Part shown: positions 1 through 64,000 of the stretch, piece by piece
Numbering within the stretch: position 1 is the stretch's first letter
Layout of the letters: each line of letters begins with the position of its first letter
IMG/VR virus record: IMGVR_UViG_3300023174_000050
Coordinates: 32,001 to 96,000 of that record
DNA from: a virus
Direction: 5' to 3' (one strand)
Length of the DNA stretch: 64,000 nucleotides
Program-made: the position numbers and the translations under genes
Notes under the pieces: model-generated
What the model was told of the DNA's origin: nothing
What the model saw: only the letters and a program-made list of their open reading frames with translations
Database searches by the model: none

Positions 1-50
1 AGGATTCATAGCACAGGCATCGTTGATGGCGTTGGTATTATTCAAATAAT

Positions 51-263
51 ATGAGCAAACTTGCATTATATGGTAGGCCATACGTGGTTTTTGATGCAAA
101 AAACAAAGATCATAGACGATGGTTCGCTGATTTTAACAAAAGCCAAACGTGGTCTCATTGCCCAGTTAGATTTGTAATTGATCATGACCATGGTGATCTT
201 GTAACTATGATTCAAAGAAATCTAATTCAATATTATGTTGACAGAGAATTTAAGACAGGTTGA
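51..263 (+). CDS. hypothetical protein
   Basis: 70 aa ORF ending in the next promoter; no recognisable motif. Confidence 0.6.
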   Translation: MSKLALYGRPYVVFDAKNKDHRRWFADFNKSQTWSHCPVRFVIDHDHGDLVTMIQRNLIQYYVDREFKTG

Positions 264-288
264 CACCTAATCGAAAAGGTGTTATAAT
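260..288 (+). promoter_or_regulatory. sigma70-type early promoter
   Basis: TTGACA 260-265, 17-nt spacer, TATAAT 283-288; ATG at 295. Confidence 0.85.
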
Positions 289-294
289 TAGAGT

Positions 295-1158
295 ATGAAA
301 ATTGCACTTACATCAGACATTCATCTAGAGTTCGAAGAATGGGTTCCAGTTAATCCAGAGAATGCCGACGTCTTAATTTTATCTGGCGACATTTGTCTTG
401 TTAAGGACATTCGAGACAGAGATCTTTATGGTGTCATGGATCGGTTTGATCGTTCCAATATGCTACACAGATTCTTCTCTGGTTGTTGCGAAACATATAA
501 GAATGTTATTTATATCATGGGCAACCATGAGCATTATCACGGGGACTTTGCTGAGTCTTATAAATTACTAAAAGATAAATTAGGTTATTTGAAAAACCTT
601 CATATCTTAGAAAAAGAGATTGTAAAAATTGATGATGTGACATTCATCGGTGGCACTCTTTGGACAGATATGAATAAGGAAGATCCTATTACACTAATGC
701 ACATGAAAGGTATGATGAATGACTTTCGATGTGTTCTTAATGGTAATCGTGTAGTAATCTTTAAAGATGAAGATGGAAAGTTTCATAAACGTAATGCTCG
801 TTTCACACCAGAGGATGCGGTGTTAGAACATAAGAATATGGTGGCATATATCAAAGAAATCGTATCAGAGAAACACGATCAAAAGTTTGTTGTAGTTGGA
901 CATCATGCACCTAGCAGGCAAAGCACACATCCAAAGTATAAAGATGAGACTATCATGAACGGTGGTTATTCATCTGACTTATCAGACTTTATTTTAGATA
1001 GACCACAGATCAAAGCATGGACACATGGTCATACTCATGAATTGTTTAATTATATGATTGGCAGTACCAGAGTAATGTGCAATCCTCGCGGGTATGTTCA
1101 TTATGAAAGAGATACTGACGAGAAACAACCGTATTTGCCATTCGTGTTTGAAGTATGA
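295..1158 (+). CDS. calcineurin-like metallophosphoesterase
   Basis: DIHLE, GDI, GNHE, HH and GHTH metal-binding motifs in canonical order. Confidence 0.85.
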   Translation: MKIALTSDIHLEFEEWVPVNPENADVLILSGDICLVKDIRDRDLYGVMDRFDRSNMLHRFFSGCCETYKNVIYIMGNHEHYHGDFAESYKLLKDKLGYLKNLHILEKEIVKIDDVTFIGGTLWTDMNKEDPITLMHMKGMMNDFRCVLNGNRVVIFKDEDGKFHKRNARFTPEDAVLEHKNMVAYIKEIVSEKHDQKFVVVGHHAPSRQSTHPKYKDETIMNGGYSSDLSDFILDRPQIKAWTHGHTHELFNYMIGSTRVMCNPRGYVHYERDTDEKQPYLPFVFEV

Positions 1159-1298
1159 CAGACGACGAATGGAATCAAGTATATGAGGGGATGGTTGTCC
1201 GTTGGGGCAATCGTCTTCCCTCTATTGACAATGAACCAATTAGATTTAAATACTATTTAGATCTGTATCTATACTATAGAAAAAGAGGTATGTTATGA
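1155..1298 (+). CDS. small hypothetical protein (47 aa, not in ORF track)
   Basis: ATGA overlaps with both neighbours; MTDDEWNQVYEGMVVRWG... Confidence 0.55.
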   Translation: MTDDEWNQVYEGMVVRWGNRLPSIDNEPIRFKYYLDLYLYYRKRGML

Positions 1299-1513
1299 GC
1301 ATTGATGTAAAAGCCATGATGAATAGAGTTAAACAAATGACCTATCATGAGGTTACGATAGAGTTATATGAACCATTACATTTTGACGGTTCACCTGCAC
1401 CATTTGATATGACTATCAATGGCGACATGCTAACAGCAAATATACTTGCAGAATCATATAATAAAGCAGAACAAGTTTTGCAAGATTATGTACGGAGGAA
1501 TGATGTTCTTTAA
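1295..1513 (+). CDS. hypothetical protein
   Basis: Coupled ORF with AGAGG RBS. Confidence 0.6.
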   Translation: MSIDVKAMMNRVKQMTYHEVTIELYEPLHFDGSPAPFDMTINGDMLTANILAESYNKAEQVLQDYVRRNDVL

Positions 1514-1715
1514 GCAAGTAGACAAAACTGATGTATTATTCGAAAAATTTAGTAGTAAACCGTATGATACTACTCTGTCTTGGACAACCAATCGAAAATT
1601 CAAATTGGATCCGCTCTACTCGAAAAAAACATATACTTATGAGAATGAGCCAATTGACATAGAAAAACCCTTTAAACTATGGGAAATTCCGCAAGATAAA
1701 GTGCTTGACAAGTGA
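1500..1715 (+). CDS. hypothetical protein
   Basis: GGAGG precedes ATG at 1500/1503; track start 1446 probably too far upstream. Confidence 0.5.
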   Translation: MMFFKQVDKTDVLFEKFSSKPYDTTLSWTTNRKFKLDPLYSKKTYTYENEPIDIEKPFKLWEIPQDKVLDK

Positions 1716-1733
1716 TGCAAAAGGCTTTATAAT
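1705..1733 (+). promoter_or_regulatory. sigma70-type early promoter
   Basis: TTGACA-N17-TATAAT. Confidence 0.85.
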
Positions 1734-1761
1734 ATAGACATAGTAATGTAAAGGAATTGGT

Positions 1762-2001
1762 ATGAACAACATTCAAATTGACGGTTTGACGCAAGACCAA
1801 TGTGATATGCTCGATGTCATGTGGACTCTTGATTCTGAAGAAGAATTTTTAGAATGGTATGAGAATATACTATCACCCAAGGAACAGTTGCAGTGTGATT
1901 TACTACAAAGACTAGTTCTTTTAGAGACCTTTGATGAACAGATGTCCCATGAAAAGAAATTCCCTAAAGCAAATGATGTGTTAAGAAAGTTTAGAAAATG
2001 A
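1762..2001 (+). CDS. hypothetical protein
   Basis: AAGGA RBS, first gene after promoter. Confidence 0.65.
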   Translation: MNNIQIDGLTQDQCDMLDVMWTLDSEEEFLEWYENILSPKEQLQCDLLQRLVLLETFDEQMSHEKKFPKANDVLRKFRK

Positions 2002-2231
2002 TACTTGATAAAGCCTACACACCATACAAAGAAGTTAAATCAATAGAATTGACTTATGACCAGGTTGATGCCATCATAATTGAAGATTTACAGGAAGCAA
2101 TAGAAATGAATTGGAATGATTCAGATTTACGACCTGCTTTGATAAAAGTCTTAAGTTATTATATGAATCCCCATGAATTCAAATACTATAACCAACATAT
2201 AAATGACAGACGCAGCCACAAAGATAACTAA
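1998..2231 (+). CDS. hypothetical protein
   Basis: ATGA-coupled ORF. Confidence 0.6.
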   Translation: MILDKAYTPYKEVKSIELTYDQVDAIIIEDLQEAIEMNWNDSDLRPALIKVLSYYMNPHEFKYYNQHINDRRSHKDN

Positions 2232-2439
2232 AGACGGATACTATCAAATTAGTGTCAGACTAGCCGATGGTTTTAGATTCAAGATTCCTGCTAGGGGATT
2301 TAACTTGAAATCATTACTCGAGTTTGAGCAGTCTTTAGACTCTGTCAAAGAACATTCATTTAAAGAAATTACCAAAAAAGAATTTGAAAAAATGACTATT
2401 GGTACTGAGGAAAAACAGGCATACAGGAAAAGAAAATGA
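2203..2439 (+). CDS. hypothetical protein
   Basis: Overlapping ORF in packed cluster. Confidence 0.55.
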   Translation: MTDAATKITKDGYYQISVRLADGFRFKIPARGFNLKSLLEFEQSLDSVKEHSFKEITKKEFEKMTIGTEEKQAYRKRK

Positions 2440-2693
2440 GTACGGATCAGGACAAAATAAAGCATAGTTCCAGATTACATCAGGAAGAAGTGCATATTAA
2501 GAAACAGGTAAAGATTGCCAAATCAGCCGGCATACATGTAGATGAACCGCATAAGTTTGCTAAGCATCACGCAATGGATTGTGGTAATCCTAAATGTCCA
2601 GTATGTAGTAACCCTAGAAAATTGTACAAAGAATTAAGTATTCAAGAAAAACGATTCTTTCAGCCTGGGTTACAAGAAGAAGGTAACGACTAA
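2436..2693 (+). CDS. small putative Zn-binding protein
   Basis: HH...CGNPKCPVC motif. Confidence 0.55.
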   Translation: MSTDQDKIKHSSRLHQEEVHIKKQVKIAKSAGIHVDEPHKFAKHHAMDCGNPKCPVCSNPRKLYKELSIQEKRFFQPGLQEEGND

Positions 2694-3029
2694 ATGGCAA
2701 TAGTAAAAACATTTGATGTCAACACAATGCCAATACCTTCCTTTGATATTGAAGATATTAGATTTAGTGCGAAAGATTATGCCATTGGCGGAAAAATGGT
2801 GGATGCAGCATATTCTGTATCTTATCTCGACGCAATGGCATGGAAACCAAATTTTGAGGATTATGTTAAAGAACAACTTGCGCAACAGATGGCAAGGTAT
2901 ATGTTAAATAATAAGTTAATTGAATTTACGAAAAAATCAAACCCAAACAGTGATGATATTACCTATAGAGCACGTTGCTATTTGACAACAGATGATACTG
3001 TCAAAATACTTAGAGTACATGAAAGATGA
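2694..3029 (+). CDS. hypothetical protein
   Basis: Abuts previous stop. Confidence 0.6.
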   Translation: MAIVKTFDVNTMPIPSFDIEDIRFSAKDYAIGGKMVDAAYSVSYLDAMAWKPNFEDYVKEQLAQQMARYMLNNKLIEFTKKSNPNSDDITYRARCYLTTDDTVKILRVHER

Positions 3030-3244
3030 GATACTGGTCTTATTCTGAACCTGATATAGATGTATCGGTCACCCTATCAGAAAACGCAATATTAACTTCA
3101 TACTTTCCAAAATGGTATGAATTAATGGCAAAGGCAGGCAAAGATATACCGGCAGATGCTAGGATAACTGAAAGAATGTGTATTGATGATTGGATTGCAG
3201 TACACTGGGCTTATGAAACTGATAAGTTTGGAACACCGATCTAA
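3026..3244 (+). CDS. hypothetical protein
   Basis: ATGA-coupled ORF. Confidence 0.6.
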   Translation: MRYWSYSEPDIDVSVTLSENAILTSYFPKWYELMAKAGKDIPADARITERMCIDDWIAVHWAYETDKFGTPI

Positions 3245-3317
3245 AAGGTAAAACCTTTTTATTAACCTTACGCTCTGAAGGGTTATACTTGACATTTTAG
3301 CCAAAAGGCTATATAAT
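3242..3317 (+). promoter_or_regulatory. promoter cassette: hairpin, inverted repeat, sigma70 promoter
   Basis: AAAAGGT-AAA-ACCTTTT hairpin 3243-3259; TAACCTT-N9-AGGGTTA 3263-3285; TTGACA 3289-3294; TATAAT 3312-3317. Confidence 0.8.
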
Positions 3318-3323
3318 AATGAC

Positions 3324-3629
3324 ATGAACAGAAAAAAGAGATCCGATCGTAGACATATCGTATACAGCATCACAAATGCTGTTAACGGTGAGTACTATAT
3401 AGGCATTACACAAGGCTTTCGTCAGAAAGACCTCAAAATCCGCATACAAAAGCACATTCGCAGAGCATTGACTGAGGGTAAGTCCTGGGCTTTATGCTGC
3501 GCTATAAGGTCCTACGGGGTCGAGGTGTTTGTCCCACAGATCATTGAGGTCGTCAGGGGCAAAAATGCTGCTCACATGCTAGAACGCGAGTTAATTGGTG
3601 AGTACTCACCAACATTGAACACACAGTAA
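3324..3629 (+). CDS. minimal GIY-YIG endonuclease-like protein
   Basis: IVYSITN-x6-YIGIT, downstream R..KH and E of the GIY-YIG core; only 101 aa. Confidence 0.7.
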   Translation: MNRKKRSDRRHIVYSITNAVNGEYYIGITQGFRQKDLKIRIQKHIRRALTEGKSWALCCAIRSYGVEVFVPQIIEVVRGKNAAHMLERELIGEYSPTLNTQ

Positions 3630-3682
3630 CCCTACAGAGCGTATGGTTTTAGGTTGTGTCTTTTTTCGAACGGTGTTATAAT
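3627..3682 (+). promoter_or_regulatory. early promoter with degenerate -35 and inverted repeat
   Basis: TAACCCT-N9-ATGGTTT 3627-3649; TTGTGT 3654-3659; GGTGT-TATAAT 3677-3682. Confidence 0.65.
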
Positions 3683-3712
3683 AAGCACATAGCAACAAAG
3701 AAAGGATCAAAG

Positions 3713-3919
3713 ATGATTGACAAAGAACTCCCAGAAGTATCAAGAGATATAGCCCGCAAATTGTCAGAGGATGCGATGGCTAGGTTTTTAGCACAAGGCG
3801 GATCGGTTGAACAACTTAAGGGTCGTAAGAATCCCAAAGGTCAGACTGCCAATGGTAAGAACAAGGGTGGCGGCAAGATCATGCATGACCCGACTGCTCG
3901 ATTTCCTAAGAAGGATTAA
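3713..3919 (+). CDS. small basic hypothetical protein
   Basis: AAGGA RBS before ATG 3713. Confidence 0.55.
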   Translation: MIDKELPEVSRDIARKLSEDAMARFLAQGGSVEQLKGRKNPKGQTANGKNKGGGKIMHDPTARFPKKD

Positions 3920-3920
3920 A

Positions 3921-4190
3921 ATGCGCACAAAGACTTTCATCGATGGTTTTAAGAACTCACAAAAAATACGTGTGATAATTGATGGGTTTGGAATCTATAC
4001 AACTGTGGGTGGCGTTGGTAGTGTGTTTGCTACTCATAGTCTTCGGCAGGCTGCGTGTGATGGTGTTCTGCGTTTATCGTATTTGCGATATGAGGCAAAG
4101 AGAAAAGGTGAGGCGTTACCTACAGGTTGTGGTATGACCAGTTATAATACGACTCAAATAGGTAAGCAAGTTCAAGTTGATTTAATTTAA
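3921..4190 (+). CDS. hypothetical protein
   Basis: AAGGA RBS before ATG 3921. Confidence 0.6.
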   Translation: MRTKTFIDGFKNSQKIRVIIDGFGIYTTVGGVGSVFATHSLRQAACDGVLRLSYLRYEAKRKGEALPTGCGMTSYNTTQIGKQVQVDLI

Positions 4191-4200
4191 GGAGCAAACT

Positions 4201-4368
4201 ATGAGTAAAATGTCAGAATTAGATGCAGAGATTAATGATCTGCTTAGCAGTACAAATCTTATGATTGATGAGATTGCAGCAGTTTTAGATATTCCCGTAA
4301 CTATGGTTGAGAATGTTGTAGCATATCGTTGGCAGCGTATTGTCGAATCTGTCGGAGAGACTTCTTGA
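4201..4368 (+). CDS. small possible HTH-like protein (55 aa, not in ORF track)
   Basis: AAGGAG RBS; MSKMSELDAEINDLL...IDEIAAVLDIPVTMVENVV. Confidence 0.55.
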   Translation: MSKMSELDAEINDLLSSTNLMIDEIAAVLDIPVTMVENVVAYRWQRIVESVGETS

Positions 4369-4598
4369 ACAGATTGGATATTGTAAAACTAGCATCGAGT
4401 GTGGGTGCCGAGGTCGAAGGACCAAACTGGGTATTTACATTAGATCAGCTAGAAGAGTATACCAAACAGGCTCAACCTAAACCTTTGGATATGCATCGCA
4501 TTGATGAATATCTTCCAGCCTGGGCATATCTCGAATTGACTTCGGGTATGCGTGAAGAAATTGTTCAAGTAATTCAGAAACAACTTGGAGTTATATAA
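4329..4598 (+). CDS. hypothetical protein (start uncertain)
   Basis: ORF filling packed cluster. Confidence 0.45.
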   Translation: MAAYCRICRRDFLNRLDIVKLASSVGAEVEGPNWVFTLDQLEEYTKQAQPKPLDMHRIDEYLPAWAYLELTSGMREEIVQVIQKQLGVI

Positions 4599-4599
4599 T

Positions 4600-5007
4600 A
4601 TGATGCCAGCAGGAAAATATTATATTGGCGACTTATGCCATATAATGACAGATAGCGAATGGCTCGAAATATGTGAGCTTACTATTCAAGGTAGTCGAGT
4701 CATTGACGGCGAATTCCAATTAAAAGATGGTCGTAAATTTGCAATGTACAGTACAGCGTACGGCGACGGTGTGTACTATGATTATTATGGTCATTCGTAT
4801 AGCGTAGACTCAGGGTCGATTGGTTGCATTCGAGAAAAAGATGTTAATTATGTTGACAATTTTACTCAATTTTTGGATGTAGGTTCTATTCTTGAATTTG
4901 ATACAGATTTTGTAACAGGTGGTGGTCGAGGTACACCTGATTGGGAAGGAACAATTCAGTTTGGCCATGTGGTAATTGAGACAAATCCAGTTGAAGAGGA
5001 GTATTGA
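4600..5007 (+). CDS. phage hypothetical protein
   Basis: GKYYIGDLC...TAYGDG.Y...VDSGSIG pattern recalled from phage proteins. Confidence 0.65.
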   Translation: MMPAGKYYIGDLCHIMTDSEWLEICELTIQGSRVIDGEFQLKDGRKFAMYSTAYGDGVYYDYYGHSYSVDSGSIGCIREKDVNYVDNFTQFLDVGSILEFDTDFVTGGGRGTPDWEGTIQFGHVVIETNPVEEEY

Positions 5008-5008
5008 T

Positions 5009-5401
5009 ATGGGTTTAGATATGTATGCTTTTCGTGTTAGGACAGAAGATGCACTTGGCGATTTTGAGATTGCTAAGACTGCAGATGAAAAGAGAGTAGA
5101 GTGTGAGGAAATCATGTACTGGCGCAAGCATCACGATTTGCATGGCTGGATGGAACGTTTGTATCGTGAAAAGGGCGGAACCAAAGAATCATTCAATTGT
5201 GTACCCGTTCGTCTGACAATGGAAGATTTACAAAATCTTGAAAAAGATGTGCTAGCTGATAATCTACCGCAGACACAAGGGTTCTTCTTTGGTACTAATC
5301 CTCCAGATGCAGAGTCAATGCAGCATGACATGGATTTTATCAGCAAAGCCAAGGTAGCTATTGCAACAGGCGATGCTGTTTATTACGACTCATGGTGGTA
5401 A
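5009..5401 (+). CDS. phage hypothetical protein
   Basis: MGLDMY...YWRK...GFFFG...YDSWW, recalled widespread phage family of unknown function. Confidence 0.7.
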   Translation: MGLDMYAFRVRTEDALGDFEIAKTADEKRVECEEIMYWRKHHDLHGWMERLYREKGGTKESFNCVPVRLTMEDLQNLEKDVLADNLPQTQGFFFGTNPPDAESMQHDMDFISKAKVAIATGDAVYYDSWW

Positions 5402-5507
5402 TATGATTAGATCTTTGATGTGGATATTTGTATACTTGTGCCTTCTATGTGCATTTTCAATAGAAGCAGAGTATACTGACGGCACCTATATCTCCCTACG
5501 AGGTTGG

Positions 5508-5515
5508 TATAAATA
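5508..5515 (+). promoter_or_regulatory. T4-type late promoter
   Basis: Exact TATAAATA upstream of ORF 5533. Confidence 0.6.
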
Positions 5516-5532
5516 ACTAAAAAGGTTTTGAC

Positions 5533-5733
5533 ATGAGAATTCATTCCGCAGAAGTTGTCCCCACCATTAATCTTGTAACTGAGCTTAGACGTACAGATGC
5601 AGATTCTTTACCTCAAAGAGTAGAAGTGAAAAATACGCAATTTGTCGCGACAGTTGCAGACATCATTTATACACAAAGAGCCTTCATACAGGCCATTAAA
5701 GTCAAGGGATCTCAGCTCGACGTCACCCTTTAA
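5533..5733 (+). CDS. hypothetical protein
   Basis: AAGG RBS after late promoter. Confidence 0.55.
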   Translation: MRIHSAEVVPTINLVTELRRTDADSLPQRVEVKNTQFVATVADIIYTQRAFIQAIKVKGSQLDVTL

Positions 5734-5815
5734 AAGGTAAAACCTTTTTATTACCTTTAATAACCACACACTCAATAAGGTTTTCCTTGACAGGGTCTCC
5801 AAAAGCAATTATAAT
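5731..5815 (+). promoter_or_regulatory. promoter cassette: hairpin, inverted repeat, sigma70 promoter
   Basis: 23-nt copy of 3242-3264 at 5731-5753; TAACCAC-N9-AAGGTTT 5761-5783; TTGACA 5787-5792; TATAAT 5810-5815. Confidence 0.8.
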
Positions 5816-5821
5816 TATGGC

Positions 5822-6157
5822 ATGAACAGCAAAAAGGAACAGATGATGAAATTGCATATTTGGACTCAGGATCAAGAGAACTACGGTGCTCATGATTGGG
5901 ACGGCAAAGGTGAATGCCCTGAGTATTGGAAGATGAAAGGCGGCGAAGACTTTTTCGTCAAAGGCATTAAGAACGATACTGAGGCCACTACAGCAGTCAT
6001 GGCTCTCCGTAGCTCTATCGAAGAGAACAGCCAATATTTCCGTCGAGAGGTAATCGGATGGGAATTGGTTTCTAACGACTATATGACAGACTTTGAAAAG
6101 TCTCAGTTTGAGCATGAAGGTCAGATCAGATTCAAAGCAAAGGAATTGGTATGGTAA
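5822..6157 (+). CDS. phage hypothetical protein
   Basis: TQDQENYGAHDWDG.GECP.YWK.KGG. Confidence 0.65.
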   Translation: MNSKKEQMMKLHIWTQDQENYGAHDWDGKGECPEYWKMKGGEDFFVKGIKNDTEATTAVMALRSSIEENSQYFRREVIGWELVSNDYMTDFEKSQFEHEGQIRFKAKELVW

Positions 6158-6363
6158 TTGATTATGGAATGTTTACTGCGGATGGCAACAACCGCGTACA
6201 TAAGATTGTAGAGTTTGCCAAAGACAGTCTATTGGATTGGCAAGATGCCTATCAGATGCTAGAGGCATTGTCAAAGAAGGAAGGTTTCGAAGAAGCAACA
6301 GACACAATGGTTCGTGAACTGGTTTACGATGCTTGTGAGTTTACATCAGATTTTTACATTTAA
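6151..6363 (+). CDS. hypothetical protein
   Basis: AAGGA RBS, coupled. Confidence 0.6.
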   Translation: MVIDYGMFTADGNNRVHKIVEFAKDSLLDWQDAYQMLEALSKKEGFEEATDTMVRELVYDACEFTSDFYI

Positions 6364-6374
6364 GGAGTTAGTAT

Positions 6375-6721
6375 ATGAATACGGAAAACGATTTTTTGGT
6401 TGCGGTTATAGGTTTTGTAGTGTTTTTTGGTATGTTTTTCGGCGTGATGGCATATTGCGAAACCGCAAAAGCAGATTGTAGAACTGCTGCAATACAAAAG
6501 GGAATGACTGCGATAGAGATTCAAGGTGTGTGCAAATGAGCAAGTTTGAAGCAATGGCATTGAGTGTGGCGTTTGCAGTTATAGTTGTCTTAGTTGCACC
6601 AATAGCCACAATATGGGCATTGAACACTTTATTTCCCAGTTTGGCTATACCACTTACATTTGAAACATGGGGTGCTGTTGTAATTTTATTCGGTGCCGGC
6701 AAGGCATCTATTACTAAATGA
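6375..6721 (+). CDS. two small membrane proteins (6375-6539 and 6536-6721)
   Basis: Hydrophobic helices; AAGGAG RBS; ATGA overlap. Confidence 0.5.
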
Positions 6722-6987
6722 ACAACGAACTAGAGCCAGGATGCTTGGCTATCATTATCGAATCAGTATTTGGACAATCGGTTGGTCAAATAGTACAATG
6801 TATTCGAGTAAAGGGCCAGCATTCGCTATATGGCCCAGTATGGTTAGTCAGATCACAGAATGAGCTGGTGTCCGAGTATGGCGGCAAAGGCCATACCATA
6901 GATGTACCTGCAAAATGGTTAAAGAAGATTAATCCAGATGATTTGGAAAGAAAGACTGACAAAAATATAGAACTTACCACGGAGTAA
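6718..6987 (+). CDS. hypothetical protein
   Basis: Coupled ORF. Confidence 0.6.
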   Translation: MNNELEPGCLAIIIESVFGQSVGQIVQCIRVKGQHSLYGPVWLVRSQNELVSEYGGKGHTIDVPAKWLKKINPDDLERKTDKNIELTTE

Positions 6988-6989
6988 AA

Positions 6990-7220
6990 ATGGATATCGA
7001 CACTTTTATAGATAGTAATAGTTTTAACGTACAGTTTCAGTTCCCTAATCATGATTTAACTGAAGAAGATCATTACATAGAGTATCCTAAGATGTTTTCT
7101 GAGAACATTGTATATGATACTATCAATAGGGATCTTGAAACAGTATATGTGTATATGAAAGACGGTGAACCTGTAGCATGGTTTAACTGTAAGCAATTGT
7201 ATGGCTACATCAAAGTATAA
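6990..7220 (+). CDS. hypothetical protein
   Basis: GGAG RBS. Confidence 0.6.
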   Translation: MDIDTFIDSNSFNVQFQFPNHDLTEEDHYIEYPKMFSENIVYDTINRDLETVYVYMKDGEPVAWFNCKQLYGYIKV

Positions 7221-7389
7221 GTCAGAAGATCTACATCTGGGTGTTCCCGAGGTTCACCCATATAGTAATGTTCCGAAATCTCATCCAAAAGGAGGACTGG
7301 AAATGTTTTTAGATTTTTTAGTGGTATTGTTAACTATAGGTGTCTGTTGGTTAATAGCAGAAGTTATAGTTTGGTTAATATTTAATTAG
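7201..7389 (+). CDS. small membrane protein
   Basis: C-terminal hydrophobic helix. Confidence 0.5.
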   Translation: MATSKYKSEDLHLGVPEVHPYSNVPKSHPKGGLEMFLDFLVVLLTIGVCWLIAEVIVWLIFN

Positions 7390-7458
7390 AAAGCGAAAAC
7401 CATGAGAAAGCGTGAGATTATGAAAAGGATTCGTTTTGAGTGGATTCGAAAATTGTGC

Positions 7459-7487
7459 TTGACTTCTAAATCAAAAGGCATTATAAT
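7459..7487 (+). promoter_or_regulatory. sigma70-type early promoter
   Basis: TTGACT-N17-TATAAT. Confidence 0.8.
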
Positions 7488-7513
7488 TAAGATCTAGTAA
7501 CTCGGAGAATACT

Positions 7514-7912
7514 ATGCAGACACAGCAACAACACTTTCAGTATATGTTTTCAGCTATCAACAAAGTATATGACAAGTACTCTGATGATGCAGATGTGAAG
7601 CATTTGTACTATGCATTCAATAAACTTCAGACCAACACAAACGAGGGCAACATTGTGCATCAAATAACTGACAAAGAATCTGAGAAAATTAACAACACTA
7701 AAGTTTATACTATAGACTACAGTGATCGTGAGTATTCTGATGAGTTAGAAGTGTTAGCTGAACTGGCTATTTTTAACGAGACACAGTTTTATGCATCGCG
7801 TGATCTAGGTGGCTTAACTGTTTACTATGCTAAGCCAGAAAATAACGAGCCAGCTAAGCTAGTAGCATTCTATGACTATGAGCAACAACGTGGAACAGTT
7901 TTTGAAGATTGA
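7514..7912 (+). CDS. hypothetical protein
   Basis: GGAG RBS after promoter. Confidence 0.65.
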   Translation: MQTQQQHFQYMFSAINKVYDKYSDDADVKHLYYAFNKLQTNTNEGNIVHQITDKESEKINNTKVYTIDYSDREYSDELEVLAELAIFNETQFYASRDLGGLTVYYAKPENNEPAKLVAFYDYEQQRGTVFED

Positions 7913-8199
7913 TAATGAAAGTAATAATCAATAAATGTTATGGTGGATTTGGTCTTAGTAAAGAAGCTGAGAACAAATACAAGGAACTAGCTGGTATCTC
8001 AGATCCAAACTTTTACGACCGTAGCATTGCAAGAGACGATGCGCATTTGATTGCGCTGGTTGAGCTGATGGGATCAGAGGCCAGCGGTAGGTATGCTGAC
8101 TTAAGGATTGTGGAAATTCCAGATGACATTAAGTGGTACATCGAGGAATATGATGGATTGGAATGGGTGGCAGAAACACATAGGACTTGGGGTCAATAA
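7909..8199 (+). CDS. phage hypothetical protein
   Basis: VIINKCYGGFGLS...VEIP...I.EYDGLEWVAE recalled phage family. Confidence 0.7.
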   Translation: MIMKVIINKCYGGFGLSKEAENKYKELAGISDPNFYDRSIARDDAHLIALVELMGSEASGRYADLRIVEIPDDIKWYIEEYDGLEWVAETHRTWGQ

Positions 8200-8381
8200 T
8201 GAACACCATTGTATTTGTTTTGATTGTGTTAAACAGTAATGGGCATTTTACCAATACAGTGATTCCCACAATGGAATTTAATACCTTTGAAAAATGTGAA
8301 CAGGCTATTCGTGCATTTGAAACAGATGCAAAGGGTAAAAAAGGATATGTGGATATGCGATGTGTAAGGATTGAAAAATGA
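8199..8381 (+). CDS. small hypothetical protein
   Basis: Coupled ORF with two Cys. Confidence 0.5.
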   Translation: MNTIVFVLIVLNSNGHFTNTVIPTMEFNTFEKCEQAIRAFETDAKGKKGYVDMRCVRIEK

Positions 8382-8504
8382 AAAAATATTTGGACCCGGA
8401 TTTTATTATAATGTTTTTATGGTTTATTATACTACAGCCTTTGATATTCTTTTTGTCTATGGGTGTCTTCTTATCAGCAGTGTACCAAAGCATTTGGGGA
8501 TAAT

Positions 8505-8711
8505 ATGAACAATCGAATCAAAGAACTTGAAAAACAATGCTGGAGTCATCGTGTTGACGGAGTTCTGGTAGACGGACATTTGCATTTTGATACGCAAAAG
8601 TTTGCCGAGTTGATTGTAAAGGAATGTGCTCTTACCGCAGGTTTGATGGAGCATGAAGGTCGCAAAGGTATCGGCGCACAAATATTAGATAATTTTGGAG
8701 TTGAAGAATGA
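8505..8711 (+). CDS. small phage protein, paralogue 1
   Basis: MNNRIKEL...KFAELIVKEC...FGVE. Confidence 0.65.
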   Translation: MNNRIKELEKQCWSHRVDGVLVDGHLHFDTQKFAELIVKECALTAGLMEHEGRKGIGAQILDNFGVEE

Positions 8712-8908
8712 ACGAGCGCATTAGATCCCTTGCAAGACAAAGCCATTTAGATGTATATGGACTTGGTCTAGATAAAGTCAAATGGGAAGCTGTCCTAGGA
8801 CAGTTCGCCGAGTCAATTGTCAGGGAATGTGCTGATATAGCAACAATGAATCAATATCAGCCTTTGACTGCTGGTACATATGTTCTTAAACATTTTGGAG
8901 TTGAATAA
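8708..8908 (+). CDS. small phage protein, paralogue 2
   Basis: MNERIRSL...QFAESIVREC...HFGVE. Confidence 0.65.
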   Translation: MNERIRSLARQSHLDVYGLGLDKVKWEAVLGQFAESIVRECADIATMNQYQPLTAGTYVLKHFGVE

Positions 8909-9074
8909 TGTGGTCATTAATTATAGCGTTTATGATAGATACAGTCCCCGTTGAAGCACGGTACATTCAGTTGGCTGAAATGAAGACATATCAAGAGTGT
9001 AAAGATCTATCTAATATACTTAGGAAACATGGGCTCAACGGTGATACCTTTCTATTCTGTGTGGAGAAACAATA

Positions 9075-9266
9075 ATGGCAAATAAAAGAGTAAAAATAGA
9101 ACTATATGCAGAAGCACCTTATATGCAGGGTTATGCATCAGGATTGGCAACGGAACAATTCTTTAATCCATATGCTGATGTAGAAAATGCAGAAGCTGAT
9201 GCTGAGGACTATGAGCGAGGTTACGAGAATGCTAAAGACGTAGAGAAAAATGATACTAAATACTGA
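9075..9266 (+). CDS. small acidic hypothetical protein
   Basis: GGAG RBS. Confidence 0.55.
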   Translation: MANKRVKIELYAEAPYMQGYASGLATEQFFNPYADVENAEADAEDYERGYENAKDVEKNDTKY

Positions 9267-9930
9267 CAAGTATGTAGAACAAAGAATAGTTGAGTCGAGA
9301 AAGCAGGCACAGTACAGCCAACCTCCAGCAAACAGCTGGGATAACATCACAGATTACATTACATATACGCCGAATTGGCTGCATGCCGACGGTAGAATAT
9401 ACGCATCTGCCCCAGGTGAAGAGTATAGAGTAGCAGAAGTCAGCCCATATAATCCGAAGTTTGAGACGCAAATCGAAGCGGGAGTCTGGCCTATAGTAAA
9501 TGCATTGGTAAATAAGGGATATCTAACTTGTGCAAGTTGCGAAGGACACGGCAGAGATTTGGATTGTTTCGTAAGTTTAGTCACACCAACACTCGAATCA
9601 GCAATAGAACTAGTCAATCTACTAAAAATCGACCCTTGGAAAATAACAGTAAAGACTGACAGATCAATCTGGGATTATACATCTGCTCTGAAAACAACTA
9701 AAAATACATTAGGTAGAGACGAATTAAAATTAAAAGTGTTTCCATATTATAATCGAATCTTTCGCCGAAACTACGATGAATACTTCTATATAGATATGCA
9801 TTTGGCCAAGTATAGCGGATATGGTTTTATATGGAATTGGTTTACAAAGACACCGAGCAAGAAATATAAAACGGCAATGGAACAGATGACGGATCATATA
9901 ACGAACAAACTACCGTATTCAATATATTAG
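9250..9930 (+). CDS. hypothetical protein with T-x-A-S-C-E-G-H motif
   Basis: 226 aa; GYLTCASCEGH. Confidence 0.65.
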   Translation: MILNTDKYVEQRIVESRKQAQYSQPPANSWDNITDYITYTPNWLHADGRIYASAPGEEYRVAEVSPYNPKFETQIEAGVWPIVNALVNKGYLTCASCEGHGRDLDCFVSLVTPTLESAIELVNLLKIDPWKITVKTDRSIWDYTSALKTTKNTLGRDELKLKVFPYYNRIFRRNYDEYFYIDMHLAKYSGYGFIWNWFTKTPSKKYKTAMEQMTDHITNKLPYSIY

Positions 9931-9953
9931 TTTGTTGCATAATAAATAACTAT

Positions 9954-10814
9954 ATGCAAAAGACATATAGATCGATATTTATAAGCGATGTTCATCTGGG
10001 CACCAAAGATTGCCAGGCTGATAAACTAAATAATTTTCTAAAGCATAATACATGCGACACACTGTATCTGGTGGGCGATATAATAGATGCCTGGAAAATA
10101 CAGCAAAACCGATGGCGTTGGAAACAATCACACACCAACGTAGTACGTAGAATACTGGGACATGCCAAGCGCGGCACTAAAGTAATATTCATTGCAGGAA
10201 ATCACGATGAATTCTTAAGACCAATGATACCGTATGGTTTCAGTTTTGGTCTAATAGAAATACACAATCAAATAGAACATATAGGCGCAGATGGATTACA
10301 CTATCTGGTTGTACATGGAGACATGTTTGATGGCATAACACGACTAGCACCATGGCTATCATTTTTAGGAGATAAAGCCTATGATTTCATTCTTAGTCTC
10401 AATAGCAAACTTGCTTGGATTCGTCACCGTATGGGTTTTGGGTACTTTAGCCTTAGCCGTTTTCTTAAGCACCGAGTCAAAAAAGCAGTAGATTTCATCT
10501 TCAAGTTCGAAGAGAATCTGGCTCAGTATTGTAAAAAGCGTGGCTTTGATGGTGTGATTTGCGGTCACATACATCATGCTGAGATTAAGGAAATCGACGG
10601 TGTGGCATATATGAACGACGGAGACTGGGTAGAGAGTTGTACAGCATTAGTTGAACACCACGATGGTCGTTGGGAAATAGTAACTTGGACAAGGGAGAAT
10701 GACAATGAAGGTAAACAGATTAATCAGGAAAATGTACAAAGCAATACTAAGGGGCGACAAAAACAAAGAACGACGCCTTTGGTTCAAGGCAATGAGAAAG
10801 TCATTAAAGCATAA
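9954..10814 (+). CDS. plcP: PlcP-like phospholipase C (LpxH-superfamily metallophosphoesterase)
   Basis: YRSIFISDVHLGT, LYLVGDIID, GNHDE, HGD, VKKAV.FI..FE, GVICGHIH, YMNDGDWVESCTALVE fit the PlcP/SMc00171 pattern as I recall it; next to a GT4 gene. Confidence 0.75.
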   Translation: MQKTYRSIFISDVHLGTKDCQADKLNNFLKHNTCDTLYLVGDIIDAWKIQQNRWRWKQSHTNVVRRILGHAKRGTKVIFIAGNHDEFLRPMIPYGFSFGLIEIHNQIEHIGADGLHYLVVHGDMFDGITRLAPWLSFLGDKAYDFILSLNSKLAWIRHRMGFGYFSLSRFLKHRVKKAVDFIFKFEENLAQYCKKRGFDGVICGHIHHAEIKEIDGVAYMNDGDWVESCTALVEHHDGRWEIVTWTRENDNEGKQINQENVQSNTKGRQKQRTTPLVQGNEKVIKA

Positions 10815-10832
10815 GCATACTGAAGTTATACG

Positions 10833-11828
10833 ATGAAAACGATTTTAATTATAACCGATAATCTACCGGATCAAATAAATGGCGTTGTCACGACTTACAA
10901 AAACATTGAGATTTGCGCGTCTCGTGACGGTTATAACGTTGTGGTGCTTCATCCCGGGTGGTTCCGCTACTTTAATTGCCCTGGCTACAACGAAGTCAAG
11001 ATTGCCTATCCCCGGCAAATGGGCAAGAAGATTGCGGAGATACGTCCGGATTATATCCACATCGCCACAGAAGGTCCTCTTGGTTTGTGGGCTAGAAAGT
11101 ATCTTTCATTATGTAATTATCGCTACAATACCGCTTATCATACTAAGTTTCCAGAAGGACTTAATAAACTATTTGGAATACCTGAAGCATTTACTTGGCC
11201 TTTAGTACGTTGGTTTCATAAGCATTCCGGCAAGGTCCTGACGACCACAAACACAATGGTAAATGAACTAAGGAACCATGGCTTTGACGGCGAAGTAATA
11301 CCATGGACCCGAGGAGTAGATAGAGATATATTTAACCCGACGCACAGAGTAAACACTATTAGCAAGTATATACTATGCGTATCACGCGTCAGTAAAGAAA
11401 AGAACCTTGAAGACTTTCTAAGTCTTGACTACCCGGGATATCTCAAAGTAATGGTAGGCGACGGCCCCATGCTGGATGCATATAAGAAAAAGTATTCAGA
11501 CGTACACTTTACAGGCTACAAAACGGGTAAAGATCTGGCACAGTATTACGCAAACGCAGAAGTATTTGTATTTCCAAGTAAATGGGAGACTTTTGGAATT
11601 GTAATGATCGAAGCCATGGCCTGCGGAACTCCTGTAGCAGCATATAACGTAACGGGCCCAAAAGACGTAATAGATCAAGGAATAACAGGCTATATGGATA
11701 CTTCATTAAGTACAGCAATAGATAAGTGTTTAAAGTTGGATAGAAACAACGTACATAAAGCAAGCTATAGATGGTCATGGGAAAACGCGTGGCGAATATT
11801 TAAAGATAATCTTATAAGTAAAGTATAA
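10833..11828 (+). CDS. GT4 glycosyltransferase, Agt-like glycolipid synthase
   Basis: ITD...QINGVVTT, HIATEGPLG, YHTKFPE, VSRVSKEKN, FPSKWETFGIVMIEAMACGTPV. Confidence 0.8.
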   Translation: MKTILIITDNLPDQINGVVTTYKNIEICASRDGYNVVVLHPGWFRYFNCPGYNEVKIAYPRQMGKKIAEIRPDYIHIATEGPLGLWARKYLSLCNYRYNTAYHTKFPEGLNKLFGIPEAFTWPLVRWFHKHSGKVLTTTNTMVNELRNHGFDGEVIPWTRGVDRDIFNPTHRVNTISKYILCVSRVSKEKNLEDFLSLDYPGYLKVMVGDGPMLDAYKKKYSDVHFTGYKTGKDLAQYYANAEVFVFPSKWETFGIVMIEAMACGTPVAAYNVTGPKDVIDQGITGYMDTSLSTAIDKCLKLDRNNVHKASYRWSWENAWRIFKDNLISKV

Positions 11829-11851
11829 GGCCTTATTATAGGCCTTTTTTT
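11827..11851 (+). terminator. rho-independent terminator
   Basis: AAGGCCT-tattat-AGGCCTT plus T-run. Confidence 0.8.
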
Positions 11852-11890
11852 ACGGCTAAATGATTAGTTGTACTGAGAGTTGAATCAAAT

Positions 11891-11973
11891 AGTTGCTTAT
11901 AGAGTTGTGCGTAGAGTTGCTTATACAATATAAGATGCTGCTAGCGTTAGAGTTAGCAATATAAGATGCTGCT
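11891..11973. repeat. short direct repeats in non-coding region
   Basis: AGTTGCTTATA at 11891 and 11915; CAATATAAGATGCTGCT at 11926 and 11957. Confidence 0.8.
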
Positions 11974-12211
11974 GAGGTTATTGCAATCGAGCCTATATTA
12001 GACGGTATTTATGTGGTAGAAAAGAGCGAATACGTAGCAATTACGAAGAATCCCACAGAGTCTTGATGTTTATTATAGTTCTTGATTTCTTAAAACAGAA
12101 TTATTATAAAGCTTTCTGTTTAATCTCCAGGCGAAATATAACACCTTTCTATTATAATAAGAAATTATTAATCTAGTTTGGCTGGTTTGCACACTTGCAC
12201 AGAGACCCGTT

Positions 12212-12266
12212 ACCCTACTCAGTTAAAGGGTCTTTGCTTGACGGGGTATCCAAATTGTGCTATAAT
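12212..12266 (+). promoter_or_regulatory. early promoter with upstream inverted repeat
   Basis: ACCCT-N10-AGGGT 12212-12231; TTGACG 12238-12243; TATAAT 12261-12266. Confidence 0.8.
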
Positions 12267-12272
12267 AGAGGC

Positions 12273-12584
12273 ATGAACAGAAACAAGGAGCAGAACATGA
12301 GAACCCCATTTTTTATTGTAGCAATACGATGCGAGTATACCGGCAACCCTGTAGCAGCTACTATGCAAGTGTTCTCAGACCGCGAGGATGCATATGAAGC
12401 GGTTCGTGCGTACGAGCGCGCAGACCCAGGGCAAGGTGCGCAGGTCTGGGTCGAGCAACCCGTCGGTGGCTTTAAAGCAGTAGCGATGGTCGAGAACGAC
12501 GAAGTTGTGTATTTTAACGAAGATGACGATGACGGTCAGCCCGACGAAGCTCAAGAATGGCACAGCTATGACCCTGATTGCTAA
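12273..12584 (+). CDS. acidic hypothetical protein
   Basis: Leaderless ATG 12273 or AAGGAG-led ATG 12297; track start 12195 lies upstream of the promoter. Confidence 0.65.
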   Translation: MNRNKEQNMRTPFFIVAIRCEYTGNPVAATMQVFSDREDAYEAVRAYERADPGQGAQVWVEQPVGGFKAVAMVENDEVVYFNEDDDDGQPDEAQEWHSYDPDC

Positions 12585-12624
12585 AGGGTCATAGCTTGAC
12601 AGTTTGGTCAGAATGTGCTATAAT
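12564..12624 (+). promoter_or_regulatory. early promoter with perfect 12-bp inverted repeat
   Basis: AGCTATGACCCT-N9-AGGGTCATAGCT; TTGACA 12596-12601; TATAAT 12619-12624. Confidence 0.85.
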
Positions 12625-12657
12625 TGAGACATAATTTAAAGAGAAAAGGAAATTAAA

Positions 12658-12810
12658 ATGCAAGATTCACAAAAGCAACAATTAGACAGCTTATTAATTA
12701 GCGTGCAAAATGCTTTAGACGAACTCGGTTTAGACGAAAATGATGCTGTGCAAAATGCATTTAATGCTTTAGCATGTGCTATTGAAAATAATAGTAACCC
12801 TACAGACTGA
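12658..12810 (+). CDS. small hypothetical protein (50 aa, not in ORF track)
   Basis: AAGGA RBS; MQDSQKQQLDSLL... Confidence 0.6.
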   Translation: MQDSQKQQLDSLLISVQNALDELGLDENDAVQNAFNALACAIENNSNPTD

Positions 12811-12858
12811 AGGGTTATTTGAAAAAGATTTGACAAGTTAGCCAAAAGCACATATAAT
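12795..12858 (+). promoter_or_regulatory. early promoter with upstream inverted repeat
   Basis: TAACCCT-N9-AGGGTTA 12795-12817; TTGACA 12830-12835; TATAAT 12853-12858. Confidence 0.85.
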
Positions 12859-12864
12859 TACGGC

Positions 12865-13791
12865 ATGAACAGAAACAAGGAACAGACAATGAATATAGTG
12901 ATCAAACACAACCCCGGTAAGAATCGTTACGAGGGTTTTGTCGACGGCAAAATGGTTTCGCGTTCACGTCACGAATCATATGTAAAAGACCAGTTAGCTA
13001 AGCTGGGTTTTAGCGTAGGCGAGACACAGAACAATGTTACTGAGAAAGCATCAGAATTTGGTATCAACGAGCGCTTTAGCTTCGTAGAGCAGATGGTCGG
13101 CATGGTCGCTAAAAAGACAATTGCATCAGCAATTATCACAGGTCAGGGCGGCCTGGGTAAGACGCACACGGTGTTGAAAGCTCTTAAGACCAACGGCATG
13201 GCAGACACCACAGATCTCGCTAAGTTCGAGATTGGTGCTCGCATTAATACACCTAAGTCATATCGGGTGATCAAAGGCTTCTCTACAGCAAAGGGCCTGT
13301 ATCGTACGCTGTTCGAAGGCAACGGCCAGGTGCTGGTGTTCGATGACTGTGACAGTGTGTTGACAGACCCCGTAGCATTGAATTTGCTTAAAGGTGCTCT
13401 TGACTCATACGGCGAGCGCTGGATCTCCTGGAACGCAGATATGAAGGACGAGGATCTGCCTAGGTCATTCAAGTTCACAGGTACGATCATTTTCATCTCG
13501 AACAAAGACCTCGAGCGTTTAGACCAAGCAGTTCGTTCGCGAGCAATGTGCGTTGACCTAAGCATGACACAAGGTCAAAAGATCGAGCGCATGGAAGTAC
13601 TTGTAGCAGACCCCGAGTTTCTCGAGGATTACAGCACAGCCTACAAAGCAGACGCAATCAACTTTTTGCGTGACAACATGAACAGCATCAAGAATTTGAG
13701 TTTGCGTACTCTGATAGCAGCGACAAAGATTCGTGCAGAGGGTGGCAATTGGAAGAACTTGGCTAAGTATGTTATTACTCAAGGTGCGTAA
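12865..13791 (+). CDS. P-loop NTPase (AAA-like)
   Basis: Walker A GQGGLGKT, Walker B LVFDDCD, IIFISN, SR motif. Confidence 0.8.
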   Translation: MNRNKEQTMNIVIKHNPGKNRYEGFVDGKMVSRSRHESYVKDQLAKLGFSVGETQNNVTEKASEFGINERFSFVEQMVGMVAKKTIASAIITGQGGLGKTHTVLKALKTNGMADTTDLAKFEIGARINTPKSYRVIKGFSTAKGLYRTLFEGNGQVLVFDDCDSVLTDPVALNLLKGALDSYGERWISWNADMKDEDLPRSFKFTGTIIFISNKDLERLDQAVRSRAMCVDLSMTQGQKIERMEVLVADPEFLEDYSTAYKADAINFLRDNMNSIKNLSLRTLIAATKIRAEGGNWKNLAKYVITQGA

Positions 13792-13809
13792 TTATAACAC
13801 CAAAAGGGG

Positions 13810-13874
13810 CTGGGGTCAATACCCCAGTACCCCGAAGGGTTATTCTTGACACAACCACGAAACGGTGTTATAAT
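13810..13874 (+). promoter_or_regulatory. hairpin, inverted repeat and early promoter
   Basis: CTGGGGT-caat-ACCCCAG; AGGGTTA 13836-13842; TTGACA 13846-13851; TATAAT 13869-13874. Confidence 0.8.
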
Positions 13875-13900
13875 CGAGACATAGTAACAAAGGAGCAGAT

Positions 13901-14158
13901 ATGAAAGAACTCAAAGCGTACGTAGAGAAGGCCAATCAGTGGAACGCGATCTTCAAGGGCCCTCAGTACTCGTTGTCATCGGCTACAGATCGCCAAAAGC
14001 TCGCTGATAAGATCTCCGGAGACCTCTCCCCAGAGCATCTGACATGCGACGGCGAATTACCCGCAGCAACAGTTAGAGCCCGTCACAAGCAACTGACCAC
14101 AGTAGCAAAGCAGTTGCTGGCGCTAGACCCCTCAGTCAAGATGTATGAATTCGCTTAA
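13901..14158 (+). CDS. phage hypothetical protein
   Basis: AAGGAG RBS; LSPEHLTCDGEL motif. Confidence 0.7.
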   Translation: MKELKAYVEKANQWNAIFKGPQYSLSSATDRQKLADKISGDLSPEHLTCDGELPAATVRARHKQLTTVAKQLLALDPSVKMYEFA

Positions 14159-14168
14159 GGAGCAACGC

Positions 14169-14342
14169 ATGAAGGACTTAATCATAGACATAGAACCCCT
14201 GATGCGCGAAGGGTTTAACGCGTTTAGCATTGCGACCCTTATGGGCATAGATATAGAGCTCGTAGAGCAATGCATCGCATATATAGACGAACTGCGTTAC
14301 CACGAGGATATGGCCCAAGACCCATACCGTATAGTATCCTAA
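14169..14342 (+). CDS. small possible HTH-like protein
   Basis: AAGGAG RBS; AFSIATLMGIDIELVEQCI. Confidence 0.55.
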   Translation: MKDLIIDIEPLMREGFNAFSIATLMGIDIELVEQCIAYIDELRYHEDMAQDPYRIVS

Positions 14343-14364
14343 CAGGATTTTAGCTCTCTAGCAC

Positions 14365-14548
14365 AGACCCCCCTAAATTAGCCAGTGAGGGGTCTCGTAT
14401 GCTTATATAGCATATAGCAACCTGCTTATATTATCCATCCAAACCGAACCTCAAATAGTCCACACAAAAAAATTTCCCAGGGAATCTGAATCAAGATTCC
14501 GCTTCTAGGAAAAATCTTCAAATAAACCTCCTTAAAAAAATTTCCCAG
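14365..14548. repeat. non-coding hairpin array with 15-nt direct repeat
   Basis: Three inverted repeats; AAAAAAATTTCCCAG at 14466 and 14534. Confidence 0.75.
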
Positions 14549-14557
14549 AGAAAAATT

Positions 14558-14833
14558 ATGCAAAATTCCGAATCTACTCCCTATACTATTAAATACATTG
14601 TGGCTGGCAATTATGAACAATACGAGGACTGGTTGAAACGTAAGAAAGTAGATCCCAGAGCATACCGATACGTAGAAAATAAGTATACACTCACAGGCGC
14701 CGTTAATATCTCTGGCTTTTTTATCGGTACATACCATTATCGTTCGGATATCGACGAGATCTTAATTGCAATCGCCACTTCCAAAAGAACCAAAGAGGAC
14801 AGAGATAACTTTATTAATAAATTTATGATATAA
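14558..14833 (+). CDS. hypothetical protein
   Basis: 91 aa ORF. Confidence 0.55.
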   Translation: MQNSESTPYTIKYIVAGNYEQYEDWLKRKKVDPRAYRYVENKYTLTGAVNISGFFIGTYHYRSDIDEILIAIATSKRTKEDRDNFINKFMI

Positions 14834-14836
14834 ATA
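14829..14836 (+). promoter_or_regulatory. T4-type late promoter
   Basis: Exact TATAAATA. Confidence 0.65.
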
Positions 14837-14858
14837 CATAATATAATAAAGGATCAAT

Positions 14859-15176
14859 ATGATTAAAAACCTAATACTTACGGCAGCTATGCTTTTATCT
14901 ACTTCCATATATGCACAGCAGCCAGTAGAGAATAACGATCAAATTCCGGGATTATTTGATCTAAATAAACCAATGAAATGCTTACCCGTAAACAATATGT
15001 TCTTTGTATTACAGAATGAATTCGAAGAAAAGTTATCGTGGATTGGTAAAGTAGATAACACTTCATCTTATATAGCAATGTATAAGAATACTCAAACAGG
15101 CAATTGGACTTTAATACAACATGACAGTGCAGTAGGATGTTTTTTAGGATCTGGAAAAGACTCCACTCCACTTTAA
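14859..15176 (+). CDS. secreted/periplasmic hypothetical protein
   Basis: Signal-peptide-like N-terminus; two Cys. Confidence 0.6.
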   Translation: MIKNLILTAAMLLSTSIYAQQPVENNDQIPGLFDLNKPMKCLPVNNMFFVLQNEFEEKLSWIGKVDNTSSYIAMYKNTQTGNWTLIQHDSAVGCFLGSGKDSTPL

Positions 15177-15190
15177 ATAGAAATTATATT

Positions 15191-15625
15191 ATGTTCATCC
15201 CTGAAAAAGAATACAAACAAATAATCAACAAAACCGTCAATCTCTGTGTTGACGTGTGTCTACGATATAATGACCAAGTCATATTGATCAAACGAAAAGA
15301 AGAACCGTGTAAGGGTGTTTACTGGCCTATAGGTGGTAGAATCCAAAAGGGAGAAACCGCAGAGGCCGCCGCACGCCGAAAGATATCAGAAGAAATCGGA
15401 ATTAAATTCAAGGGTAAACTGATACCTATGGGATATTACGAAGACCATTATACTGAGAACTCATTTCAGAAGAACACTTCGTATTCGACTTTGAGTATTG
15501 TATTTGCTGGAGATTTGGTGGGTCTTCCGAATATCTTACTAGATAGCACTTCTGACGATTTCGGTCTTTTCGACGAATTACCAAAAAGGTTTCGTGTAAA
15601 GATGTTTGAAGGTGTAACTGTATAA
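15191..15625 (+). CDS. NUDIX hydrolase, GDP-mannose mannosyl hydrolase-like
   Basis: KRKEEPCKGVYWPIGGRIQKGET..AAARRKISEEIG. Confidence 0.75.
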   Translation: MFIPEKEYKQIINKTVNLCVDVCLRYNDQVILIKRKEEPCKGVYWPIGGRIQKGETAEAAARRKISEEIGIKFKGKLIPMGYYEDHYTENSFQKNTSYSTLSIVFAGDLVGLPNILLDSTSDDFGLFDELPKRFRVKMFEGVTV

Positions 15626-15628
15626 ATA
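15621..15628 (+). promoter_or_regulatory. T4-type late promoter
   Basis: Exact TATAAATA followed by CGGCC-N6-GGCCG leader hairpin. Confidence 0.65.
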
Positions 15629-15687
15629 TATGTGCGTTTCGGCCGTGACTGGCCGTAGGTAATAAATTAACTGAAAAAGGAAATAGT

Positions 15688-15978
15688 ATGGAAGTTTTAT
15701 TAGTAGTTGCGATTGTAGGTATCTTGGCATATATTGTATATGCTAGGTTGAATAGAGAAAATGCTGATGGTTCGCATCCCCTAGATGCTGTTACTATCGC
15801 AAAGGTTGAGGAAACAGCAGTTAAGACTGTTGCTGAGGTCAAAGCAGCCGAGGCTAAAGTTGAGAAAGAAATTGTTGCTGTTCTTGACGTAAATAAAGAC
15901 GGTAAGGTTAATGTTGACGATGTTAAAGAAGTCGTTAAGAAAACCAAAACTGCCGTTAAGAAAAAAACAGCAAAGTAA
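15688..15978 (+). CDS. membrane-anchored protein with EF-hand-like loop
   Basis: N-terminal TM helix; DVNKDGKVNVDD. Confidence 0.65.
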   Translation: MEVLLVVAIVGILAYIVYARLNRENADGSHPLDAVTIAKVEETAVKTVAEVKAAEAKVEKEIVAVLDVNKDGKVNVDDVKEVVKKTKTAVKKKTAK

Positions 15979-16051
15979 TTTTACGAATCTGATTTGACCA
16001 TAATTTTATTATTTTATATGATAAACATAATAACTATAAAAGGAGTAAGTT

Positions 16052-16471
16052 ATGGCAGATTGGGACTCTCACGCAGCTGAGGAAAAGAAGAATCCTACAC
16101 CATTCAATCAAAATGCAATTCCACCTGCAGGCTATGTATCAGGTAATCCTGAGATGCTCAAAAGCGGTGGCGGTGCATTAAGTGCAGGTGGTGAATCGAC
16201 AGTAGCATTAGATAAAGATGCAACCGATTGGATCAATAAGAAAATGCGACCTATGATGGGTTGGATTTATATGTTGACTTGTACTTGTGACTTTGTATTA
16301 TTTCCAATTTTATGGTCTATGCTACAAGCATTAAGTGCAGGTGCAGTTACAAACCAATGGCAACCCTTAACACTACAAGGTGCCGGGTTATATCATATAG
16401 CAATGGGTGCCGTTCTTGGTATTGCTGCTTATGGTAGAACTAAGGAAAAAGTAGCAGGCGTTGCAAGCTAA
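16052..16471 (+). CDS. putative holin (GTA 3TM-holin-like)
   Basis: MRPMMGWIY..TM...YHIAMGAVLGIAAYGRTKEK. Confidence 0.6.
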   Translation: MADWDSHAAEEKKNPTPFNQNAIPPAGYVSGNPEMLKSGGGALSAGGESTVALDKDATDWINKKMRPMMGWIYMLTCTCDFVLFPILWSMLQALSAGAVTNQWQPLTLQGAGLYHIAMGAVLGIAAYGRTKEKVAGVAS

Positions 16472-16473
16472 AC

Positions 16474-16499
16474 AAATGGTGGGGCAATCCCACCATTTT
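16474..16499 (+). terminator. rho-independent terminator
   Basis: AAATGGTGGG-gcaat-CCCACCATTT. Confidence 0.8.
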
Positions 16500-16501
16500 A
16501 A

Positions 16502-16530
16502 TTGACATCTATATCAATAGGTGTTATAAT
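16502..16530 (+). promoter_or_regulatory. sigma70-type promoter
   Basis: TTGACA-N17-TATAAT. Confidence 0.8.
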
Positions 16531-16555
16531 CATTTTTTATATTTTAGGAGTTGAT

Positions 16556-16720
16556 ATGGCTAATCATAAAGAACGCGATCCAAATACCACCAAATCTGGT
16601 AAACCAAAACTACATTCAAAGCCTTTAGCAGAACTTCAGGCTATGGTGAAGTCTGCAAGACCAAAAAATGTACTTTCAATCAATAAAGCAATAATGAAAA
16701 AAGTTGGCAGAGGTCGTTAA
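16556..16720 (+). CDS. small basic protein
   Basis: AGGAG RBS before ATG 16556. Confidence 0.6.
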   Translation: MANHKERDPNTTKSGKPKLHSKPLAELQAMVKSARPKNVLSINKAIMKKVGRGR

Positions 16721-17820
16721 TGACAATAACCTATAGTATGCCGCCACCTAGCGACTTATTTCAAAATTATCTTAACGATGCAAACAACAATGCCAATCAG
16801 TTAGCACAGTATGTAAATGCTACAAGCGGCATTACGCAAAACGAAGCTAATTTTAATATGGTGCGATTTAAAAATCATCGTAATCGAGCATTGCGGCAAA
16901 ATTTTAAAAATAAATTTTCAGGAAAAATCTATCTAACTGATCATATTTTCCATGCAGTTAGATATACCCCGCCAAACGCAAAGATTGAATTCTTTAATAT
17001 GCAAAAAGCGCCGGAAATTTTTCATAATTCCATTGTTGTACTAAGTAATAACAATGTTTATGTGGATAACAGATTAGAAAAATATGTAAACTTGTTTTTA
17101 AATTCGGAAAGCTCTATTTTTGTCATATGGGATTTTGACAATCACCATTGGTTAGCACTTTCTGGAGCATTGGCAGCATTATCAGATTTATATGTACCTA
17201 CACACAGTGATAATTTAGAAGGTTTATCTAGATTTAATAATATAATGGCAGGTCCAGTTAGTTCTGGAACTATACAATGGACAAAACAATACATATTGGA
17301 TAATAATACCATTGTTACTAATACTGTAAGAACAAATGATCCATTAGGTACACATATTGAATATCCTCAATTTATTAATAGACAAAAAACGTTACAAATA
17401 TTACATAAGACTCTTTCTAGTGTAAAATTAGTGGATGGTTCTTATCATGATCGAGATATGTTGGATCGTTTTACAGAATGGTGTAGTCATAAATCACATT
17501 GGATCGTACCTGTTCTTAATGATGCCCCAATTAGAATATTTGACTCACTAATTACTGGCGGAGTTCCTATTATTCCAAGAGCATTAAAATATCATAAGGA
17601 TATTGTTAATATTTGGGATCATGTTTTATTTTATGATTATGAAGATATTCACAATCCTATTCCTATTACCGAAGCAGCCAATCGAAAATTTGATTCTGAA
17701 GGATTACAAGGTATTATGAATAGACAATCTATCGTTATGAACAATTATCATGTGGACAATCGTGTCCAAACTATTTTGAAAGCAGTACAAGATGAATTCG
17801 ATATCCCAGGATTGGTATAA
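16720..17820 (+). CDS. putative glycosyltransferase-like protein
   Basis: C-terminal N..PIRIFDSLITGGVPI...H..NRV..IL resembles CgeB-type GT1_2 domain. Confidence 0.45.
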   Translation: MTITYSMPPPSDLFQNYLNDANNNANQLAQYVNATSGITQNEANFNMVRFKNHRNRALRQNFKNKFSGKIYLTDHIFHAVRYTPPNAKIEFFNMQKAPEIFHNSIVVLSNNNVYVDNRLEKYVNLFLNSESSIFVIWDFDNHHWLALSGALAALSDLYVPTHSDNLEGLSRFNNIMAGPVSSGTIQWTKQYILDNNTIVTNTVRTNDPLGTHIEYPQFINRQKTLQILHKTLSSVKLVDGSYHDRDMLDRFTEWCSHKSHWIVPVLNDAPIRIFDSLITGGVPIIPRALKYHKDIVNIWDHVLFYDYEDIHNPIPITEAANRKFDSEGLQGIMNRQSIVMNNYHVDNRVQTILKAVQDEFDIPGLV

Positions 17821-18097
17821 AAATACTAACCCAGAAGAACAAAAAATATTTCGAGAATGGTTGCAGGGTCTGTTGAAAACGGAAACTGTTTGCTTGACTT
17901 TTCGGAAGAAAGATGATACAATAAGGGAAATGAAGTGTACCTTAATTGAATCTAAACTACCCCCAATCGAAAAGAAGACGGATCGTGTCCGAAAAGACAA
18001 TGATGACGTCATTTCTGTGTTCGATCTTGAAAAGAACGAATGGCGTTCTTGTAGGTATGATTCGATTAATCAAATTAATTTTACCCTTGGAGCATAA
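17792..18097 (+). CDS. WYL/SH3-fold small protein (DUF2693-like)
   Basis: VCLTFRKKDDTIREMKCTL...VFDLEKNEWRSCR. Confidence 0.7.
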   Translation: MNSISQDWYKNTNPEEQKIFREWLQGLLKTETVCLTFRKKDDTIREMKCTLIESKLPPIEKKTDRVRKDNDDVISVFDLEKNEWRSCRYDSINQINFTLGA

Positions 18098-19222
18098 ATG
18101 GCAACAAAACGTGAACATGATGCAAGTAAGATTATAAATTCAGAGCCTTTGGTTTCTAAACTTGATCCTACGTCTGATAATTATACTATCACATTGATGA
18201 GAATTAATAATTGGTATAGTGCAGAAAAAACTCGTGCGGATTCCTACAAATATTATGTTCAGTATGTTAAAAAGAATCGACCAGCAGATGTAAAATATTT
18301 TGCCGAGGTCGAAGAGAAGGATGTTCATATTACGTATGGTTGGATGGCACGTATGTTACTTCAAGGTGCTACTATATCTGACCAACATATCAAAGCATTT
18401 GATAAAAATTTAACCGATTTAATTGATTTGGGCAAAGCAAGATTATTAGCAAAAGAAACAGTAGTTAAGGTTGCAGTAGCAACATCTACAGTTAAACGAG
18501 TTTCCATACAAGATGCTATGAAAGAAAAAGCATCTGAGTATATTGGTGAGCTTGAAGGTGCAGTTGATGAATTTTGTGTAAAAGATGCCGAATTTAATCT
18601 TTATAACCATTTAAAAAGTAATCAAATTCCAGCGCCGTATACTTCGGATGTTAAAGTATGGGCACAAAAGAAACTTAGTCAGTGGCAAGAGGTTGCAGAA
18701 ACAAAAGATTCGCAAGTTGTCGAAGGATATTCCAATTTTCCGAAAAGAAAGATTACAAAGATTGTAAAAATGTTTGAATCCTTTATCGACGATTGTGACA
18801 AATATGGACAGTTTAAGAAAGCAAATCGTAAGCCAAGAGCAACTAGAGAAAAACCTGCAATTACACAAATTAAGAGTTTGAAATATAAACTTAAAGATGA
18901 TGAATTAGGTATTACATCTGCAAAAGCTTTTGATCTTGTAGGTGCAGAACAAGTATGGTTATTTAACACCAAAACTCGTAAACTCGCAGTATATACATCC
19001 GAGTCCACAAAAGGAATGACTGTTAAAGGCACAACTTTACAGAATTGGTCTCCAGAAAAATCTAAACAAAAGACTTTGCGTAAACCCGAAGAACAAATTA
19101 AGGATTTGATGGCATCTGGTAAAGTTAAGTTAAGAACTTTCCTAGATAGTATTAAATCTAAGGAACAGGCTGTCAATGGTAGGATAAATATAGATACAAT
19201 CATCCTAAAAATTACGAGGTAA
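18098..19222 (+). CDS. T4-like hypothetical protein upstream of rnh
   Basis: 374 aa; C-terminal WLFNTKTRKL...KTLRKPEE...NGRIN. Confidence 0.7.
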   Translation: MATKREHDASKIINSEPLVSKLDPTSDNYTITLMRINNWYSAEKTRADSYKYYVQYVKKNRPADVKYFAEVEEKDVHITYGWMARMLLQGATISDQHIKAFDKNLTDLIDLGKARLLAKETVVKVAVATSTVKRVSIQDAMKEKASEYIGELEGAVDEFCVKDAEFNLYNHLKSNQIPAPYTSDVKVWAQKKLSQWQEVAETKDSQVVEGYSNFPKRKITKIVKMFESFIDDCDKYGQFKKANRKPRATREKPAITQIKSLKYKLKDDELGITSAKAFDLVGAEQVWLFNTKTRKLAVYTSESTKGMTVKGTTLQNWSPEKSKQKTLRKPEEQIKDLMASGKVKLRTFLDSIKSKEQAVNGRINIDTIILKITR

Positions 19223-19226
19223 CCAT

Positions 19227-20213
19227 ATGGCAGGAATAAGTTTAAGTTATTGTCAACTAATTAAAATAGTATTGTCTCAAATTGGAGGCAATCCTTTACA
19301 GCAAACATATACTCAGTTAAGTCAGGGGTCAAGACAGGTTATTGTGGGTACAGGCATTCCTGATGGACTGGCTGAGGTAAGAAATGCGATTGAAACTATA
19401 ACAACTGCAATTAATACAGCATCTGCGGCAATATCATCTGCACAAGATTATATTGAGGCCGTCAATTCACAACTTTATGTTAATCCAATTGGTGCAGCTG
19501 AAAGTTTAGCAAATACTGCAATACTATTTAAACTGGTTCCTGTAAATACGAGAATTGGTGTGGTAAATGCATACATATCTAATCCTAATGCCAACCCTTC
19601 TTTCTCAGTAACATCGCCTTATACCACAGCATCTGAGGAATTGACTGCTTTGGGACAACAAAAATTATTATTGGATCAGGCGGGAGCCGAACTTGCACAG
19701 TTTAAAACTTATACTGATAGATTAGCAGGCACCTCTACTTTATCCGGGGCGGAAGCTGCGGGAGGTTGTTCTTTGCAAGATTTATTGGGGAATGGGTGTA
19801 AGCCAAATGATGCTGTTCCGGATGTAGATTTAAAAGCCCTAATAGAAGGACTTAAACAAGGCGATTTAATTAAGGCAATTGCAAGGCAAATACAATTGGC
19901 AACAAGTTATGATCAATACAGTACAGCATTAACAAATTTAAAAAATACTGTAAAGAATTTTAATGACTTATTTAATATTCGTATTAATAAGGCTGCTATA
20001 CGAGCTGCACTATTAGCTCAAATAAATCAAATTGTATATAATCTTTTATCAGGTTGTTCTGGGGAAGTATTAGATTTAACTTTGACAGATAATACTAAAA
20101 GTTTAATTGCTCCGTATGTGGCAATATTAGAATCACAAAGAGAAGGAACTGCGTATATAGATCCTAACGGAAATGTAGTAACAGTAACGAATACAACAGT
20201 TAGTTTAACGTAA
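19227..20213 (+). CDS. hypothetical Ala/Thr/Asn-rich protein
   Basis: 328 aa clean ORF. Confidence 0.65.
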   Translation: MAGISLSYCQLIKIVLSQIGGNPLQQTYTQLSQGSRQVIVGTGIPDGLAEVRNAIETITTAINTASAAISSAQDYIEAVNSQLYVNPIGAAESLANTAILFKLVPVNTRIGVVNAYISNPNANPSFSVTSPYTTASEELTALGQQKLLLDQAGAELAQFKTYTDRLAGTSTLSGAEAAGGCSLQDLLGNGCKPNDAVPDVDLKALIEGLKQGDLIKAIARQIQLATSYDQYSTALTNLKNTVKNFNDLFNIRINKAAIRAALLAQINQIVYNLLSGCSGEVLDLTLTDNTKSLIAPYVAILESQREGTAYIDPNGNVVTVTNTTVSLT

Positions 20214-20222
20214 AGACATATC

Positions 20223-21104
20223 ATGATAGTAGTTGACTTTAATCAAACCGCCATTTCTAATTTAATGGCGGAAGTGGGTGGCCGAAACGATATTGAAATT
20301 CAAGTGCCGCTACTTCGGCATATGATTTTAAATTCTATTCGAGGATATAAACAAAAATTTGGCAAAGAATTTGGTGAGATTGTTATCGCATGCGACAATC
20401 AAACATACTGGCGCAGAGAATATTTCCAATACTACAAGGCAGGTCGCAAAAAAGCTAGAGAAGAATCTGGCTTTGATTGGAAAACAATTTTTGAGGCATT
20501 AAATCTTATTAGAAGTGAGATTGAATTATTCTTTCCATATAAAGTTATAAATGTCCCAGGTGCAGAAGCCGATGATATTATTGCAGTATTGGCAGAGTGG
20601 TCTCAAACCAATGACACAAGCAGTGTTCTATTTGATGAACCTAAACCATTCCTTGTACTTTCAGGAGATCATGACTTTATTCAATTACAAAAGTATAGTA
20701 ATATAAAACAATTTTCCCCGGTGCAGAAAAAGTATGTTAAACCCGACATTAGCCCGGAAAAATACAGTTTTGAGCATATTATTCGAGGGGACAAGGGAGA
20801 CGGTGTTCCCAATGTATTGTCTGCAGATGATAGCATAGTAACAGGTACAAGACAAAAGCCAATCCGTCAAGATAAAATCGATACTTGGTATAAAGATTTT
20901 GATACTATGCCGCAGGATGCAGAATTTAAACGTAATTATGAACGAAACAAAGTATTAGTTAGTTTTGATTCTATTCCTGCACATATTAAAGAATCGATTA
21001 TAAATACCTATGAGGAAAAGCCAATGAAGGATAAAAGTAAGTTGTTGGATTTTTTTGTTGAACATAAAATGAAGAATATGCTAGAAGTAATAGAGGAATT
21101 TTAA
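20223..21104 (+). CDS. rnh: T4-type RNase H / 5'-3' exonuclease
   Basis: IVVDFNQ, YWRR.YF.YYK, EADDII, SGDHDFIQL, GDKGDGVPN. Confidence 0.95.
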   Translation: MIVVDFNQTAISNLMAEVGGRNDIEIQVPLLRHMILNSIRGYKQKFGKEFGEIVIACDNQTYWRREYFQYYKAGRKKAREESGFDWKTIFEALNLIRSEIELFFPYKVINVPGAEADDIIAVLAEWSQTNDTSSVLFDEPKPFLVLSGDHDFIQLQKYSNIKQFSPVQKKYVKPDISPEKYSFEHIIRGDKGDGVPNVLSADDSIVTGTRQKPIRQDKIDTWYKDFDTMPQDAEFKRNYERNKVLVSFDSIPAHIKESIINTYEEKPMKDKSKLLDFFVEHKMKNMLEVIEEF

Positions 21105-21105
21105 A

Positions 21106-21588
21106 ATGAAAACTACTATCCCACAAATATTTGATGAAGTTGAAAAAGCATCCAATAAAGAAACCAAAATTAAAGTATTAAGGGCATACGACCACCCAAT
21201 CCTAAAAGGTATGTTACAAATTAATTTTGACCCAAATGTAAAAATAGATTTGCCTGAGGGCGAACCGCCATTTAAGAAAGATACATCCATTCCTACAGGA
21301 TATTCTGAAACTAATTTATTTGCAGAATTTAGACGTATGTATATTTGGCTTGAACCAAATGTTAATTTAACTAGATTTAGAAAAGAACAACTTTTTGTAC
21401 AAATGTTAGAAGGAATACATTGGACAGAAGCAGAAGCAATTTGTTTGGCTAAAGATAAAAAATTACAAACTAAATATAAGTCTTTGAAAGAAGATCTTGT
21501 GCGGGAAGCATTCCCAGGATTACTACCAGAAAAGAAAAAGGTTGAGGCAACTAAACCAAAAAAGGATACGTCTTTGAACGCATCCTGA
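21106..21588 (+). CDS. T4-like hypothetical protein
   Basis: FDPNV...LPEGEPPF...EQLFVQMLEGIH..EAE. Confidence 0.7.
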   Translation: MKTTIPQIFDEVEKASNKETKIKVLRAYDHPILKGMLQINFDPNVKIDLPEGEPPFKKDTSIPTGYSETNLFAEFRRMYIWLEPNVNLTRFRKEQLFVQMLEGIHWTEAEAICLAKDKKLQTKYKSLKEDLVREAFPGLLPEKKKVEATKPKKDTSLNAS

Positions 21589-21705
21589 CCTGGTTCAAAG
21601 ATAAACCAGAACAAGAAGAAAAAGAAAAATGGTCAGAACTAGGGGCACTGCCTCCCGATCCTGTACATGATAGCCGTTTATTTTTGAATCATCAATACAG
21701 AGCAT

Positions 21706-21734
21706 TTGACAAGAAGTAAAAAAGGTGTTATAAT
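21706..21734 (+). promoter_or_regulatory. sigma70-type promoter
   Basis: TTGACA-N17-TATAAT. Confidence 0.85.
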
Positions 21735-21757
21735 TAATTTATATTAATGGAGTTACT

Positions 21758-22138
21758 ATGAGTATGCATCTTGAGGGTCCTTGGTTATCATCTTTGGGCA
21801 AAAAACGAAAAAAACAAAAGTTTCGTAATGCTGAAGAAGCAAAACGTCATCGAGAATTAACCGCCCAATGGGAAAAAATGGTTAATGACTACGGCACCAA
21901 TAAAACACAAAAAACAAAACAAGAATCTTTACAGTATTCGTTATCCGTCCCTGCAGGTAGGATTACTAATACACATATTAAAAGTTTAGACACGGGTCAT
22001 ACTGGAGCAGTGGCGAGTAAAGCCATTCCTCAATATACAGGAACAAAGATGTTAGGAATTGGCACTATGCACAAATCTAATGCGGTTCCGATATTTACAG
22101 ATGAAGAAGCAAAATCTATTTCAAGCATGAGGCGTTAA
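21758..22138 (+). CDS. phage hypothetical protein
   Basis: YTGT..LGIGTMHKSNAVPIF. Confidence 0.7.
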   Translation: MSMHLEGPWLSSLGKKRKKQKFRNAEEAKRHRELTAQWEKMVNDYGTNKTQKTKQESLQYSLSVPAGRITNTHIKSLDTGHTGAVASKAIPQYTGTKMLGIGTMHKSNAVPIFTDEEAKSISSMRR

Positions 22139-22908
22139 TGAAAGTAGTTATAGTTACAGGCGGGTTCGATCCTTTACATAAAGGACATATCGAGTATTTT
22201 AAAGCAGCCAAACAATTAGGTGATAGACTAGTTATAGGTGTTAATTCTGACGAATGGTTGACTAGAAAAAAAGGCAAACCATTTATGCAATTGGAAGATA
22301 GATTGTCCATATTAGAACAATCTAGTTTAGTTGATAAAGTTATTACTTTTGATGATAGCGATGGATCTGCTAAAGATGCGATACGTGTATCAATGTTACA
22401 TTATCCTATGCCTAATACTAAATTTATTTTCGCAAATGGCGGAGACAGAACACAAGAAAATATTCCAGAAATGGATATAGTGGAACCTAATTTAGAATTT
22501 GTATTTGGTGTCGGTGGCGAAAATAAAATGAATTCTAGTTCTTGGATTCTTCAAGAATGGAAGTCACCTAAAACCGAAAGACAGTGGGGTTACTATAGAG
22601 TTTTGCATGAACAAGGTAAAGAAGTTAAAGTAAAAGAATTAACAGTAGAACCAGGAAAATGTTTAAGTATGCAAAGGCATCAAGATCGAGCAGAACATTG
22701 GTTTGTATCTGAAGGAACCGCAACCGTCTATACTATAGACTCTAGCACAGATATTGATCTACTTGGAGTATATCAAAAATTTGATAGTCTCCATATTAGT
22801 AAAACAGAATGGCATCAGCTTTGCAATGAAACTGACAAGCCATTAAAAATTGTAGAAATACAATATGGTGAAAATTGTGTTGAGGAAGATATTGAAAGGA
22901 AAATTTAA
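22138..22908 (+). CDS. bifunctional cytidylyltransferase-like / mannose-6-P isomerase (cupin) protein
   Basis: GGFDPLHKGH (HxGH), FANGGDR, then RQWGYY...LSMQRH..RAEHW...IVEIQYG..EEDIER. Confidence 0.85.
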   Translation: MKVVIVTGGFDPLHKGHIEYFKAAKQLGDRLVIGVNSDEWLTRKKGKPFMQLEDRLSILEQSSLVDKVITFDDSDGSAKDAIRVSMLHYPMPNTKFIFANGGDRTQENIPEMDIVEPNLEFVFGVGGENKMNSSSWILQEWKSPKTERQWGYYRVLHEQGKEVKVKELTVEPGKCLSMQRHQDRAEHWFVSEGTATVYTIDSSTDIDLLGVYQKFDSLHISKTEWHQLCNETDKPLKIVEIQYGENCVEEDIERKI

Positions 22909-22910
22909 TT

Positions 22911-23189
22911 ATGTCAATCCCATCCAGTCCCGCAGATCGTAAAGTAATTTTAGACTGCATGAAAGAAATTAGTGCCTCAATGTCTCGCGCTGAGGGTGAA
23001 CGAGAGTTTATGAGAGAAGCAATTAAAGAAATTTGTGAAAAATATGAATTGTCTAAAAAGACGTTTCGTCGTATGGCAAAGGTATATCATAAACAAAACT
23101 TTAGTTTAGAACTTGAAGAGCACGAAGAGTTTGAAACAATGTATCAAACAATTACAACATCTACCACAATGGCAAAAGACAATGTATAA
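22911..23189 (+). CDS. dsbA: dsDNA-binding protein DsbA
   Basis: KEIS.SM.R.E.ERE...K..RRMAKVYHKQNF. Confidence 0.75.
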   Translation: MSIPSSPADRKVILDCMKEISASMSRAEGEREFMREAIKEICEKYELSKKTFRRMAKVYHKQNFSLELEEHEEFETMYQTITTSTTMAKDNV

Positions 23190-23379
23190 TCAATTTATTC
23201 TTGAAGCCAAATATCTAGATAATATCAAAAGAGTTAAACGTAAATATCTTGTTGGCGTATATGCTAATTTAGATAAAGTAGAGGAAGCTAAAAAGAACTT
23301 ACTTGCGGAAGAAACCAAGTATTCTTTGCGGTTTTCCATCATTCCTCACTTTAATCCCTTTCTCGAAAAAGTTGCTTGA
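23182..23379 (+). CDS. hypothetical protein
   Basis: Coupled ORF. Confidence 0.55.
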   Translation: MYNQFILEAKYLDNIKRVKRKYLVGVYANLDKVEEAKKNLLAEETKYSLRFSIIPHFNPFLEKVA

Positions 23380-23404
23380 CTTCTTATCCAAATGGTGTTA
23401 TAAT
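23376..23404 (+). promoter_or_regulatory. sigma70-type promoter
   Basis: TTGACT-N17-TATAAT upstream of ligase. Confidence 0.85.
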
Positions 23405-23423
23405 AAGACATTAAGGAGCAAAC

Positions 23424-24758
23424 ATGAGCAACATCTACAATATTTTTGAACAATTAGCATCAGACAATTCTCGTCTTGTTAAGGAAGCAATTCTTATTAA
23501 GAATAAAACTAATTCTCTTCTTCAAAGAGTATTTTATTTGGCATTAGATCCCTTTGTTCAATTTTATATTAGAAAAATTCCTAGCTACGATACTGCATCT
23601 GAAATTAATCAGAAATCCTTGGAAGAAGGATTAGATCTTCTTAGTGTACTTTCAGATCGTGTCATGACAGGTAATAATGCAATTAATCATTTACAATTTA
23701 TTTTAGGATCGGTTAGTAAAGAAAATGCAAAAATCATTGAGCGTATTATTGCAAAAGACATGCGTTGCGGAGTCTCCGAGGCAACCGTTAATAAAATTTG
23801 GCCAGGAGCTATCTCGACATACCCAATTATGTTGGCTTCTGGATACGACCAAAAGCTCGTCAACAAAATTGAACTCCCGGCGTTCGTTCAACTCAAACTC
23901 GACGGCATGCGATTCAACGCAATCGTTAAAGGCGACACTGTAGAGTTTAGATCTCGCAATGGCAAAGAATTAAATATTCCTAATCAATCATTTTCGATTC
24001 CATTTATTAAGATGGCGGAAAAGTATGGTCAAGATATGGTGTTTGATGGTGAACTACTTATTGCAGACTTTGATGGCAAACCTGTCAACAGGCAAACAGG
24101 TAATGGCATTTTATCCAAAGCAATTAAAGGAACAATGAGTGAAACAGAAGCGTCTAATGTTCGAGCAACATTGTGGGATGTTATTCCGTACACCTCATTC
24201 ACTAAGGGTGAAGATAATACCCCATATAAGGATAGAATGTCGGGATTAGAAAACGCTATTACCTATGTTAATGATACTTTTAGACAATTTAGACATTACA
24301 TTAATTTAGCTTGGACTCAAGAAGTATCCACTCTTTATCATGCACATTCTATTTTTGAGAAATTTCTTTCGGATGGACAAGAAGGTATTATTTTAAAATC
24401 CAAAACAGGTATTTGGGAAGATAAACGATCTAAAGAACAAGTTAAATTCAAAGGTGAATTGGAATGCGATCTAGTTATTGTAGATTGGGAAGAAGGCACG
24501 GGTAAGAATAAAGGTAGACTAGGTGCATTGGTATGCGAATCCAGCGATGGGGTTATTCGAGTAAATGTTGGATCAGGTTATTCGGATGAACAACGAGGTG
24601 AATATACTTTTAGTAAAGTTGTAGGAAAAATTGCAACGGTGCGTTATAATGCTCGTATTAAAGAAAGATCTGGTGAAACAGAAAGCTTATTTCTCCCACG
24701 ATTTATTGAATTGCGTGAAGATAAAGATACCGCAGAACCTAGTAAATCTATCAAGTAA
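23424..24758 (+). CDS. gp30: ATP-dependent DNA ligase
   Basis: KLDGMR motif I, FDGEL, EGIILK, VKFK, LFLPRF. Confidence 0.95.
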   Translation: MSNIYNIFEQLASDNSRLVKEAILIKNKTNSLLQRVFYLALDPFVQFYIRKIPSYDTASEINQKSLEEGLDLLSVLSDRVMTGNNAINHLQFILGSVSKENAKIIERIIAKDMRCGVSEATVNKIWPGAISTYPIMLASGYDQKLVNKIELPAFVQLKLDGMRFNAIVKGDTVEFRSRNGKELNIPNQSFSIPFIKMAEKYGQDMVFDGELLIADFDGKPVNRQTGNGILSKAIKGTMSETEASNVRATLWDVIPYTSFTKGEDNTPYKDRMSGLENAITYVNDTFRQFRHYINLAWTQEVSTLYHAHSIFEKFLSDGQEGIILKSKTGIWEDKRSKEQVKFKGELECDLVIVDWEEGTGKNKGRLGALVCESSDGVIRVNVGSGYSDEQRGEYTFSKVVGKIATVRYNARIKERSGETESLFLPRFIELREDKDTAEPSKSIK

Positions 24759-24759
24759 T

Positions 24760-24767
24760 TATAAATA
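24760..24767 (+). promoter_or_regulatory. T4-type late promoter
   Basis: Exact TATAAATA. Confidence 0.6.
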
Positions 24768-24788
24768 TTTGGTAATGAGGACTTTACC

Positions 24789-25058
24789 ATGCCCGCAAAA
24801 ATTTATAAGTTTCCTGAAAGAAGAACGTATTACAGAGGTTATAAAATTCCACTTTATAATGAAGAGGAAATATTTTTAACTATTGTTGCTCTGAATCTTT
24901 TCGGCAATGTATTAGAAAAAGTTACCGAAAAGAATTTGGAAAGTTATGAACCCATGGAAGTGATTAAAGCATTAGTTGAGGCAAAATCCTGCAGTATATT
25001 TTCCCATAAAACTAAACAAACAATTGCGAGCATACTTAAATCTATAGAAGCATTGTGA
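24789..25058 (+). CDS. hypothetical protein
   Basis: GAGGA RBS. Confidence 0.6.
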   Translation: MPAKIYKFPERRTYYRGYKIPLYNEEEIFLTIVALNLFGNVLEKVTEKNLESYEPMEVIKALVEAKSCSIFSHKTKQTIASILKSIEAL

Positions 25059-25603
25059 ATATATTTTACTTACATAATAATCCAGAAGAATGTGCAAAAT
25101 TGCACAATGATAAACACGTCGTAAAGATGATCCTCGAATATGCTCAACTTCTTTCTACTGCTCATAGGTTTCTTGATGGTGTTCAAGTTGTTGGTTTATC
25201 TCAATCTGGAAGAAAACAGACAAGATATGAACTTTCTGACAATCGTGATGGCATATTGTATCGTTCTACTCATATCAATCATCCTTCCGCAATATGGGTT
25301 AGAAAATCCCCTGAAAACTATATTTGGCTAGCTAATATGCTAATTGCCTTATGTGAAGAATATACTTATCGCTATGGTAAAACACATAAAGTAGAACGAG
25401 ATGGATTATGTTTTGTCTTGTTAAAAAATATTCCTAAAAACATAGGAAATGAAGGTTGGTCAGAACCAACCCCTGCCATGCCTGAAGAATTTAAGGTTTC
25501 TGGCGATTCTATACAGGCATATATAAATTATTATGTTGGTGCAAAAAAGCATCTTGCGAATTGGAAAAAACGAACTATACCATCTTGGTATGTATTTAAT
25601 TGA
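25055..25603 (+). CDS. pyrimidine-dimer DNA glycosylase-like protein
   Basis: MNIFYL...DKHVVKMILEYAQLLSTAH, THINHPSAIW, PTPAMP. Confidence 0.75.
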   Translation: MNIFYLHNNPEECAKLHNDKHVVKMILEYAQLLSTAHRFLDGVQVVGLSQSGRKQTRYELSDNRDGILYRSTHINHPSAIWVRKSPENYIWLANMLIALCEEYTYRYGKTHKVERDGLCFVLLKNIPKNIGNEGWSEPTPAMPEEFKVSGDSIQAYINYYVGAKKHLANWKKRTIPSWYVFN

Positions 25604-25612
25604 AAGGTAATT

Positions 25613-26011
25613 ATGACAACAGACTCACACCGTGTACCAGTAGAACAAGGTTTTACAGATGATCGAGGTACAATTCTCCCCCTAACACACGGCGACGCTA
25701 ATGTCCAAATGATTTGGTCCAAGGCCGGTGCCCTTCGTGCTAACCATTATCATAAGACAGATACTCATACTTGTTATTTAGTAACAGGTGAAATGATGTT
25801 CTACTGGCGAAATCATGGTGAAGATACCATTCATCGCGAACATTTTACACAGGGCGATATGTTTAAAACTGGTCCATTGATCGATCATGAAATGGTGTTT
25901 GAAACTGATTCTACTATGGTCGTTATCTCAGAACACAAACGTGATGCTGATACTTATGATCAAGATATTGTAAAGATTGCTCCTCTTCATGAACAATATG
26001 TTGAAGTATGA
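25613..26011 (+). CDS. cupin, NDP-sugar isomerase/epimerase-like
   Basis: FTDDRG, RANHYHKTDTHTCYLVTG, HEM. Confidence 0.7.
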   Translation: MTTDSHRVPVEQGFTDDRGTILPLTHGDANVQMIWSKAGALRANHYHKTDTHTCYLVTGEMMFYWRNHGEDTIHREHFTQGDMFKTGPLIDHEMVFETDSTMVVISEHKRDADTYDQDIVKIAPLHEQYVEV

Positions 26012-27140
26012 TATATGCCGTTGTTGCGGCAGTAAAAATTTAAACCATTGGTTATCGTTACCAAATTCTCCGGTAGCTAATGCGTTATTCTCAACCCCCG
26101 ATTTATATAGACATCCACTAGAATTAAATTCGTGTGATGACTGTGGACATCTTCAGTTAGCAAGTGCACCGGATCCAGACGATGTTTTTGCAGATTACAG
26201 ATATAAATCTGGGGTATCAAATTCTTTTAAAAATCATTTTAACAAATACGCATTTGATATCATTACACAATACGGTAAAGGCATTGACGGTGCGGTATTA
26301 GAAATTGGTAGTAATGATGGATACCTTTTAGAGCAGTTTAAAAAAATGAACTGTACAGTTCTTGGTGTAGAACCATCGAAACATCTAGTACAGGAACATG
26401 CCGACAAAGGCGTTGACGTTATATGTGATTTCTTTACTGTTGATCTTGTAGATAAACATTCTTTAAGAAATAAATTTGATATAGTATGTGCCAATAACGT
26501 ATTAGCACATATACCTGATACATTAGGTGTTGTACAAGCAATATCTTTATCATTACGTACAAATGGCATACTTGTCGCAGAGTGTGGTCATCAAGAAGGT
26601 ATTACGTCAGGTAAATACCTAGACAATGTCTATCACGAACATATAGATTACTATACTCCATATTCTTTCTCAAAATTATTAGAAAGAGCAGGATTAATTG
26701 TTGAGGATGTAACCATTATTGAAAGTCATGGTATTAGTTTTAGAATTGTTGCTCGTAAACGAACAGGAAATAATAAACTTACTCTTGAGAAGTTAGATTG
26801 GGATCTAAAACAAGCAGAAGTTGAAAATTATATCTCCGCGCGCGAAGATAAGATGCGAGCGCTAATAGGTGATAGGCCCTTTGTTGCATATGGTGCAGCT
26901 GCTAAAGCAGTAACATCATTATATACACTAGGATTAGTTAATAATAAACTAATTGGAGTAGTAGATGATAATGATCTTAAACAGGGATACTATTTCCCAG
27001 GTACAGACATATTAATTACTAATCCTGCGGATTTAGATAAAGACGCATTTGTAGTTGTAACTGCTTGGAATGTATTTTTAGATATTAAAGAAAAATTAGT
27101 TAGCAGAGGTCATCGAGGAGAAATTATCTGCATGCAATAG
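25998..27140 (+). CDS. NDP-sugar C-methyltransferase
   Basis: CRCC..C..CGHLQL Zn site, VLEIGSNDG, ANNVLAHI, YHEHIDYY, YGAAAK, DDNDLKQG..PGT. Confidence 0.85.
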   Translation: MLKYDICRCCGSKNLNHWLSLPNSPVANALFSTPDLYRHPLELNSCDDCGHLQLASAPDPDDVFADYRYKSGVSNSFKNHFNKYAFDIITQYGKGIDGAVLEIGSNDGYLLEQFKKMNCTVLGVEPSKHLVQEHADKGVDVICDFFTVDLVDKHSLRNKFDIVCANNVLAHIPDTLGVVQAISLSLRTNGILVAECGHQEGITSGKYLDNVYHEHIDYYTPYSFSKLLERAGLIVEDVTIIESHGISFRIVARKRTGNNKLTLEKLDWDLKQAEVENYISAREDKMRALIGDRPFVAYGAAAKAVTSLYTLGLVNNKLIGVVDDNDLKQGYYFPGTDILITNPADLDKDAFVVVTAWNVFLDIKEKLVSRGHRGEIICMQ

Positions 27141-27871
27141 TTTATGGTACCGGCAAATGGGCGCAATTAATAGGATCTAAATTAAAGGCTTTAAAAGTTG
27201 TTCCTGTTTACGTGGGTAGCAGAGTATCACCTGAAGTAATATCCCGAGACGAAGTAAAAAAAACTTCTTATCGGGATTTGCCTGTTTTCATTGCATCGGC
27301 AACCGAAACACATTTAGATGATCTAAAACATTGCTTGTGTATTAATCCTTCTAAGATATTTGTAGAAAAAGGATTTTGTAATAATCAAGAAAGACAAGAA
27401 GCCAATAATATAATTGGTTCAATACCTTCATTTTTATTATCCCAACATAGATATTCTTCAATTTTTGATTTGTTTATGAGTTCACAAGATGTTAATAAGA
27501 TACATAAGTGTACATATACATGGAAAATTGAAAAAGATAGTGTTTCGGAATATCTTTACCATTTATCATCAATAGATGGATTCCTTAGAAGAAAAAAAAT
27601 CGAAATTTATAGTAATGAATTTGGCACCAATACAATAGATGATGTGTCAAGTTATAGTGTGGTAAAAAGTCCATACAGACTTTTTAAAATAAATATAGAG
27701 TCATCAGTATATGACGCTACTTTTAAAATAGGCATATATAACAGTATGAATATGCGACCAAAAAATAGTAAACAAAAAATTGTTATGACTGCGTATTCGG
27801 AGGATACTGTAGGAAAAATGATTTATAATACTTTAGAAGAAAATAGTAAAATTAAACTTGAGAGGATATAA
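27128..27871 (+). CDS. putative NAD(P)-dependent oxidoreductase (Gfo/Idh/MocA-like), probable CTG start
   Basis: Frame open from 27104; GAGGAG 27115-27120 then CTG 27128; IVYGTGKWA Rossmann-like loop; FVEKG. Confidence 0.55.
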   Translation: MHAIVYGTGKWAQLIGSKLKALKVVPVYVGSRVSPEVISRDEVKKTSYRDLPVFIASATETHLDDLKHCLCINPSKIFVEKGFCNNQERQEANNIIGSIPSFLLSQHRYSSIFDLFMSSQDVNKIHKCTYTWKIEKDSVSEYLYHLSSIDGFLRRKKIEIYSNEFGTNTIDDVSSYSVVKSPYRLFKINIESSVYDATFKIGIYNSMNMRPKNSKQKIVMTAYSEDTVGKMIYNTLEENSKIKLERI

Positions 27872-28869
27872 TGAATATTTTAATTTTAGGCGGCGATGGT
27901 TTTATTGGATATCACCTAAGTGAATCTATTTTAAAAGATGATAGATTTAAAGATAGTACAATCACATCAGTTGATTTGTATAATAATCGTATACATATGC
28001 TACCCGAAGATAAACGATTAGTTTTTCATCAGTTAGATGTGTTAAAAGATAAAAATGAGATTGATACTTTAATAGCAAAGTGTGATGTATTATTACCTTT
28101 TGTTGCTATTGCCACTCCTAAGTTGTATGTGGAACAACCCATGCGAGTATTTGAATTAGATTTTGAAGAAAATCTTCGCGTAATTAAACTTGCGCAAAAA
28201 CTAGGTAAAAGAGTCCTGTTTCCATCTACATCCGAAGTATATGGTAAGGGCCAGGCTCCGTTCGATGAAGAAACAACTGATTTAGTATATGGTCCCATTA
28301 AATATTCCAGATGGATTTATGCTTGTTCTAAACAATTATTAGATCGTGTTATTTTTGCGTTGGATCAACGAGAAGGTATGCGTTTTACTTTGTTTAGACC
28401 ATTTAATTGGGTAGGTCCATATTTGGATTCTTTAGAGGCAACATCTGAAGGTTCTTCTAGATTAATTACTCAGTTAATAGGCGATTCCTTACAACGAGGT
28501 GAACTTACATTAGTAGATGGTGGACATCAAAAACGATGCTTTACAGATGTGCGTGACGGTGTAGCTGCTCTTAAAGAAATTCTTTTGAACGAAGACAAAA
28601 CTCAGGGCAAAATTTATAATATTGGCAATCCGTGGAACAATCTATCAGTGCGCGAAGTATCCGTTTTATTAGTTGACAAATTAAAAGAACGAGGAATGGT
28701 TGAGAATGTAGATATTAAGGTAAAATCCAGCGGAGATTTTTACGGTGCGGGATACCAAGATGTAAGTAATCGAGTACCTAGTATTAATGCTATTGGCAAC
28801 GATTTAAATTGGACTCCTAAATATTCATTTACAGATTCATTAACAAATATTCTTGATTCTATCAAATAA
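27871..28869 (+). CDS. ArnA-decarboxylase-like SDR (UDP-glucuronate decarboxylase)
   Basis: GGDGFIG, VFELDFEENL, FPSTSEVYG, RWIYACSKQLLDRVI, FRPFNW.GP, QKRCFT. Confidence 0.85.
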   Translation: MNILILGGDGFIGYHLSESILKDDRFKDSTITSVDLYNNRIHMLPEDKRLVFHQLDVLKDKNEIDTLIAKCDVLLPFVAIATPKLYVEQPMRVFELDFEENLRVIKLAQKLGKRVLFPSTSEVYGKGQAPFDEETTDLVYGPIKYSRWIYACSKQLLDRVIFALDQREGMRFTLFRPFNWVGPYLDSLEATSEGSSRLITQLIGDSLQRGELTLVDGGHQKRCFTDVRDGVAALKEILLNEDKTQGKIYNIGNPWNNLSVREVSVLLVDKLKERGMVENVDIKVKSSGDFYGAGYQDVSNRVPSINAIGNDLNWTPKYSFTDSLTNILDSIK

Positions 28870-28909
28870 AAAATCCTTTTGTAATATATAATGTATCAGG
28901 AGTTAATTA

Positions 28910-29167
28910 ATGCCTTTTTACGATCTTAAGTGTTCTGATTGTTCTAACATATTTGAGGTAATGTGTAAGTTTTCCGATAAGGAAAATCAACAATGCCCTT
29001 CCTGCAAATCATCAAACTACGAATCCCATCACACCTCAATGCAATTAGGTGATCCGGTACGTCTCGGCGTACGTACTATAGATAATGGGTTTCGAGAAGT
29101 GTTATCTAGGATTGGCGAAAGCAACGGTCGCCAGGCCAATCTTAAAGATAAATTGAGCAGACGCTAA
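28910..29167 (+). CDS. FmdB-family zinc-ribbon protein
   Basis: MPFYDLKCSDC...CPSC. Confidence 0.8.
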   Translation: MPFYDLKCSDCSNIFEVMCKFSDKENQQCPSCKSSNYESHHTSMQLGDPVRLGVRTIDNGFREVLSRIGESNGRQANLKDKLSRR

Positions 29168-29250
29168 TATATGATATTCCATTTTTTACTAACTCAGGGG
29201 GTCAATACTTAGCGATTGCCTCCTTACTTACTATTCTAAGAGGAAGCTAC

Positions 29251-30003
29251 ATGGCAAAAACAAGAACTAATGTTCAAACACAATCTAGTCAAACCCCTCA
29301 GTTAACGTTAGCAAATAACAAACTGAAATTATGTCTAGATGACATGAAAACAATAAAGCCATTAACAGAAAATCAGAAAGGATTCTTTGAAGCATACGAT
29401 AAATCTAAAGTAATGTTGTTGCACGGTGTTGCAGGAACAGGAAAAACTTATATTGCACTTTATCACGCATTGGAGGAAGTATTAGATAAACAAAATCAAT
29501 ATCAACGAGTAGTAATAGTAAGATCGGCAGTGCCGAGCAGGGATATAGGACATTTACCGGGGGACGAAAAAGAAAAGACAGAAGTATATACAGAACCATA
29601 TGTAGAAATATGTAAAGACTTATTCGATAGAACTGATGCATTTCAAAGATTGAGCGAGCAAAAAGCAGTTCAATTTATGATCACATCTTTTGTCAGAGGT
29701 ATAACTTTAAGTAATTCTATAATTTTAGTTGACGAATGCCAAAATATGACCGATATGGAATTAAATTCCATAATGACTAGAGTAGGCGTTAGATCTAAAA
29801 TTATATTTTGCGGAGATTTTAGACAAACCGATCTGTATAAGAAAACCGATATGTCTGGACTAAAGAAATTCATGGCTATCGCAGATATGATGCCTAGTTT
29901 TAAAACATTTGAATTTGGAATTGAAGATATAGTTAGATCCGCAATAGTTAAGGAATATATATTAGCAAGGCTAAAATATGAGAACCAATATGAATTGGCA
30001 TAA
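29251..30003 (+). CDS. phoH: PhoH-like ATPase
   Basis: GVAGTGKT, G.LPG, RGITL, DECQN, GDFRQTD, DIVRS. Confidence 0.95.
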   Translation: MAKTRTNVQTQSSQTPQLTLANNKLKLCLDDMKTIKPLTENQKGFFEAYDKSKVMLLHGVAGTGKTYIALYHALEEVLDKQNQYQRVVIVRSAVPSRDIGHLPGDEKEKTEVYTEPYVEICKDLFDRTDAFQRLSEQKAVQFMITSFVRGITLSNSIILVDECQNMTDMELNSIMTRVGVRSKIIFCGDFRQTDLYKKTDMSGLKKFMAIADMMPSFKTFEFGIEDIVRSAIVKEYILARLKYENQYELA

Positions 30004-30021
30004 CAACTATAAGGAGAATCT

Positions 30022-30648
30022 ATGAGTTTTGAGTTTGAATTCACAGAAGAAAAATTAAAGAAATGCGTATCGAAAAATAAAAATATTCATGATCTATACG
30101 AATCTTTGAATACTGTTTTACCTAAATACGATATAAACACCGTAGATAGAGTTGCGGCATTTCTTGCACAATGCGGACATGAATCTTTAGATTTTACTGT
30201 CCTGCAAGAAAATTTAAATTATGGTGCCAAGGGCTTACTGGGACTATTTAAAAAATATTTCCCAAATGAGGCATTGGCAAAAGAATATGAGAGAAAACCT
30301 GAAAAAATTGCAAATAAAATTTATGCAAACAGAATGGGGAATGGCCCCGAGTCGTCTGGCGATGGCTGGGCACACCGTGGGCGCGGGGCCATTCAACTTA
30401 CAGGTAAATTGAATTACCAAGCATTTGCAAACTCGATAGGGTTAACTTTAGAAGATGCAATACAATATTGTGAAACTATGGATGGTGCTATAGAATCAGC
30501 ATGTTGGTTTTGGAATAAAAATAAATTGAACGCAATTGCCGATAAAAATGATATTGTACTATTGACAAAAAAGATCAATGGTGGTACAATAGGTTTAGAA
30601 GACCGTAAAAAACATTGGGAACATAATAAAGAAGTTCTCGCAAACTAA
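30022..30648 (+). CDS. GH19 endolysin
   Basis: AAFLAQCGHES, ENLNY, RGRGAIQLTG, TKKINGG..GLEDR. Confidence 0.9.
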   Translation: MSFEFEFTEEKLKKCVSKNKNIHDLYESLNTVLPKYDINTVDRVAAFLAQCGHESLDFTVLQENLNYGAKGLLGLFKKYFPNEALAKEYERKPEKIANKIYANRMGNGPESSGDGWAHRGRGAIQLTGKLNYQAFANSIGLTLEDAIQYCETMDGAIESACWFWNKNKLNAIADKNDIVLLTKKINGGTIGLEDRKKHWEHNKEVLAN

Positions 30649-30663
30649 AAGGAAACTTATATT

Positions 30664-31014
30664 ATGAGTATGGAAAGTGATGTTAAAACATTTCTCGACG
30701 CTTGCGAACAAAAACCAAGCGTCGAGAATATTTTGCTTTATTATGATTTAATTAAGGAAGAATATAAAGAATTTTTAGACGCAGTCATTGCTGAAGATAA
30801 TATAGAACAACTTGATGCGTGTATGGATATGATCTGGGTTATACTTGGTTATTGCCATATGAAAGGTTGGAATATTCATGGTGCATGGAATGAAGTTGCA
30901 ACATCTAATCTTTGGAAAATTGATGCGAAGACAGGCAAGGTTATTCGACGCGAAGATGGTAAAATTTTAAAGCCAGAAGGTTGGACTCCTCCAGACTTAA
31001 CTAAATTTATATAA
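30664..31014 (+). CDS. MazG-like nucleotide pyrophosphohydrolase
   Basis: LIKEEYKE, LDACMD, EVATSNLWK, REDGKILKP. Confidence 0.8.
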   Translation: MSMESDVKTFLDACEQKPSVENILLYYDLIKEEYKEFLDAVIAEDNIEQLDACMDMIWVILGYCHMKGWNIHGAWNEVATSNLWKIDAKTGKVIRREDGKILKPEGWTPPDLTKFI

Positions 31015-31667
31015 TGTTTAATCATGTGGAATGTGTGTTGCCCGCACTAAGTCGAGTTACTTCGGATGACGGTACCCGAGTATATCAAACACCGACAGGC
31101 AAAAAATATCCCTCTGTAACAACAGTAACAGGGTTATTAAAAAAACAAGCAATAATGGAATGGAGAAAACGTGTTGGCGAAGCGGAAGCCAATAAAATCT
31201 CAAGTACGGCTGCACGCCGAGGAACTCGTATTCATACTTTATGCGAAACTCATCTAAACAATATTCCAGTAGAATGTTCAATGTTTGATCTAGATTTATG
31301 GAATTCCGTTAAACCGCATCTGTCAAAAATAAATAATATATACGCGCTGGAAAAAACTCTTTATTCTGACCATTTACAAGTTGCGGGTACTGTGGATTGT
31401 ATTGCAGAATATGAAGGTAAGATGTCTGTTATAGATTTTAAAACATCTAAAAAAATAAAAACTAGAGATGACATTCATGATTATTTTATGCAATGTTCAG
31501 CATATGCAGTCGCATTTGAAGAAATGACAAAAATTCCAGTACCTCAAATAGTTATTATAATAGCAGTAGATGAATCCGAACCTTTAATCTTTATAGAAAA
31601 AAGAAATGCATGGATAGAAGGATTTAAAGATTTAAGATTAGAATATAAGAAATGGAAGGGTATATAA
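31014..31667 (+). CDS. PD-(D/E)xK exonuclease
   Basis: YPSVTT, RGT.IH, LE, GTVDCI, IDFKTS, Q..AY. Confidence 0.85.
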   Translation: MFNHVECVLPALSRVTSDDGTRVYQTPTGKKYPSVTTVTGLLKKQAIMEWRKRVGEAEANKISSTAARRGTRIHTLCETHLNNIPVECSMFDLDLWNSVKPHLSKINNIYALEKTLYSDHLQVAGTVDCIAEYEGKMSVIDFKTSKKIKTRDDIHDYFMQCSAYAVAFEEMTKIPVPQIVIIIAVDESEPLIFIEKRNAWIEGFKDLRLEYKKWKGI

Positions 31668-32263
31668 TGTCTTTTAGTACAGATTTATATGAGGTAGTCC
31701 GAGGTGTTGTTTCTCCAGAATTATGCGAGCATCTCGATATACAATTTGAATTAGTAAAAAAATTAATGTATTTACAGGGCGGGCAAAGCGAAGAAAATAA
31801 ATTTATGTTTGGTGACGCGCAAGTTACAAATAGTTTTGCATATTACTCAGCTTTATGTTTTGAATCATTGTCATTACAACTACAACCCCTAATGGAAGAG
31901 ATTACAGGCAAATCTTTATATCCAACATATACATATGCAAGGATTTATTATAATGGTGCAGTTATGACTGAGCATACCGATAGACCCAGTTGCGAATATT
32001 CTGCAACTATTAATATTTCTAATGATGAGGAACCATGGGATATCTGGTTTGATAATCTTAAAGGTAATAGATTTCCTATTAAGTTATATCCAGGGGATCT
32101 CATTGTATATAAAGGCGATATATTACCCCATTGGAGAGATGCTTACGAAGGCCAACGACAAACGCAGGCTTTTTTACACTATGTAGATAAAAAAGGTAAA
32201 CATAGAGATTATAAATGGGATCATAGACAATATATAGGATTGCCAGCTAACACAAAAAGGTGA
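31667..32263 (+). CDS. 2OG-Fe(II) oxygenase-like protein
   Basis: HTDR.SCE, GDLIVY, HWR. Confidence 0.8.
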   Translation: MSFSTDLYEVVRGVVSPELCEHLDIQFELVKKLMYLQGGQSEENKFMFGDAQVTNSFAYYSALCFESLSLQLQPLMEEITGKSLYPTYTYARIYYNGAVMTEHTDRPSCEYSATINISNDEEPWDIWFDNLKGNRFPIKLYPGDLIVYKGDILPHWRDAYEGQRQTQAFLHYVDKKGKHRDYKWDHRQYIGLPANTKR

Positions 32264-32267
32264 TAAC

Positions 32268-32801
32268 ATGAGTACATTAAAAGAATTAACTGCAGAAAAA
32301 CATACAGAAGCAGAAACACAACCTTTTCTAAAATCTATTTTTGAAGGCAATGTCGATAAAGATAAGTATACCTCATATCTTTATCAATTACTTTATGTAT
32401 ATCAAGTATTAGAATTTTATGGCGACAATCATAAATTATTTGCAGGTATAGAAGATATAAAACGATCAAAACAAATGGAATTAGATTGGATATCTTTGAA
32501 AGGCGAAAAGGGCGAACCTGAACATATATTTCATTCTACTCAAAAGTATGTTAATTATATACATAGCATAAAAGATGATAAAAATAAACTAATGGCCCAT
32601 ATCTATGTTAGACATATGGGGGATTTATTTGGGGGACAAATGCTAGCGAAATTGTTACCTGGACCAAATAATATGTTTAAGTTTAATGATATTCCTAAAT
32701 TAGTAAAAGGTGTAAGAGAAAAGATTGATGTATCTCTTGCAGAAGAAGCTAACATAGCATTTGGTCATAATATTAATATGATAAAGGATTTTAATGATTG
32801 A
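32268..32801 (+). CDS. ho1: heme oxygenase
   Basis: LKELT.EKH..AE proximal His; HIYVRHMGDLFGGQML. Confidence 0.9.
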   Translation: MSTLKELTAEKHTEAETQPFLKSIFEGNVDKDKYTSYLYQLLYVYQVLEFYGDNHKLFAGIEDIKRSKQMELDWISLKGEKGEPEHIFHSTQKYVNYIHSIKDDKNKLMAHIYVRHMGDLFGGQMLAKLLPGPNNMFKFNDIPKLVKGVREKIDVSLAEEANIAFGHNINMIKDFND

Positions 32802-33465
32802 CGTATTTCCTCAGGCAAATAAACTTGCACAAAGTATAATTGATAAATTTGGACTTTATAAAGTAGAACAAATCGATCCAAGGTATACGCATAACGATGT
32901 AGACTTTACTTGGGATAATTATATTTGGTCAGATAAAAAATTCCGAAGAGCTCACATAGAAATAGTGGATGCATCTGAGACAAAAAAGATGTGGGTTATG
33001 CATATGTGTATTTTCCCTCACTATAATTGCCCAGATCCTATATTTGGGTTTGATATAGTATGCGGCAAAAACAAAATTACTGGGGCATTCCACGATTTTT
33101 CTAAAGTCGGAGATTCTCAAATGTATACATGGTATAATAGAAAAATGGAAACATTGAAGTGGTCCAAAGGCAGAGAATTGCCAGATTGGGCAAAAAGAAT
33201 CTTTAGTCCGCAGATGTTAGCTGCTGGCAATATTCAAACACAAGAAGAATTTGATCAACTTAAGAATACGGTTATTGACAATCTTAACTATTACCTATAT
33301 AATGTAGGAGTACCTTATGCCTCAGCCGACTATTCGGAACAGCATGATTACTATTGTAGGAATCAAAAATTGAATCCCCATACCCCGGCAATGATGGTTA
33401 ACTTTGGAGTAGAAAAACAAACATTTATGGACTTTATGGATGATGTGTTGTTTCAGGAAAAATGA
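32794..33465 (+). CDS. ferredoxin-dependent bilin reductase (PcyA/PcyX-like)
   Basis: FRRAHIE, MHMCIFP, PIFGFD, GAFHDFS, ELPDWAK.IFS, Q..NPHT. Confidence 0.8.
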   Translation: MIDVFPQANKLAQSIIDKFGLYKVEQIDPRYTHNDVDFTWDNYIWSDKKFRRAHIEIVDASETKKMWVMHMCIFPHYNCPDPIFGFDIVCGKNKITGAFHDFSKVGDSQMYTWYNRKMETLKWSKGRELPDWAKRIFSPQMLAAGNIQTQEEFDQLKNTVIDNLNYYLYNVGVPYASADYSEQHDYYCRNQKLNPHTPAMMVNFGVEKQTFMDFMDDVLFQEK

Positions 33466-33728
33466 ACGAAGAATTAGAATACATATTAACAGATAGTTTG
33501 ATTATAACTAAAAAATTTAGATCTCCCAATGAATTTTCCTTATATATTGAGGAACGAGTTATGCGAGAAAGTATTGGATATATGGATGCAATTATACAAT
33601 ATTGCGGAGAGGTCGATATAGATGTGGAATCCATATCTAAATTAATTAATCAGTCTTTAAAAGACAAAGTACAAATAGAAGCAGAAGACGGTAACTATTT
33701 TAAAAAGAGAGGGAAATTACCCCTGTGA
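33462..33728 (+). CDS. gp33: late transcription coactivator
   Basis: F...IE......YMDAI..YC....D.E......LK.K...EA; sits before gp59. Confidence 0.85.
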   Translation: MNEELEYILTDSLIITKKFRSPNEFSLYIEERVMRESIGYMDAIIQYCGEVDIDVESISKLINQSLKDKVQIEAEDGNYFKKRGKLPL

Positions 33729-34354
33729 TTATGACCGAATACTCAGTGTATAAAATGTACCTAGCATTGAAACTACATTTTACTACCGAAAATTATGATG
33801 TTATAGCTCAACGAGGAAAAGTTAGAGCAAGCAAACAGGCATTTGCCAAACGTAAAGATTTATTCTCAATTAAAAAAGTAGCCAAAACATACTCAGATGA
33901 AGAGGTAGCGAATTTCCTAGTTGCTAATTTTACATCAGGAGATCGTTGGGGTGGCCTATTTGATTCTGAAGCAAGCGAAAGATATGCAGAGTGGAAAAAA
34001 CGCATAGAAAGTTTGACTTATATTTTTACTAATGATTTGAATAATCTAGTTGAAGATTTAGAACAAGATAACAAAATTTTTGAAGATGCTTTTAAAATCA
34101 CAAAAGCACAACACCCATATATAATTAAAGCATTTCTTAGAAAAACGATAACACTGGAAACTTTAGTTATTCTGGAAAAGATAAATCCTTTTTTAGAAAA
34201 ATTTGATCAAGAACTTAATAATGACATTATGTGGCCAGATATATCAAGACTGATGAGAAAATATAAACCGTTTTTACAGTTTGATAAGGAAAAGTATAAT
34301 GCAATACTTAGACGAAGAGTTGGACATGACAAATCAAAAGATACAAAATCTTGA
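33725..34354 (+). CDS. gp59: helicase loader
   Basis: Y.MYLALKLHFT..NYD, F.KRKD, ITLET; synteny 33-59-32. Confidence 0.9.
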   Translation: MIMTEYSVYKMYLALKLHFTTENYDVIAQRGKVRASKQAFAKRKDLFSIKKVAKTYSDEEVANFLVANFTSGDRWGGLFDSEASERYAEWKKRIESLTYIFTNDLNNLVEDLEQDNKIFEDAFKITKAQHPYIIKAFLRKTITLETLVILEKINPFLEKFDQELNNDIMWPDISRLMRKYKPFLQFDKEKYNAILRRRVGHDKSKDTKS

Positions 34355-34511
34355 AAAAGAGATTGCGTATACTAGAGAATTATTAGGGCAAACAATAGAA
34401 TCATTAAAGGAAACTCAAAGGTACCTTATGAAGCTAGCATATAATCAAGCGGATGTTACGAAAAAGGTCTCTCATTGGCCGTTTATTGTAGTATCTGAAA
34501 AAGACGAATAA
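34326..34511 (+). CDS. small coiled-coil hypothetical protein
   Basis: Coupled ORF. Confidence 0.55.
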   Translation: MTNQKIQNLEKEIAYTRELLGQTIESLKETQRYLMKLAYNQADVTKKVSHWPFIVVSEKDE

Positions 34512-34535
34512 TATAGGAGTTTATTAAAATTTAAA

Positions 34536-34721
34536 ATGAGTAATAAGAAAAGAAACGATGACTTTGATAGAGAAAAAAAGTTTCGGGCAATTAAGAAGAA
34601 AAATGCTGTTGACAAGCATCGAAATCTTATATATAATATAGCATCATCTAAAAAAACAGATGATGACAATGGCGAGTTAGATTATGATTATGCGACAGTA
34701 CTCAAAATCAAACGACGTTAA
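34536..34721 (+). CDS. small hypothetical protein
   Basis: 61 aa ORF upstream of gp32. Confidence 0.5.
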   Translation: MSNKKRNDDFDREKKFRAIKKKNAVDKHRNLIYNIASSKKTDDDNGELDYDYATVLKIKRR

Positions 34722-34764
34722 TACAAACATACTTTTTATACACCGCTAATACGAAAGGCACATT

Positions 34765-35703
34765 ATGGCATTCACATCACTATCAGATCTTAGAAAATCC
34801 CGCGGAGGATTTGACTCTTTAATGAAAGAGGTCGAAAAGATCGCAAATCCCCAAGCAGAATCTCGAGGCGCTGATGATCGCTTCTGGTCTCCAGAAGTAG
34901 ATAAAGCAGGCAACGGTTATGCTGTTATTCGATTTTTACCTGCACCTAAAGGCGAAGACTTGCCTTGGGTTAGAGTTTGGAATCATGGATTTCAAGGTCC
35001 AGGCGGTAAATGGTACATCGAAAATTCTTTAACTTCTATAGGTAAAGCAGATCCAGTTTCTGAACACAACACAGAACTATGGAACTCTGGCTCGGAAGCA
35101 AATAAGGAAATTGCTCGTAAACAAAAGCGCAAGCTAAGTTATACAACTAATATTTTAATTGTTAAAGACCCAGCTCATCCAGAGAATGAAGGTAAAGTAT
35201 TTCTTTATAAATTTGGTAAGAAGATCTTCGATAAAATTAAAGACATGGCTGAGCCACAATTCCAAGATGAAAAACCAATTAATGTGTTTGATTTTTGGGA
35301 AGGCGCAAACTTCAAGCTAAAGATTCGTCAGGTTGAAGGTTATCGTAATTATGACAAATCTGAATTTGAGGCTGCTAGCTCCATTTCAGAAAAAGATGAA
35401 GATATTGAAGCTATCTGGAGCAAGCAACATTCTTTGACACAGTTCTTGGATGAGAAACATTTTAAATCTTATGACGAATTGAAGAAAAAATTCGAAATGG
35501 TTATGGGTTTAAGTGGCAATTCTGTACCAGGTAAGCGCGCGGAAGAAATTGATCTAGATAATCAATTACCTACATTAAAAGCAGTTAATTCTACGCCTAT
35601 GCCAAATACAGAAAAGGCGCCTGTTAAAGCGCCAGCTAAAGAAGTAGATTTTGATGATGACGATGAGTCTTTATCCTACTTTGCCAAATTAGCTGAAGAT
35701 TAA
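34765..35703 (+). CDS. gp32: single-stranded DNA-binding protein
   Basis: GNGYAVIRFLP, WYIENSL, YKFGKKIFDKI, GANFKLK, acidic tail ...YFAKLAED. Confidence 0.95.
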   Translation: MAFTSLSDLRKSRGGFDSLMKEVEKIANPQAESRGADDRFWSPEVDKAGNGYAVIRFLPAPKGEDLPWVRVWNHGFQGPGGKWYIENSLTSIGKADPVSEHNTELWNSGSEANKEIARKQKRKLSYTTNILIVKDPAHPENEGKVFLYKFGKKIFDKIKDMAEPQFQDEKPINVFDFWEGANFKLKIRQVEGYRNYDKSEFEAASSISEKDEDIEAIWSKQHSLTQFLDEKHFKSYDELKKKFEMVMGLSGNSVPGKRAEEIDLDNQLPTLKAVNSTPMPNTEKAPVKAPAKEVDFDDDDESLSYFAKLAED

Positions 35704-35722
35704 AAATCTTTAGCTCAATTAG

Positions 35723-35746
35723 ACCCCGCCTAGTGCGGGGTTTTTT
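35723..35746. terminator. terminator between convergent gp32 and tail module
   Basis: ACCCCGC-ctagt-GCGGGGT plus T-run. Confidence 0.85.
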
Positions 35747-35750
35747 AATG

Positions 35751-37661
35751 TTATGCAAATATCCTACCGTTATATCTAAAGAAATCATTTATAGCAGTAT
35801 TGGTATTAACAGGCGAACCTGATACAAAAGACATTCCCGAACCAGACCCGGAACTTGCCACAGTAGTATTATTATTTACTATAATCGGTGCAGCTGAAAT
35901 AGCAGTATTTTCTGTTAAAGCAGCATTTTCATTATCAGCAGTTTTTAGAATAGATGCCATTGGCATTGTATTTAAATTTTGAGAAACTTTTTCAGATTTT
36001 GGTTTTATATTTTCTGATTTTGATTCTTCTTTTTTATTTAAATTATAGTTTGGATTTCTTTTAATAAAATCTTGATTTTTTTCCAACCAATCTAATATTT
36101 TACTATTTTTAGATTCTCCTAAATAATTAGGGTCCTTAATATTAATGTCCTTATAACGTTGTTCTGCCCAGTCAGTTATTTCTTTTGGTAGTTTTTCTGC
36201 TCTTTGTACTCTTTGTACTCTTTTATACTCTTCTTCTTCGCCTGCAGCTGCCCCACCTCGACCTCCGCGCGGTTTTTGATTATCTAATTTTTCTTTATTT
36301 GGGACTTCTGTATTAATAGGTTTTCCGGAATTATTCAACGCATCAAGTTTAGTTGTCATTTCTTTTTCGAAAGACACAGAAGATTGTCCTTTTTTATTCA
36401 AGTAATCTAGATATACTGCTTCTACATTCTTTTGCACATTAGGTGTTAATACATTGCCCTTATCATCAGCAAGCGAACCATCGGCTTGTTTTTTATAATC
36501 TTTTCCGTTATAAGGAACAACCTCACCCTCAGGAACTTCTGCATATTTTTGTTTATTAGTTTCTAATCTACCTTCCGCTTGTCTACTGCCCTTTTGTTTT
36601 GCTGCTGCTTCTTTTTCAGCTTTTTCTTTTTTACGCATTCTATCTAAATCTTCTGGATCATCCATTGTAGACAATAATACAGGGGCAGCTAGTAATCCCA
36701 ATGAAGCACCTAATACTCTAGATGCAGCACCCGCTAAAGGTAAAGCGCCCGCCGCAGGAGCTGTACTTGATGGTACACGTTTTGGTGTTGGTTGATTTTT
36801 ATTGCCAGGGAGTTGTACTGGCGAAGTTCCAGGTACTCCTACGGGCATACGAGAATTTGCTTGATTATTATTTAATATTTCTGATAAAGTTTCAACCGCA
36901 TATTCTATATTATCTGTAAATGTTTTTCCTAATTTATCTAGCGGAGGGATTAATCTAGAACTTACTTCTAACCCAATAGATTTTGAGAATTTTACTATAT
37001 CCAAAGGCTCATTATTGTTAACTGTCTTTGTATTTAAAGGAGTTCTTTTATTTGGATTCTCAGAAGCAGGTTTTTCATTTGTTTTAACATCATTATCAGA
37101 ATCATTTGATGTTTTAATTATATTAATATCATCTTGTATTAAAGAAACACTAGTTAATGTTTTATCAGATAATGTTTTTAGGGATTTAAGATTTTCTGTT
37201 AGTTGTTCCTGATACTTATTTGTAACAACCATAGACTCCAGTATATTTTTTATTATATCCCTGTCATCGGTATTTTTAGATTTTTTATCTTTAGCTTTAT
37301 CATTCTTTGTATCGACCGGTTTAGTCGCTTCAGACATTTTTACTGTGTTTGGTTTTTCATTGCTTGTTTGGCTTGCAAAATATTCTCGAATATCACCCAT
37401 CGCTTTGCCAAATACTTCTGCGGAGTAATCTTTAAATTTTTCCAGATAATCATCAGAACTTTTTTTATTCCGTTCGACTCTAGGACTTGGAGTTTGTTTT
37501 TTACTTACCTTCTCATCATTTCTTCGTTGTCTGGTTATTTGATTGGTTAGACTCTGTAAAACTTTAGTTTGATATGATAACGTTTCGCCCTGTTGGTGCA
37601 AGGTTTCGAGTATCAGTCTTTCACTAGCTGACATAGCTTGAGGATTTGTCGGTAAGCTCAT
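35751..37661 (-). CDS. candidate tape-measure / gp29-like hub protein
   Basis: 636 aa, helical/low complexity, C-terminal IIVNNNT..S; lies downstream of gp26/gp51. Confidence 0.5.
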   Translation of the reverse strand: MSLPTNPQAMSASERLILETLHQQGETLSYQTKVLQSLTNQITRQRRNDEKVSKKQTPSPRVERNKKSSDDYLEKFKDYSAEVFGKAMGDIREYFASQTSNEKPNTVKMSEATKPVDTKNDKAKDKKSKNTDDRDIIKNILESMVVTNKYQEQLTENLKSLKTLSDKTLTSVSLIQDDINIIKTSNDSDNDVKTNEKPASENPNKRTPLNTKTVNNNEPLDIVKFSKSIGLEVSSRLIPPLDKLGKTFTDNIEYAVETLSEILNNNQANSRMPVGVPGTSPVQLPGNKNQPTPKRVPSSTAPAAGALPLAGAASRVLGASLGLLAAPVLLSTMDDPEDLDRMRKKEKAEKEAAAKQKGSRQAEGRLETNKQKYAEVPEGEVVPYNGKDYKKQADGSLADDKGNVLTPNVQKNVEAVYLDYLNKKGQSSVSFEKEMTTKLDALNNSGKPINTEVPNKEKLDNQKPRGGRGGAAAGEEEEYKRVQRVQRAEKLPKEITDWAEQRYKDINIKDPNYLGESKNSKILDWLEKNQDFIKRNPNYNLNKKEESKSENIKPKSEKVSQNLNTMPMASILKTADNENAALTENTAISAAPIIVNNNTTVASSGSGSGMSFVSGSPVNTNTAINDFFRYNGRIFA

Positions 37662-37858
37662 TCCTGGTTATTCCTTATTTGTCTTTGTTTCTTTCTTTCA
37701 TTTTCTTCATTTATATGATTAATAAGCATTGCCACATAAACATCTCTTTCCCATGGAATCATATTTTCTATTTCTGATAAAGAATAATTATGATTTTTTA
37801 CTAATGAAAAATTTAATTTAAAAAAATTATGAAGCCCCTCATGGGAAAGGGTTATACG
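37658..37858 (-). CDS. gp51: gp51-like ORF lacking its own upstream start; predicted -1 frameshift extension of gp26
   Basis: RITLSHEGLHNFFKLNFSLVKNHNYSLSEIENMIPWERDVYVAMLINHI...; first ATG only at 37762; not in ORF track. Confidence 0.75.
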   Translation of the reverse strand, partial: RITLSHEGLHNFFKLNFSLVKNHNYSLSEIENMIPWERDVYVAMLINHINEENERKKQRQIRNNQE

Positions 37859-38544
37859 AAAAAATTTTGTAGACCTTCCAAATGCATTTCATTATGTTCT
37901 CCGCATACTTCGCAATCTTTTTCTATATGCTGAACTAATTTTGGCATTGTTAAAAAGAAATTTTCTATAAGTTCAAATTGACTTTTAGAAAAAGAATTTA
38001 CAAATTCCGACAATTCTTCTTTAGTATATTCTTCATATATAGCATCTTCAGTATAAATAGATTTTATACAAGAACTTAAAAGATCTACAATTTTATCAGA
38101 TTTAAAATTTTGGTAAATATTAATCATTTCTTCAAATTTTGGATATCTCATTTCGACAATAATTTTATCAGTAATACTAATTTTTGTACTGTGTGCTGGA
38201 TCTTTTTCTACAGCAGCCTTTGTCAAATCTAATTCAAAAGGAATCTTATTATCACAACTATTGCAATCCAATGTTAATTCTACTACTTCAGAAATAGATC
38301 TAGCTCGCAAATTTAAGAATATATATTCTATATCAAAATTGGATAATGTATTCATTTTTAATTTATTGAATGTGCATGCATCAACTAACTCTGTTACAAT
38401 ACGATTAACCTCATCTGCACCTGATTCTAAAGTAGTTAATAATACTTTATATTCTTTAACCAAAAAAGGCCTAAATGTTATTTTTTCGTCGGTTGATGGT
38501 AAAATCAATTCATAAGTCGGTGTTTCTAATATAGGTAAAGTCAT
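37852..38544 (-). CDS. gp26: baseplate hub assembly protein
   Basis: MTLP.L.TPTYEL.LPS, FRPFLVKE.K, DIEYIFL.LRARS, C..C, LEGLQNFF. Confidence 0.9.
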   Translation of the reverse strand: MTLPILETPTYELILPSTDEKITFRPFLVKEYKVLLTTLESGADEVNRIVTELVDACTFNKLKMNTLSNFDIEYIFLNLRARSISEVVELTLDCNSCDNKIPFELDLTKAAVEKDPAHSTKISITDKIIVEMRYPKFEEMINIYQNFKSDKIVDLLSSCIKSIYTEDAIYEEYTKEELSEFVNSFSKSQFELIENFFLTMPKLVQHIEKDCEVCGEHNEMHLEGLQNFFV

Positions 38545-38555
38545 TTTCTAATTCC

Positions 38556-39272
38556 TTAGTTTGGAGTAAATATAAAACCATCAGTTTCAGGATCATATTT
38601 TGATTTAAGTGATGTATTATACCAATCATCTAAATATGATCCTTGAGATTTTCCTGATTTGATACCGAATTCTCCCCGAGGGACAATTTTAGGTTTTGGA
38701 TCAACTGGTGCATGAGGTATACGGTTTGTCAGATCGTGTATTGGAATCCAACGTCTATATGCAAACGTTACGCTTAATTTATGTACTTGATTTTGAGAAC
38801 TTTGATTTAAATCTAATAAAGATGTACTTCTTGGAAATGCATCTTCTAAAAATATTCCATATGTAAAATTATTTCTTTCATCAAGTTGTTCTATCAAAAT
38901 TCTATTGGAGATATATTCCTCTTGTCGATACGCAAAATATTGTATTGGATCAATAATTTTTCCCATCCATGCATCAAAAAATGCTTTTACCTTCATTTCT
39001 CTATCTAGGTTAAAAGTCATTGTCATGCCTTCTCCGCCATAATCGACATTGAATGGTCTTTGATAGTTTGGACCTGTTATCCTTTGTTGTCTAACACCTA
39101 TAATTCGTGCGGGAAAATTTGCAGATTCACAATAAAGACTTAGTCGTTGTCCATGTGTTCTAAAATCCATATATGGTGCAAGGCTAAGAGGAGGCGAAAT
39201 AGTTACCTTAAATCTATTTGGTTTAGCTACACCTTCTTTTTTTACTGTTGCAATAAATTCTTTTAGTGACAT
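38556..39272 (-). CDS. gp54: gp19-family tail-tube-like protein (probably gp54)
   Basis: KPNRF.V.I, CESA.FP, FFDAWM, L.DAFP, VTFAYR.W. Confidence 0.6.
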   Translation of the reverse strand: MSLKEFIATVKKEGVAKPNRFKVTISPPLSLAPYMDFRTHGQRLSLYCESANFPARIIGVRQQRITGPNYQRPFNVDYGGEGMTMTFNLDREMKVKAFFDAWMGKIIDPIQYFAYRQEEYISNRILIEQLDERNNFTYGIFLEDAFPRSTSLLDLNQSSQNQVHKLSVTFAYRRWIPIHDLTNRIPHAPVDPKPKIVPRGEFGIKSGKSQGSYLDDWYNTSLKSKYDPETDGFIFTPN

Positions 39273-39278
39273 TTGTTA

Positions 39279-39863
39279 TTACCTGTACTTTAGTTTGGTG
39301 TCTCGCCAAATTTTTTCTTTTGTCGGTTGACTATTACCTGCGGATTTAAATCTTTCAACGGGTAACATTGCTGCGGTTACCCAATCATTAAAATTTATTT
39401 TTAAAAATCTAGATTGTAAATGATGATTTAAATAATGTTTAACACATGCAGTTGCGGGTGCATATCTAGATGAACTATTTAATATTTGCCATGATATTTG
39501 TATTCTCGATTCTTCAGTTATTCTTTTATCTAAAGTTAATTTACTTAATTCACCCAATAATTTAAACCTGGCTAGGTATGGCAAATAATGTAGGTTAATA
39601 CCTAAAAACCCATCCGGTACTGTATTAAACGGCAATACTAAGGGCACAGTATCATAATAGGGCAAAGTCTTTTTATGTTTCGGATCATACATAAAAAGAT
39701 ACATTTCTCCAGGATTTATCCTAGACGTTAATTTTTCATTTCTAAGTAATTGAGTACCTGTTACATTTTTCCCTAGATTTTTCACCTGTTCTCTATACCA
39801 CTGGTATGATTTTTGCGTATCTCCCGCTTTCATATCAATGGTTTGAAATATACTATCCGCCAT
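39279..39863 (-). CDS. gp2: DNA end protector protein
   Basis: MYLF.YDPKHK..LPYYD..PLV, FLG.NLHYL. Confidence 0.9.
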   Translation of the reverse strand: MADSIFQTIDMKAGDTQKSYQWYREQVKNLGKNVTGTQLLRNEKLTSRINPGEMYLFMYDPKHKKTLPYYDTVPLVLPFNTVPDGFLGINLHYLPYLARFKLLGELSKLTLDKRITEESRIQISWQILNSSSRYAPATACVKHYLNHHLQSRFLKINFNDWVTAAMLPVERFKSAGNSQPTKEKIWRDTKLKYR

Positions 39864-40311
39864 TTATAAGTCCTAAATCTTTTTCTGTCAATACCATAAA
39901 TTTCATGTTCCTATCCTGACAAAATTCAAATGCTGCTTTCCATTTGGCTTCATTTACTCCATACTGAAATACCTCATCTATAAATTTTTTAGTTTTTCGT
40001 TCAGGTATGGATGGAGGTTTTGTAAATCTTTCAGGTTTTATTTCTACTAAGTATTTTTGAATTCCGCCGTTTTTATCTTTTATCTTAATATAAAAATCTA
40101 CAAAATATCTATGAACTTTTTTATCCAAAGGTGAGATATAGGGAACAATAACGGTCTCAGATCCCCATTCTTGCACCGAAATATTTTGATCGCACCATTT
40201 CATAAATCGCAATTCCCACAAGGAACGATATACAATATTTCCCACGTCTCCTTTATATTTTGAAGGATTCTTGGTTCTAAACTTGCCCTTATAGGTTTTG
40301 GTATACAACAT
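39853..40311 (-). CDS. gp4: head completion nuclease
   Basis: NP.KYKGD..IVYRSLWE, WGSE, HRYFVDF, LVEIKP, N.AKW. Confidence 0.95.
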   Translation of the reverse strand: MLYTKTYKGKFRTKNPSKYKGDVGNIVYRSLWELRFMKWCDQNISVQEWGSETVIVPYISPLDKKVHRYFVDFYIKIKDKNGGIQKYLVEIKPERFTKPPSIPERKTKKFIDEVFQYGVNEAKWKAAFEFCQDRNMKFMVLTEKDLGLINGG

Positions 40312-40315
40312 CTAT

Positions 40316-40346
40316 TATAAATAATTATGTTCCAACAATATTTATA
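40316..40346. promoter_or_regulatory. pair of opposed T4 late promoters
   Basis: TATAAATA on + at 40316-40323 and on - at 40339-40346. Confidence 0.8.
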
Positions 40347-40354
40347 AAGAAAAT

Positions 40355-41515
40355 ATGTCAACTACAAGTAAACCGCTGGGTCTTCCTGAGCAATTAAATA
40401 GAGCATCTGTTGAATATAGAAATCAGGATCAAGATAGAGGTTATAGAATTGGCACGTATGAATATCCTGAGGATTTAAGAAACCGCCCGGATTTACAGCA
40501 TTATGTTGCATTTTATATAAATGTGCGAGATAAATCCACACGGGGAAAAAATAAGAATCGTAATGACTATTTTTCTGGAGATGAGGAAGCAGGAAGAATA
40601 GACACCTTGAGAAATAAAGGGGCTCCGTTATCAATAAACAAATTAGAGTCTGGATTAGCAGATGTACTATCGGTAGCAAAAACAGGGGCAGTTGCTGCAG
40701 CATCGTATAACGTTTTCAAAGGATTAAATACGAGATTAAAAAATCCAAGAGATGCAATAATAGGCGGACTCGGCGCAGGAGCATTAACTTTAGGGGCAAT
40801 AGAAGGAGGAGAATCTTTATTAGAATTTATGAGAGGTGGCGGTCCGCTTCCGGCATTTACCCCAGGCAATACTTCAAGACTAAAAGATGTAATAACACTA
40901 CATATATCAGAAAAACCTGTAGTTAAATATCAAACAAATTATACTGATAGAGAACTAGGGACGCTTGCAGGATTACTTGTTCAAGGGTCTGCACAAAATA
41001 CTTATGCGCAAGCGTCAAAAAATCCAGAGTATCAAGCAGCATTACTTGCAAGCCTTGCAAAGATACCCACATTAAAATCTAAAGGAGGATTGATTTCAGA
41101 TTTACTTGAATTAAAATCTCGAACAAAAACAAATCCTTTTAGAGAAGTTTTATTTGAATCTGTAGATTATAGAAGTTTTAATTTTAGTTATAGATTTTTT
41201 CCAAAGAATGAACGCGAAACTAATAAAGTAAAAAACATTATAGAGTTGTTTAAAATCAATATGCTTCCTGAAATAACCTCAGAAAAATTATTTTATATCT
41301 ATCCATCAGAATTTGACATTGAATATTTTTATAAAGATTCGCCAAACCCATATTTACATAAATTTGCAAGATGTGCTTTAGTTAATATGGAAGTGGATTA
41401 TGGCGGAGACCAATTTGTCACTTTTCAAGATGGTTCCCCTGTAGAAATAGGATTAACGCTAACCTTTAGAGAATTAGAACAACTAACATCTGAAAGGGCG
41501 AAGAATGGCTACTAA
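40355..41515 (+). CDS. gp48: baseplate tail-tube cap
   Basis: YPEDL, NPFREVLF.SVDYRSF.F.Y.F.P, YPSEFDI, L.LTFRE. Confidence 0.85.
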   Translation: MSTTSKPLGLPEQLNRASVEYRNQDQDRGYRIGTYEYPEDLRNRPDLQHYVAFYINVRDKSTRGKNKNRNDYFSGDEEAGRIDTLRNKGAPLSINKLESGLADVLSVAKTGAVAAASYNVFKGLNTRLKNPRDAIIGGLGAGALTLGAIEGGESLLEFMRGGGPLPAFTPGNTSRLKDVITLHISEKPVVKYQTNYTDRELGTLAGLLVQGSAQNTYAQASKNPEYQAALLASLAKIPTLKSKGGLISDLLELKSRTKTNPFREVLFESVDYRSFNFSYRFFPKNERETNKVKNIIELFKINMLPEITSEKLFYIYPSEFDIEYFYKDSPNPYLHKFARCALVNMEVDYGGDQFVTFQDGSPVEIGLTLTFRELEQLTSERAKNGY

Positions 41516-42113
41516 TCTTTTTGAATCTTTTCCAAGAATAAACTATACATTAGATGATGGGGAAACAATACAAGTTGTTGTAGATATTTTTAAACGCGCA
41601 GTTTTATCTAAAGAGTTTCAAGAAAACAATTCATATTTTGAAAAGTATGAGATATTAGATGGAGAAACTCCTGAGAATGTAGCATTTAGATTTTACGGGA
41701 CACAAGATTTATATTGGTTAATATTATTGACGAATAATATAGTTGATCCTAGATATGAATGGCCATTATCAGAACAAAATTTAATAAAATTTGTTGAAAG
41801 TAAATATGGTACAGCTAAAGATATATTTACAACTAACAGGGCAATTAATCCAAAAGGATATCAAATAGAAACTTTTTTTATACTATTGGAAGATTCAACA
41901 CATAAAAAACCAATACGATTACTTGTGGAAGATGATGTTAATACGGGAATTAATACACCGTTGGCATATAGAGAATCTGAAATAACTACAGATTTTCAAA
42001 GTAATTATGAAGTAGAACAAAACAAAAATGAATCCCGCAGAACAATAAAAGTGCTAAAATCCAATATTGTGCAAGACGTAGTCGCTAATTATCTTTCAAG
42101 TATAAGTCAATAA
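41505..42113 (+). CDS. gp53: baseplate wedge protein
   Basis: F..FP.I.Y, Y.I.DGETPE.VA...YG....WLILL.N. Confidence 0.9.
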   Translation: MATNLFESFPRINYTLDDGETIQVVVDIFKRAVLSKEFQENNSYFEKYEILDGETPENVAFRFYGTQDLYWLILLTNNIVDPRYEWPLSEQNLIKFVESKYGTAKDIFTTNRAINPKGYQIETFFILLEDSTHKKPIRLLVEDDVNTGINTPLAYRESEITTDFQSNYEVEQNKNESRRTIKVLKSNIVQDVVANYLSSISQ

Positions 42114-43456
42114 TGTCCGAAGAATTATTACAAATACCTGGACAGGTAATTATAAATGAAATTATTTTAATTTCAGGAAAGGGTGTTGCTTTAGGTATAA
42201 CAGATTATCTTGTGGAATTAAATTTATATGAAAGTATATTTAATCCTGTTGTAACAGGATCTATACTATTGTCCGATAGTACAAATTTGATATCTTTATT
42301 TCCTTTAATTGGAGAAGAATTTTTAAAGGTAGATATTAAAACTCCTAGTTTGGATGACTCACAAAGCATTTATAAAACTTTTAGAATTAATTCTATTCTA
42401 AATAAAACTTATGCGAAAGACGGTAGTACTTTAATATATGAGTTAGGATTAACTTCAGTAGAAGCATTTCAAGATTCTATTAATCCAATATTTAAATCCT
42501 TTGAAGGTACTCCTGGGGAAATAATACAAAAAATATATACAGACTATTTACAGGTTGATAGAAATATTTCTGTTAACACTATTAATAATCAAAATAAAAC
42601 TCCTTTAACTATTTTAGAATATCCAACAAACTTTATAAAATTTGTTAGTCCCGGTTGGACCCCGATACAATGTATAAATTGGATTGCTAGCAAATCTTTA
42701 CCATCTAATAAAAAAGCAGCAAATTACTTATTTTGGGAAACAACCAAAGGATTCTTTTTTGGAAGTACAGAAAAAATATTTTCAAGAATAAATTCTGCAT
42801 TTGCAGGAACATATGTTTATTCTGAAACATATATTAATACTCTTGGTATAGATGAAAAATCTTTAGGTATGTATGCTATTAGATCTTTAAAAATAGATCA
42901 AACAATGGATCAATTGGACAATACTAGAATGGGATATCTTGCAAGTACATTGTATGATATAGACTTATATAATAAAAACTATAACATGGTTAAATATGAT
43001 CACGCATTAGAATTTTCAAACTATTCCCATTTAAATGGGGATACTCCCATGTTCGATAAAACTACATTAAGAAATCCATTGTCATATATAGAATTTAATT
43101 ATAGCAGCCCAAAACTACATAATTCTGCAGAAAATAATTTTGATCAAATGCCTAAATTTATGTTTGGGAATAGAAGATCCAATATGTTAGAATTAAACAA
43201 TTTTAAAATGGAAATAACTATTCCGGGAAGAACAGATTTAGAAGTTGGTAATATTGTAGGAATAACTTTTCCAAAATCTCCAGGTGCTCCATTGACCAAA
43301 GAATCTAAAAGTGATAGTAAACACGATGAGTTATATTCTGGAAATTATTTAGTAACAAATCTTGCGCATAAAATTAATCCAAAAACACATTATATTACTA
43401 TGAATGTTCTAAAAGACTCCTTTAATACTAAATCATATAATAAGGCCGGTAAATGA
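42113..43456 (+). CDS. baseplate hub protein (gp27-like position)
   Basis: LYESIF, GEE.L, FWET..GF.F, PGR.DL.VG, YSG.YLV. Confidence 0.65.
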   Translation: MSEELLQIPGQVIINEIILISGKGVALGITDYLVELNLYESIFNPVVTGSILLSDSTNLISLFPLIGEEFLKVDIKTPSLDDSQSIYKTFRINSILNKTYAKDGSTLIYELGLTSVEAFQDSINPIFKSFEGTPGEIIQKIYTDYLQVDRNISVNTINNQNKTPLTILEYPTNFIKFVSPGWTPIQCINWIASKSLPSNKKAANYLFWETTKGFFFGSTEKIFSRINSAFAGTYVYSETYINTLGIDEKSLGMYAIRSLKIDQTMDQLDNTRMGYLASTLYDIDLYNKNYNMVKYDHALEFSNYSHLNGDTPMFDKTTLRNPLSYIEFNYSSPKLHNSAENNFDQMPKFMFGNRRSNMLELNNFKMEITIPGRTDLEVGNIVGITFPKSPGAPLTKESKSDSKHDELYSGNYLVTNLAHKINPKTHYITMNVLKDSFNTKSYNKAGK

Positions 43457-46023
43457 TATTAGGAAATAAATTTGTATGGTGGACCGGGGTTGTAGAAGAT
43501 AGGGAAGACCCGGAAAAACTAGGTCGGTGTCGAGTAAGAATATTTGGATATCATACCGATGATACCTCATTATTACCGACCTCAGATTTACCATGGGCAA
43601 TACCAATTCAATCAACTACATCTGCAGCAACATCTGGAGTTGGCCATACCCCTGTTGGTATTGTTCCTGGTGCATGGGTAGTTGGATGGTTTTTAGATGG
43701 AGAGGAAGCCCAACGACCATTGATAATAGGAACGATTGCAGGAAAACCTGATCCATCCGTTTCTGCAATATCTAAACAAAATCAAGATAAAAAACTTTCG
43801 GGAGTAGTAAAGGCCCCCGACGGATCGTATTTGGTAAATCAAAATAACGAATATGTTTTAACAAAAAATCAAAACTTAGATTTAAAAGATAGATTAGGTC
43901 CGTTAAAACCCTCAGACATAGATACTATGTTATCAGTAATATCCTCAGCAACATCTGGAGGTAGTTATACTAAGGAAAGTTCTGATGGCAATCTTGGCAA
44001 ATATCAATTTAGTATTAATACCTTAGTTGATCTAGGATATGTTAAAAGATGTCCAGAGGATATAGTAACAACTGCTTGGACCAGTGATAATACTAATTGG
44101 ACCGGTAAGGATGGTATAACTAGTAAAGCAAAATTTTTAGAAAATACAGGCGTACAGGAAAACGCGGCATTGATATTTACTGAAAATAACTACAAGTCTT
44201 TACTCGCAATGGGAAAAATAACTGAGACAGATGATCCTAAAAATATAGCTAGTCTTTTGGGTACAGCTTTAGTTATGGGTACCAATAATGCAGACAAATT
44301 AAATAAAAAAGATAATGACGGAAAACTTGCAAAAGATTATTTTGTAGCTGTAAATTCTGCATTAGGCGGAAATAATGAAAATTTTAATTATAATTTGGAT
44401 GATGCTGGTAATTACTTATCCAGCACACTAAATACAAATACAAGCGGCGGTGCTTTAAATAATTCAGAATTAAAGTTACAGTCTGGATTCAAAGATCCCA
44501 ATAAACAATATCCAAAAGCAGAATATACCGGATTAAGCGATATCAATAAGTTAGCAATTGGAGACACCTCTCATAAAATATTTAAAGTTAAGAAAAATAA
44601 AAAAATAGACAATATACCTTTAGCTAGTAGCAAACAAACATGGAATGAACCTTCTCCCGCGTATGGCGCAGGATATCCATATAATCAGGTAATTGAAACT
44701 GAAGCAGGGCATGTGATTGAATTAGATAATACACCCGGAGCAGAAAGAATACAAGTATTTCATAAATCTGGTTCATATATTGAAATAGATGTAAATGGCT
44801 CAATGGTTAGAAAAACGGTGGGTGAAAATTATGAGATTACTGATAGAAATAACTTTGTATATGTCAAAGGTGCGCATAGCTTAACTGTAGAGGGACAAAC
44901 AAATATACTGGTTAAAAGTGACGCAAAAATACAGGTTGATGGAGATCTATCGGTTACCAGCCATGGCAGTACTATGGTACAAACTGCTCGTACTGCAACT
45001 ATAATTGCAGAAGATTTAGTTGTAACAGCTGCAAAAAGTCTTACATTAACCTCAGAAGGCTCCGTTAATATACAAGGTAAAAACATAAATTTATATGCTA
45101 AGGATGGCTCCATTACCGAAGTTGCAACCAAAGATATTTCATTAGAAACAGGAAGAGCTAGTACTTTGAGTTTGAATGGAGGATCGGCCACCCTTATAGA
45201 AGGTGCAGTTGTAAAAACAAAAATGGGGGCAAATGATGTTGTACCAATTAATCGCCCGCTATTAGATAGACCAGCAGCAAAATCTCCAGACAAAACAGGT
45301 ATACCGGTATTACCTAGAGAAGTTATTTCTAAAGCAAATTATTATTTTGACGCAGGAGAATCTGGGGCAGATACCTATATTAATACTCTGCAATCGCAAG
45401 GAATTATAAATCCAAATATAGTATCAAAAATAGATAATGCTGCAGGAGCACCAATAGTAAGATATACTAAGGTTACTGCAGTTGATGATGAGGAAATTAA
45501 AAGTTTTAATTACTTTCCAAGATCTTTTATTTTATCAAACAAGGAAAATCGAATTTTTACGTTAGGTGATTTATTACAGGATGGAGGATTGGTTGCTCAA
45601 CGGGGATTAACTGAGCAACAAATTGTGTATAATTTAAAACAATTAGTTATTAATTGTTTGGATCCAATAAAAGCAAAATATCCTGATATGAAAATTAACA
45701 GCGGATTTAGACCAATATCTGCAACGGTGACCGGCAGTAATCCCGAAAAGAGTGACCATGGATTGGGAGCGGCGGTAGATATTAAATTTACAAATACTAA
45801 ATTTAAAGATTATAAAGATGTTGCGGAATGGATAGTTAAAAATGTCCCACACAAACAAGTTATACTTGAATATTATTTTGAATCAGGTAGTAATAAACTA
45901 GTATCTTCTTGGATACACATTGCTCTATTAGTTTCTAATAACACAGTAGCAAATTCCGCCGCACCAGTACAAACTTTTGCAAATCATCAATCTGTTTCTA
46001 AAACTTTGGTAAATTTAGCATAA
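43453..46023 (+). CDS. gp5: baseplate spike gp5 with lysozyme-like and peptidase M15 domains
   Basis: WWTGVVEDR.DPEKLGRCRVRI, YPYNQV.ETEAGH..E.D; GKYQF domain; INSGFR...SDH..G.AVDI...WIHI. Confidence 0.9.
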   Translation: MILGNKFVWWTGVVEDREDPEKLGRCRVRIFGYHTDDTSLLPTSDLPWAIPIQSTTSAATSGVGHTPVGIVPGAWVVGWFLDGEEAQRPLIIGTIAGKPDPSVSAISKQNQDKKLSGVVKAPDGSYLVNQNNEYVLTKNQNLDLKDRLGPLKPSDIDTMLSVISSATSGGSYTKESSDGNLGKYQFSINTLVDLGYVKRCPEDIVTTAWTSDNTNWTGKDGITSKAKFLENTGVQENAALIFTENNYKSLLAMGKITETDDPKNIASLLGTALVMGTNNADKLNKKDNDGKLAKDYFVAVNSALGGNNENFNYNLDDAGNYLSSTLNTNTSGGALNNSELKLQSGFKDPNKQYPKAEYTGLSDINKLAIGDTSHKIFKVKKNKKIDNIPLASSKQTWNEPSPAYGAGYPYNQVIETEAGHVIELDNTPGAERIQVFHKSGSYIEIDVNGSMVRKTVGENYEITDRNNFVYVKGAHSLTVEGQTNILVKSDAKIQVDGDLSVTSHGSTMVQTARTATIIAEDLVVTAAKSLTLTSEGSVNIQGKNINLYAKDGSITEVATKDISLETGRASTLSLNGGSATLIEGAVVKTKMGANDVVPINRPLLDRPAAKSPDKTGIPVLPREVISKANYYFDAGESGADTYINTLQSQGIINPNIVSKIDNAAGAPIVRYTKVTAVDDEEIKSFNYFPRSFILSNKENRIFTLGDLLQDGGLVAQRGLTEQQIVYNLKQLVINCLDPIKAKYPDMKINSGFRPISATVTGSNPEKSDHGLGAAVDIKFTNTKFKDYKDVAEWIVKNVPHKQVILEYYFESGSNKLVSSWIHIALLVSNNTVANSAAPVQTFANHQSVSKTLVNLA

Positions 46024-46035
46024 TAAATATCTAAT

Positions 46036-46434
46036 ATGGCAACCAGCAAAACTCTCAAACAATATGTAGATTTAGATCTTTCATTTAAGGTAAATCCCTT
46101 TACCAGAGATCTGTATCTAAAAACAGATGAAGATGCAGTAAAAACTGCACTAAGGAATTTATTAAAGACTAAAAATTTTGAAAGACCTTTTCATCCAGAA
46201 ATAGGAACACAAATTCATTCTTTAATGTTTGAAAATTTTACATCTGCTGTAAAAATTGCAATGGAAAGAACAATAAAAGAATCCATAGAAAAATTTGAAC
46301 CTAGAGTTAGACTAATAAATCTAGTTGTAGATGAAACAGAAGATGCAAATGAATTAGTAGTCAATATTATTTTTGCCTTAAAGAATACTAACAACCCTAT
46401 AACAATAACAACATTCATAAGTAGAGTACGATAA
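46036..46434 (+). CDS. gp25: baseplate wedge subunit
   Basis: Y.DLDLSF, ERPFHPEIG, FEPRV. Confidence 0.95.
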   Translation: MATSKTLKQYVDLDLSFKVNPFTRDLYLKTDEDAVKTALRNLLKTKNFERPFHPEIGTQIHSLMFENFTSAVKIAMERTIKESIEKFEPRVRLINLVVDETEDANELVVNIIFALKNTNNPITITTFISRVR

Positions 46435-48287
46435 TGGCAAACTACCGAATAGCAGAATTGGATTTTGATGCAATTAAAATCAATTTAAAATCTTTTCTAA
46501 CAAACTATAGAGATAAAGACAACAATTTAATCTTTAAAGATTATGATTTTGATGCGTCTAGTTTATCGATTCTTTTAGATTTGCTTTCATACAATACACA
46601 TTATAACGCATATTTGGCAAACATGGTTGCTAACGAAATGTTTTTAGATTCTGCGGTTAAAAGAGAATCTGCAGTATCTATTGCAAAACATATGGGGTAT
46701 ACTCCATTATCTTTTAGAAGCGCAAAAGCTAAAGTGACATTTACTGTGTTGAACCCTATTGATTTGCCAACGTCATTAACATTAAGAAGATATTCCCCTT
46801 TTACAACTAATATTAATGGTACCGAATATACATTTGTGAATTTAGATCCGGTAATAATATCTCCGATTGATGGTTCCTATACATTTACAAATGTAGAAAT
46901 AGTTGAAGGAGAACCATTAACATATTCCTATAGAGTAGATTTGTCTGGGCCATCCGAAAAATATACAATACCAAATAATAATATAGATACATCTACGATA
47001 CGAGTAACAGTTCAAAATTCGTATACAGATTTAACAACAGAACAATATACACTTTCAGAAAATTTAAGTGCCGTATTGCCTACCTCTAAAGTATTTTTTC
47101 TCGAACAAAATCCAAGCGGACTGTATGAAATATTTTTTGGTGATGGCATTTTAGGAAAAAAATTAACATCCGGAAATATTGTAAGAATAGAATATTTAGT
47201 AAGCCATGGCGATGAGTGTAATGTTTCATCAGGAATAACGCAGAATTTTTCTTTAGGTACAACAATAGGCGGAGTAAGTTTAGACTCCAGTATAGTAGCT
47301 TCTTCAAATTCAACCGGCGGAGGCGCAGGTGACACTATAGATGAAATAAAATTTAAGGCCCCTAGATTTTTATCATCTTTCAATAGAGCAGTCACTGCAA
47401 ATGATTATAAAGCATTAATAGAAGCAAATTTCCCATTAGTCGAATCCATTTCGGTATGGGGAGGTGAAGAAAATAATCCACCAATGTATGGTAAAGTTAT
47501 TATATCTTTAAAACCGTATGAAGGTTATTCTATTAGTGATACTGTAAAAACTAGTATAATAAAAGACATTTTATCTAGTAAAAAAGTTATGTCTATTATA
47601 CCCGAATTTGTAGATCCAAATTATTTGTATATATCAATAGATGCCAGAATAAAATTCTCCTCAAAAAATTCGAAGTATAATTCTCAAGATATAGAATTAT
47701 TAGTTGTAAATACTATTGAAAATTACTTTAGAAAAGAATTACAAAAATTTAATAAGAATTTTATTTATTCTAAATTATCTAAGTCTATAGATTCAATAGA
47801 TTCTTCTATTATAGGTAACGTAATTAGTTTAAAAATTCAAAAAAGAATTTCTCCAGTTGTAGGCGCAGAAAATGGTTTTTCTGGAAATAATGTTATAAAA
47901 TTTGAAAATAAATTAGTTTCAGGAAGTATTAAATCTACAGCATTTTATTATAATACGAATACAGCAAATACAAATATAAATTCAGTTTATATACAAGATA
48001 ATTTGACTACTGCATCTACTAGTTCTTTAGATTTAATAGATTTTTACTCTGGCACGAAATTGGTTAGCGGCATTGGTACTGTAAATTATACTACAGGGGA
48101 AGTATCATTTCCAAGTTTAATTCCTGCAGGATATATAGAAAATTCTCCAGATATAAGGATATCTGCAAAAATAGAAGAGATGGATATTCAATCTACAAAT
48201 AATCTAATTCTGATAATTGATGATACTAAATTGGATACACTTTCTAAAAGAACTTCGGGATTAACTGTAACAGTAATATCGGAATAA
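46434..48287 (+). CDS. gp6: baseplate wedge subunit
   Basis: ELDFD.IK, LL.YNTHY, FLDSA..RES, RAVT..DY, VWGGE. Confidence 0.95.
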   Translation: MANYRIAELDFDAIKINLKSFLTNYRDKDNNLIFKDYDFDASSLSILLDLLSYNTHYNAYLANMVANEMFLDSAVKRESAVSIAKHMGYTPLSFRSAKAKVTFTVLNPIDLPTSLTLRRYSPFTTNINGTEYTFVNLDPVIISPIDGSYTFTNVEIVEGEPLTYSYRVDLSGPSEKYTIPNNNIDTSTIRVTVQNSYTDLTTEQYTLSENLSAVLPTSKVFFLEQNPSGLYEIFFGDGILGKKLTSGNIVRIEYLVSHGDECNVSSGITQNFSLGTTIGGVSLDSSIVASSNSTGGGAGDTIDEIKFKAPRFLSSFNRAVTANDYKALIEANFPLVESISVWGGEENNPPMYGKVIISLKPYEGYSISDTVKTSIIKDILSSKKVMSIIPEFVDPNYLYISIDARIKFSSKNSKYNSQDIELLVVNTIENYFRKELQKFNKNFIYSKLSKSIDSIDSSIIGNVISLKIQKRISPVVGAENGFSGNNVIKFENKLVSGSIKSTAFYYNTNTANTNINSVYIQDNLTTASTSSLDLIDFYSGTKLVSGIGTVNYTTGEVSFPSLIPAGYIENSPDIRISAKIEEMDIQSTNNLILIIDDTKLDTLSKRTSGLTVTVISE

Positions 48288-48291
48288 ACTA

Positions 48292-49683
48292 ATGTATAAT
48301 ACTTTAACCGATGATTTAGCACTACTTGGGCCATTAAAAATATATGGAGAATCCAAACCCGGACAAGTAAATGGAAACTTACGAGGTTGGTTCTATCCTT
48401 TGTATGTAACAAGAAAAGAAGCCATAGAAGCAGATTTAGAAAAAGGTGGCCTAGGTATTTACAATGTAATTACTTTTTATGACATAGCCGGAGAGTTCTA
48501 TGTTGCAAATAGTTATGGAAAATATGGCGAATTAAAGGATCCTTTAATTTATACTTTGCATACGGGTGACGGTGCAGAAAATCCTTTTGAAAAAATACAA
48601 AACAGACTTTCTATATTAATAGAAAATCAATTACCAGAATTTGTACAAACTGAATATGGAATGTTTATTACTTTTATAAAAGCATACTATGAATTCTTAG
48701 AACAAACTACGCAGGCGCAGGAATTATTGCAAAACATATCCAAGTATGCAGATATAGATGAGACTTCAGAATTGCTAATAAACAAATTCTTTTTAAACTA
48801 TGCAACAGATGTAACAAAAACTTCAATATCAGATAATAAGTTTTTAATTAAAAAAATTAGAGAGATATATAGCAGAAAAGGTACCGAAGAATCTTTTAGA
48901 ATATTATTTAATATTTTATATAAAGAAACTATAGAATTCTTTTATCCTTATAATATTGTATTAAAACCATCATCTGGTAAATGGTATTTACCAAAGACAT
49001 TAAAGGTCAAACAAACTGATAATTTGCAGAATGTATTTGAATTTGAGAATACTGAAATTCAGGGAGCGGTTTCTAAAGCAACAGCTGTAGTAAATAAAGT
49101 ACAAAAAATTAATCTTGGAAATAATGATGTTTATGAATTTATTTTGGATCCGCATAGTATAAAAAATTATTTTCTAAAAAATGAAAAAATAATTGCAACA
49201 AAATCTGTACTTTTAAATAACGTTGTTGATAAATCAAACTTGTCAGTAATAACATATCCAGTGTTATCTAAAATTGATATAATCGATGGTAAATTGGGAT
49301 ATGAAAAAGGAACACCAATAAAATCTATTATAGATAACAGCGGTGTAGGATTATATGCTGCAGCAAAAATTACTGGTGTAAATCAGTATGGTACTATAAC
49401 AAATATAGAAATAGAAAATTCGGGAATAGGGTATAGTAGCAATACTATTATAGTAATTGACCCACCTACACAAATTTTACGAGGAAAATATAGTATAACA
49501 AATGGTATTGTTACAATAGAGTTTCCAACCAATCACGCTATAAAGAAAAATACAATTTTAAAGATAGAATATTTGTCATCGGGTATTTCCGACCCAAGCC
49601 CAATAAAGGGAACATCGCATAAAACCAAAGTTTTATCTGTGCCAAATGTTAGATCTATAAGATTTAAGTATCCGGGATATTAA
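48292..49683 (+). CDS. gp7: gp7-like wedge protein, N-terminal part
   Basis: LPEFV..EY..F..F.KAYYEFLE; IK.I...Y..KGTEESF..LF..LY. Confidence 0.7.
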   Translation: MYNTLTDDLALLGPLKIYGESKPGQVNGNLRGWFYPLYVTRKEAIEADLEKGGLGIYNVITFYDIAGEFYVANSYGKYGELKDPLIYTLHTGDGAENPFEKIQNRLSILIENQLPEFVQTEYGMFITFIKAYYEFLEQTTQAQELLQNISKYADIDETSELLINKFFLNYATDVTKTSISDNKFLIKKIREIYSRKGTEESFRILFNILYKETIEFFYPYNIVLKPSSGKWYLPKTLKVKQTDNLQNVFEFENTEIQGAVSKATAVVNKVQKINLGNNDVYEFILDPHSIKNYFLKNEKIIATKSVLLNNVVDKSNLSVITYPVLSKIDIIDGKLGYEKGTPIKSIIDNSGVGLYAAAKITGVNQYGTITNIEIENSGIGYSSNTIIVIDPPTQILRGKYSITNGIVTIEFPTNHAIKKNTILKIEYLSSGISDPSPIKGTSHKTKVLSVPNVRSIRFKYPGY

Positions 49684-51207
49684 ATGGCATATACACTAAG
49701 TTATAATAGATCTTCAGTATCAGAAGGTTCCTCAGTAATAATTACTTTGAGTAATACAGGTTTGCCTGACGGAACATTAGTACCATTTATTGTTAGTGGT
49801 ACTAATATAACACCTTATGATTTTATTGGATTAAATTCTCTATCTGGTAATTTTTTAATAAAAAAGAATACTGGTAGTGTTGTCCTATATCCTTCAAACG
49901 ATTTAACTACCGAAGGATTGGAAACAATTATATTAAGATTATCCGGAACAGGGAGATCCGAAAATATAGCAATTAATCTTGTAGACACCTCCCCCCAAAC
50001 TAATAACATTGCAGAATTTAGTATAGTACCAAATCGCCCTTTTATTTTGGAGGGAGAAACTTTTGTATTTACTATTACTGGGCTAAATGTCCCAATAGGA
50101 ACCGTGGTACCCTATCAAATTTTTGGAATTCAAAATACAGACGTGTATAATGTACCAATGTCGGGGGAATTAATTTTTGCTGCAAATAGTACATATGATA
50201 CTACTGCAAATATTACTCTAACCGCAATACAAGATTTTTTAACAGACGGTACTGAAAATATAGCACTTTTATTGTATCCAACTATAGCATATACTTTAGC
50301 AGTTAATGGTACAACCTATTTAATAGATAGTTCTACAGAATTATCCGGATATTATTCTATAGAAACAAATAAACTTAAAGTAATAGAAAATGACACTATA
50401 ACTTTTTTCGTAATTGGTAAAAATATTCAGGCAGGAGCAAATGTAAAGTATGCATTAAAGTCATGGACTAATCCAAATATAGATTCGGAATTTGAGATTC
50501 CCTCAGAATTAACTTTGGATGATTTTGAAAATTTAACTTCACTTGAAGGAAACTTTCCTCCATTGCATGCAAATGATGCCACAAGTAATATTGCAAGTGT
50601 TACTTTTAAAATAAAAGATGATTTTATTTTTGAACCAAGCGAATATTTTTACATGGAAATTACCACACCCGAAGGATATAAAACTAGTTCTGCCGTAGTT
50701 GAAATTGTTGATTCTGGTAATAGTTATTTAAGAACTAGTAATACGTTTACTGGTAACGTAAATGTGTCTTTTGTGGACAAAGCAATATTGTCAGCAAACA
50801 TAGGAGCAATATCCAATAAACCTGGATTTTGGATAGATTCAACTGGACAAGTGTCCGAAACCATGGTTTTACAGGGTAAAACATTTGATGACACCATAAC
50901 ATCTCCAGTTTTTTATCAACCATTTTCTTATGTTATTCGTTCAAAATTATCAATAGATACCTGGGAAAATACTGTAAAAAGTATTTTACATCCTGCAGGG
51001 TTTGTGTTATTTAGCGAAATAAATAATGAGACAGATCCGAATTCTCCCAATTATGCAAATGTGAACGTGTATGTTGAGGACACCGAAATTTATACGTATT
51101 CTACAGTTACAATAGATTCATTGTCATTAAATATATCCAACGTATTTTTAAGTAATGCTGTAGAAAGATTATCCGCAGATGCTACATTCTTCCCTTTTAA
51201 TATTTGA
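49684..51207 (+). CDS. gp7-like wedge protein, C-terminal part with Calx-beta/Ig-like repeats
   Basis: Repeated SV.EG...T.EG.E beta units; FYQPFSYVIRS...W...VK..LHPAGF. Confidence 0.65.
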   Translation: MAYTLSYNRSSVSEGSSVIITLSNTGLPDGTLVPFIVSGTNITPYDFIGLNSLSGNFLIKKNTGSVVLYPSNDLTTEGLETIILRLSGTGRSENIAINLVDTSPQTNNIAEFSIVPNRPFILEGETFVFTITGLNVPIGTVVPYQIFGIQNTDVYNVPMSGELIFAANSTYDTTANITLTAIQDFLTDGTENIALLLYPTIAYTLAVNGTTYLIDSSTELSGYYSIETNKLKVIENDTITFFVIGKNIQAGANVKYALKSWTNPNIDSEFEIPSELTLDDFENLTSLEGNFPPLHANDATSNIASVTFKIKDDFIFEPSEYFYMEITTPEGYKTSSAVVEIVDSGNSYLRTSNTFTGNVNVSFVDKAILSANIGAISNKPGFWIDSTGQVSETMVLQGKTFDDTITSPVFYQPFSYVIRSKLSIDTWENTVKSILHPAGFVLFSEINNETDPNSPNYANVNVYVEDTEIYTYSTVTIDSLSLNISNVFLSNAVERLSADATFFPFNI

Positions 51208-51238
51208 AATTTTTAAACCATTCATCAATAAATAAAAA

Positions 51239-52531
51239 ATGCCGAAAATAATAACTAGTAAATTAAAAATAGATAATGCAAAAAATTTCATTGATAGATT
51301 CAATGATACTAATAATACTTTGTATTTCTTTTTAGGCAAACCTAGTGCATGGCCCGACGAAACCGCCCCGTTAACTTTAAACGATTATTCCCACGATATT
51401 AATAAAGTTTGGGATGAAATGATTAGTTTGAAACGAGTACTTCCTACTAGTATAGCAAATGTGGTAAGAAGAATAAATTGGGAAAAAAATACAATTTATG
51501 TTCCATATGATGATCAAGATATTGATTTATTTTCAAAAGAATTCTATGTATTAAATTCAGAAAATAATGTATATAAATGTATATCAAATGCTAATGGTTT
51601 GGTGTCGTTAGTTGAGCCCACAGGAACAAGTACAGATATTACCACATTTTCGGATGGATATCGTTGGAAGTATTTATATTCTATTGGCATAGGAGATTCA
51701 TTAAAATTTTTAACAAGTAAATGGATGCCTGTATTTAAAAATACTATTGTGGCAAATGCTGCTATAGGCGGTGCAATAGAACACGTAAAAATAATAAATT
51801 CTGGCGCAAATTATCCCAGAACAACTATAATTAATATATTAGGCGACGGAATAAATGCATCGTTGGTTCCTAAACTAAATTTGGGAGTTATATATGATTT
51901 CTTTTATATTAATGTGGGCAATGATTATCGATATGCAACCGCAAGCGTAGATGATACTAGCAATGTGGGAAGTTACGCAAATATTAGACCTATAGTAAGT
52001 CCATATAAAGGACATGGGTTTGATCCAATTGAAGAATTGAATGCCAATAAAATTATGATAAATGTTAAAACTGATTATAATGAAGGGTTTGGAGATTTTC
52101 CGGGACAGTTCTCATATAGGACATTTGGAATTTTAAATAATCCAAAAAGATTAGATGGCAGTTTTGCAAGTAATACCACACTAAGTGCATTACCAGGAAT
52201 ATATGTAAGATCCTGCTCCAACGTATTTTCACAGTATGAGTATATAGAAGGCAGTGTTAGTTCAGCAAATGCGTTTGTAATTACATCCAACATTAATAGT
52301 GGCAATGGATATGCAAAATTTATTCAAACATTTGATAAAACAAATTTTAATAATTTTATACCCGGTGAAGTTGTTATTGGAAAAACTTCAGGAACGACTG
52401 CGATAGTATCAAATTTATTATATCCCGAAGTATTAAAAAATGAAGGATCTATTTTTTATATAGAAAATAGAACTCCAATAACAAGATCAAAAGATCAAAC
52501 AGACAATTTACATTTAGTAATAGAGTTTTAA
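51239..52531 (+). CDS. gp8: baseplate wedge subunit
   Basis: Y.F.GKP..W, VRRI.W, YV.N...VYKC, DGY.WKYLY, YIENR.PI.R..DQ...IEF. Confidence 0.9.
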   Translation: MPKIITSKLKIDNAKNFIDRFNDTNNTLYFFLGKPSAWPDETAPLTLNDYSHDINKVWDEMISLKRVLPTSIANVVRRINWEKNTIYVPYDDQDIDLFSKEFYVLNSENNVYKCISNANGLVSLVEPTGTSTDITTFSDGYRWKYLYSIGIGDSLKFLTSKWMPVFKNTIVANAAIGGAIEHVKIINSGANYPRTTIINILGDGINASLVPKLNLGVIYDFFYINVGNDYRYATASVDDTSNVGSYANIRPIVSPYKGHGFDPIEELNANKIMINVKTDYNEGFGDFPGQFSYRTFGILNNPKRLDGSFASNTTLSALPGIYVRSCSNVFSQYEYIEGSVSSANAFVITSNINSGNGYAKFIQTFDKTNFNNFIPGEVVIGKTSGTTAIVSNLLYPEVLKNEGSIFYIENRTPITRSKDQTDNLHLVIEF

Positions 52532-52540
52532 GGAAAAAAA

Positions 52541-55500
52541 ATGGCAACATCAACAAGTGTTTCTCCGTATTTTGATGATTATTCTGAGGATAAGAATTTT
52601 TATCGAGTATTATATAAACCCGGAGTTGCAATACAATCAAGAGAACTTAATCAATCTCAAACAATATTACAAAATCAAATTAAACGCGTAGGTGATTATC
52701 TATTTAATAACGGACAACGTATTAAAGGTTCAAATCCAAGTGTAAATCTTGATGCGAGAACGGTTCGCCTAACTGGTAAAAATACAAATGGACAAAATAT
52801 AGTCCTTGATAATTTTTTAGGAAAATATGTTACTAGTTTAAATACTGATATCATAGGGTATGTGGAATTTGTTTTTGAAAGAGATGATCCTCAAATTGGA
52901 GATTTGCCTTGTATAGTTATTAGTTTGAAAAAATTTAATGATACCAATAACGGATTCTTTTTTGAATTAGATACATTATATTTTCACGATACTCTAACTC
53001 AGGCATTAAACAAAACCACAACATTATTAACCGCAGTTACAGAACAAAATATTATTAAAAATATTACTTCTACTGCAACACAATATTCCAAAACTATAAT
53101 TTTTTCATCCGCAACTACTCTGGTTGAAGTTGGAGATTTATTAGTTCACCCTACACTAAATAAAGCAATATATGTAACTAAAATTATAAATGCAACTACT
53201 GTAAATATTAATGAGGCCCCTGGGGTAAATATAACTGCAGAAAATATTCAGTTTATTAAAAAATCATCTTGTCCAACATCTATTGTTACTCAACCAAATA
53301 CGTATTTTTACAATGATGGATTTTTACTAAGGTCAGATACACAAAGTGTTGTTCCTGATAAAAATACTGCATTTCCAAGTAAAGTAATTGGTTTCTATGT
53401 AACAGAACAAATAATTACCAGCGAAGATGATCCTTCATTATTAGATCCTGCAATAGGAAGTTCTAATTATTTTGCAACAGGTGCAGATAGATTAAAAATA
53501 AGTTTATCATTAACATCTTTTGATGTCAATGAAGATTACAAAGCAACGACAACTGATACTATAATTCCTTTATTAACATTTAATAGAGGGGATATAGAAA
53601 TTGTATCTGAAAATAATATTTCGGGCGAACTAAGAAAAGAACTTGAAGATAGAACTTATGATCAATCTGGCAACTATGTAGTTAATCCTTTTATAGTAAC
53701 TCCATCCGCAGATATGACTGATGATGAATATCTTCGTTTTAATGTTTCTTCAGGAAAAGCATATATTGGCGGAAAAGAAGTAGCAACAATATCAACCACA
53801 CAATTACTTGTACTTAGACCAACAACTACGGATACCAGACTAGGATACAATATTACAACTACGCAAGGTAACTATATTCAAGTTACAGATGTAAATGACT
53901 ATGGTAATAGCACAGTTATTCCTTTACCAGAAACAATAACACAAGGTGAAATGTTTTTAGAAATGCACAATGTTACAAATCCTACTTCTAATACAACACA
54001 AGTGGGAACCCTTGCATTTAAATCTTTGGAGTATGATAGTTCTTTGGGTGCCAATTCCAAAACACAATTTAAATTATTATATCACTATTATTCTCAGATT
54101 GTGGATGCACCTGCAAGTTGGGCAGCATGGTCTACAAAATATGGAATTTCGGAAGCGGATGGTCGATTTATTGCAGATACATTCTATAGTTCTCCCAGTG
54201 CAAATACTCTATTAGGAAATTATGGTCCAGCGGCTACACCATGTTACGCATTGTATAGAGAGCCAGATACCGGAGGAGTAGCCTTTTGGTATAACACGTG
54301 GAATACTTTGGATGGTCGAGATATTGCATTAACAAAGAAAAGATTTGCTGAAGGTGTATTAGCATTTGATACTACAAATTCTGATCGTGCAAGAATGCTA
54401 TCGAGTACAAAATCTTTCTTATCGGTATCTAACGGCAGTCCATTTATAGATGGTTTAACCAATGCCAAAAAGGTTAAAAGTTTAATTGGAGTACGAAACT
54501 CTTTAACAAATCATTATACTGCTGCAACATATACTGCTCCGTTCTTTTATGCAAATGTTGCCGAACAAAGTATATCTTCAACCGGAGATTTACTAATTAA
54601 AGATCCTAGACCATCGGATCTTTTAGTTTTTCCTATATCAAAAGATAATATAAAAAATCTTGATAAAATTAATACTACTTACTATAGGTCAATAAGAAAT
54701 GCAGTCTTTTCTGGGGGCGTATATACTAAATCATTATCCTCTCCAGAGACTTTCGCATTAGGCGATGGAACTGTTGTTGCAAGTACTGCAAGAAAAAATT
54801 TTACAGTAATTATAAAATCTGGTGCAACAGCAAATACAAAACTCGGAGTAGCAAATTTGGAAAGAGGTTCTGTTACGATCTCATCGGATTCATCCACAGC
54901 ATCTATAAATTTAAACGATGCAGGTTATTCTGGCGTTGCAGATATATTATATCTTGTAGAAAGTAATAATGTACCACCAAGAACTAAAACTTTAGTAAAA
55001 GATGCTTCAACATTTGTAAATATAACTCAACCAGATTTGGCATATAGTTTATATATTTCCGATATTGCTCGGTTTGGGGGCATTTACAAACGAGGTGATG
55101 TTTTAAATTTAACGGGTGTTTGGAATGCAAATACTTATTACACATATAATCAACAAGTTATTAAAAACGGAGCAGTATATACTGCAATAGCCCCTGCGCA
55201 GGGAATTGATGTTAGTTTTGCCAATGTTTGGTCACGGGTTAGTCAATTATCAGGAAATATACTTATTCTTAATGATGGCCAAAAGGACAGTTGGTATGAC
55301 CATGGATATGTAAAATACGCCGGACCCACTTCGGGAGTGCCAGGAAATGTATTAGTTATTTTTGATTATTTTAATCATTCGGGTGAGGGCCCTATTACTG
55401 TAAATTCATATCCTGCAAACTACTATAGAAGTATAGGCCAATATAAATCAGTGGTTGATGCAAAAGAATATACATTAAGAGATTGCTTAGATTTTAGACC

Positions 55501-57022
55501 AAAAAGAACTAATGGGTCTGTTTACTTAAATTTTGATACTGCAATATTTCCATCCACAGATGTAAACACTGAAGCAGATGTAACATATTATTTGCCTAGA
55601 ATAGATAAATTATATCTTTCCAAAGACTCGGTAAATTTTGAAACTCCTTATGATAAATTTTTTATTACAAATGGGAGTGAATCCAACGCCCCAGGTACAT
55701 CACCGTTAGTTGCGGATAAAACTAAATTGGCAATAGCTACTATACAATTACCTCCATTTGCAGAAAGTGCATTTAGTTGTTCGATTGTATACGAAAATAA
55801 TACTAGATTTACTATGGCAGACATAGGCAAAATCCAGCAAACAACATTAAGATTGGATAAAGCAGTAAAAGTCCATAGTATAGAAATTGCAAATCTCAAG
55901 GCAATCATTCAAAATGATGCCGGGGATACGTTATTAAAATCTGGTATACTTGTAGATAATTTTCAAGATTTTTCCAAAACAGATATTTTATCTGGAGGAT
56001 TTTTCTGCGCAATAAACACAAAACAAGGAATATGCTATCCAATGTTTTCGGCATATAATGTAGATTTAAATATAACATCTCAAACAAATGTCAATATTGC
56101 AAATGATATAATTACTGCAAAATATGTTGAGGAAGTTCTAGTGTCCCAAGTGGAAGCAAATGGGACTGTCAATCCCAATCCTGGCGGAATTAATGATCGT
56201 AGAGGAAGAGCAGAATTATCTCAACAAAATTCATACAAGGTCAACTTATTACAAACTGGGTTGCAGCTTTATGGTACTTATCTATTGGGGCAGGGAATAG
56301 TTGCAGCAGGTACTGCGTTAATTGGGGGTGCCTCCGTAAGCGAGGCTTGGTCACTAGCGGTTAATGCAGTAACCGGATCGGCTTTGAGCCCTGCATCTTT
56401 AGTTGGATATGCGGTTGATGCATATAATTTTGCAACATCTGGCACAGTTGGTGCCACAATTTCCGCAGGTTTTGATACTGTAGTGAGTTGGATATCAGGC
56501 ACCTCTACATCCACCGCGTTAAGCGGATCTACAACGTGGGCTACCGCCGAGGGGGTAGCAGTTGCAGAAGGTGGTAGTTATTTTGCCACCTTTGCCGCCA
56601 ATAACCCCACCCTCTATGCCGCTGTACCATATATTGCAGCAATTATAGCAATTGATACAATTACTGGAGGACATATAGTTCATGATGTGGTTAGAGAAGT
56701 TGGCAATGCAGTAGATAGTGTTGGTAAGGTAGTAAGTAATGTAGCAGGTGCAGTTGGCGATTTTGTGAATAATCCAATCGGGTCAGTTAAGAAATTATTT
56801 TCTGATATTAGAACAAAAGAAAAAATTAAATTTATAAAACAAATAAAAACCGGATTGAATCTATATTCATTTGAATACAAATCAGAATTTAAAAATCATC
56901 CATTGGCAGGTCATGGTAGATATGAGGGCTTTATGGCACACGAAGTTGAACAATTATATCCAAATGCTGTAGAAATAAACGATGGGTATAAAACAATTAA
57001 TTATTCACTAATAGGAATTTAA
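52541..57022 (+). CDS. large virion structural protein (DUF4815/VrlC-like) with C-terminal S74 chaperone
   Basis: PYFDDY...FYRVL.KPG..IQ.RELNQ.Q, GADR, RT.D.SG.Y, DFRP, YYLPRID, GILVDNF; terminal SDIRTK...GFMA.EV. Confidence 0.75.
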   Translation: MATSTSVSPYFDDYSEDKNFYRVLYKPGVAIQSRELNQSQTILQNQIKRVGDYLFNNGQRIKGSNPSVNLDARTVRLTGKNTNGQNIVLDNFLGKYVTSLNTDIIGYVEFVFERDDPQIGDLPCIVISLKKFNDTNNGFFFELDTLYFHDTLTQALNKTTTLLTAVTEQNIIKNITSTATQYSKTIIFSSATTLVEVGDLLVHPTLNKAIYVTKIINATTVNINEAPGVNITAENIQFIKKSSCPTSIVTQPNTYFYNDGFLLRSDTQSVVPDKNTAFPSKVIGFYVTEQIITSEDDPSLLDPAIGSSNYFATGADRLKISLSLTSFDVNEDYKATTTDTIIPLLTFNRGDIEIVSENNISGELRKELEDRTYDQSGNYVVNPFIVTPSADMTDDEYLRFNVSSGKAYIGGKEVATISTTQLLVLRPTTTDTRLGYNITTTQGNYIQVTDVNDYGNSTVIPLPETITQGEMFLEMHNVTNPTSNTTQVGTLAFKSLEYDSSLGANSKTQFKLLYHYYSQIVDAPASWAAWSTKYGISEADGRFIADTFYSSPSANTLLGNYGPAATPCYALYREPDTGGVAFWYNTWNTLDGRDIALTKKRFAEGVLAFDTTNSDRARMLSSTKSFLSVSNGSPFIDGLTNAKKVKSLIGVRNSLTNHYTAATYTAPFFYANVAEQSISSTGDLLIKDPRPSDLLVFPISKDNIKNLDKINTTYYRSIRNAVFSGGVYTKSLSSPETFALGDGTVVASTARKNFTVIIKSGATANTKLGVANLERGSVTISSDSSTASINLNDAGYSGVADILYLVESNNVPPRTKTLVKDASTFVNITQPDLAYSLYISDIARFGGIYKRGDVLNLTGVWNANTYYTYNQQVIKNGAVYTAIAPAQGIDVSFANVWSRVSQLSGNILILNDGQKDSWYDHGYVKYAGPTSGVPGNVLVIFDYFNHSGEGPITVNSYPANYYRSIGQYKSVVDAKEYTLRDCLDFRPKRTNGSVYLNFDTAIFPSTDVNTEADVTYYLPRIDKLYLSKDSVNFETPYDKFFITNGSESNAPGTSPLVADKTKLAIATIQLPPFAESAFSCSIVYENNTRFTMADIGKIQQTTLRLDKAVKVHSIEIANLKAIIQNDAGDTLLKSGILVDNFQDFSKTDILSGGFFCAINTKQGICYPMFSAYNVDLNITSQTNVNIANDIITAKYVEEVLVSQVEANGTVNPNPGGINDRRGRAELSQQNSYKVNLLQTGLQLYGTYLLGQGIVAAGTALIGGASVSEAWSLAVNAVTGSALSPASLVGYAVDAYNFATSGTVGATISAGFDTVVSWISGTSTSTALSGSTTWATAEGVAVAEGGSYFATFAANNPTLYAAVPYIAAIIAIDTITGGHIVHDVVREVGNAVDSVGKVVSNVAGAVGDFVNNPIGSVKKLFSDIRTKEKIKFIKQIKTGLNLYSFEYKSEFKNHPLAGHGRYEGFMAHEVEQLYPNAVEINDGYKTINYSLIGI

Positions 57023-57024
57023 AA

Positions 57025-58746
57025 ATGGCAACAGCAGATACAGGCAATTCACAAGCATCAACTACAGATAATGCAATCTATGCAGGAGATCAATTACTAC
57101 AATTCCAAGTATCAGAAATGCCCGCTGGCACTAGAATATATGTGTATTGTAATGGGTTAGATATAACTTCTTTGTGTGCACCTATAACGTCGGGCGCTGC
57201 AATAGGAGACCCAATAGTAACAAATCAATTGGGGCAAACGGGAGGATATTTGTATATACCAAGTAACGATGGTAAATATAAATTTTTAACAGGTGAAATA
57301 TTATTGACATTTTCGGATAGCTCTACAGGAGTACAAAATTCAAAATATATTTCTGAAGCTATATTATATAATCATGGGATGAATTTAGTTAATACTGAAG
57401 AAGGTGGCACCGTTTCTTTAAGAAAAACAATAAAATTTAGAACAAATCCTTTGGGAAATGCGTTAGATATTAATACTTCTCAGTTAAGATTGGACCCATG
57501 TTCTCAAACATTTTTTGTAGAATCAACTAAATACCCTTTAGGCGTATACGTGACCGGTATTACATTATACGTTTTTGCAAAAGATCCATTATATCCTTTG
57601 GCAATAGAATTAAGACCAATGGACGGCGGCAAACCTTCGACTAAGGAATATATGGAAGGTAGCTATGTACTAAAAAATCCTTCAGATATACAAGTATATG
57701 ATACTGCGACAAATAATGCTGCACCCACAGATTTTACATTTAGACATCCAATATATTTGAAGCCCGGAGAATATGCTTTTTGCGTATTAACAAAATCTGG
57801 AAAATATCAGCTATTGGCAGCCTCAACGGATGCCGGCAAAACAGTAAAACAACCGTTTGCCGGAAGACTATTCAAGCCACAAAACACTGGAGAATGGGTT
57901 GAATCTTCTACTGAAGATTTGGCATTTGTTGTTAGAAAAGCAGCGTTTGAAACTGGGACTGTGACAATGGAGGCAAAAAATATAGCTATAAATGGCGGAT
58001 TAGAATATAATAGGTTTAGATTGTTATCTACTGCTATAGATTTTTCAGATACTGCCAGTGTCACTTATAATATAAAAACTAAAGATACCGGATCTAATTT
58101 GGTGAATGATCCTGTACAAATTTTACCAGGACTAAATGCAGATCTAGCAGGTAGACAAACTGTACAAAATGCAGGAGATATTGCTCTTCAAATTCAACTG
58201 ACAACAAAGGATAGAAATATTACTCCTATGTTGGATAAACAACTCATTCAAGCTCAAATATTTAGAACTGCAATAGATGAGTATAGCAAAACCATTTCTG
58301 ATAGTGAATTAAAATCAACAAATGGAAATGCGTTATCTAGATATATTAGCAAACCAGTCTCTCTTGCGGACGGGTTTGATTCTACGGGATTAGAAGTTAA
58401 ATTAAGTATTAGCAGACAAATAGGTACAGATGTAGATGTATTTTGTCGTGTATTATCGAGAAATGATAACAGTGTAACTAATGGTATATATGATAGACCA
58501 TGGTTACTTATGCCTCTTGTTTTACCAAAAGCAAAAACTTATTCAGGAACCGAAGAAATATATCAAGAAGAAACTTATAGAATAATTGAACCATTGTTGT
58601 CATATACTGCAACCTCACCAACCGGAACAGCAATTACTGGAACTTTTGACGATTTTGCATTTTATCAAATTAAGGTAGTATTCTATTCTAGTAATCCAGT
58701 CTATTTACCAAGACTCAGATCCATATCTGCAATATCAGTAATTTAA
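57025..58746 (+). CDS. virion structural protein (C-terminal VrlC-like part)
   Basis: DP.SQTF.V, G.YVT...L, F..P.YL.PGEYA, G.LFK.QN...W...EDL.F. Confidence 0.7.
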   Translation: MATADTGNSQASTTDNAIYAGDQLLQFQVSEMPAGTRIYVYCNGLDITSLCAPITSGAAIGDPIVTNQLGQTGGYLYIPSNDGKYKFLTGEILLTFSDSSTGVQNSKYISEAILYNHGMNLVNTEEGGTVSLRKTIKFRTNPLGNALDINTSQLRLDPCSQTFFVESTKYPLGVYVTGITLYVFAKDPLYPLAIELRPMDGGKPSTKEYMEGSYVLKNPSDIQVYDTATNNAAPTDFTFRHPIYLKPGEYAFCVLTKSGKYQLLAASTDAGKTVKQPFAGRLFKPQNTGEWVESSTEDLAFVVRKAAFETGTVTMEAKNIAINGGLEYNRFRLLSTAIDFSDTASVTYNIKTKDTGSNLVNDPVQILPGLNADLAGRQTVQNAGDIALQIQLTTKDRNITPMLDKQLIQAQIFRTAIDEYSKTISDSELKSTNGNALSRYISKPVSLADGFDSTGLEVKLSISRQIGTDVDVFCRVLSRNDNSVTNGIYDRPWLLMPLVLPKAKTYSGTEEIYQEETYRIIEPLLSYTATSPTGTAITGTFDDFAFYQIKVVFYSSNPVYLPRLRSISAISVI

Positions 58747-58747
58747 T

Positions 58748-58954
58748 ATGGAACAATTTTATGCACCCATTAAGGAAGATCCCGGATATGTTAAGGATAT
58801 AAGATCCAACGCATTATTGAATACAGATCTATCTGCATTACATGAATATAAACAAAAAAGAAAACAAGCAAAACTTATAACCTCTATGCAAGAAGAAATA
58901 AATATGTTAAAAGAAGAGCTTGAAAAAATTAAAACCCATCTTAAGATAAGTTAA
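58748..58954 (+). CDS. small coiled-coil protein
   Basis: GY.KD.RS.ALLN.D...IN.LKEEL. Confidence 0.65.
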   Translation: MEQFYAPIKEDPGYVKDIRSNALLNTDLSALHEYKQKRKQAKLITSMQEEINMLKEELEKIKTHLKIS

Positions 58955-58958
58955 CGCC

Positions 58959-60578
58959 ATGCCAAATATTAGAAATCTAGCCAATATAAATGTCGGATCA
59001 TCTCCAAATGCAGGGGACGGTGATGTATTACGAGAAGCATTTGTTAAGGTTAATAACAATATAAATGCAATATACAACAATGGTCAGTATAAGGCATTTA
59101 TTCCCGATAATAAAGATTTTCCGGGATACACTTGGGATGGAGATAATGATACTGGGATATATAGACCAGGTACAGGGCAAATAGGAGTAACATTAAATGG
59201 CACTCCTCATTTATTAATGAATGAAAGTGGATCCATACAATGGTTAGGTAACGAACTATCTACTCAAGATTATGTCAATCAACAAATTGCTCAATATACC
59301 GGCGGAGTTTATGGAGCAAATATTGTAGTCACAACAGGATCTGGTAATATTGCAGTTACCGTAAATGGTATACCTGTAGTTGCTACATTACCTACAGTAG
59401 GAAACTATGAAGGCAGAATTGCATATTATACCGGAGACATTTGGACATATTCTAGGTATCCTGTTGGTAATGGTGCAGGACTTAATGCAGATGCTGCCAT
59501 AGCAAGGGCTGCGGGATCAGACAGCAGGTGGGTTAGATTTAGAGGTGACCAAGCAATAACTATAGGATTGGTTCGTCCAGCAGCTGCGGCAGAGGGCACT
59601 ACATTTTATGAAACTGCTAATGCAAAAATATATGTTTACTTGGCTGGCCAATGGCAAACTCTATCAGGATTGATATCATCGAATTCACCTAAAGGACTAG
59701 ATGTTGCAATTAGTTTACCCTCAGTAGGTGATCCAAATAATTATACAGGTAGAACAATAGTAGTCGGCACATCTACATATATCTTTATATCTGGTGCATG
59801 GCAACTATTAGGTAACTATATTGGAGCTACCAGTAGCGCAAACACAGGATCCGGTATAAGTTTCGGAGCAACTTTACCGTTAACTGCAAATGTGGGTGAG
59901 CTATTTAGAAAAACAGGAAATAGTTCAGGATTATACATTTACGATACTGGTAATTGGTTTACATTACCTCAATATACTGCAAATGCTGGAACTGCAAGCA
60001 TAAGAACTTTAGCTGCTTTGCCCGCAGACGTTACTTATTATAATGCTGGAGATTTAATTATTGTAGGTGGTAAAACTTATATTTTAAATACCACTAAAAC
60101 TTCATGGGGATTATTTTCACCCGGGGCAAATACTACAGTACAAAATATAGTTTTAAATGCAGCACAAGTGGGGACTAGAGAATTAGCAAATTCTTCACTA
60201 ACACTAAATAAATTTATTGCCAATACTATTGCAGGTAGTATTTTAGTATCAAATACTATCACCACACGAGAATTATCAAATAACTCTGTCACCGCAATAA
60301 AACTTGCAGATAATGTTATTACATCCAATAAAATTCAAGCAGGTGTTATTACAGACAGAGAAATCGCAGGAAATTCCATAAGCGGTAGTAAAATAATTGC
60401 AGGATCCATTACATCCAGAGAGTTAGGAACTAGCAGTATATCTGCAAGTTCTATTTCCGCAAATTCTCTTTCTCAAATATCTCAAAATGCAGGAACTATT
60501 ACATCTGGGATTTTTAGATCTGCAGATGGCAAAATGATTATAGATTTGAATAGTAAATTTATTAGAATTGAAATATAA
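58959..60578 (+). CDS. tail fibre/short fibre-like protein
   Basis: INVGSSPNAGDGDVLR.AF.K.N.N baseplate anchor; LP....G repeats; IT..EL repeats. Confidence 0.7.
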   Translation: MPNIRNLANINVGSSPNAGDGDVLREAFVKVNNNINAIYNNGQYKAFIPDNKDFPGYTWDGDNDTGIYRPGTGQIGVTLNGTPHLLMNESGSIQWLGNELSTQDYVNQQIAQYTGGVYGANIVVTTGSGNIAVTVNGIPVVATLPTVGNYEGRIAYYTGDIWTYSRYPVGNGAGLNADAAIARAAGSDSRWVRFRGDQAITIGLVRPAAAAEGTTFYETANAKIYVYLAGQWQTLSGLISSNSPKGLDVAISLPSVGDPNNYTGRTIVVGTSTYIFISGAWQLLGNYIGATSSANTGSGISFGATLPLTANVGELFRKTGNSSGLYIYDTGNWFTLPQYTANAGTASIRTLAALPADVTYYNAGDLIIVGGKTYILNTTKTSWGLFSPGANTTVQNIVLNAAQVGTRELANSSLTLNKFIANTIAGSILVSNTITTRELSNNSVTAIKLADNVITSNKIQAGVITDREIAGNSISGSKIIAGSITSRELGTSSISASSISANSLSQISQNAGTITSGIFRSADGKMIIDLNSKFIRIEI

Positions 60579-60581
60579 TTT

Positions 60582-61052
60582 ATGACTACAAATGTTTTAT
60601 GGGCAGGTAATATTGCAGGTGCACCTGTTGTAACTATTTTCAATAATCCTCCTGAAGAAAAAGGAAATAATAAACCGGTATATAATAGATTTGATAATTT
60701 AGATAAAATTTATTTTGATTCCAGATTTAATTATATTAATTTGGTTTGGCAGTCGGATTTAACTTTTGCCTTTAGTAATGTCACAATAGGAAATTCGGGA
60801 CAGAAAACAACAACTATAGGATATCATAATTTGGGGTACACACCCGCAGGAATTTTGATAGATAGCGACACCAGGGAAATAGTAACAAACAACTATATAC
60901 AAATAGTGAATTTGGATTCTTCTAGAAAAATATCTTTACTAATAGATTCTGTAAGATTTTATCTCAAAGAAGATTACGAAAGTCCCAGTGCAGATTTACC
61001 AGCACTAACCAAACGATATACAATACTTGGGTTTAATACCCCCGCAAATTAA
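60582..61052 (+). CDS. hypothetical structural protein
   Basis: ORF in fibre module. Confidence 0.6.
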   Translation: MTTNVLWAGNIAGAPVVTIFNNPPEEKGNNKPVYNRFDNLDKIYFDSRFNYINLVWQSDLTFAFSNVTIGNSGQKTTTIGYHNLGYTPAGILIDSDTREIVTNNYIQIVNLDSSRKISLLIDSVRFYLKEDYESPSADLPALTKRYTILGFNTPAN

Positions 61053-61060
61053 TTAAAACC

Positions 61061-62203
61061 ATGGCAAACGTATATCTTTTAAATCTTTCAGAAAATTTAG
61101 TAACGTTAGGTAACGTATTCACTTCTGCACGATCTCATTTAATAAAAGATGAGATACAACCATCTAGTACTTCGGTTTTTGTTACAAAAATTTTAGCTTC
61201 GCCATCATTAAGAGTATATCAAGAAACTGATGAGGGGTTGTTATATAGTTCATATAATGATATAAACATTAGACAAGCATTAGGATCCGATGCGCCAGTC
61301 AATGGACCGTTTATTGAAAATTATTCATATGCTGGAGATTTAAATTTAGATAATTTTGTAAATTTATTACTAATAAACAAGCCTCCACTAAGAACAGGAT
61401 TTTTTAAATTCTCAGTTATTGGTATAACTTTTACTGGAATAATACGACAATTAACGCAGTATGATCATTATGATTGGACCAAAAATGCAGGCAAATATTC
61501 ATATACATTAATGCCTAATACTTTAGGATATGCAATAGAAATAAGTAAAAATTCACTATATACTGCAATTACAAATTCTGATGGCACATTTACATATAAT
61601 CCTACTGCCCTAAATTTGGCATTACGAAATTTAAAAGGTGACGAAGAAATAACTTCTACTGCATCTTCAGATGATCCAAATACGTATCTACAGAGTATAC
61701 CTGGAGCAAATGCTAAAATATCAGGTTCTTTGCCTATAAATTTATTTTATATTCCGCCAGAATATGCATTACGTTATATTGCTAGTTATGGTGATTTAAT
61801 TGACGCGTATGGTACAGATTATGCCAAAGGACAAGACCATTATGCAAGATATGGAGCACTTGAAGGTAGAATAATTTCTTTTAATCCGTTGGCATATCTA
61901 AACAAATATTCCGATTTGAGACGACAATTTGGTTATGACACTTATTCTGCAACAATACATTATATCACAACAGGATACTACGAGGGAAGAACAACAGATA
62001 ATTCAAGTGCATCAAATCCTTTATTGGGAGGATTAACTGATTCTAGAACTTCTACAGTTTTAACGGGAAACACTATTATTTGGCCATCCGGACCTACCAT
62101 GAGGGGAGAAGGCAGTTCTTTTGTATATAACTATAATGGCACAACATATTTTAAAAATAGTATACTAGAATTTACTAGTAATTTAATTTACCTAAGAGTT
62201 TAA
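61061..62203 (+). CDS. structural protein with bacterial surface-protein-like repeats
   Basis: Two Y...Y.DL...G.D....HY...G..EGR repeats. Confidence 0.65.
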   Translation: MANVYLLNLSENLVTLGNVFTSARSHLIKDEIQPSSTSVFVTKILASPSLRVYQETDEGLLYSSYNDINIRQALGSDAPVNGPFIENYSYAGDLNLDNFVNLLLINKPPLRTGFFKFSVIGITFTGIIRQLTQYDHYDWTKNAGKYSYTLMPNTLGYAIEISKNSLYTAITNSDGTFTYNPTALNLALRNLKGDEEITSTASSDDPNTYLQSIPGANAKISGSLPINLFYIPPEYALRYIASYGDLIDAYGTDYAKGQDHYARYGALEGRIISFNPLAYLNKYSDLRRQFGYDTYSATIHYITTGYYEGRTTDNSSASNPLLGGLTDSRTSTVLTGNTIIWPSGPTMRGEGSSFVYNYNGTTYFKNSILEFTSNLIYLRV

Positions 62204-62205
62204 TA

Positions 62206-62700
62206 ATGGGAATATCCTTAACTAAAACAGATCCTTTTACAATAAAAGATGACAAAGGAAATACTAGATTTTCCCTAAACGGAAGAATGCCGCATATTAT
62301 ACATAATTTATCTGGCAATGTTACAATACCCACAGTTTTAATAAATCAATTTACAGGTGAAGAAATTGTTAATAGAACTGACGTATTGGCAATAATTGCA
62401 AATACTTATATATCATCGGATTCTGCCAATAATTTTATTTTACCTTTAGTATCCATAACCGGGGGTATAGCAAATACGAATAGTAAAATTATGCCAGCAA
62501 TCGGTTCTACTTTACTTAGAAAAATACAGGGAGAGTTTTCCTCAGAATTTTTAGGTGGAACAATATTAGATTTTATTGCAGATAATGGAAATTTAAAAAT
62601 AGTATGTAATCACTTTTTTAACAGGACAAACAATCCAACAGTTGTTGGAGACGACATTATAAGTATATCTTATAGGGTTTACTACGGAAGATTTAATTAA
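62206..62700 (+). CDS. hypothetical structural protein
   Basis: ORF in fibre module. Confidence 0.6.
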   Translation: MGISLTKTDPFTIKDDKGNTRFSLNGRMPHIIHNLSGNVTIPTVLINQFTGEEIVNRTDVLAIIANTYISSDSANNFILPLVSITGGIANTNSKIMPAIGSTLLRKIQGEFSSEFLGGTILDFIADNGNLKIVCNHFFNRTNNPTVVGDDIISISYRVYYGRFN

Positions 62701-62712
62701 TAAATAACAAAT

Positions 62713-63042
62713 ATGGCAACCTATAAAAACTTATCTTTAGATCAAGGATCCTCTTTTACTGAATCTATTCAGTATTTAGATAGTTCTAAAACCCCTATAT
62801 CTTTGGTTGGATATACTGTAAAAAGTCAAATGAGAAAATCTTATTATTCTGCAAATGCCATAACTTTTGATACCATTTTAACTAACGGCGCGACAGGAAA
62901 TATAACTATATCTTTAAACTTTAATGCGACTGCAAACATTATACCGGGTAGATATGTGTACGATGTGAAAGCAAATACTGCAAATACTGCAATCAAAATA
63001 CAAGAAGGTATAATCACGGTTAATCCAGGAGTAACCAAATAA
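62713..63042 (+). CDS. small virion protein
   Basis: NL..DQG..F, SQMRKSYYS, GRYVYDV, EG...V.PGVT; usual position before gp13. Confidence 0.7.
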   Translation: MATYKNLSLDQGSSFTESIQYLDSSKTPISLVGYTVKSQMRKSYYSANAITFDTILTNGATGNITISLNFNATANIIPGRYVYDVKANTANTAIKIQEGIITVNPGVTK

Positions 63043-63785
63043 TGGCACAAGTAACAACCAGAGAACAATTAAAAGATTATTGCTTACGCAGATTAGGTTC
63101 ACCTGTCATTGAAATTAATGTGGACGACGATCAAGTTGAAGATCGTATAGATGATGCTTTTCAATTCTATAGAGAATATCATTATGATGCAGTAGAAATG
63201 GTTTATTTGAAGTACCAATTCACTCAACAAGATATAACAAACCAATATATACCTGTTCCTGATACTGTAGTAGGTGTAAATCGAATCCTACCGTTTAGTA
63301 ATAAATCTGATGGTACTAATATTTTCAGTATTAGATATCAAATTCTATTAAATGATCTATATAGTTTGATGTCGACTCAAATCATTTATTACTACCAAGT
63401 TAAACAAGAATTAGAATTAATTAATCAAGTACTTGTAGGGGTTAAACCGATAAGATTCAATAGACACATGAATCGTCTATACATAGATATGGACTGGACT
63501 GCTGATGCTGCAGTCGGCGATTACATTATTGTAGAATGTTATAGAATATTAGATCCCGAAACATATAGAGACGTATACAACGATATGTTTCTAAAGAGAT
63601 ATTGCACATCATTAATTAAGCGTCAATGGGGTGAGAACTTAAAGAAGTTTAACGGCGTTCAATTACCCGGCGGAGTAACAATTAATGCAGATCAGATATA
63701 TCAAGATGCATTAACTGAGATAACACAAATTGAATCTGAGATGCAATCAAGATTTGAATTACCAGTAGATTTCTTTACAGGATAA
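63042..63785 (+). CDS. gp13: neck protein
   Basis: R..LK.YCLRRLG.PVIEINVDDDQ, K.QWG.NL.KF.G.QLPGG. Confidence 0.95.
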   Translation: MAQVTTREQLKDYCLRRLGSPVIEINVDDDQVEDRIDDAFQFYREYHYDAVEMVYLKYQFTQQDITNQYIPVPDTVVGVNRILPFSNKSDGTNIFSIRYQILLNDLYSLMSTQIIYYYQVKQELELINQVLVGVKPIRFNRHMNRLYIDMDWTADAAVGDYIIVECYRILDPETYRDVYNDMFLKRYCTSLIKRQWGENLKKFNGVQLPGGVTINADQIYQDALTEITQIESEMQSRFELPVDFFTG

Positions 63786-63856
63786 AACTTAAGTACTTTA
63801 TTAACCGGGGTACATAGACAATGATAACATCGTGTCAATAGAAAGTCAATACAATT

Positions 63857-64000
63857 ATGGTTACTGTTAACCCTTATTTTCAATCTGGTAAGTCGATAGG
63901 TAGATCTTCTGAGCAGAGCTTATATGAGGATTTGATTATCGAATCCATGAAGATTTATGGCTTTGAAGTCTATTACTTGCCACGTAAATCTAACAGTTTG
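63857..64000 (+). CDS. gp14: neck protein (5' partial)
   Basis: NPYF...EQ.LYEDLIIES.KIYG..VYYLPR, runs off the window. Confidence 0.85.
   Translation, partial: MVTVNPYFQSGKSIGRSSEQSLYEDLIIESMKIYGFEVYYLPRKSNSL

Follow-up and report, generated by a model that had tools for sequence, protein, structure and literature searches.

A T4-like, aquatic phage carries two adjacent genes that probably represent a phage-borne version of the PlcP-Agt route by which bacteria remodel their membrane lipids. The membership of both products in their families, the conservation of the operon, purifying selection, spread among phages and the linkage of sister cassettes to Pho boxes and pstS are directly supported by the data; the substrates, products, timing and benefit to the phage are inferred.

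In oligotrophic seas and in lakes, phage production is often limited by phosphorus, and the responses known from phages consist of genes for uptake, such as pstS and phoA. Phage-encoded recycling of host membrane phospholipids would constitute a second, internal phosphorus source. Literature searches found no paper describing a phage plcP, in agreement with the first-pass annotation, which had regarded the pair as uncharacterised in phages.

Genomic context and organisation of the pair

The analysed stretch of 64,000 nucleotides (referred to as the window) derives from a 190,131-bp IMG/VR virus record with a CheckV completeness of 100%, and the phage has T4-type gp5 and gp6 baseplate genes as well as DNA ligase and RNase H genes. 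The first-pass annotation had described an adjacent metallophosphoesterase and GT4 unit followed by a terminator. Both open reading frames are found there on a common strand (+), separated by 18 nt, and both have Pfam matches: plcP (9954..10814), encoding P0001 (286 aa), a PlcP-family metallophospholipase C assigned by Pfam, identity and tree, and an agt-like GT4 gene (10833..11828), encoding P0002 (331 aa), a predicted diacylglycerol glycosyltransferase of the Agt/GTcp clade assigned by Pfam and identity. The terminator is likewise present, as an intrinsic terminator at the end of the unit (11827..11851, +) consisting of a 7-bp stem with four G-C pairs (11827-11846), a 6-nt loop and a T run extending through 11851. 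The gene upstream (9250-9930, 226 aa) has no matches in Pfam, NCBIfam or PHROG.

The first gene belongs to the PlcP family

P0001 matches the Pfam Metallophos family (PF00149, E 1.7e-11) and shares 58% identity with P. aeruginosa PA3219 (271 bits) and 49% with S. meliloti PlcP (SMc00171), both of which are validated enzymes, compared with 33 bits and 25% identity over 120 aa for E. coli LpxH. The PA3219 and PA3218 references come from the azoR3...cyaB region on the P. aeruginosa pHOU1-1 record and the S. meliloti reference from a 3.7-Mb S. meliloti record; the identity of the latter is confirmed by its 47% identity to PA3219, against a published value of 46% (PMC8528852). P0001 resembles the bacterial PlcP proteins, which also include Phaeobacter MED193_17359 and B. 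cenocepacia BCAL2364, in its clade, in identity (49-58%) and in seven metal ligands (D12, H14, D42, N83, H121, H205 and H207), which are invariant or nearly so over 30 PlcP-type sequences.

In a tree of 76 rows, the branch separating 16 LpxH from 60 PlcP rows has 100% support, and P0001 lies among PA3219 and S. meliloti PlcP. Grouping with true LpxH, part of the outcome that the first-pass annotation had said would refute its reading, did not occur. Within PlcP, P0001 falls in a phage-only clade (18 sampled rows, 100% support), which has at most 61% identity to proteins of ~185,000 species genomes, with the exception of three MAG contigs that carry a phage-type cassette. The phage copy further differs from bacterial PlcP in being encoded by a lytic T4-like phage, in lacking a Pho box and in having an extra hydrophilic C-terminal tail, which is variable and modelled with low confidence from ~250 (pLDDT <50 at 267-281; 81.7 for the AF2 model as a whole).

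A reading in which the first gene is LpxH and the pair serves lipid A/LPS biosynthesis could draw on the source annotation ('UDP-2,3-diacylglucosamine pyrophosphatase LpxH'), on the filing of viral 'lpxH' under LPS biosynthesis (PMC10653327, PMC9611531) and on the closest solved fold of P0001, which is that of LpxH (Foldseek E ~1e-10, TM 0.5-0.6). The two proteins do share a calcineurin-like fold with a helical lipid-binding insert, located at residues 127-196 of P0001, but LpxH is a paralogue and a different enzyme, with ~20-25% identity to P0001 and a clade of its own. The LpxH equivalog model TIGR01854 scores P0001 at 34.5 bits against a cut-off of 190, and the LpxH model NF003743 gives 44-46 bits here, compared with a cut-off of 134 and 213-361 bits for true LpxH. 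Furthermore, true LpxH and a PlcP-like paralogue are both present in seven sampled genomes. This reading is contradicted by the sequence evidence and is highly improbable; the first gene is, as judged from its sequence, a member of the PlcP family and not LpxH, with phospholipase C activity inferred. The dN/dS of plcP is 0.06-0.10 (dS >=1), indicating purifying selection.

The second gene encodes an Agt/GTcp-clade glycosyltransferase

P0002 contains Glycos_transf_1 (PF00534, E 7.5e-26) and Glyco_transf_4 (PF13439, E 3.9e-13) domains. In line with the Agt-like GT4 assignment of the first-pass annotation, it sits within the Agt/GTcp clade, aligns over its full length with Agt1 (PA3218; 39% identity across 330 aa, 232 bits) and retains the published key residues of GTcp save Asp256. 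P0002 is 40-45% identical to GT4s linked to plcP in Alphaproteobacteria, SAR11 and HIMB59 among them, whereas matches to solved GT4 structures reach 42 bits at most. Among representative clusters, 596 match P0002 at E<=1e-30 against 82,370 at E<=1e-3, and the Agt/GTcp clade is <25% identical to the remaining GT4s (PMC8231724).

The likeness to characterised members (Atu2297 of A. tumefaciens; PB7211_960, known as GTcp, of Pelagibacter HTCC7211; PA3218) comprises 39-45% full-length identity and a position downstream of plcP. P0002 is also similar in length to GTcp (331 versus 334 aa), and the Gly-rich, HxATEGPxG, HTKFPE and W(T)RGV motifs and a C-terminal Trp are common to both (PMC8231724). 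GTcp residue numbers were transferred by alignment to SAR11 single-cell genomes and HIMB59 together with the published description (PMC8231724), the HTCC7211 GTcp sequence itself not being in the alignment. On this numbering, equivalents of His104, Thr162/Arg163, Arg190, Lys195, Glu264, Trp320 and the Gly motifs are kept in P0002; the proposed diacylglycerol-contact residues Thr162/Arg163 and Trp320 correspond to WTRGVD and the C-terminal WSW. The UDP-sugar motif GRVAxEKN has a near-match, SRVSKEKN.

The main departure concerns the catalytic dyad His104-Asp256, of which the His is kept (HTKFPE) and the Asp is replaced by Glu in every phage GT4. All phage copies read FPS[KR]WETFG (FPSKWETFG in P0002), with Trp in place of the Thr that precedes Asp256 in the FPSxTDTFG of characterised enzymes. 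Glu is the usual residue at this position in other GT4 families; within the Agt/GTcp clade it occurs in ~5 of 150 representative clusters.

These substitutions raise the possibility that the phage GT4 is not a diacylglycerol glycosyltransferase and uses another acceptor or another donor, perhaps an unusual NDP-sugar made by the products of the NDP-sugar C-methyltransferase, epimerase/dehydratase and cupin/cytidylyltransferase genes located within the window (25977-28869), in which case the two enzymes would not act as a straightforward PlcP-to-Agt relay. It is consistent with this idea that D256E cripples GTcp, lowering its activity by >90% (PMC8231724). We nevertheless consider it doubtful: the equivalents of His104, Arg163 and Trp320, proposed as diacylglycerol binders, are retained, the gene is strictly adjacent to plcP as in bacteria, dN/dS is about 0.1, and the Glu and Trp variants appear sporadically in the bacterial clade as well. 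The estimates for the GT4 gene (dN/dS 0.08-0.21, dS >=1) again indicate purifying selection. The second gene is thus taken as an Agt/GTcp-clade GT4 in which the catalytic Asp is replaced by Glu, with diacylglycerol glycosylation being an inference from homology.

Bacterial counterparts of the pair

Bacterial plcP, like the phage gene, is located directly upstream of a lipid glycosyltransferase gene (PMC4796936, PMC8528852, PMC13691135). Proximity to a gene for a diacylglycerol-consuming enzyme (agt, pgt or btaAB) is a mark of PlcP, and by family assignment the Agt-clade GT4 gene provides it in the phage. Full-length P0002 homologues are found in 157 of 401 sampled alphaproteobacterial genomes (a tally that includes one unpublished genome, G244), and plcP directly precedes the GT4 gene at all 14 alphaproteobacterial loci inspected, with the same order in P. 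aeruginosa. The order of the predicted phage genes is that of the bacterial operon, as in Alphaproteobacteria. In high-GC genomes, long open frames surround the GT4 matches; in G378, the sole genome with both plcP and GT4 matches listed, the plcP match is a separate, shorter open frame.

Distribution in phages and exchange of partners

The search of viral metagenomes for the pair, suggested in the first-pass annotation, identifies at least 407 IMG/VR contigs with this plcP (78-90% identity), and the abundance of the cassette is also seen in protein clusters at 80-90% identity, which number in the thousands and in some cases contain >1,500 member sequences. A glycosyltransferase lies immediately 3' of plcP in 78 of the 80 best viral loci, and the other two loci end there. 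Of the 77 loci scored for partner type, 20 pair plcP with this GT4 and 57 with an unrelated small GT2, the plcP-partner gap being -55 to +121 nt; mapped onto the PlcP tree, this distribution involves at least 6-10 exchanges between GT4 and GT2. The GT2 partner has no bacterial homologues at E<=1e-12 in 121 alphaproteobacterial genomes and only sub-threshold matches to NCBIfam. The genes flanking the cassette vary between loci, and no flanks are common to the window and other cassettes, with the exception of one P0004 homologue (locus L067). An apparent 627-aa PlcP-GT4 fusion at another locus (L053) was rejected, as stop codons lie between the genes.

Transcription of the pair

A AATAAATA box (9941..9948, +) is located just 5' of plcP, its final A being 6 nt ahead of the A of the ATG. 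The ATAAATA core is rarer in the window than expected (22 sites versus 54 +/- 7), with 16 of the sites on the + strand, and a TAAATA-type box recurs 4-8 nt 5' of the plcP ATG in pelagiphage Mosig and at the majority of related phage loci; chance occurrence of AATAAATA is therefore unlikely. The box could serve as a -10 element or as the core of a T4-type late promoter, promoter function being inferred from the motif, and its use would produce a leaderless or near-leaderless plcP mRNA. The late-promoter-like box of the first-pass annotation is thus present and unlikely to be there by chance, but its identity as a late promoter remains unproven, a -10 box being the alternative.

The nearest perfect sigma-70-type promoter upstream of the pair by motif match (TTGACA-17-TATAAT) is at 5787..5815 (+), and a second, matching at 11 of 12 positions, is at 7459-7487. 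No strong terminator was found between these promoters and 9954, and both are possible sources of early read-through into the pair, although this is inferred. Perfect sigma-70 promoters at 12238, 12596 and 12830 provide fresh starts for the genes beyond the terminator.

The link to phosphorus

The first-pass annotation had taken phoH, which is present in the window (29251-30003; PF02562, 168 bits), as fitting a theme of phosphorus limitation. To our knowledge, nearly all T4-like phages of aquatic habitats carry phoH, and the gene is an unreliable phosphorus marker. The phosphorus theme finds its support at related phage cassettes, although the copy studied here has neither of the features concerned. 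A TGTMAY-N5-TGTMAY repeat resembling a Pho box is located 35-53 nt 5' of the ATG in half of the distinct upstream regions of phage plcP (28 of 56), compared with 11 matches in 832 kb elsewhere in those loci, most of which sit ahead of neighbouring genes, pstS included. Pho boxes are similarly placed ahead of validated plcP genes of bacteria (PMC8528852, PMC4796936). Moreover, pstS adjoins the plcP cassette at six phage loci and in pelagiphage Mosig. In this phage, the repeat is absent upstream of plcP and across the whole 190-kb genome, and pstS was searched for and not found. Without a Pho box, the cassette of this phage is probably driven by phage promoters, independently of host phosphorus status.

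The same absence leaves room for an explanation in which the chemistry is identical and the gain lies in a changed envelope, through charge or receptor display towards superinfecting phages or grazers, or through stability until lysis, and not in phosphorus: this copy is not wired to phosphorus status, and the recurrent exchange of partners could mean selection on the displayed head-group sugar. Lipid remodelling is described as altering predation and phage attachment in PMC9804370, PMC9457565 and PMC9938194. The Pho-box-like repeats and adjacent pstS of sister cassettes point instead to phosphorus, and we judge the envelope explanation to be unlikely. As a matter of general knowledge, it is also not obvious that inner-membrane glycolipids would be exposed at the surface. 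The presence of the cassette in hundreds of uncultured phages, often with Pho boxes and pstS, suggests that phages probably mine host membranes for phosphorus.

A proposed mechanism and its implications

In the lipid remodelling pathway that we favour, PlcP, predicted to be cytoplasmic and Mn/metal-dependent with an LpxH-like fold, would cleave host glycerophospholipids to diacylglycerol and a phosphorylated head group, and lipid phosphorus released during infection would be directed to nucleotide and phage DNA synthesis. The GT4 would then move a sugar from a UDP-sugar onto diacylglycerol, and the resulting phosphorus-free glycolipid would keep the membrane whole until lysis and avert diacylglycerol accumulation. 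The output of PlcP is phospho-head groups rather than free phosphate, and a phosphatase partner has not been identified.

A 190-kb genome needs ~3.8e5 P atoms and a bacterial cell holds, as a rough estimate, ~1e6 to 2e7 phospholipids; membranes could therefore supply anywhere from several genomes to tens of them. Comparable genes are pstS and phoA of cyanophages, which are likewise phosphorus-stress genes of host origin in aquatic phages of the T4 type; cyanophage pstS is responsive to the PhoBR system of the host. In contrast to those genes, which import or release external phosphate, a plcP module would recycle membrane phosphorus and would need a membrane-repair enzyme.

More broadly, we lean somewhat towards the view that the cassettes pairing plcP with a glycosyltransferase gene constitute a phage-specific and widespread module for 'membrane phosphorus mining', which is often controlled by host PhoB and linked to pstS and has an interchangeable partner (GT4 or GT2). 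Where waters are poor in phosphorus, such a module would channel the phosphorus of host phospholipids into phage DNA; AMG catalogues would so far have concealed it under 'lpxH / LPS biosynthesis'. Because the cassette is systematically mis-annotated as lpxH, counts of viral 'LPS biosynthesis' AMGs may partly represent lipid-remodelling genes. The specificity of glycolipid synthases could also be explored with the naturally occurring variants that the cassettes provide, and the upstream repeat is a candidate Pho box of freshwater hosts not yet in culture.

The gene pair and its phage

The full virus record (190,131 bp, rated complete by CheckV), of which the window spans bases 32001–96000, is that of a T4-like myovirus, with gp5-type and gp6-type baseplate genes, an ATP-dependent DNA ligase and T4 RNase H. 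The phage lineage is new, since its gp6 has only 33–41% identity to those of Methylophilales phage Melnitz, the pelagiphages HTVC008M and Mosig, cyanomyoviruses, Caulobacter phage Cr30 and Sinorhizobium phages phiM7/M12.

The two-gene unit of the first-pass annotation, a metallophosphoesterase followed by a GT4 glycosyltransferase, is confirmed. The plcP ORF (9954–10814; product P0001, 286 aa, Pfam Metallophos match) and the GT4 ORF (10833–11828; product P0002, 331 aa, matching two GT4 Pfam domains) both lie on the + strand with a spacing of 18 nt, and the proposed terminator is borne out by a clean intrinsic terminator directly after the GT4 gene (11827–11851, +). The upstream box is also present (AATAAATA, 9941–9948, +), its final base 6 nt 5′ of the A in the plcP ATG, but the late-type promoter role ascribed to it is only one possibility. 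A second, unrelated metallophosphoesterase is encoded at 295–1158 (287 aa, phrog_1649, E 2.8e-55), with a perfect σ70 promoter ahead of it at 260–288.

The first gene belongs to PlcP, not LpxH

PlcP, the phospholipase C of bacterial lipid remodelling, is a paralogue of LpxH, the UDP-2,3-diacylglucosamine diphosphatase. With the curated LpxH models, P0001 scores 46 and 34.5 bits, under the cut-offs of 134 and 190 bits. In 61 sampled Pseudomonadota genomes the LpxH model gives two distinct score groups, true LpxH at 213–361 bits and a second paralogue at 36–55 bits, with seven genomes carrying both; P0001 sits in the low group.

The references for PlcP were Pseudomonas aeruginosa PA3219, taken with PA3218 from the locus between azoR3 and cyaB (roles in PMC8528852), and the lone PlcP-type gene of Sinorhizobium meliloti, near an AHL-synthase/LuxR pair on a 3.7-Mb record. 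P0001 shares 58% identity with PA3219 (271 bits) and 49% with S. meliloti PlcP (247 bits), and is thus nearer to each validated PlcP than these are to one another (47%; published figure 46%), whereas E. coli LpxH aligns at 25% over 120 residues (33 bits). In a maximum-likelihood tree of 76 rows, a branch with 100% support splits off all 16 LpxH rows; across it lie the two validated PlcPs, 37 PlcP-like proteins from bacteria, and P0001 with the remaining phage copies. The phage copies form a single clade, again with 100% support.

All seven metal ligands are kept in P0001, and its AlphaFold model (pLDDT 81.7) has a phosphoesterase core with a two-helix insert at residues 127–196. Identity as LpxH could be argued from fold, as LpxH accounts for every one of the top 25 structural matches (E about 1e-10, with sequence identity of about 20%). 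It is rejected on the sub-cut-off model scores, the tree split and the 33 bits to E. coli LpxH; P0001 and LpxH are alike in fold and differ in clade, at about 20–25% identity. The predicted structure fits a lipid-directed paralogue of LpxH, and the assignment to PlcP, made earlier without a phylogeny, stands.

Agt/GTcp-clade membership of the second gene

Across 330 residues, P0002 shares 39% identity with Agt1/PA3218, which yields monoglucosyl-diacylglycerol when expressed in E. coli (PMC8528852). Identity is 40–45% to the GT4s encoded next after plcP in Alphaproteobacteria, among them HIMB59 and SAR11 single-cell genomes. Full-length homologues occur in 157 of 401 sampled alphaproteobacterial genomes (a tally that takes in one unpublished genome, G244, on which no other result depends), and plcP lies directly 5′ of the GT4 in all 14 of the best alphaproteobacterial matches inspected. 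Solved GT4 structures match at no more than 42 bits, in the C-terminal domain only, and a search of 1.8 billion representatives returned 596 clusters at E≤1e-30 against 82,370 at E≤1e-3.

The Gly-rich motifs are retained in P0002, as are equivalents of His104, Thr162/Arg163, Arg190, Lys195, Glu264 and Trp320, key residues of the Pelagibacter enzyme GTcp (PMC8231724). The exception is the catalytic Asp256 of GTcp: P0002 reads FPSKWETFG, with Glu at this position and Trp at the Thr just before, a state found in all phage GT4 copies examined. In GTcp, D256E lowers activity by >90% (PMC8231724). Glu and Trp at these positions are each found in about five of 150 clade representatives, and this is therefore a rare natural state, whose effect is unknown. 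The earlier call of an Agt-like GT4 is upheld at the level of family.

The same cluster search included P0299 (800 aa), an Agt-clade GT4 whose C-terminal fusion partner is a membrane GT2 bearing a QRxRW-type motif, and P0296 (705 aa), in which an apparent intein-like insert of about 300 residues, seen by eye only, lies inside the EAxxCGTPV motif. The SAR11 single-cell genome AG-891-K05 carries two divergent plcP-agt operons (L134:1190–2993 and 7450–9248), in opposite orientation and about 5 kb apart. Sugar-nucleotide genes at 22138–22908 and 25977–28869 of the window (cytidylyltransferase-like and mannose-6-P isomerase C-terminal/cupin domains, an NDP-sugar C-methyltransferase and an NAD-dependent epimerase/dehydratase) could be the source of an unusual glycosyltransferase donor.

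The cassette in other phages

Relatives of P0001 are abundant: all 8000 scored candidates were significant, and the top 120 clusters (79–91% identity) include some with >1,500 member sequences. At least 407 IMG/VR contigs carry plcP, the best 80 at 78–90% identity; sizes run from fragments up to 171–367 kb and the neighbouring genes are unrelated, so the cassette moves between different phage lineages. In a set of about 185,000 species genomes, matches better than 61% come down to three MAG contigs (L011, L012 and L013, from MAGs named Haliscomenobacter, Polynucleobacter and Gammaproteobacteria), bearing a phage-type plcP-GT2 cassette at 79–89% identity; they are probably viral contigs wrongly binned with bacteria.

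The pairing of plcP with a glycosyltransferase recurs across the viral loci: of the best 80, 78 have a glycosyltransferase gene directly 3′ of plcP, and the other two end there. Across the 77 loci scored for partner type the gap is −55 to +121 nt, and the partner is a P0002-type GT4 in 20 (69–79% identity) and an unrelated 239-aa GT2 in 57 (for example L005:8907–9626). The GT2 matches Pfam Glycos_transf_2 (PF00535), exceeds the Pfam threshold of GT21 (PF13506) and has no close homologue in 121 alphaproteobacterial genomes. At least 10 changes of partner type map onto the PlcP tree, six of them forced by well-supported branches; repeated swapping at one site would be expected of a partner whose task is using up the PlcP product. 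With dN/dS of 0.06–0.10 for plcP and 0.08–0.21 for GT4, purifying selection together with saturated synonymous sites indicates a functional cassette that phages have long carried.

Both family assignments are firm, with little doubt remaining. A lipid remodelling function, inferred from sequence, is likely for the pair, and the interpretation first offered is supported as far as sequence analysis allows.

Putative Pho islands in sister cassettes

Upstream of phage plcP copies lies a direct repeat on the coding strand, TGT[AC]A[CT]-N5-TGT[AC]A[CT], with an 11-bp period (for example TGTCACAGAATTGTCAT and TGTAACAAAACTGTAAC). Of 56 distinct upstream regions, 28 have the repeat, starting 35–53 nt 5′ of the ATG (L055, L059, L062, L071, L079, L092, L100 and others). 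Elsewhere in the same loci there are 11 matches in 832 kb, most of them non-random, preceding the gene next after the cassette or a 335-aa PstS-type phosphate-binding protein (PF12849, 132 bits). The repeat precedes pstS in L063, L079, L083, L085 and L094, pstS directly adjoins the cassette in six loci, and the repeat also marks a third conserved gene (product beginning MRLEDLAARLV, about 218 aa, function unknown). Judged by sequence, the three genes would form a small viral Pho island.

The repeat is Pho-box-like in form. Bacterial plcP genes, validated or probable, have Pho boxes at a like distance, namely CTGTCAC-AGTC-GTTTCAC ahead of PA3219 and CTGTCAT-TCTA-GTGTCAC in a low-GC alphaproteobacterium (PMC8528852, PMC4796936). 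A TAAATA box follows the repeat by about 11 nt and ends 4–8 nt 5′ of the ATG, a geometry that suggests a PhoB-dependent promoter with a leaderless or near-leaderless mRNA. In the cultured pelagiphage Mosig (L001:4894–6729), plcP (50% identity) is back to back with pstS, without a glycosyltransferase beside it. Between these two Mosig genes, in the region they share, TTAACA repeats recur at an 11-bp period; ATAAATA is found 5 nt 5′ of the ATG.

Relation to earlier work

Both enzymes and the pathway are already known from bacteria, and in HIMB59 the same gene pair lies within phosphate-related genomic islands, again labelled LpxH (PMC10734472). A full-text literature search (plcP with phage, viral or AMG) found no description of phage-encoded PlcP, in agreement with the earlier impression that the pair was uncharacterised in phages, and the gene goes unmentioned in the Mosig and S-SRM01 genome papers. 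In AMG surveys, covering surface oligotrophic seawater and Lake Baikal viral transcripts, viral ‘lpxH’ is assigned to lipopolysaccharide biosynthesis (PMC10653327, PMC9611531); these entries are likely PlcP. The new elements are carriage by viruses, a clade specific to phages, a glycosyltransferase partner that can be exchanged, the Glu variant and the putative islands of Pho box and pstS.

Expression control of the window copy

The window plcP retains the ATAAATA box, and the preceding ORF ends 23 nt before its ATG. No Pho-box-like repeat lies upstream of it or anywhere in the 190-kb genome, pstS was not found in this phage, and the nearest strong upstream promoters are σ70-type sites at 5787 and 7459. 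The window pair is therefore probably driven by the phage programme, through early read-through and/or a late-type promoter, rather than by host phosphorus status; timing is unresolved. The repeat is also missing in the closest relatives (L052, L053 and L066).

Phosphorus mining of host membranes, as proposed, thus draws support from the Pho-box-like repeats and pstS of sister cassettes, but the benefit to this phage, while plausible, is less sure because its own copy is not wired in this way. The phoH gene cited in support is real (29251–30003), but is a weak argument for phosphorus.

The whole window has 22 ATAAATA sites where 54 ± 7 are expected; most are on the + strand, and several come just before structural genes (40317, 51228 and 58898). 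The depletion is consistent with a functional late-promoter core being avoided at other positions. Downstream of the terminator, perfect TTGACA-17-TATAAT σ70 promoters lie at 12238, 12596 and 12830, and the ORFs at 12273 and 12865 have a common leader, MNRNKEQxM (region 12238–12891), so that promoter-leader cassettes appear to have been duplicated.

Follow-up and report, generated by a model that had tools for sequence, protein, structure and literature searches.

A mobile four-gene cassette of uncultured T4-like phages is predicted to make a UDP-C-methyl-pentose

Four overlapping plus-strand genes at positions 25613-28869 of a 64,000-nucleotide window from an uncultured T4-like water phage probably constitute one pathway to a UDP-C-methyl-pentose (probability about 0.6), a sugar whose destination we infer to be an envelope glycan or lipid of the infected cell. 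The genes run in the order cupin, C-methyltransferase, oxidoreductase and SDR, with successive overlaps of 23-35 nt, 13 nt and 1 nt. A preliminary description of this DNA had reported four overlapping sugar genes at these coordinates, which are upheld; the enzyme identities it proposed (cupin, C-methyltransferase, Rossmann oxidoreductase and ArnA-like SDR) are all borne out by profile, PDB and structure matches. The core of its scheme, conversion of UDP-glucuronate (UDP-GlcA) to UDP-4-keto-pentose, C-methylation beside the keto group and reduction, is supported by these identities, by the mobility of the cassette as a unit and by a parallel bacterial module.

The last gene (27871..28869, +) encodes a stand-alone UDP-glucuronate oxidative decarboxylase of the ArnA-C-terminal/U4kpxs type, an extended SDR, as indicated by profile, PDB and motif matches. 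It scored 396.8 bits against the NCBIfam equivalog NF008872 (cut-off 294) and matched PbgP3 (5.5e-96) and the ArnA C-terminal domain (~1e-88) over its full length at ~48% identity; UDP-apiose/xylose synthase was the next-best structural family (1.7e-58). The motifs GGDGFIG, PSTSEVYG, YACSK and NRVP align with PbgP3/ArnA and hold what we take to be ArnA T432/S433/E434, Y463/K467 and R619. Judging from its sequence, the SDR is proposed to catalyze the first step, yielding UDP-4-keto-pentose.

The first gene (25613..26011, +) encodes a single-domain, CapF-cupin-like protein of 132 aa, identified by profile, AF2 model and PDB/Foldseek matches. The protein scored 28.3 bits against Pfam PF14667, for which the cut-off is 28.7, and matched Cupin_2 weakly; precomputed PF14667 matches are present on many of its close homologues. 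The AF2 model had a pLDDT of 92.4 and its top five Foldseek matches were all CapF (TMq 0.77-0.79, E 4e-10), which was also the sole PDB match at the sequence level (identity ~19-22%). Six residues, R42, A43, N44, H45, H47 and H92, never vary and a seventh, H52, is near-invariant; the NHYH motif aligns with NHWH of CapF, and the conserved histidines form a candidate metal (Zn) site. In CapF, the cupin domain requires Zn and epimerises a UDP-4-keto sugar before reduction (PMC5393024). The phage cupin is proposed to act as an epimerase, or as a keto-isomerase, on the UDP-keto-pentose.

The second gene (25989..27140, +; the ORF opens with TTG at 25977 and has its first ATG at 25989) encodes an NDP-sugar C-methyltransferase of the TylC3/TcaB9/KijD1 family, in which PF08421, a class I SAM-methyltransferase domain and PF08484 all score above their cut-offs. 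Its N-terminal four-Cys zinc ribbon (CxxC...CxxC) and YHEH catalytic motif align with those of 4rv9, a TylC3-type D-mycarose 3-C-methyltransferase (2.6e-33), and TcaB9 (3.5e-29) and 5t64 (3e-25) were also matched. All solved relatives matched are 3-C-methyltransferases (identity ~25-30%), which makes C3 the putative methylation site by precedent, not by evidence. The TylC3 family also includes the NovU-type 5-C-methyltransferases of the noviose pathway, and the 4-keto group has C3 on one side and C5 on the other. Were the phage enzyme to methylate C5, it would make a 4-keto-6-deoxyhexose, and the end product would be an unbranched UDP-6-deoxyhexose equal in mass to the branched sugar. We consider this improbable, given the 3-C specificity of the solved relatives; moreover, cells make 6-deoxyhexoses by 4,6-dehydratases and the phage has a GDP-mannose 4,6-dehydratase elsewhere, so that the roundabout route would bring no obvious benefit.

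The third gene (27128..27871, +) encodes a protein of 247 aa, for which the earlier call of a Rossmann oxidoreductase was correct and can be refined to a compact Gfo/Idh/MocA-fold enzyme on the basis of its fold, motifs and conserved start. Translation begins at a CTG codon: a Shine-Dalgarno sequence, AGGAGA (core GGAGA; 27116..27121, +), lies 6 nt 5' of it, the conserved N-terminus LHAIVYGTGKW starts at CTG 27128, and the ORF has no ATG, GTG or TTG upstream of 27212. The start codon was CTG or TTG, and the GGAGA was kept, in 25 of the 25 relatives examined. Because of the CTG start, ORF finders shorten the gene, and this compact, mostly viral subfamily is missed or truncated in standard annotation.

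No Pfam or NCBIfam family, PF01408 included, matched the oxidoreductase; its sole sequence link to PF01408 was a borderline profile match (E 7.6e-4 in 1.84e9 proteins) to a true PF01408 protein, P0191. The fold comprises a Rossmann domain and an open-sheet C-terminal domain (Foldseek E 6e-9; VIA Z 16.0, 227/247 residues). GnnA (Z 16.0), WlbA (14.9) and KijD10 (14.7), all nucleotide-sugar enzymes, were matched, and Z values of 14-16 over 221-238 of the 247 residues were obtained for nucleotide-sugar and most other Gfo/Idh/MocA matches. The dinucleotide-binding motif GTGKWA (GxGxxA) is invariant, as is EKGF, which stands in place of E-K-P. The enzyme is proposed to be the final keto-reductase; having no Pfam match and no detectable similarity to its bacterial counterpart, it is assigned this role from its fold and position. 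The closest nucleotide-sugar structures of this fold all act at C3. For this reason it is also conceivable that the pathway runs through a 3-keto sugar that is methylated at C2 or C4.

The identical four-gene order occurs in ~48 viral contigs of at least two virus types, in which the genes are never separated; one carrier is a different, much larger virus (G001, whose 138 kb represent 35% completeness). The cassette is transferred between virus lineages as a single unit and is common among uncultured aquatic T4-like phages. All four genes are under purifying selection, with dN/dS values, at saturated dS, ranging from 0.03 to 0.24 in three of them and from 0.15 to 0.60 in the oxidoreductase. 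A sigma-70-like promoter (TTGACT-17-TATAAT with TG; 23376..23404, +; a consensus match only) lies ahead of the ligase gene and is the probable start of a unit comprising ligase, orf89, denV, cupin, methyltransferase, oxidoreductase and SDR, so that the four genes would probably be transcribed from it. No terminator-like hairpin was found on the plus strand from this site to 27657, and only 9 nt separate denV from the cupin gene. The DNA-metabolism setting described earlier holds upstream, where DNA ligase and denV are located, but not downstream, where a Zn-ribbon gene, phoH and a GH19-like gene follow. In relatives, the equivalent slot is occupied by pstS, a phosphate porin, or PlcP and a GT4, and in general it acts as a hypervariable site in which host-derived metabolic genes are found.

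In ~70 bacterial genomes, from Rhodospirillales and Prochlorococcus single cells, homologues of the cupin and methyltransferase stand beside a UXS-type UDP-glucuronate decarboxylase (loci L063-L142). Of the 74 loci with room for it, 71 have the methyltransferase homologue after that of the cupin; the decarboxylase, whose best PDB match is human UXS1 (5e-64), comes next in 62 of 67, followed by a GFO_IDH_MocA gene in at least 37 of 60. Immediately upstream, 40 of 76 loci carry a polyprenyl-phosphate-type GT2; Ugd adjoins the module in L136, and a PMT_2-like (ArnT-like) GT-C is present in L079 and L082. The same four enzyme types stand in a row in phage and bacteria, and the cupins are 40-44% and the methyltransferases 31-34% identical. 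However, the decarboxylase of the bacteria belongs to the UXS type and shares 24-26% identity with the SDR of the phage; their oxidoreductase, a canonical PF01408 protein of 320 aa, shows no sequence similarity to the phage enzyme that could be detected (hhalign probability 0.2); and the last two genes are in swapped order. The bacterial module also has its own lipid-carrier GT2 and sometimes a GT-C and Ugd, which the phage lacks. The joining of two decarboxylase and two reductase lineages to the same cupin/methyltransferase pair argues for one pathway to a UDP-C-methyl-pentose.

The bacterial pairing also bears on the alternative that the phage genes are neighbours rather than one pathway, with the SDR supplying UDP-4-keto-pentose or UDP-xylose (U4kpxs-type enzymes, by their family name, also make the latter) and the other enzymes using the host's dTDP- or GDP-4-keto-6-deoxyhexose. 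Judging from PDB names, characterised family members use 6-deoxyhexose substrates, and those of the TcaB9 family use dTDP-hexose-derived ones, which counts against the pentose pathway; cyanophage DSL-LC02, moreover, couples a related methyltransferase to a GDP-mannose 4,6-dehydratase. We know of no member of these enzyme families that has been assayed on a UDP-pentose. Yet unconnected roles seem quite unlikely for four overlapping genes never found apart, and the occurrence of the bacterial cupin and methyltransferase beside another lineage of UDP-GlcA decarboxylase, once beside Ugd, is difficult to account for if the methyltransferase is not fed by decarboxylation.

In the single pathway that we favor, the ArnA-type SDR would oxidise C4 of UDP-GlcA with NAD+, with loss of CO2 and release of UDP-4-keto-pentose. 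The CapF-like metal cupin would then invert a centre beside the keto group, which by analogy with CapF would be C3, or shift the keto group, and the TylC3/TcaB9-type enzyme would use SAM to methylate the enolisable carbon beside the keto group, for which C3 is the precedent. Finally, reduction of the last keto group by the Gfo/Idh/MocA-fold enzyme, at the expense of NAD(P)H, would yield a UDP-C-methyl-pentose, with a residue C6H10O4 isomeric with a deoxyhexose. What we infer is the order of the last three steps, where and with what stereochemistry the methyl group is placed, and that UDP remains the carrier throughout. Because the phage genome has no Ugd, UDP-GlcA would have to be supplied by the host. 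We found no description of the methyl-branched pentose product in the literature; bacteria carry a gene set that matches that of the phage. Since its residue is isomeric with a deoxyhexose, the sugar may have been overlooked in composition analyses.

The earlier caveat that the destination is not readable from sequence stands. Modification of the host surface or of lipids would fit the bacterial context better than modification of DNA, and an envelope destination is suggested because the bacterial module lies beside polyprenyl-phosphate-type GT2 and ArnT-like GT-C genes. The conserved phage cassette holds no glycosyltransferase; no homologue of the bacterial GT2 was found in the phage genome or five related viral records, and none of the L079 GT-C in the phage genome. 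In the phage, transfer would fall to a glycosyltransferase of its own or to a host enzyme.

The preliminary description had also raised DNA hypermodification, by analogy with arabinosyl-cytosine. Here the same pathway would place its sugar on a modified phage DNA base as an anti-restriction measure, for example through the glycosyltransferases of a 7-deazaguanine operon that this genome carries at another place. An early-type promoter-like site, ligase and denV do precede the cassette, the genome has a GTP cyclohydrolase I gene adjoining a GT4 and a GalE-like epimerase, and pentosylated cytosines exist in other phages (PMC12838424; PMC6024577). The proposed look for thymidylate-synthase-like modifiers, however, returned none: PF00303 was absent from the 100%-complete 190-kb genome (control positive in 10 of 14 genomes), which has no thymidylate-synthase-family hydroxymethylase or hydroxylase. 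Nor did PF09198 or PF11440 (T4 alpha-/beta-glucosyltransferase) match, in a search run without a positive control. Known phage DNA arabinosylation uses another activation route, in which NDP-arabinofuranose derives from ribulose-5-phosphate and not UDP-GlcA (PMC13326640), the GalE-like epimerase of the deazaguanine operon suggests a UDP-hexose donor, and the neighbours of the bacterial module are polyprenyl-phosphate GT2 and GT-C genes rather than DNA genes. DNA is accordingly weakened as a destination, and we regard it as doubtful.

A membrane lipid could instead be the acceptor. In such a phosphate-sparing exchange, a PlcP-like metallophosphoesterase and a GT4, candidate partners encoded at 9954..11828 (+), would replace a phospholipid head group by the branched pentose on diacylglycerol. 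Five relatives (L034, L035, L043, L044 and L048) have orthologues of PlcP (76-83% identical) and the GT4 (56-62%) in the same slot, at 0.1-3 kb downstream of the SDR; in others this slot is taken by pstS and a phosphate porin, and four genes for fatty-acid desaturases lie upstream and another GT4 downstream of the cassette in a different virus. Agt-type enzymes use UDP-GlcA or UDP-Glc. Against this, the pair lies 14 kb from the cassette in the window, the adjacency is absent within 6 kb in most relatives, and a 69%-complete cassette-bearing relative shows no homologue of the window's GT4; in a hypervariable slot for host-derived metabolic genes, the adjacency may be coincidence. We judge this acceptor unlikely.

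Returning to the envelope more broadly, it is possible, and we offer it tentatively, that phage and bacterial genes make the same undescribed UDP-C-methyl-pentose, that bacteria deliver it through an Arn-like GT2 to GT-C route to lipid A, LPS or a periplasmic acceptor, and that aquatic T4-like phages rebuilt the soluble half from other enzyme lineages as a means of re-coating the cell, or its membrane lipids, during infection. The module is found in dozens of Rhodospirillales, as well as in Prochlorococcus single cells, and its sugar could thus be a widespread, unseen envelope component in marine and freshwater settings and could act as a phage receptor or anti-receptor determinant.

The SDR shares the NAD, T/S-E, Y-x3-K and Arg motifs of ArnA and is encoded by a lytic T4-like phage; none of the aminotransferase, formyltransferase, ArnC and ArnT of the Ara4N pathway follows it, and it is coupled to a C-methyltransferase instead. 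The closest fold to the cupin is S. aureus CapF's C-terminal cupin domain, which is fused to its reductase, whereas the 132-aa phage protein is free-standing. With TylC3, TcaB9 and KijD1 the phage methyltransferase has in common the three-domain architecture, Zn ribbon and YHEH motif, and, as in the L-mycarose and noviose pathways, 4-keto sugar formation, epimerase, C-methylation and keto-reduction are encoded adjacently. Those pathways, however, obtain the keto sugar by dTDP-hexose 4,6-dehydration and use an RmlC-type epimerase and an SDR reductase, in contrast to UDP-GlcA decarboxylation to a pentose, a CapF-type epimerase and a Gfo/Idh/MocA-fold reductase in the phage. Synechococcus phage DSL-LC02, also T4-like and aquatic, carries a related methyltransferase (same family, 26% identity) inside a nucleotide-sugar pathway, but its cluster (GMD, C-methyltransferase, GDP-fucose synthase and glycosyltransferases) is a GDP-6-deoxyhexose route with six glycosyltransferases attached and without cupin or decarboxylase. 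The known branched sugars from UDP-GlcA decarboxylation, eurekanate and UDP-apiose, share the UDP-4-keto-pentose start. Eurekanate, of everninomicin and avilamycin, begins from UDP-GlcA in this way, and a 2023 paper terms this pentose-derived, acetyl-branched case unique (PMC10338323). In eurekanate a TPP enzyme adds an acetyl unit as the branch, and in apiose ring contraction gives rise to it, whereas the phage branch would be a SAM-derived methyl group. If confirmed, the product would bring a new branched sugar, and with it a new entry route, into nucleotide-sugar chemistry: C-methylation of a UDP-keto-pentose derived by decarboxylation, which would sit between the Ara4N and antibiotic deoxysugar pathways.

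As the preliminary description had it, the four genes at 25613-28869 overlap; all lie on the + strand, and every reading frame in the cassette is intact. That they form one pathway is well supported, and its product and target are putative. The C-methyltransferase (MT; first ATG at 25989, end at 27140, +) carries all three domains that define sugar C-methyltransferases, namely the zinc-ribbon, SAM and C-terminal domains. It was aligned over its full length with the D-mycarose 3-C-methyltransferase of PDB 4rv9 (TylC3-type), TcaB9 and the 5t64 enzyme, and both CxxC pairs and YHEH fell inside this alignment. The ArnA-type decarboxylase (SDR; 27871-28869, +) shares ~48% identity with PbgP3 and the ArnA decarboxylase domain, relative to which its PSTSEVYG, YACSK and NRVP are kept. 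The 132-aa cupin (25613-26011, +) was assigned from a fold model and weak sequence matches: PF14667 scored 28.3 bits against a cut-off of 28.7, and comparison with the CapF cupin domain gave an E of 0.013. Its AF2 model was confident (pLDDT 92.4), and in structure comparison the FdtA/QdtA keto-isomerases matched it much more poorly than CapF did. Across 22 homologues, three histidines (H45, H47 and H92) are invariant and a fourth (H52) nearly so. In CapF, the cupin domain requires Zn and acts as an epimerase on the UDP-4-keto sugar that CapE produces, ahead of an NADPH-dependent reduction (PMC5393024).

The frame of the oxidoreductase contains no ATG, GTG or TTG before 27212, and upstream of that position it translates as LHAIVYGTGKWAQLIG, a dinucleotide-binding motif kept in homologues of only 32-38% identity. 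At the position equivalent to 27128, 17 of 25 related loci have CTG and 8 have TTG, always with GGAGA 6 nt upstream. Because this arrangement is constant in the 25 loci, we set the start at CTG 27128 (+), giving a 247-aa protein that overlaps MT by 13 nt; the start region (27116-27140) overlaps the MT stop. The non-canonical start also explains why gene callers have shortened most database homologues to 169-219 aa. A programmed frameshift from MT into the oxidoreductase frame was rejected, given the conserved GGAGA and the replacement of CTG by TTG in several relatives.

The oxidoreductase had no Pfam or NCBIfam match, and PDB sequence searches returned chance-level matches only. Its structural model (pLDDT 84.8) adopts a Gfo/Idh/MocA fold (Foldseek E 6e-9), with VIA Z values of 16.0 for GnnA, 14.9 for WlbA and 14.7 for KijD10 over 224-233 of the 247 residues. 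From 1.84 billion representatives, an exhaustive profile search recovered only 41 clusters, the longest at most 288 aa, and its weakest match was a genuine PF01408 protein. Pattern search of 185,579 species genomes, with exact peptide patterns only, detected no member. Within the Gfo/Idh/MocA fold, this family forms a small branch of compact and mostly viral proteins.

These comparisons show the identities of the enzymes in the route. SDR would turn UDP-GlcA into UDP-4-keto-pentose, the cupin would epimerise it, MT would add a SAM-derived C-methyl beside the keto group, and the oxidoreductase would carry out the reduction. We infer in which order the middle steps run, where the methyl sits and what the stereochemistry is. 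Precedent from solved relatives points to C3 as the methyl position; methylation at C5 would instead yield an unbranched 6-deoxyhexose, equal in mass to the branched product. The closest nucleotide-sugar Gfo/Idh/MocA structures act at C3, which makes a 3-keto route conceivable.

For the proposed decarboxylation and methylation sequence, the strongest argument comes from bacteria. Starting from a cupin homologue in Magnetospira, we reached 80 loci (L063-L142), most of them in Rhodospirillales MAGs and isolates and about a dozen in Prochlorococcus single-cell genomes; Magnetospirillum, Paramagnetospirillum and Terasakiella strains are among the culturable carriers. An MT homologue (31-34% identity to the phage MT) lies directly 3' of the cupin in 71 of the 74 loci with room for it. 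An SDR comes next in 62/67 loci, with 24-26% identity to the phage SDR and a best PDB match to the human UDP-glucuronate decarboxylase UXS1 (5e-64); at least 37 of 60 loci continue with a canonical GFO_IDH_MocA protein. Just upstream of the cupin, 40 of 76 loci encode a small GT2 closest to dolichyl-/undecaprenyl-phosphate sugar synthases (AglJ, ArnC, PpgS). Among the examples (L079, 9273-15361; L136, 9292-15323; L082, 6475-13733), Ugd adjoins the module in L136, and L079 and L082 encode PMT_2-like GT-C proteins. This GT2-cupin-MT-UXS-Gfo/Idh/MocA module is apparently uncharacterised so far. Profile-profile comparison detected no similarity between the phage oxidoreductase and the bacterial Gfo/Idh/MocA protein, and we therefore do not call them orthologues. 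On two occasions, then, the cupin and MT pair was combined with a UDP-GlcA decarboxylase and a Gfo/Idh/MocA-fold enzyme, drawn from different lineages each time. Because this pairing arose twice, the decarboxylase product is likely the MT substrate.

The cassette also behaves as a unit among viruses. We retrieved 48 viral contigs with MT (58-95% identity), and the order cupin-MT-oxidoreductase-SDR held in every one with enough sequence, usually flanked by denV and a Zn-ribbon/phoH pair. Three contigs carry the same cassette in another genomic context. One of the three, a 138-kb record rated 35% complete, therefore comes from a much larger virus; this record also encodes a true thymidylate synthase. 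Its cassette is preceded directly by four genes of the fatty-acid desaturase family (L047, 8-4891; also L038) and followed by another GT4. SDR-cupin-MT was also found in a 642-kb uncultured phage. Against seven relatives, with dS saturated, dN/dS was 0.03-0.19 for the cupin, 0.11-0.24 for MT, 0.08-0.17 for SDR and 0.15-0.60 for the oxidoreductase. Identity between contig L018 and the window falls from 95% in the cupin to 65% in MT and 37% in the oxidoreductase, by which measure cassette evolution is mosaic. This suggests that the middle genes were swapped as alleles, possibly with different sugar stereochemistries.

The source record (190,131 bp, rated 100% complete; the window is its bases 32001-96000) is a T4-like phage, and a 943-aa structural protein of it shares 42-44% identity with Synechococcus myovirus virion proteins. 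GC content around the cassette is 32-35%, with no compositional break. Neither psbA nor Ugd was found in the phage genome; lacking Ugd, the phage depends on the UDP-GlcA of its host. In a megablast search of 50,697 phage records the cassette had zero matches, and it is therefore absent from cultured phages. The 'phage' matches to SDR at 48% are short or unannotated records, suspected to be contaminating bacterial ArnA. A sigma-70-like site with an extended -10 (23376-23404, +; 11/12 consensus match) precedes the ligase gene, and no terminator-like hairpin was detected on the + strand between it and 27657; another sigma-70-type match with an extended -10 (21706-21734, 12/12) lies ahead of orf126. 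The consensus match ahead of ligase, with no such hairpin following, suggests that the cassette may be co-transcribed early with ligase and denV. At 22138-22908, a 256-aa protein fuses an RfaE-domain-II-like nucleotidyltransferase to a mannose-6-phosphate-isomerase-type cupin and may be a further sugar-activation enzyme; in many loci, the bacterial cupin-MT-UXS module has a homologue of this protein's cupin half (36-42% identity) a few kb away.

The conserved cassette contains no transferase gene. Candidates in the phage genome are a PlcP and GT4 pair in the window (9954-11828, with GT4 at 10833-11828), a GT4 with a GalE-like gene adjoining GTP cyclohydrolase I, and a glycan island with GMD, a DegT-like gene, GT10, GT2 and a TPP enzyme. 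In five relatives, PlcP and GT4 orthologues occupy the same slot 0.1-3 kb downstream of the decarboxylase. In relatives, the genes seen here between the decarboxylase and Zn-ribbon/phoH are those for pstS, a phosphate-selective porin, an outer-membrane beta-barrel protein, and PlcP and GT4 (L032, 8966-9994; L039, 5629-8066; L034, 7702-9603; L044, 8847-11361); the slot appears to be a variable site for phosphate-stress genes. Since other relatives have pstS and the phosphate porin there, it may be just a variable site for host-derived metabolic genes. The long viral records compared for co-occurrence of transferase and cassette were 17-69% complete.

DNA, virion and host surface had all been suggested as destinations. 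Thymidylate-synthase-like modifiers, which were to be sought elsewhere in the genome, are absent as a family from the phage genome, and T4 glucosyltransferases were not found in a search run without a positive control. Known DNA arabinosylation draws NDP-arabinofuranose from ribulose-5-phosphate (PMC13326640). By analogy, the bacterial context favours the envelope; the phage genome has no homologue of the bacterial-module GT2 or GT-C. With low confidence, we rank an envelope glycan or lipid above the virion, and the virion above DNA.

Among literature searched, the only pentose-derived branched sugars were eurekanate and apiose; C-methyl pentose names returned no paper, and UDP-4-keto-pentose with methyltransferase returned only the EvdS6 paper. 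Eurekanate, a pentose-derived case termed unique (PMC10338323), bears an acetyl branch, whereas a methyl branch is proposed here. Outside the window, at 139509-141820 of the complete genome, a Zn-dependent dehydrogenase adjoins a 400-aa fused E1-alpha/beta (TPP) enzyme in the glycan island. Eurekanate is proposed to receive its two-carbon branch from a pyruvate-dehydrogenase-like pair, which these two enzymes resemble; the phage may therefore produce a branched sugar of a second kind. A GDP-hexose version that lacks the cupin is present in the cultured Synechococcus phage DSL-LC02: GMD, a TylC3-family MT annotated merely as 'methyltransferase domain-containing', GDP-fucose synthase and six glycosyltransferases stand in a row (L144, 5998-15158), probably a branched 6-deoxyhexose pathway. 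The logic of our cassette copies the mycarose and noviose pathways, and every enzyme family is known; it differs from them in its entry through a decarboxylation-derived UDP-pentose, its free CapF-type cupin, its unusual reductase and its viral setting.

Follow-up and report, generated by a model that had tools for sequence, protein, structure and literature searches.

A conserved slippery heptamer and a start-less gp51-like frame point to a −1 ribosomal frameshift in the gp26-like gene of an uncultured T4-like phage

A single gp26-like gene of a T4-like phage, uncultured and with a genome of 190 kb, very likely gives rise to two proteins, a short one that ends at the regular stop codon and a long one that would be reached by a −1 slip on the heptamer T TTT TTC. 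This reading is drawn from sequence comparisons and has no backing so far from protein data, ribosome profiling or reporter assays. The window analyzed here comprises 64,000 nt (positions 32,001 to 96,000) of the IMG/VR record IMGVR_UViG_3300023174_000050; all features described below lie on its minus strand. A preliminary description of the window had predicted a −1 ribosomal frameshift that fuses gp26 to a gp51-like frame without a start codon of its own, and this prediction is supported by the conservation of the heptamer, by the coding signature of the start-less frame and by the fact that T4-type gp51 is a single polypeptide.

The gp26-like gene (37852..38544) encodes a 0-frame product of 230 aa, which matches PF12322 (T4_baseplate) over residues 9-229 with 196.6 bits (cut-off 24.5) and the baseplate hub family phrog_150 with an E value of 1.8e-61. 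The protein is composed of an N-terminal alpha/beta domain and a domain bearing a zinc ribbon (CxxC at 94-97 and 211-214), and its AF2 model has a pLDDT of 94.7. It is encoded by the only PF12322 gene in the complete genome of 190,131 bp. The 3' end of the open reading frame reads CAA AAT TTT TTC GTA TAA, in which the slippery heptamer (37858..37864; 0-frame codons AAT TTT TTC) is separated from the TAA stop (37852..37854) by a single sense codon, GTA. The −1 frame is closed upstream by a TGA at 37891-37889 and adds 66 residues past the slip, forming a gp51-like domain (37658..37864) that ends with a TGA at 37660-37658; this stop overlaps the ATG of the downstream 636-aa gene in an ATGA. The first ATG, GTG or TTG of the −1 frame in the window is an ATG at 37762, at codon +34 past the slip, and no SD-like run was found in front of it. 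A virtual fusion would be 229 + 66 = 295 aa in length, with ..GLQNFF/RITLSHEG.. at the junction. All positions given in the preliminary description were confirmed on the minus strand, i.e. those of the heptamer (37864-37858), the stop of gp26, the stem, the closing TGA and the start at 37762, as was the length of 295 aa.

Directly upstream of gp26 resides a tail-tube-like gene of 238 aa (38556..39272; phrog_45, E 9.2e-30; phrog_3629, E 1.8e-22), and in relatives the syntenic upstream gene carries the annotation tail tube monomer or baseplate tail tube initiator. The 636-aa gene on the other side (35751..37661) is tape-measure-like only with respect to its position, size, disorder, and low-complexity and Gly/Ala-rich hydrophobic stretches. 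Searches with Pfam, PHROG and tblastn gave no match for its product, which also lacks pairwise similarity to the syntenic proteins and to T4-type gp29; the Atlas model has a pLDDT of 0.44, and its nearest named cluster, T4_Tape_measure PF25671 at 0.89, can be taken as a lead only. A gpD- or gp5-like gene takes the next position in some cyanophages. Of the previously suggested gene order (tube-like, gp26, gp51, tape-measure-like), the tube-like gene is backed by phrog_45, while the identity of the 636-aa protein as a tape measure has not been shown.

A comparison of gp26 3' ends across T4-like phages, aimed at a conserved X XXY YYZ motif, had been proposed along with the frameshift. In our set of 137 distinct loci from relatives, with gp26 proteins that are 35-97% identical, T TTT TTN is kept without exception (TTTTTTC in 121, TTTTTTT in 12, TTTTTTA in 3 and TTTTTTG in 1), and the 0-frame stop follows 0-1 codon past the heptamer in 130/137. 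The same motif is present in isolates of Kyanoviridae, two genera of Straboviridae (KVP40, AsFcp_1), Emdodecavirus, Menderavirus and Pootjesviridae; Vibrio phage D531 is without the heptamer. Within the clade of the window (59 members), all 10 bases of AATTTTTTCG have zero entropy, including every wobble position of AAT TTT TTC G, whereas the entropies at neighboring wobble positions go up to 0.7-1.8 bits. Of 66 distinct sequences, 64 have NAT TTT TTC, as compared to a codon usage of 79%, 72% and 28% for the three codons, TTC being the minority codon for Phe in these genes. Part of the conservation of the T-run has to be attributed to amino-acid constraint, since FF belongs to the conserved protein motif LEGLxxFF. 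Judged from these alignments, the conservation of the heptamer is far beyond chance. Heptamers of the H_HH.U_UU.Y type are among the most efficient ones in E. coli (PMC4066793).

The −1 frame past the heptamer is clearly related to gp51. The ORF of the window matches phrog_634, the baseplate hub assembly catalyst, with an E value of 1.9e-26 as well as positions 231-276 of phrog_150, and aligns by BLASTP (4e-8) with the C-terminus of T4-type gp51 (residues 200-244 of KIT01 gp51). Precomputed PF28602 assignments are found on the extension of relatives, as on all T4-type gp51 proteins. Among the 80 most distant loci, 79 have the gp51-like ORF in the −1 frame and the remaining one is without an extension match; wherever the ORF was found, its frame relative to gp26 is −1. 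The 20 codons from the slip to the first common ATG are start-less, and in the clade of the window their variation falls mostly on the third position of the −1 frame, the entropy from the slip to codon +20 being 7.9, 4.3 and 19.1 bits for codon positions 1, 2 and 3, respectively. The peptide R[LI]TLSHEGL.NY..LNFSL is maintained among the relatives, with synonymous changes. At the level of the aligned sequences, selection acts on the protein encoded by the start-less stretch, and the coding signature sets in at the slip site.

The T4-type proteins provide a second line of evidence. T4-type gp26 consists of PF12322 alone and ends 2-3 residues past FF, and T4-type gp51 consists of PF12322 (residues 1-201) followed by a C-terminal domain homologous to the −1 ORF of the window. 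The virtual fusion aligned collinearly with T4-type gp51 without any gap across the junction, and in the T4 type this C-terminal domain is found only fused to a PF12322 body. Domain content and alignment show T4 gp26 and gp51 to be a short/long pair of paralogs. A tree of the PF12322 domain, meant to date their duplication, had an unresolved base and long branches, and the order of duplication events could hence not be concluded.

With regard to elements that may stimulate the slip, the better candidate is located upstream of the heptamer. An SD-like GGAAGGT (37873..37879) has its 3' edge 9-10 nt upstream of the heptamer, with a predicted anti-SD duplex of −6.2 kcal/mol. The median for the 137 relatives is −6.3 compared to −0.5 for the background, a level reached by 3.3% of the background windows, and the Glu codon at this position is strongly biased towards GAG (GAG 89 : GAA 27) as opposed to the gene-wide preference (GAA 2492 : GAG 690). 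Among the relatives, selection is seen for an SD-like GAGGG some 10 nt ahead of the heptamer; its role in the slip is inferred. Downstream, the GC-rich stem noted in the preliminary description is indeed present 6 nt past the heptamer (37836..37851) with 5 bp; it is, however, weak and has no covariation support. RNAfold and alifold place CCCUU/GAGGG behind the spacer GTATAA (6 nt), with CCCTT at 37851-37847, the loop TCCCAT, GAGGG at 37840-37836 and one G-U among the 5 bp. For 44 distinct sequences of the clade and for 7 distant phages, the two programs yielded a consensus stem of just 5 bp with −2.6 kcal/mol, and most z-scores were insignificant; a strong downstream stem was predicted in P-SSM2 alone (z −4.1). 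In addition, the stem is made of Leu-Ser-His-Glu-Gly codons, so that any role of the hairpin remains uncertain.

The conserved T-run might be kept for the two Phe residues only, and the gp51-like ORF might be translated on its own without any recoding, by re-initiation behind the gp26 stop or by use of either a non-canonical start or the ATG at 37762. In this respect, the earlier view of gp51 as start-less holds for the window and for 94/137 loci, in which no ATG precedes codon +9, but not throughout: in 40/137 relatives (about 29%; cyanophage type, KVP40, phiN3, Mendera) an ATG is located 2-8 codons past the slip, often on the gp26 stop as TAATG or TGATG, which is a classical layout for translational coupling. 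Separate initiation of the extension is hence possible in these relatives, although not so in the window. Also, public records of cyanophages and pelagiphages list a separate short 'gp51' of 45-60 aa, or nothing at all. However, the loci without the early ATG have ATA, CTA, CTG or TTA in its place and thus no consistent start, and a start at 37762 would lose half of the conserved domain. Selection on the start-less stretch, the invariant wobble positions of the heptamer against codon usage and the exclusive fusion of the domain to the PF12322 body in T4 similarly argue against independent translation, which we consider improbable for the window.

Alternatively, RNA polymerase might add one U within the T-run, by which an identical protein would be produced from an in-frame extension on a subset of the mRNA. 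The site is a homopolymer, and runs of T7-T8 exist in some relatives (e.g. AGT TTT TTT TAA), where transcriptional slippage is more plausible. The window, in contrast, has six T only, and TTTTTTC is kept in 121/137 loci without lengthening of the run. Moreover, the phase of the run is X XXY YYZ in every case, the stop comes 0-1 codon behind it, and the SD-like element under selection precedes it by about 10 nt; these three features are relevant to the ribosome and not to the polymerase, and therefore count against polymerase slippage, to which we assign a similarly minor chance. That an indel error in a run prone to such errors, or a real frameshift mutation, disrupted what had been an in-frame gp26-51 gene in this record can be dismissed for practical purposes, even though two single-contig in-frame fusions occur outside the T4 type (one by a deletion, one by a loss of 2 nt in the run), because the same phase and stop recur across 137 distinct sequences of independent metagenomic origin and across cultured phages that were sequenced by different teams. 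These two natural fusions were also considered as evidence in their own right, but were set aside as too rare and possibly erroneous.

Based on these findings, we favor a −1 ribosomal frameshift, the occurrence and the rate of which are inferred. According to this model, most ribosomes would read AAU UUU UUC GUA and stop at UAA, yielding the short form of 230 aa. A fraction of the ribosomes would slip back by one base with two tRNA-Phe on U UUU UUC and continue with CGU AUA ACC in the −1 frame for 66 more residues. The resulting long form of 295 aa would have the domain order of T4 gp51, a PF12322 body followed by a helical C-terminal domain. Likely aids to the slip are the SD-like GGAAGG, which lies about 10 nt upstream and would pair with 16S rRNA in the manner of dnaX, and the stop codon one codon downstream; a minor contribution of the small hairpin is possible. 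By analogy to T4 gp26/gp51 and lambda G/GT, it might be hypothesized that the two forms act together, in proportions that depend on the efficiency of the slip, to assemble the baseplate hub and the tape measure and that both then leave the particle; this chaperone function is likewise an inference.

The frameshift in tail-chaperone genes is a textbook case of recoding. The present data indicate its use in most of the T4 superfamily, i.e. cyanophages, pelagiphages, KVP40-like phages, Aeromonas Angelvirus phages, rhizobiophages and many uncultured lake and marine phages, and mark the two-gene layout of the Tevenvirinae type as the odd one. Very probably, one gene of the phage studied here does the job of T4 genes 26 and 51. 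This would fill a gap in the general frameshift of long-tailed phages, as a review describes the G-T frameshift as conserved 'except T4' (PMC5009743). Our literature search found no report of a slip in T4-like gp26/gp51, but subscription journals, including Xu et al. 2004, were outside its reach. Frameshifting would explain why hundreds of genomes appear to have no more than a gene 51 stub of 45-60 aa or an unannotated gap of 180 nt. Re-annotation as a joined CDS with ribosomal slippage is called for in a family that amounts to 3,833 clusters at 50% identity. The results further provide testable hypotheses for two morphogenesis proteins of T4 whose mechanism is still unknown. It might be speculated that gp26 and gp26-51 are the G/GT counterparts of the T4 superfamily, that they share the fold and hold a gp29-like tape measure while the C-terminal domain recruits tube or hub subunits, and that T4 is derived, a duplication having replaced the frameshift; to us, the case for this proposal is evenly balanced. 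If true, it would remove the 'except T4' exception and provide a mechanism for gp51, an essential T4 protein whose function has been unknown for decades.

Three known systems invite comparison. The −1 frameshift of E. coli dnaX is governed by an internal SD, a heptamer and a downstream hairpin. The spacing rule between SD and heptamer in dnaX is reportedly due to Larsen et al. in 1994. The locus described here resembles dnaX by the SD-like element some 10 nt ahead of the heptamer, which is favored against codon usage, and by a stem 6 nt downstream, which, unlike that of dnaX, has 5 bp only and no clear conservation. Furthermore, the shift shortens the product of dnaX, whereas here it would lengthen it.

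In lambda, gpG and gpGT are said to be produced by a −1 frameshift that is conserved among tail assembly chaperone genes, as Levin in 1993 and Xu, Hendrix and Duda in 2004 are understood to have described; the topic is reviewed in PMC5009743. Similarly, the locus has two overlapping frames between a tube-type gene and a long tape-measure-like gene, a slip heptamer a few codons ahead of the stop of the upstream frame, and an N-terminal body common to the short and long forms; a further likeness is that T4 gp51 is missing from the particle. In contrast to lambda, the heptamer is U UUU UUC instead of G GGA AAG, the 230-aa body is of greater size and includes a zinc ribbon, and the genetic role known in T4 is hub assembly. 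VIA-align matched residues 1-93 of the gp26 model to the tail assembly chaperone (TAC) of HK97 (2ob9_B, Z 7.2, rmsd 4.1, 84 aligned), to 3fgx_B (Z 7.5, 3.8, 85) and to YqbN (3klu_A, Z 6.9, 4.2, 85), the next unrelated match having a Z of 4.2. With the model of T4-type gp51, no TAC was retrieved for the N-terminal domain, only generic helical-hairpin matches to residues 205-250. None of 140 family members has a TAC Pfam match, Foldseek gave no match at E <= 0.001, and a profile search of PDB sequences yielded nothing relevant. Fold homology between gp26 and tail assembly chaperones is therefore only suggested by the models, at a Z of about 7 that was not reproduced with gp51, and the earlier equation of gp26 and gp26-51 with G/GT stands with regard to layout and logic but not yet with regard to homology.

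In T4, gp26 (208 aa) and gp51 (249 aa) are listed as 'hub assembly chaperones' (Leiman et al. 2010, PMC3004832, Table 2), and gp51 is needed for assembly of the baseplate hub but absent from the virion (PMC3004832). Like gp26, the short form of the window is a full PF12322 protein, and the predicted long form, if the frameshift occurs, has the architecture of gp51, i.e. PF12322 and a C-terminal domain of the PF28602 type. They differ in that T4-type phages such as KIT01 and Aeromonas phage 60AhydR15PP have two separate paralogous genes, which are divergently transcribed, have their own starts and lack a slip site, whereas the window has one PF12322 gene, from which the long form would be obtained by recoding.

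Inspection of the minus strand reproduced the layout of the preliminary description in all its details. The gp26-like ORF (38544-37852, minus strand; 230 aa) ends in CAA AAT TTT TTC GTA TAA, an end which contains the slippery heptamer T TTT TTC (37864-37858) and the stop codon TAA (37854-37852). A TGA (37891-37889) closes the -1 frame on its upstream side; this frame offers no ATG, GTG or TTG before an ATG at 37762 and ends with a TGA at 37660-37658, giving the virtual frameshift product of 229 + 66 = 295 aa that had been calculated. With a score of 196.6 bits (cut-off 24.5), the 230-aa product is a full-length member of PF12322 ('T4_baseplate'), and it covers profile positions 5-232 of 282 in phrog_150 'baseplate hub'. 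The -1 ORF, the gp51-like extension that would be read after a slip, has its match in phrog_634 'baseplate hub assembly catalyst' at E 1.9e-26 and also in phrog_150 at positions 231-276; therefore, the two frames span one family profile end to end. No second PF12322 match occurs in the source record, a 190,131-bp IMG/VR virus record rated complete. A tail-tube-like gene (phrog_45) lies upstream of the gp26-like gene, gp2- and gp4-like genes further upstream, and gp48-, gp53-, gp32-, gp59- and gp33-like genes around them. Downstream, the stop codon of the -1 ORF and the start codon of a tape-measure-like gene (35751-37661, minus; 636 aa) overlap as ATGA (37658-37661, minus), and an AGGA precedes this start by 4 nt. 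Termination at this start would be confined to frameshifted ribosomes; those in the 0 frame stop 190 nt earlier. For the 636-aa protein, tblastn found no match among 50,697 phage records, and neither T4-type gp29 nor the syntenic proteins of six relatives show similarity to it; its sequence includes a hydrophobic stretch rich in Gly and Ala, and its Atlas model is of low confidence.

The slip signal was compared across 80 IMG/VR loci with gp26 53-97% identical (set 1) and 80 more distant loci at 35-43% identity (set 2). In set 1, TTTTTTCG stands at the gp26 end of every locus complete there, and the peptide FFR[LI]TLSHEGL.NY..LNFSL...YSL.E.E.M.PWER is conserved, beginning at the slip; in set 2, a gp51-like ORF is present in 79/80 loci, each time in the -1 frame. 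The heptamer reads TTTTTTC in 121 of 137 distinct sequences (TTTTTTT in 12, TTTTTTA in 3, TTTTTTG in 1), and the 0-frame stop follows within 0-1 codon in 130/137. The same layout is found in Pelagibacter phage Mosig, P-SSM2, DSL-LC03, KVP40, Aeromonas AsFcp_1, Sinorhizobium phiN3, Stenotrophomonas Mendera and Rhizobium RL38J1. As far as can be judged from the alignments, the conservation of the heptamer is more than coding for Phe-Phe: among 59 clade members, entropy is zero at all ten bases of AATTTTTTCG and 0.7-1.8 bits at the wobble positions of flanking codons, and NAT TTT TTC occurs in 64/66 distinct sequences, while usage in these genes is 79% NAT, 72% TTT and 28% TTC.

Independent initiation of the gp51-like ORF remains possible in the 29% of relatives which carry an ATG directly after the slip, but is inapplicable to the window. 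In most set 1 loci the first ATG comes no earlier than codon +20/+21 or +34, and in 94 of the 137 distinct sequences it lies at codon +9 or beyond. Between the slip and codon +20, a stretch without a start codon, entropy amounts to 19.1 bits at -1-frame position 3 versus 7.9 and 4.3 bits at the other two, the same pattern as further downstream. One exception is Vibrio phage D531 (L089, 3700-3940), in which gp26 ends in CTT TTC AAG TAA without a slippery heptamer and is joined to the gp51-like ORF by a TAATG junction; here, coupling in place of the slip is possible.

With respect to stimulators of a ribosomal slip, heptamers of the type H_HH.U_UU.Y rank with the most efficient ones in E. coli (PMC4066793). 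Upstream of the heptamer, the sequence is predicted to pair with the 16S rRNA tail at a median of -6.3 kcal/mol versus a background of -0.5, the GGAAGGT of the window reaching -6.2 kcal/mol, and genes of this phage have ribosome binding sites of the AGGA type. At the Glu codon 14 nt upstream of the heptamer, 89 loci have GAG and 27 have GAA, opposite to gene-wide usage (GAA 2492, GAG 690), and the choice of GAG creates GAGGG. The spacing of this SD-like element to the heptamer resembles that of dnaX, reportedly described by Larsen et al. in 1994. The GC-rich stem proposed six nt after the heptamer does exist (CCCTT 37851-37847, a six-base loop, GAGGG 37840-37836, minus), but the hairpin is weak and lacks covariation support. 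Polymerase slippage would yield a protein identical to that of a ribosomal slip, but it is a poor fit to the phase, to the stop and to the SD features. In one sublineage (L100, L104, L110, L117, L123, L138 and others) the run is extended to T8 with an immediate stop (AGT TTT TTT TAA), and for this 'shifty stop' variant polymerase slippage might also be allowed. The site recurs in too many independent sequences to be a sequencing error. Rare in-frame gp26-gp51 fusions occur on single metagenome contigs (proteins P0154 and P0156). In one, the final 20 residues of gp26 are missing, among them the second CxxC; in the other, 2 nt of the T-run have been lost. They represent real variants or else errors in the homopolymer.

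The gp26 model (pLDDT 94.7) gave nothing significant in a Foldseek search against PDB, and its fold is common to many myovirus 'baseplate hub' proteins in BFVD. For residues 1-93, VIA-align placed closest 3fgx_B (Z 7.5), the HK97 tail assembly chaperone 2ob9_B (Z 7.2) and 3klu_A (Z 6.9), which is YqbN, an XkdN-type chaperone, before falling to Z 4.2 at the next unrelated row. Since Z values of this size can come up by chance and the matches were not reproduced with the T4-type gp51 model (pLDDT 93.3), the suggested link to a chaperone fold counts as a lead rather than a result. The remainder of gp26 carries a split zinc ribbon, its CxxC pairs at residues 94-97 and 211-214 (37852-38544, minus) being separated by about 115 residues. 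Across 140 relatives, C57, C211 and C214 vary little or not at all; in T4-type gp51, C85 and C88 are retained, as is a CC pair at 185-186.

No report of a slip in gp26/gp51 genes was found in the literature searched, and none of 13 public records examined carries a joined CDS. In several of them the gp51-like ORF is left unannotated; cyanophage records show gaps of about 180 nt at its position (NC_026926.1, 913-1092; NC_021072.1, 913-1094; OR003938.1, 2514-2683), and in two of these three the gene that follows resembles gpD or an endolysin, not a tape measure. Atkins et al. 2016 (PMC5009743) described the G-T frameshift as widely conserved 'except T4'. The proposed mechanism is of a known kind, of which gp26/gp51 would be a further member; though experimentally unproven, the finding matters for T4 biology and for annotation. 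Leiman et al. 2010 (PMC3004832) list T4 gp26 and gp51 as hub assembly chaperones. Separate, divergently transcribed genes 26 and 51 are present in the T4-type coliphage KIT01 and in Aeromonas phage 60AhydR15PP. T4-type gp26 (207 aa) consists of PF12322 alone and, in the alignment, terminates two or three residues past the conserved FF, whereas gp51 (250 aa) combines PF12322 at residues 1-201 with a C-terminal stretch, fills phrog_150 positions 13-282, and aligns through that stretch to the -1 ORF of the window (BLASTP, E 4e-8). The precomputed pair PF12322 + PF28602 is present in the 100 T4-type gp51 relatives retrieved except three short fragments with PF12322 only, and PF28602 is also carried by relatives of the -1 ORF. 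Virtual frameshift products from ten phages align to T4-type gp51 without gaps across the junction. Because of this domain content and the collinear junction, gp26 and gp51 are, on sequence grounds, paralogues that form a short/long pair; in the window, a single gene would yield an equivalent pair.
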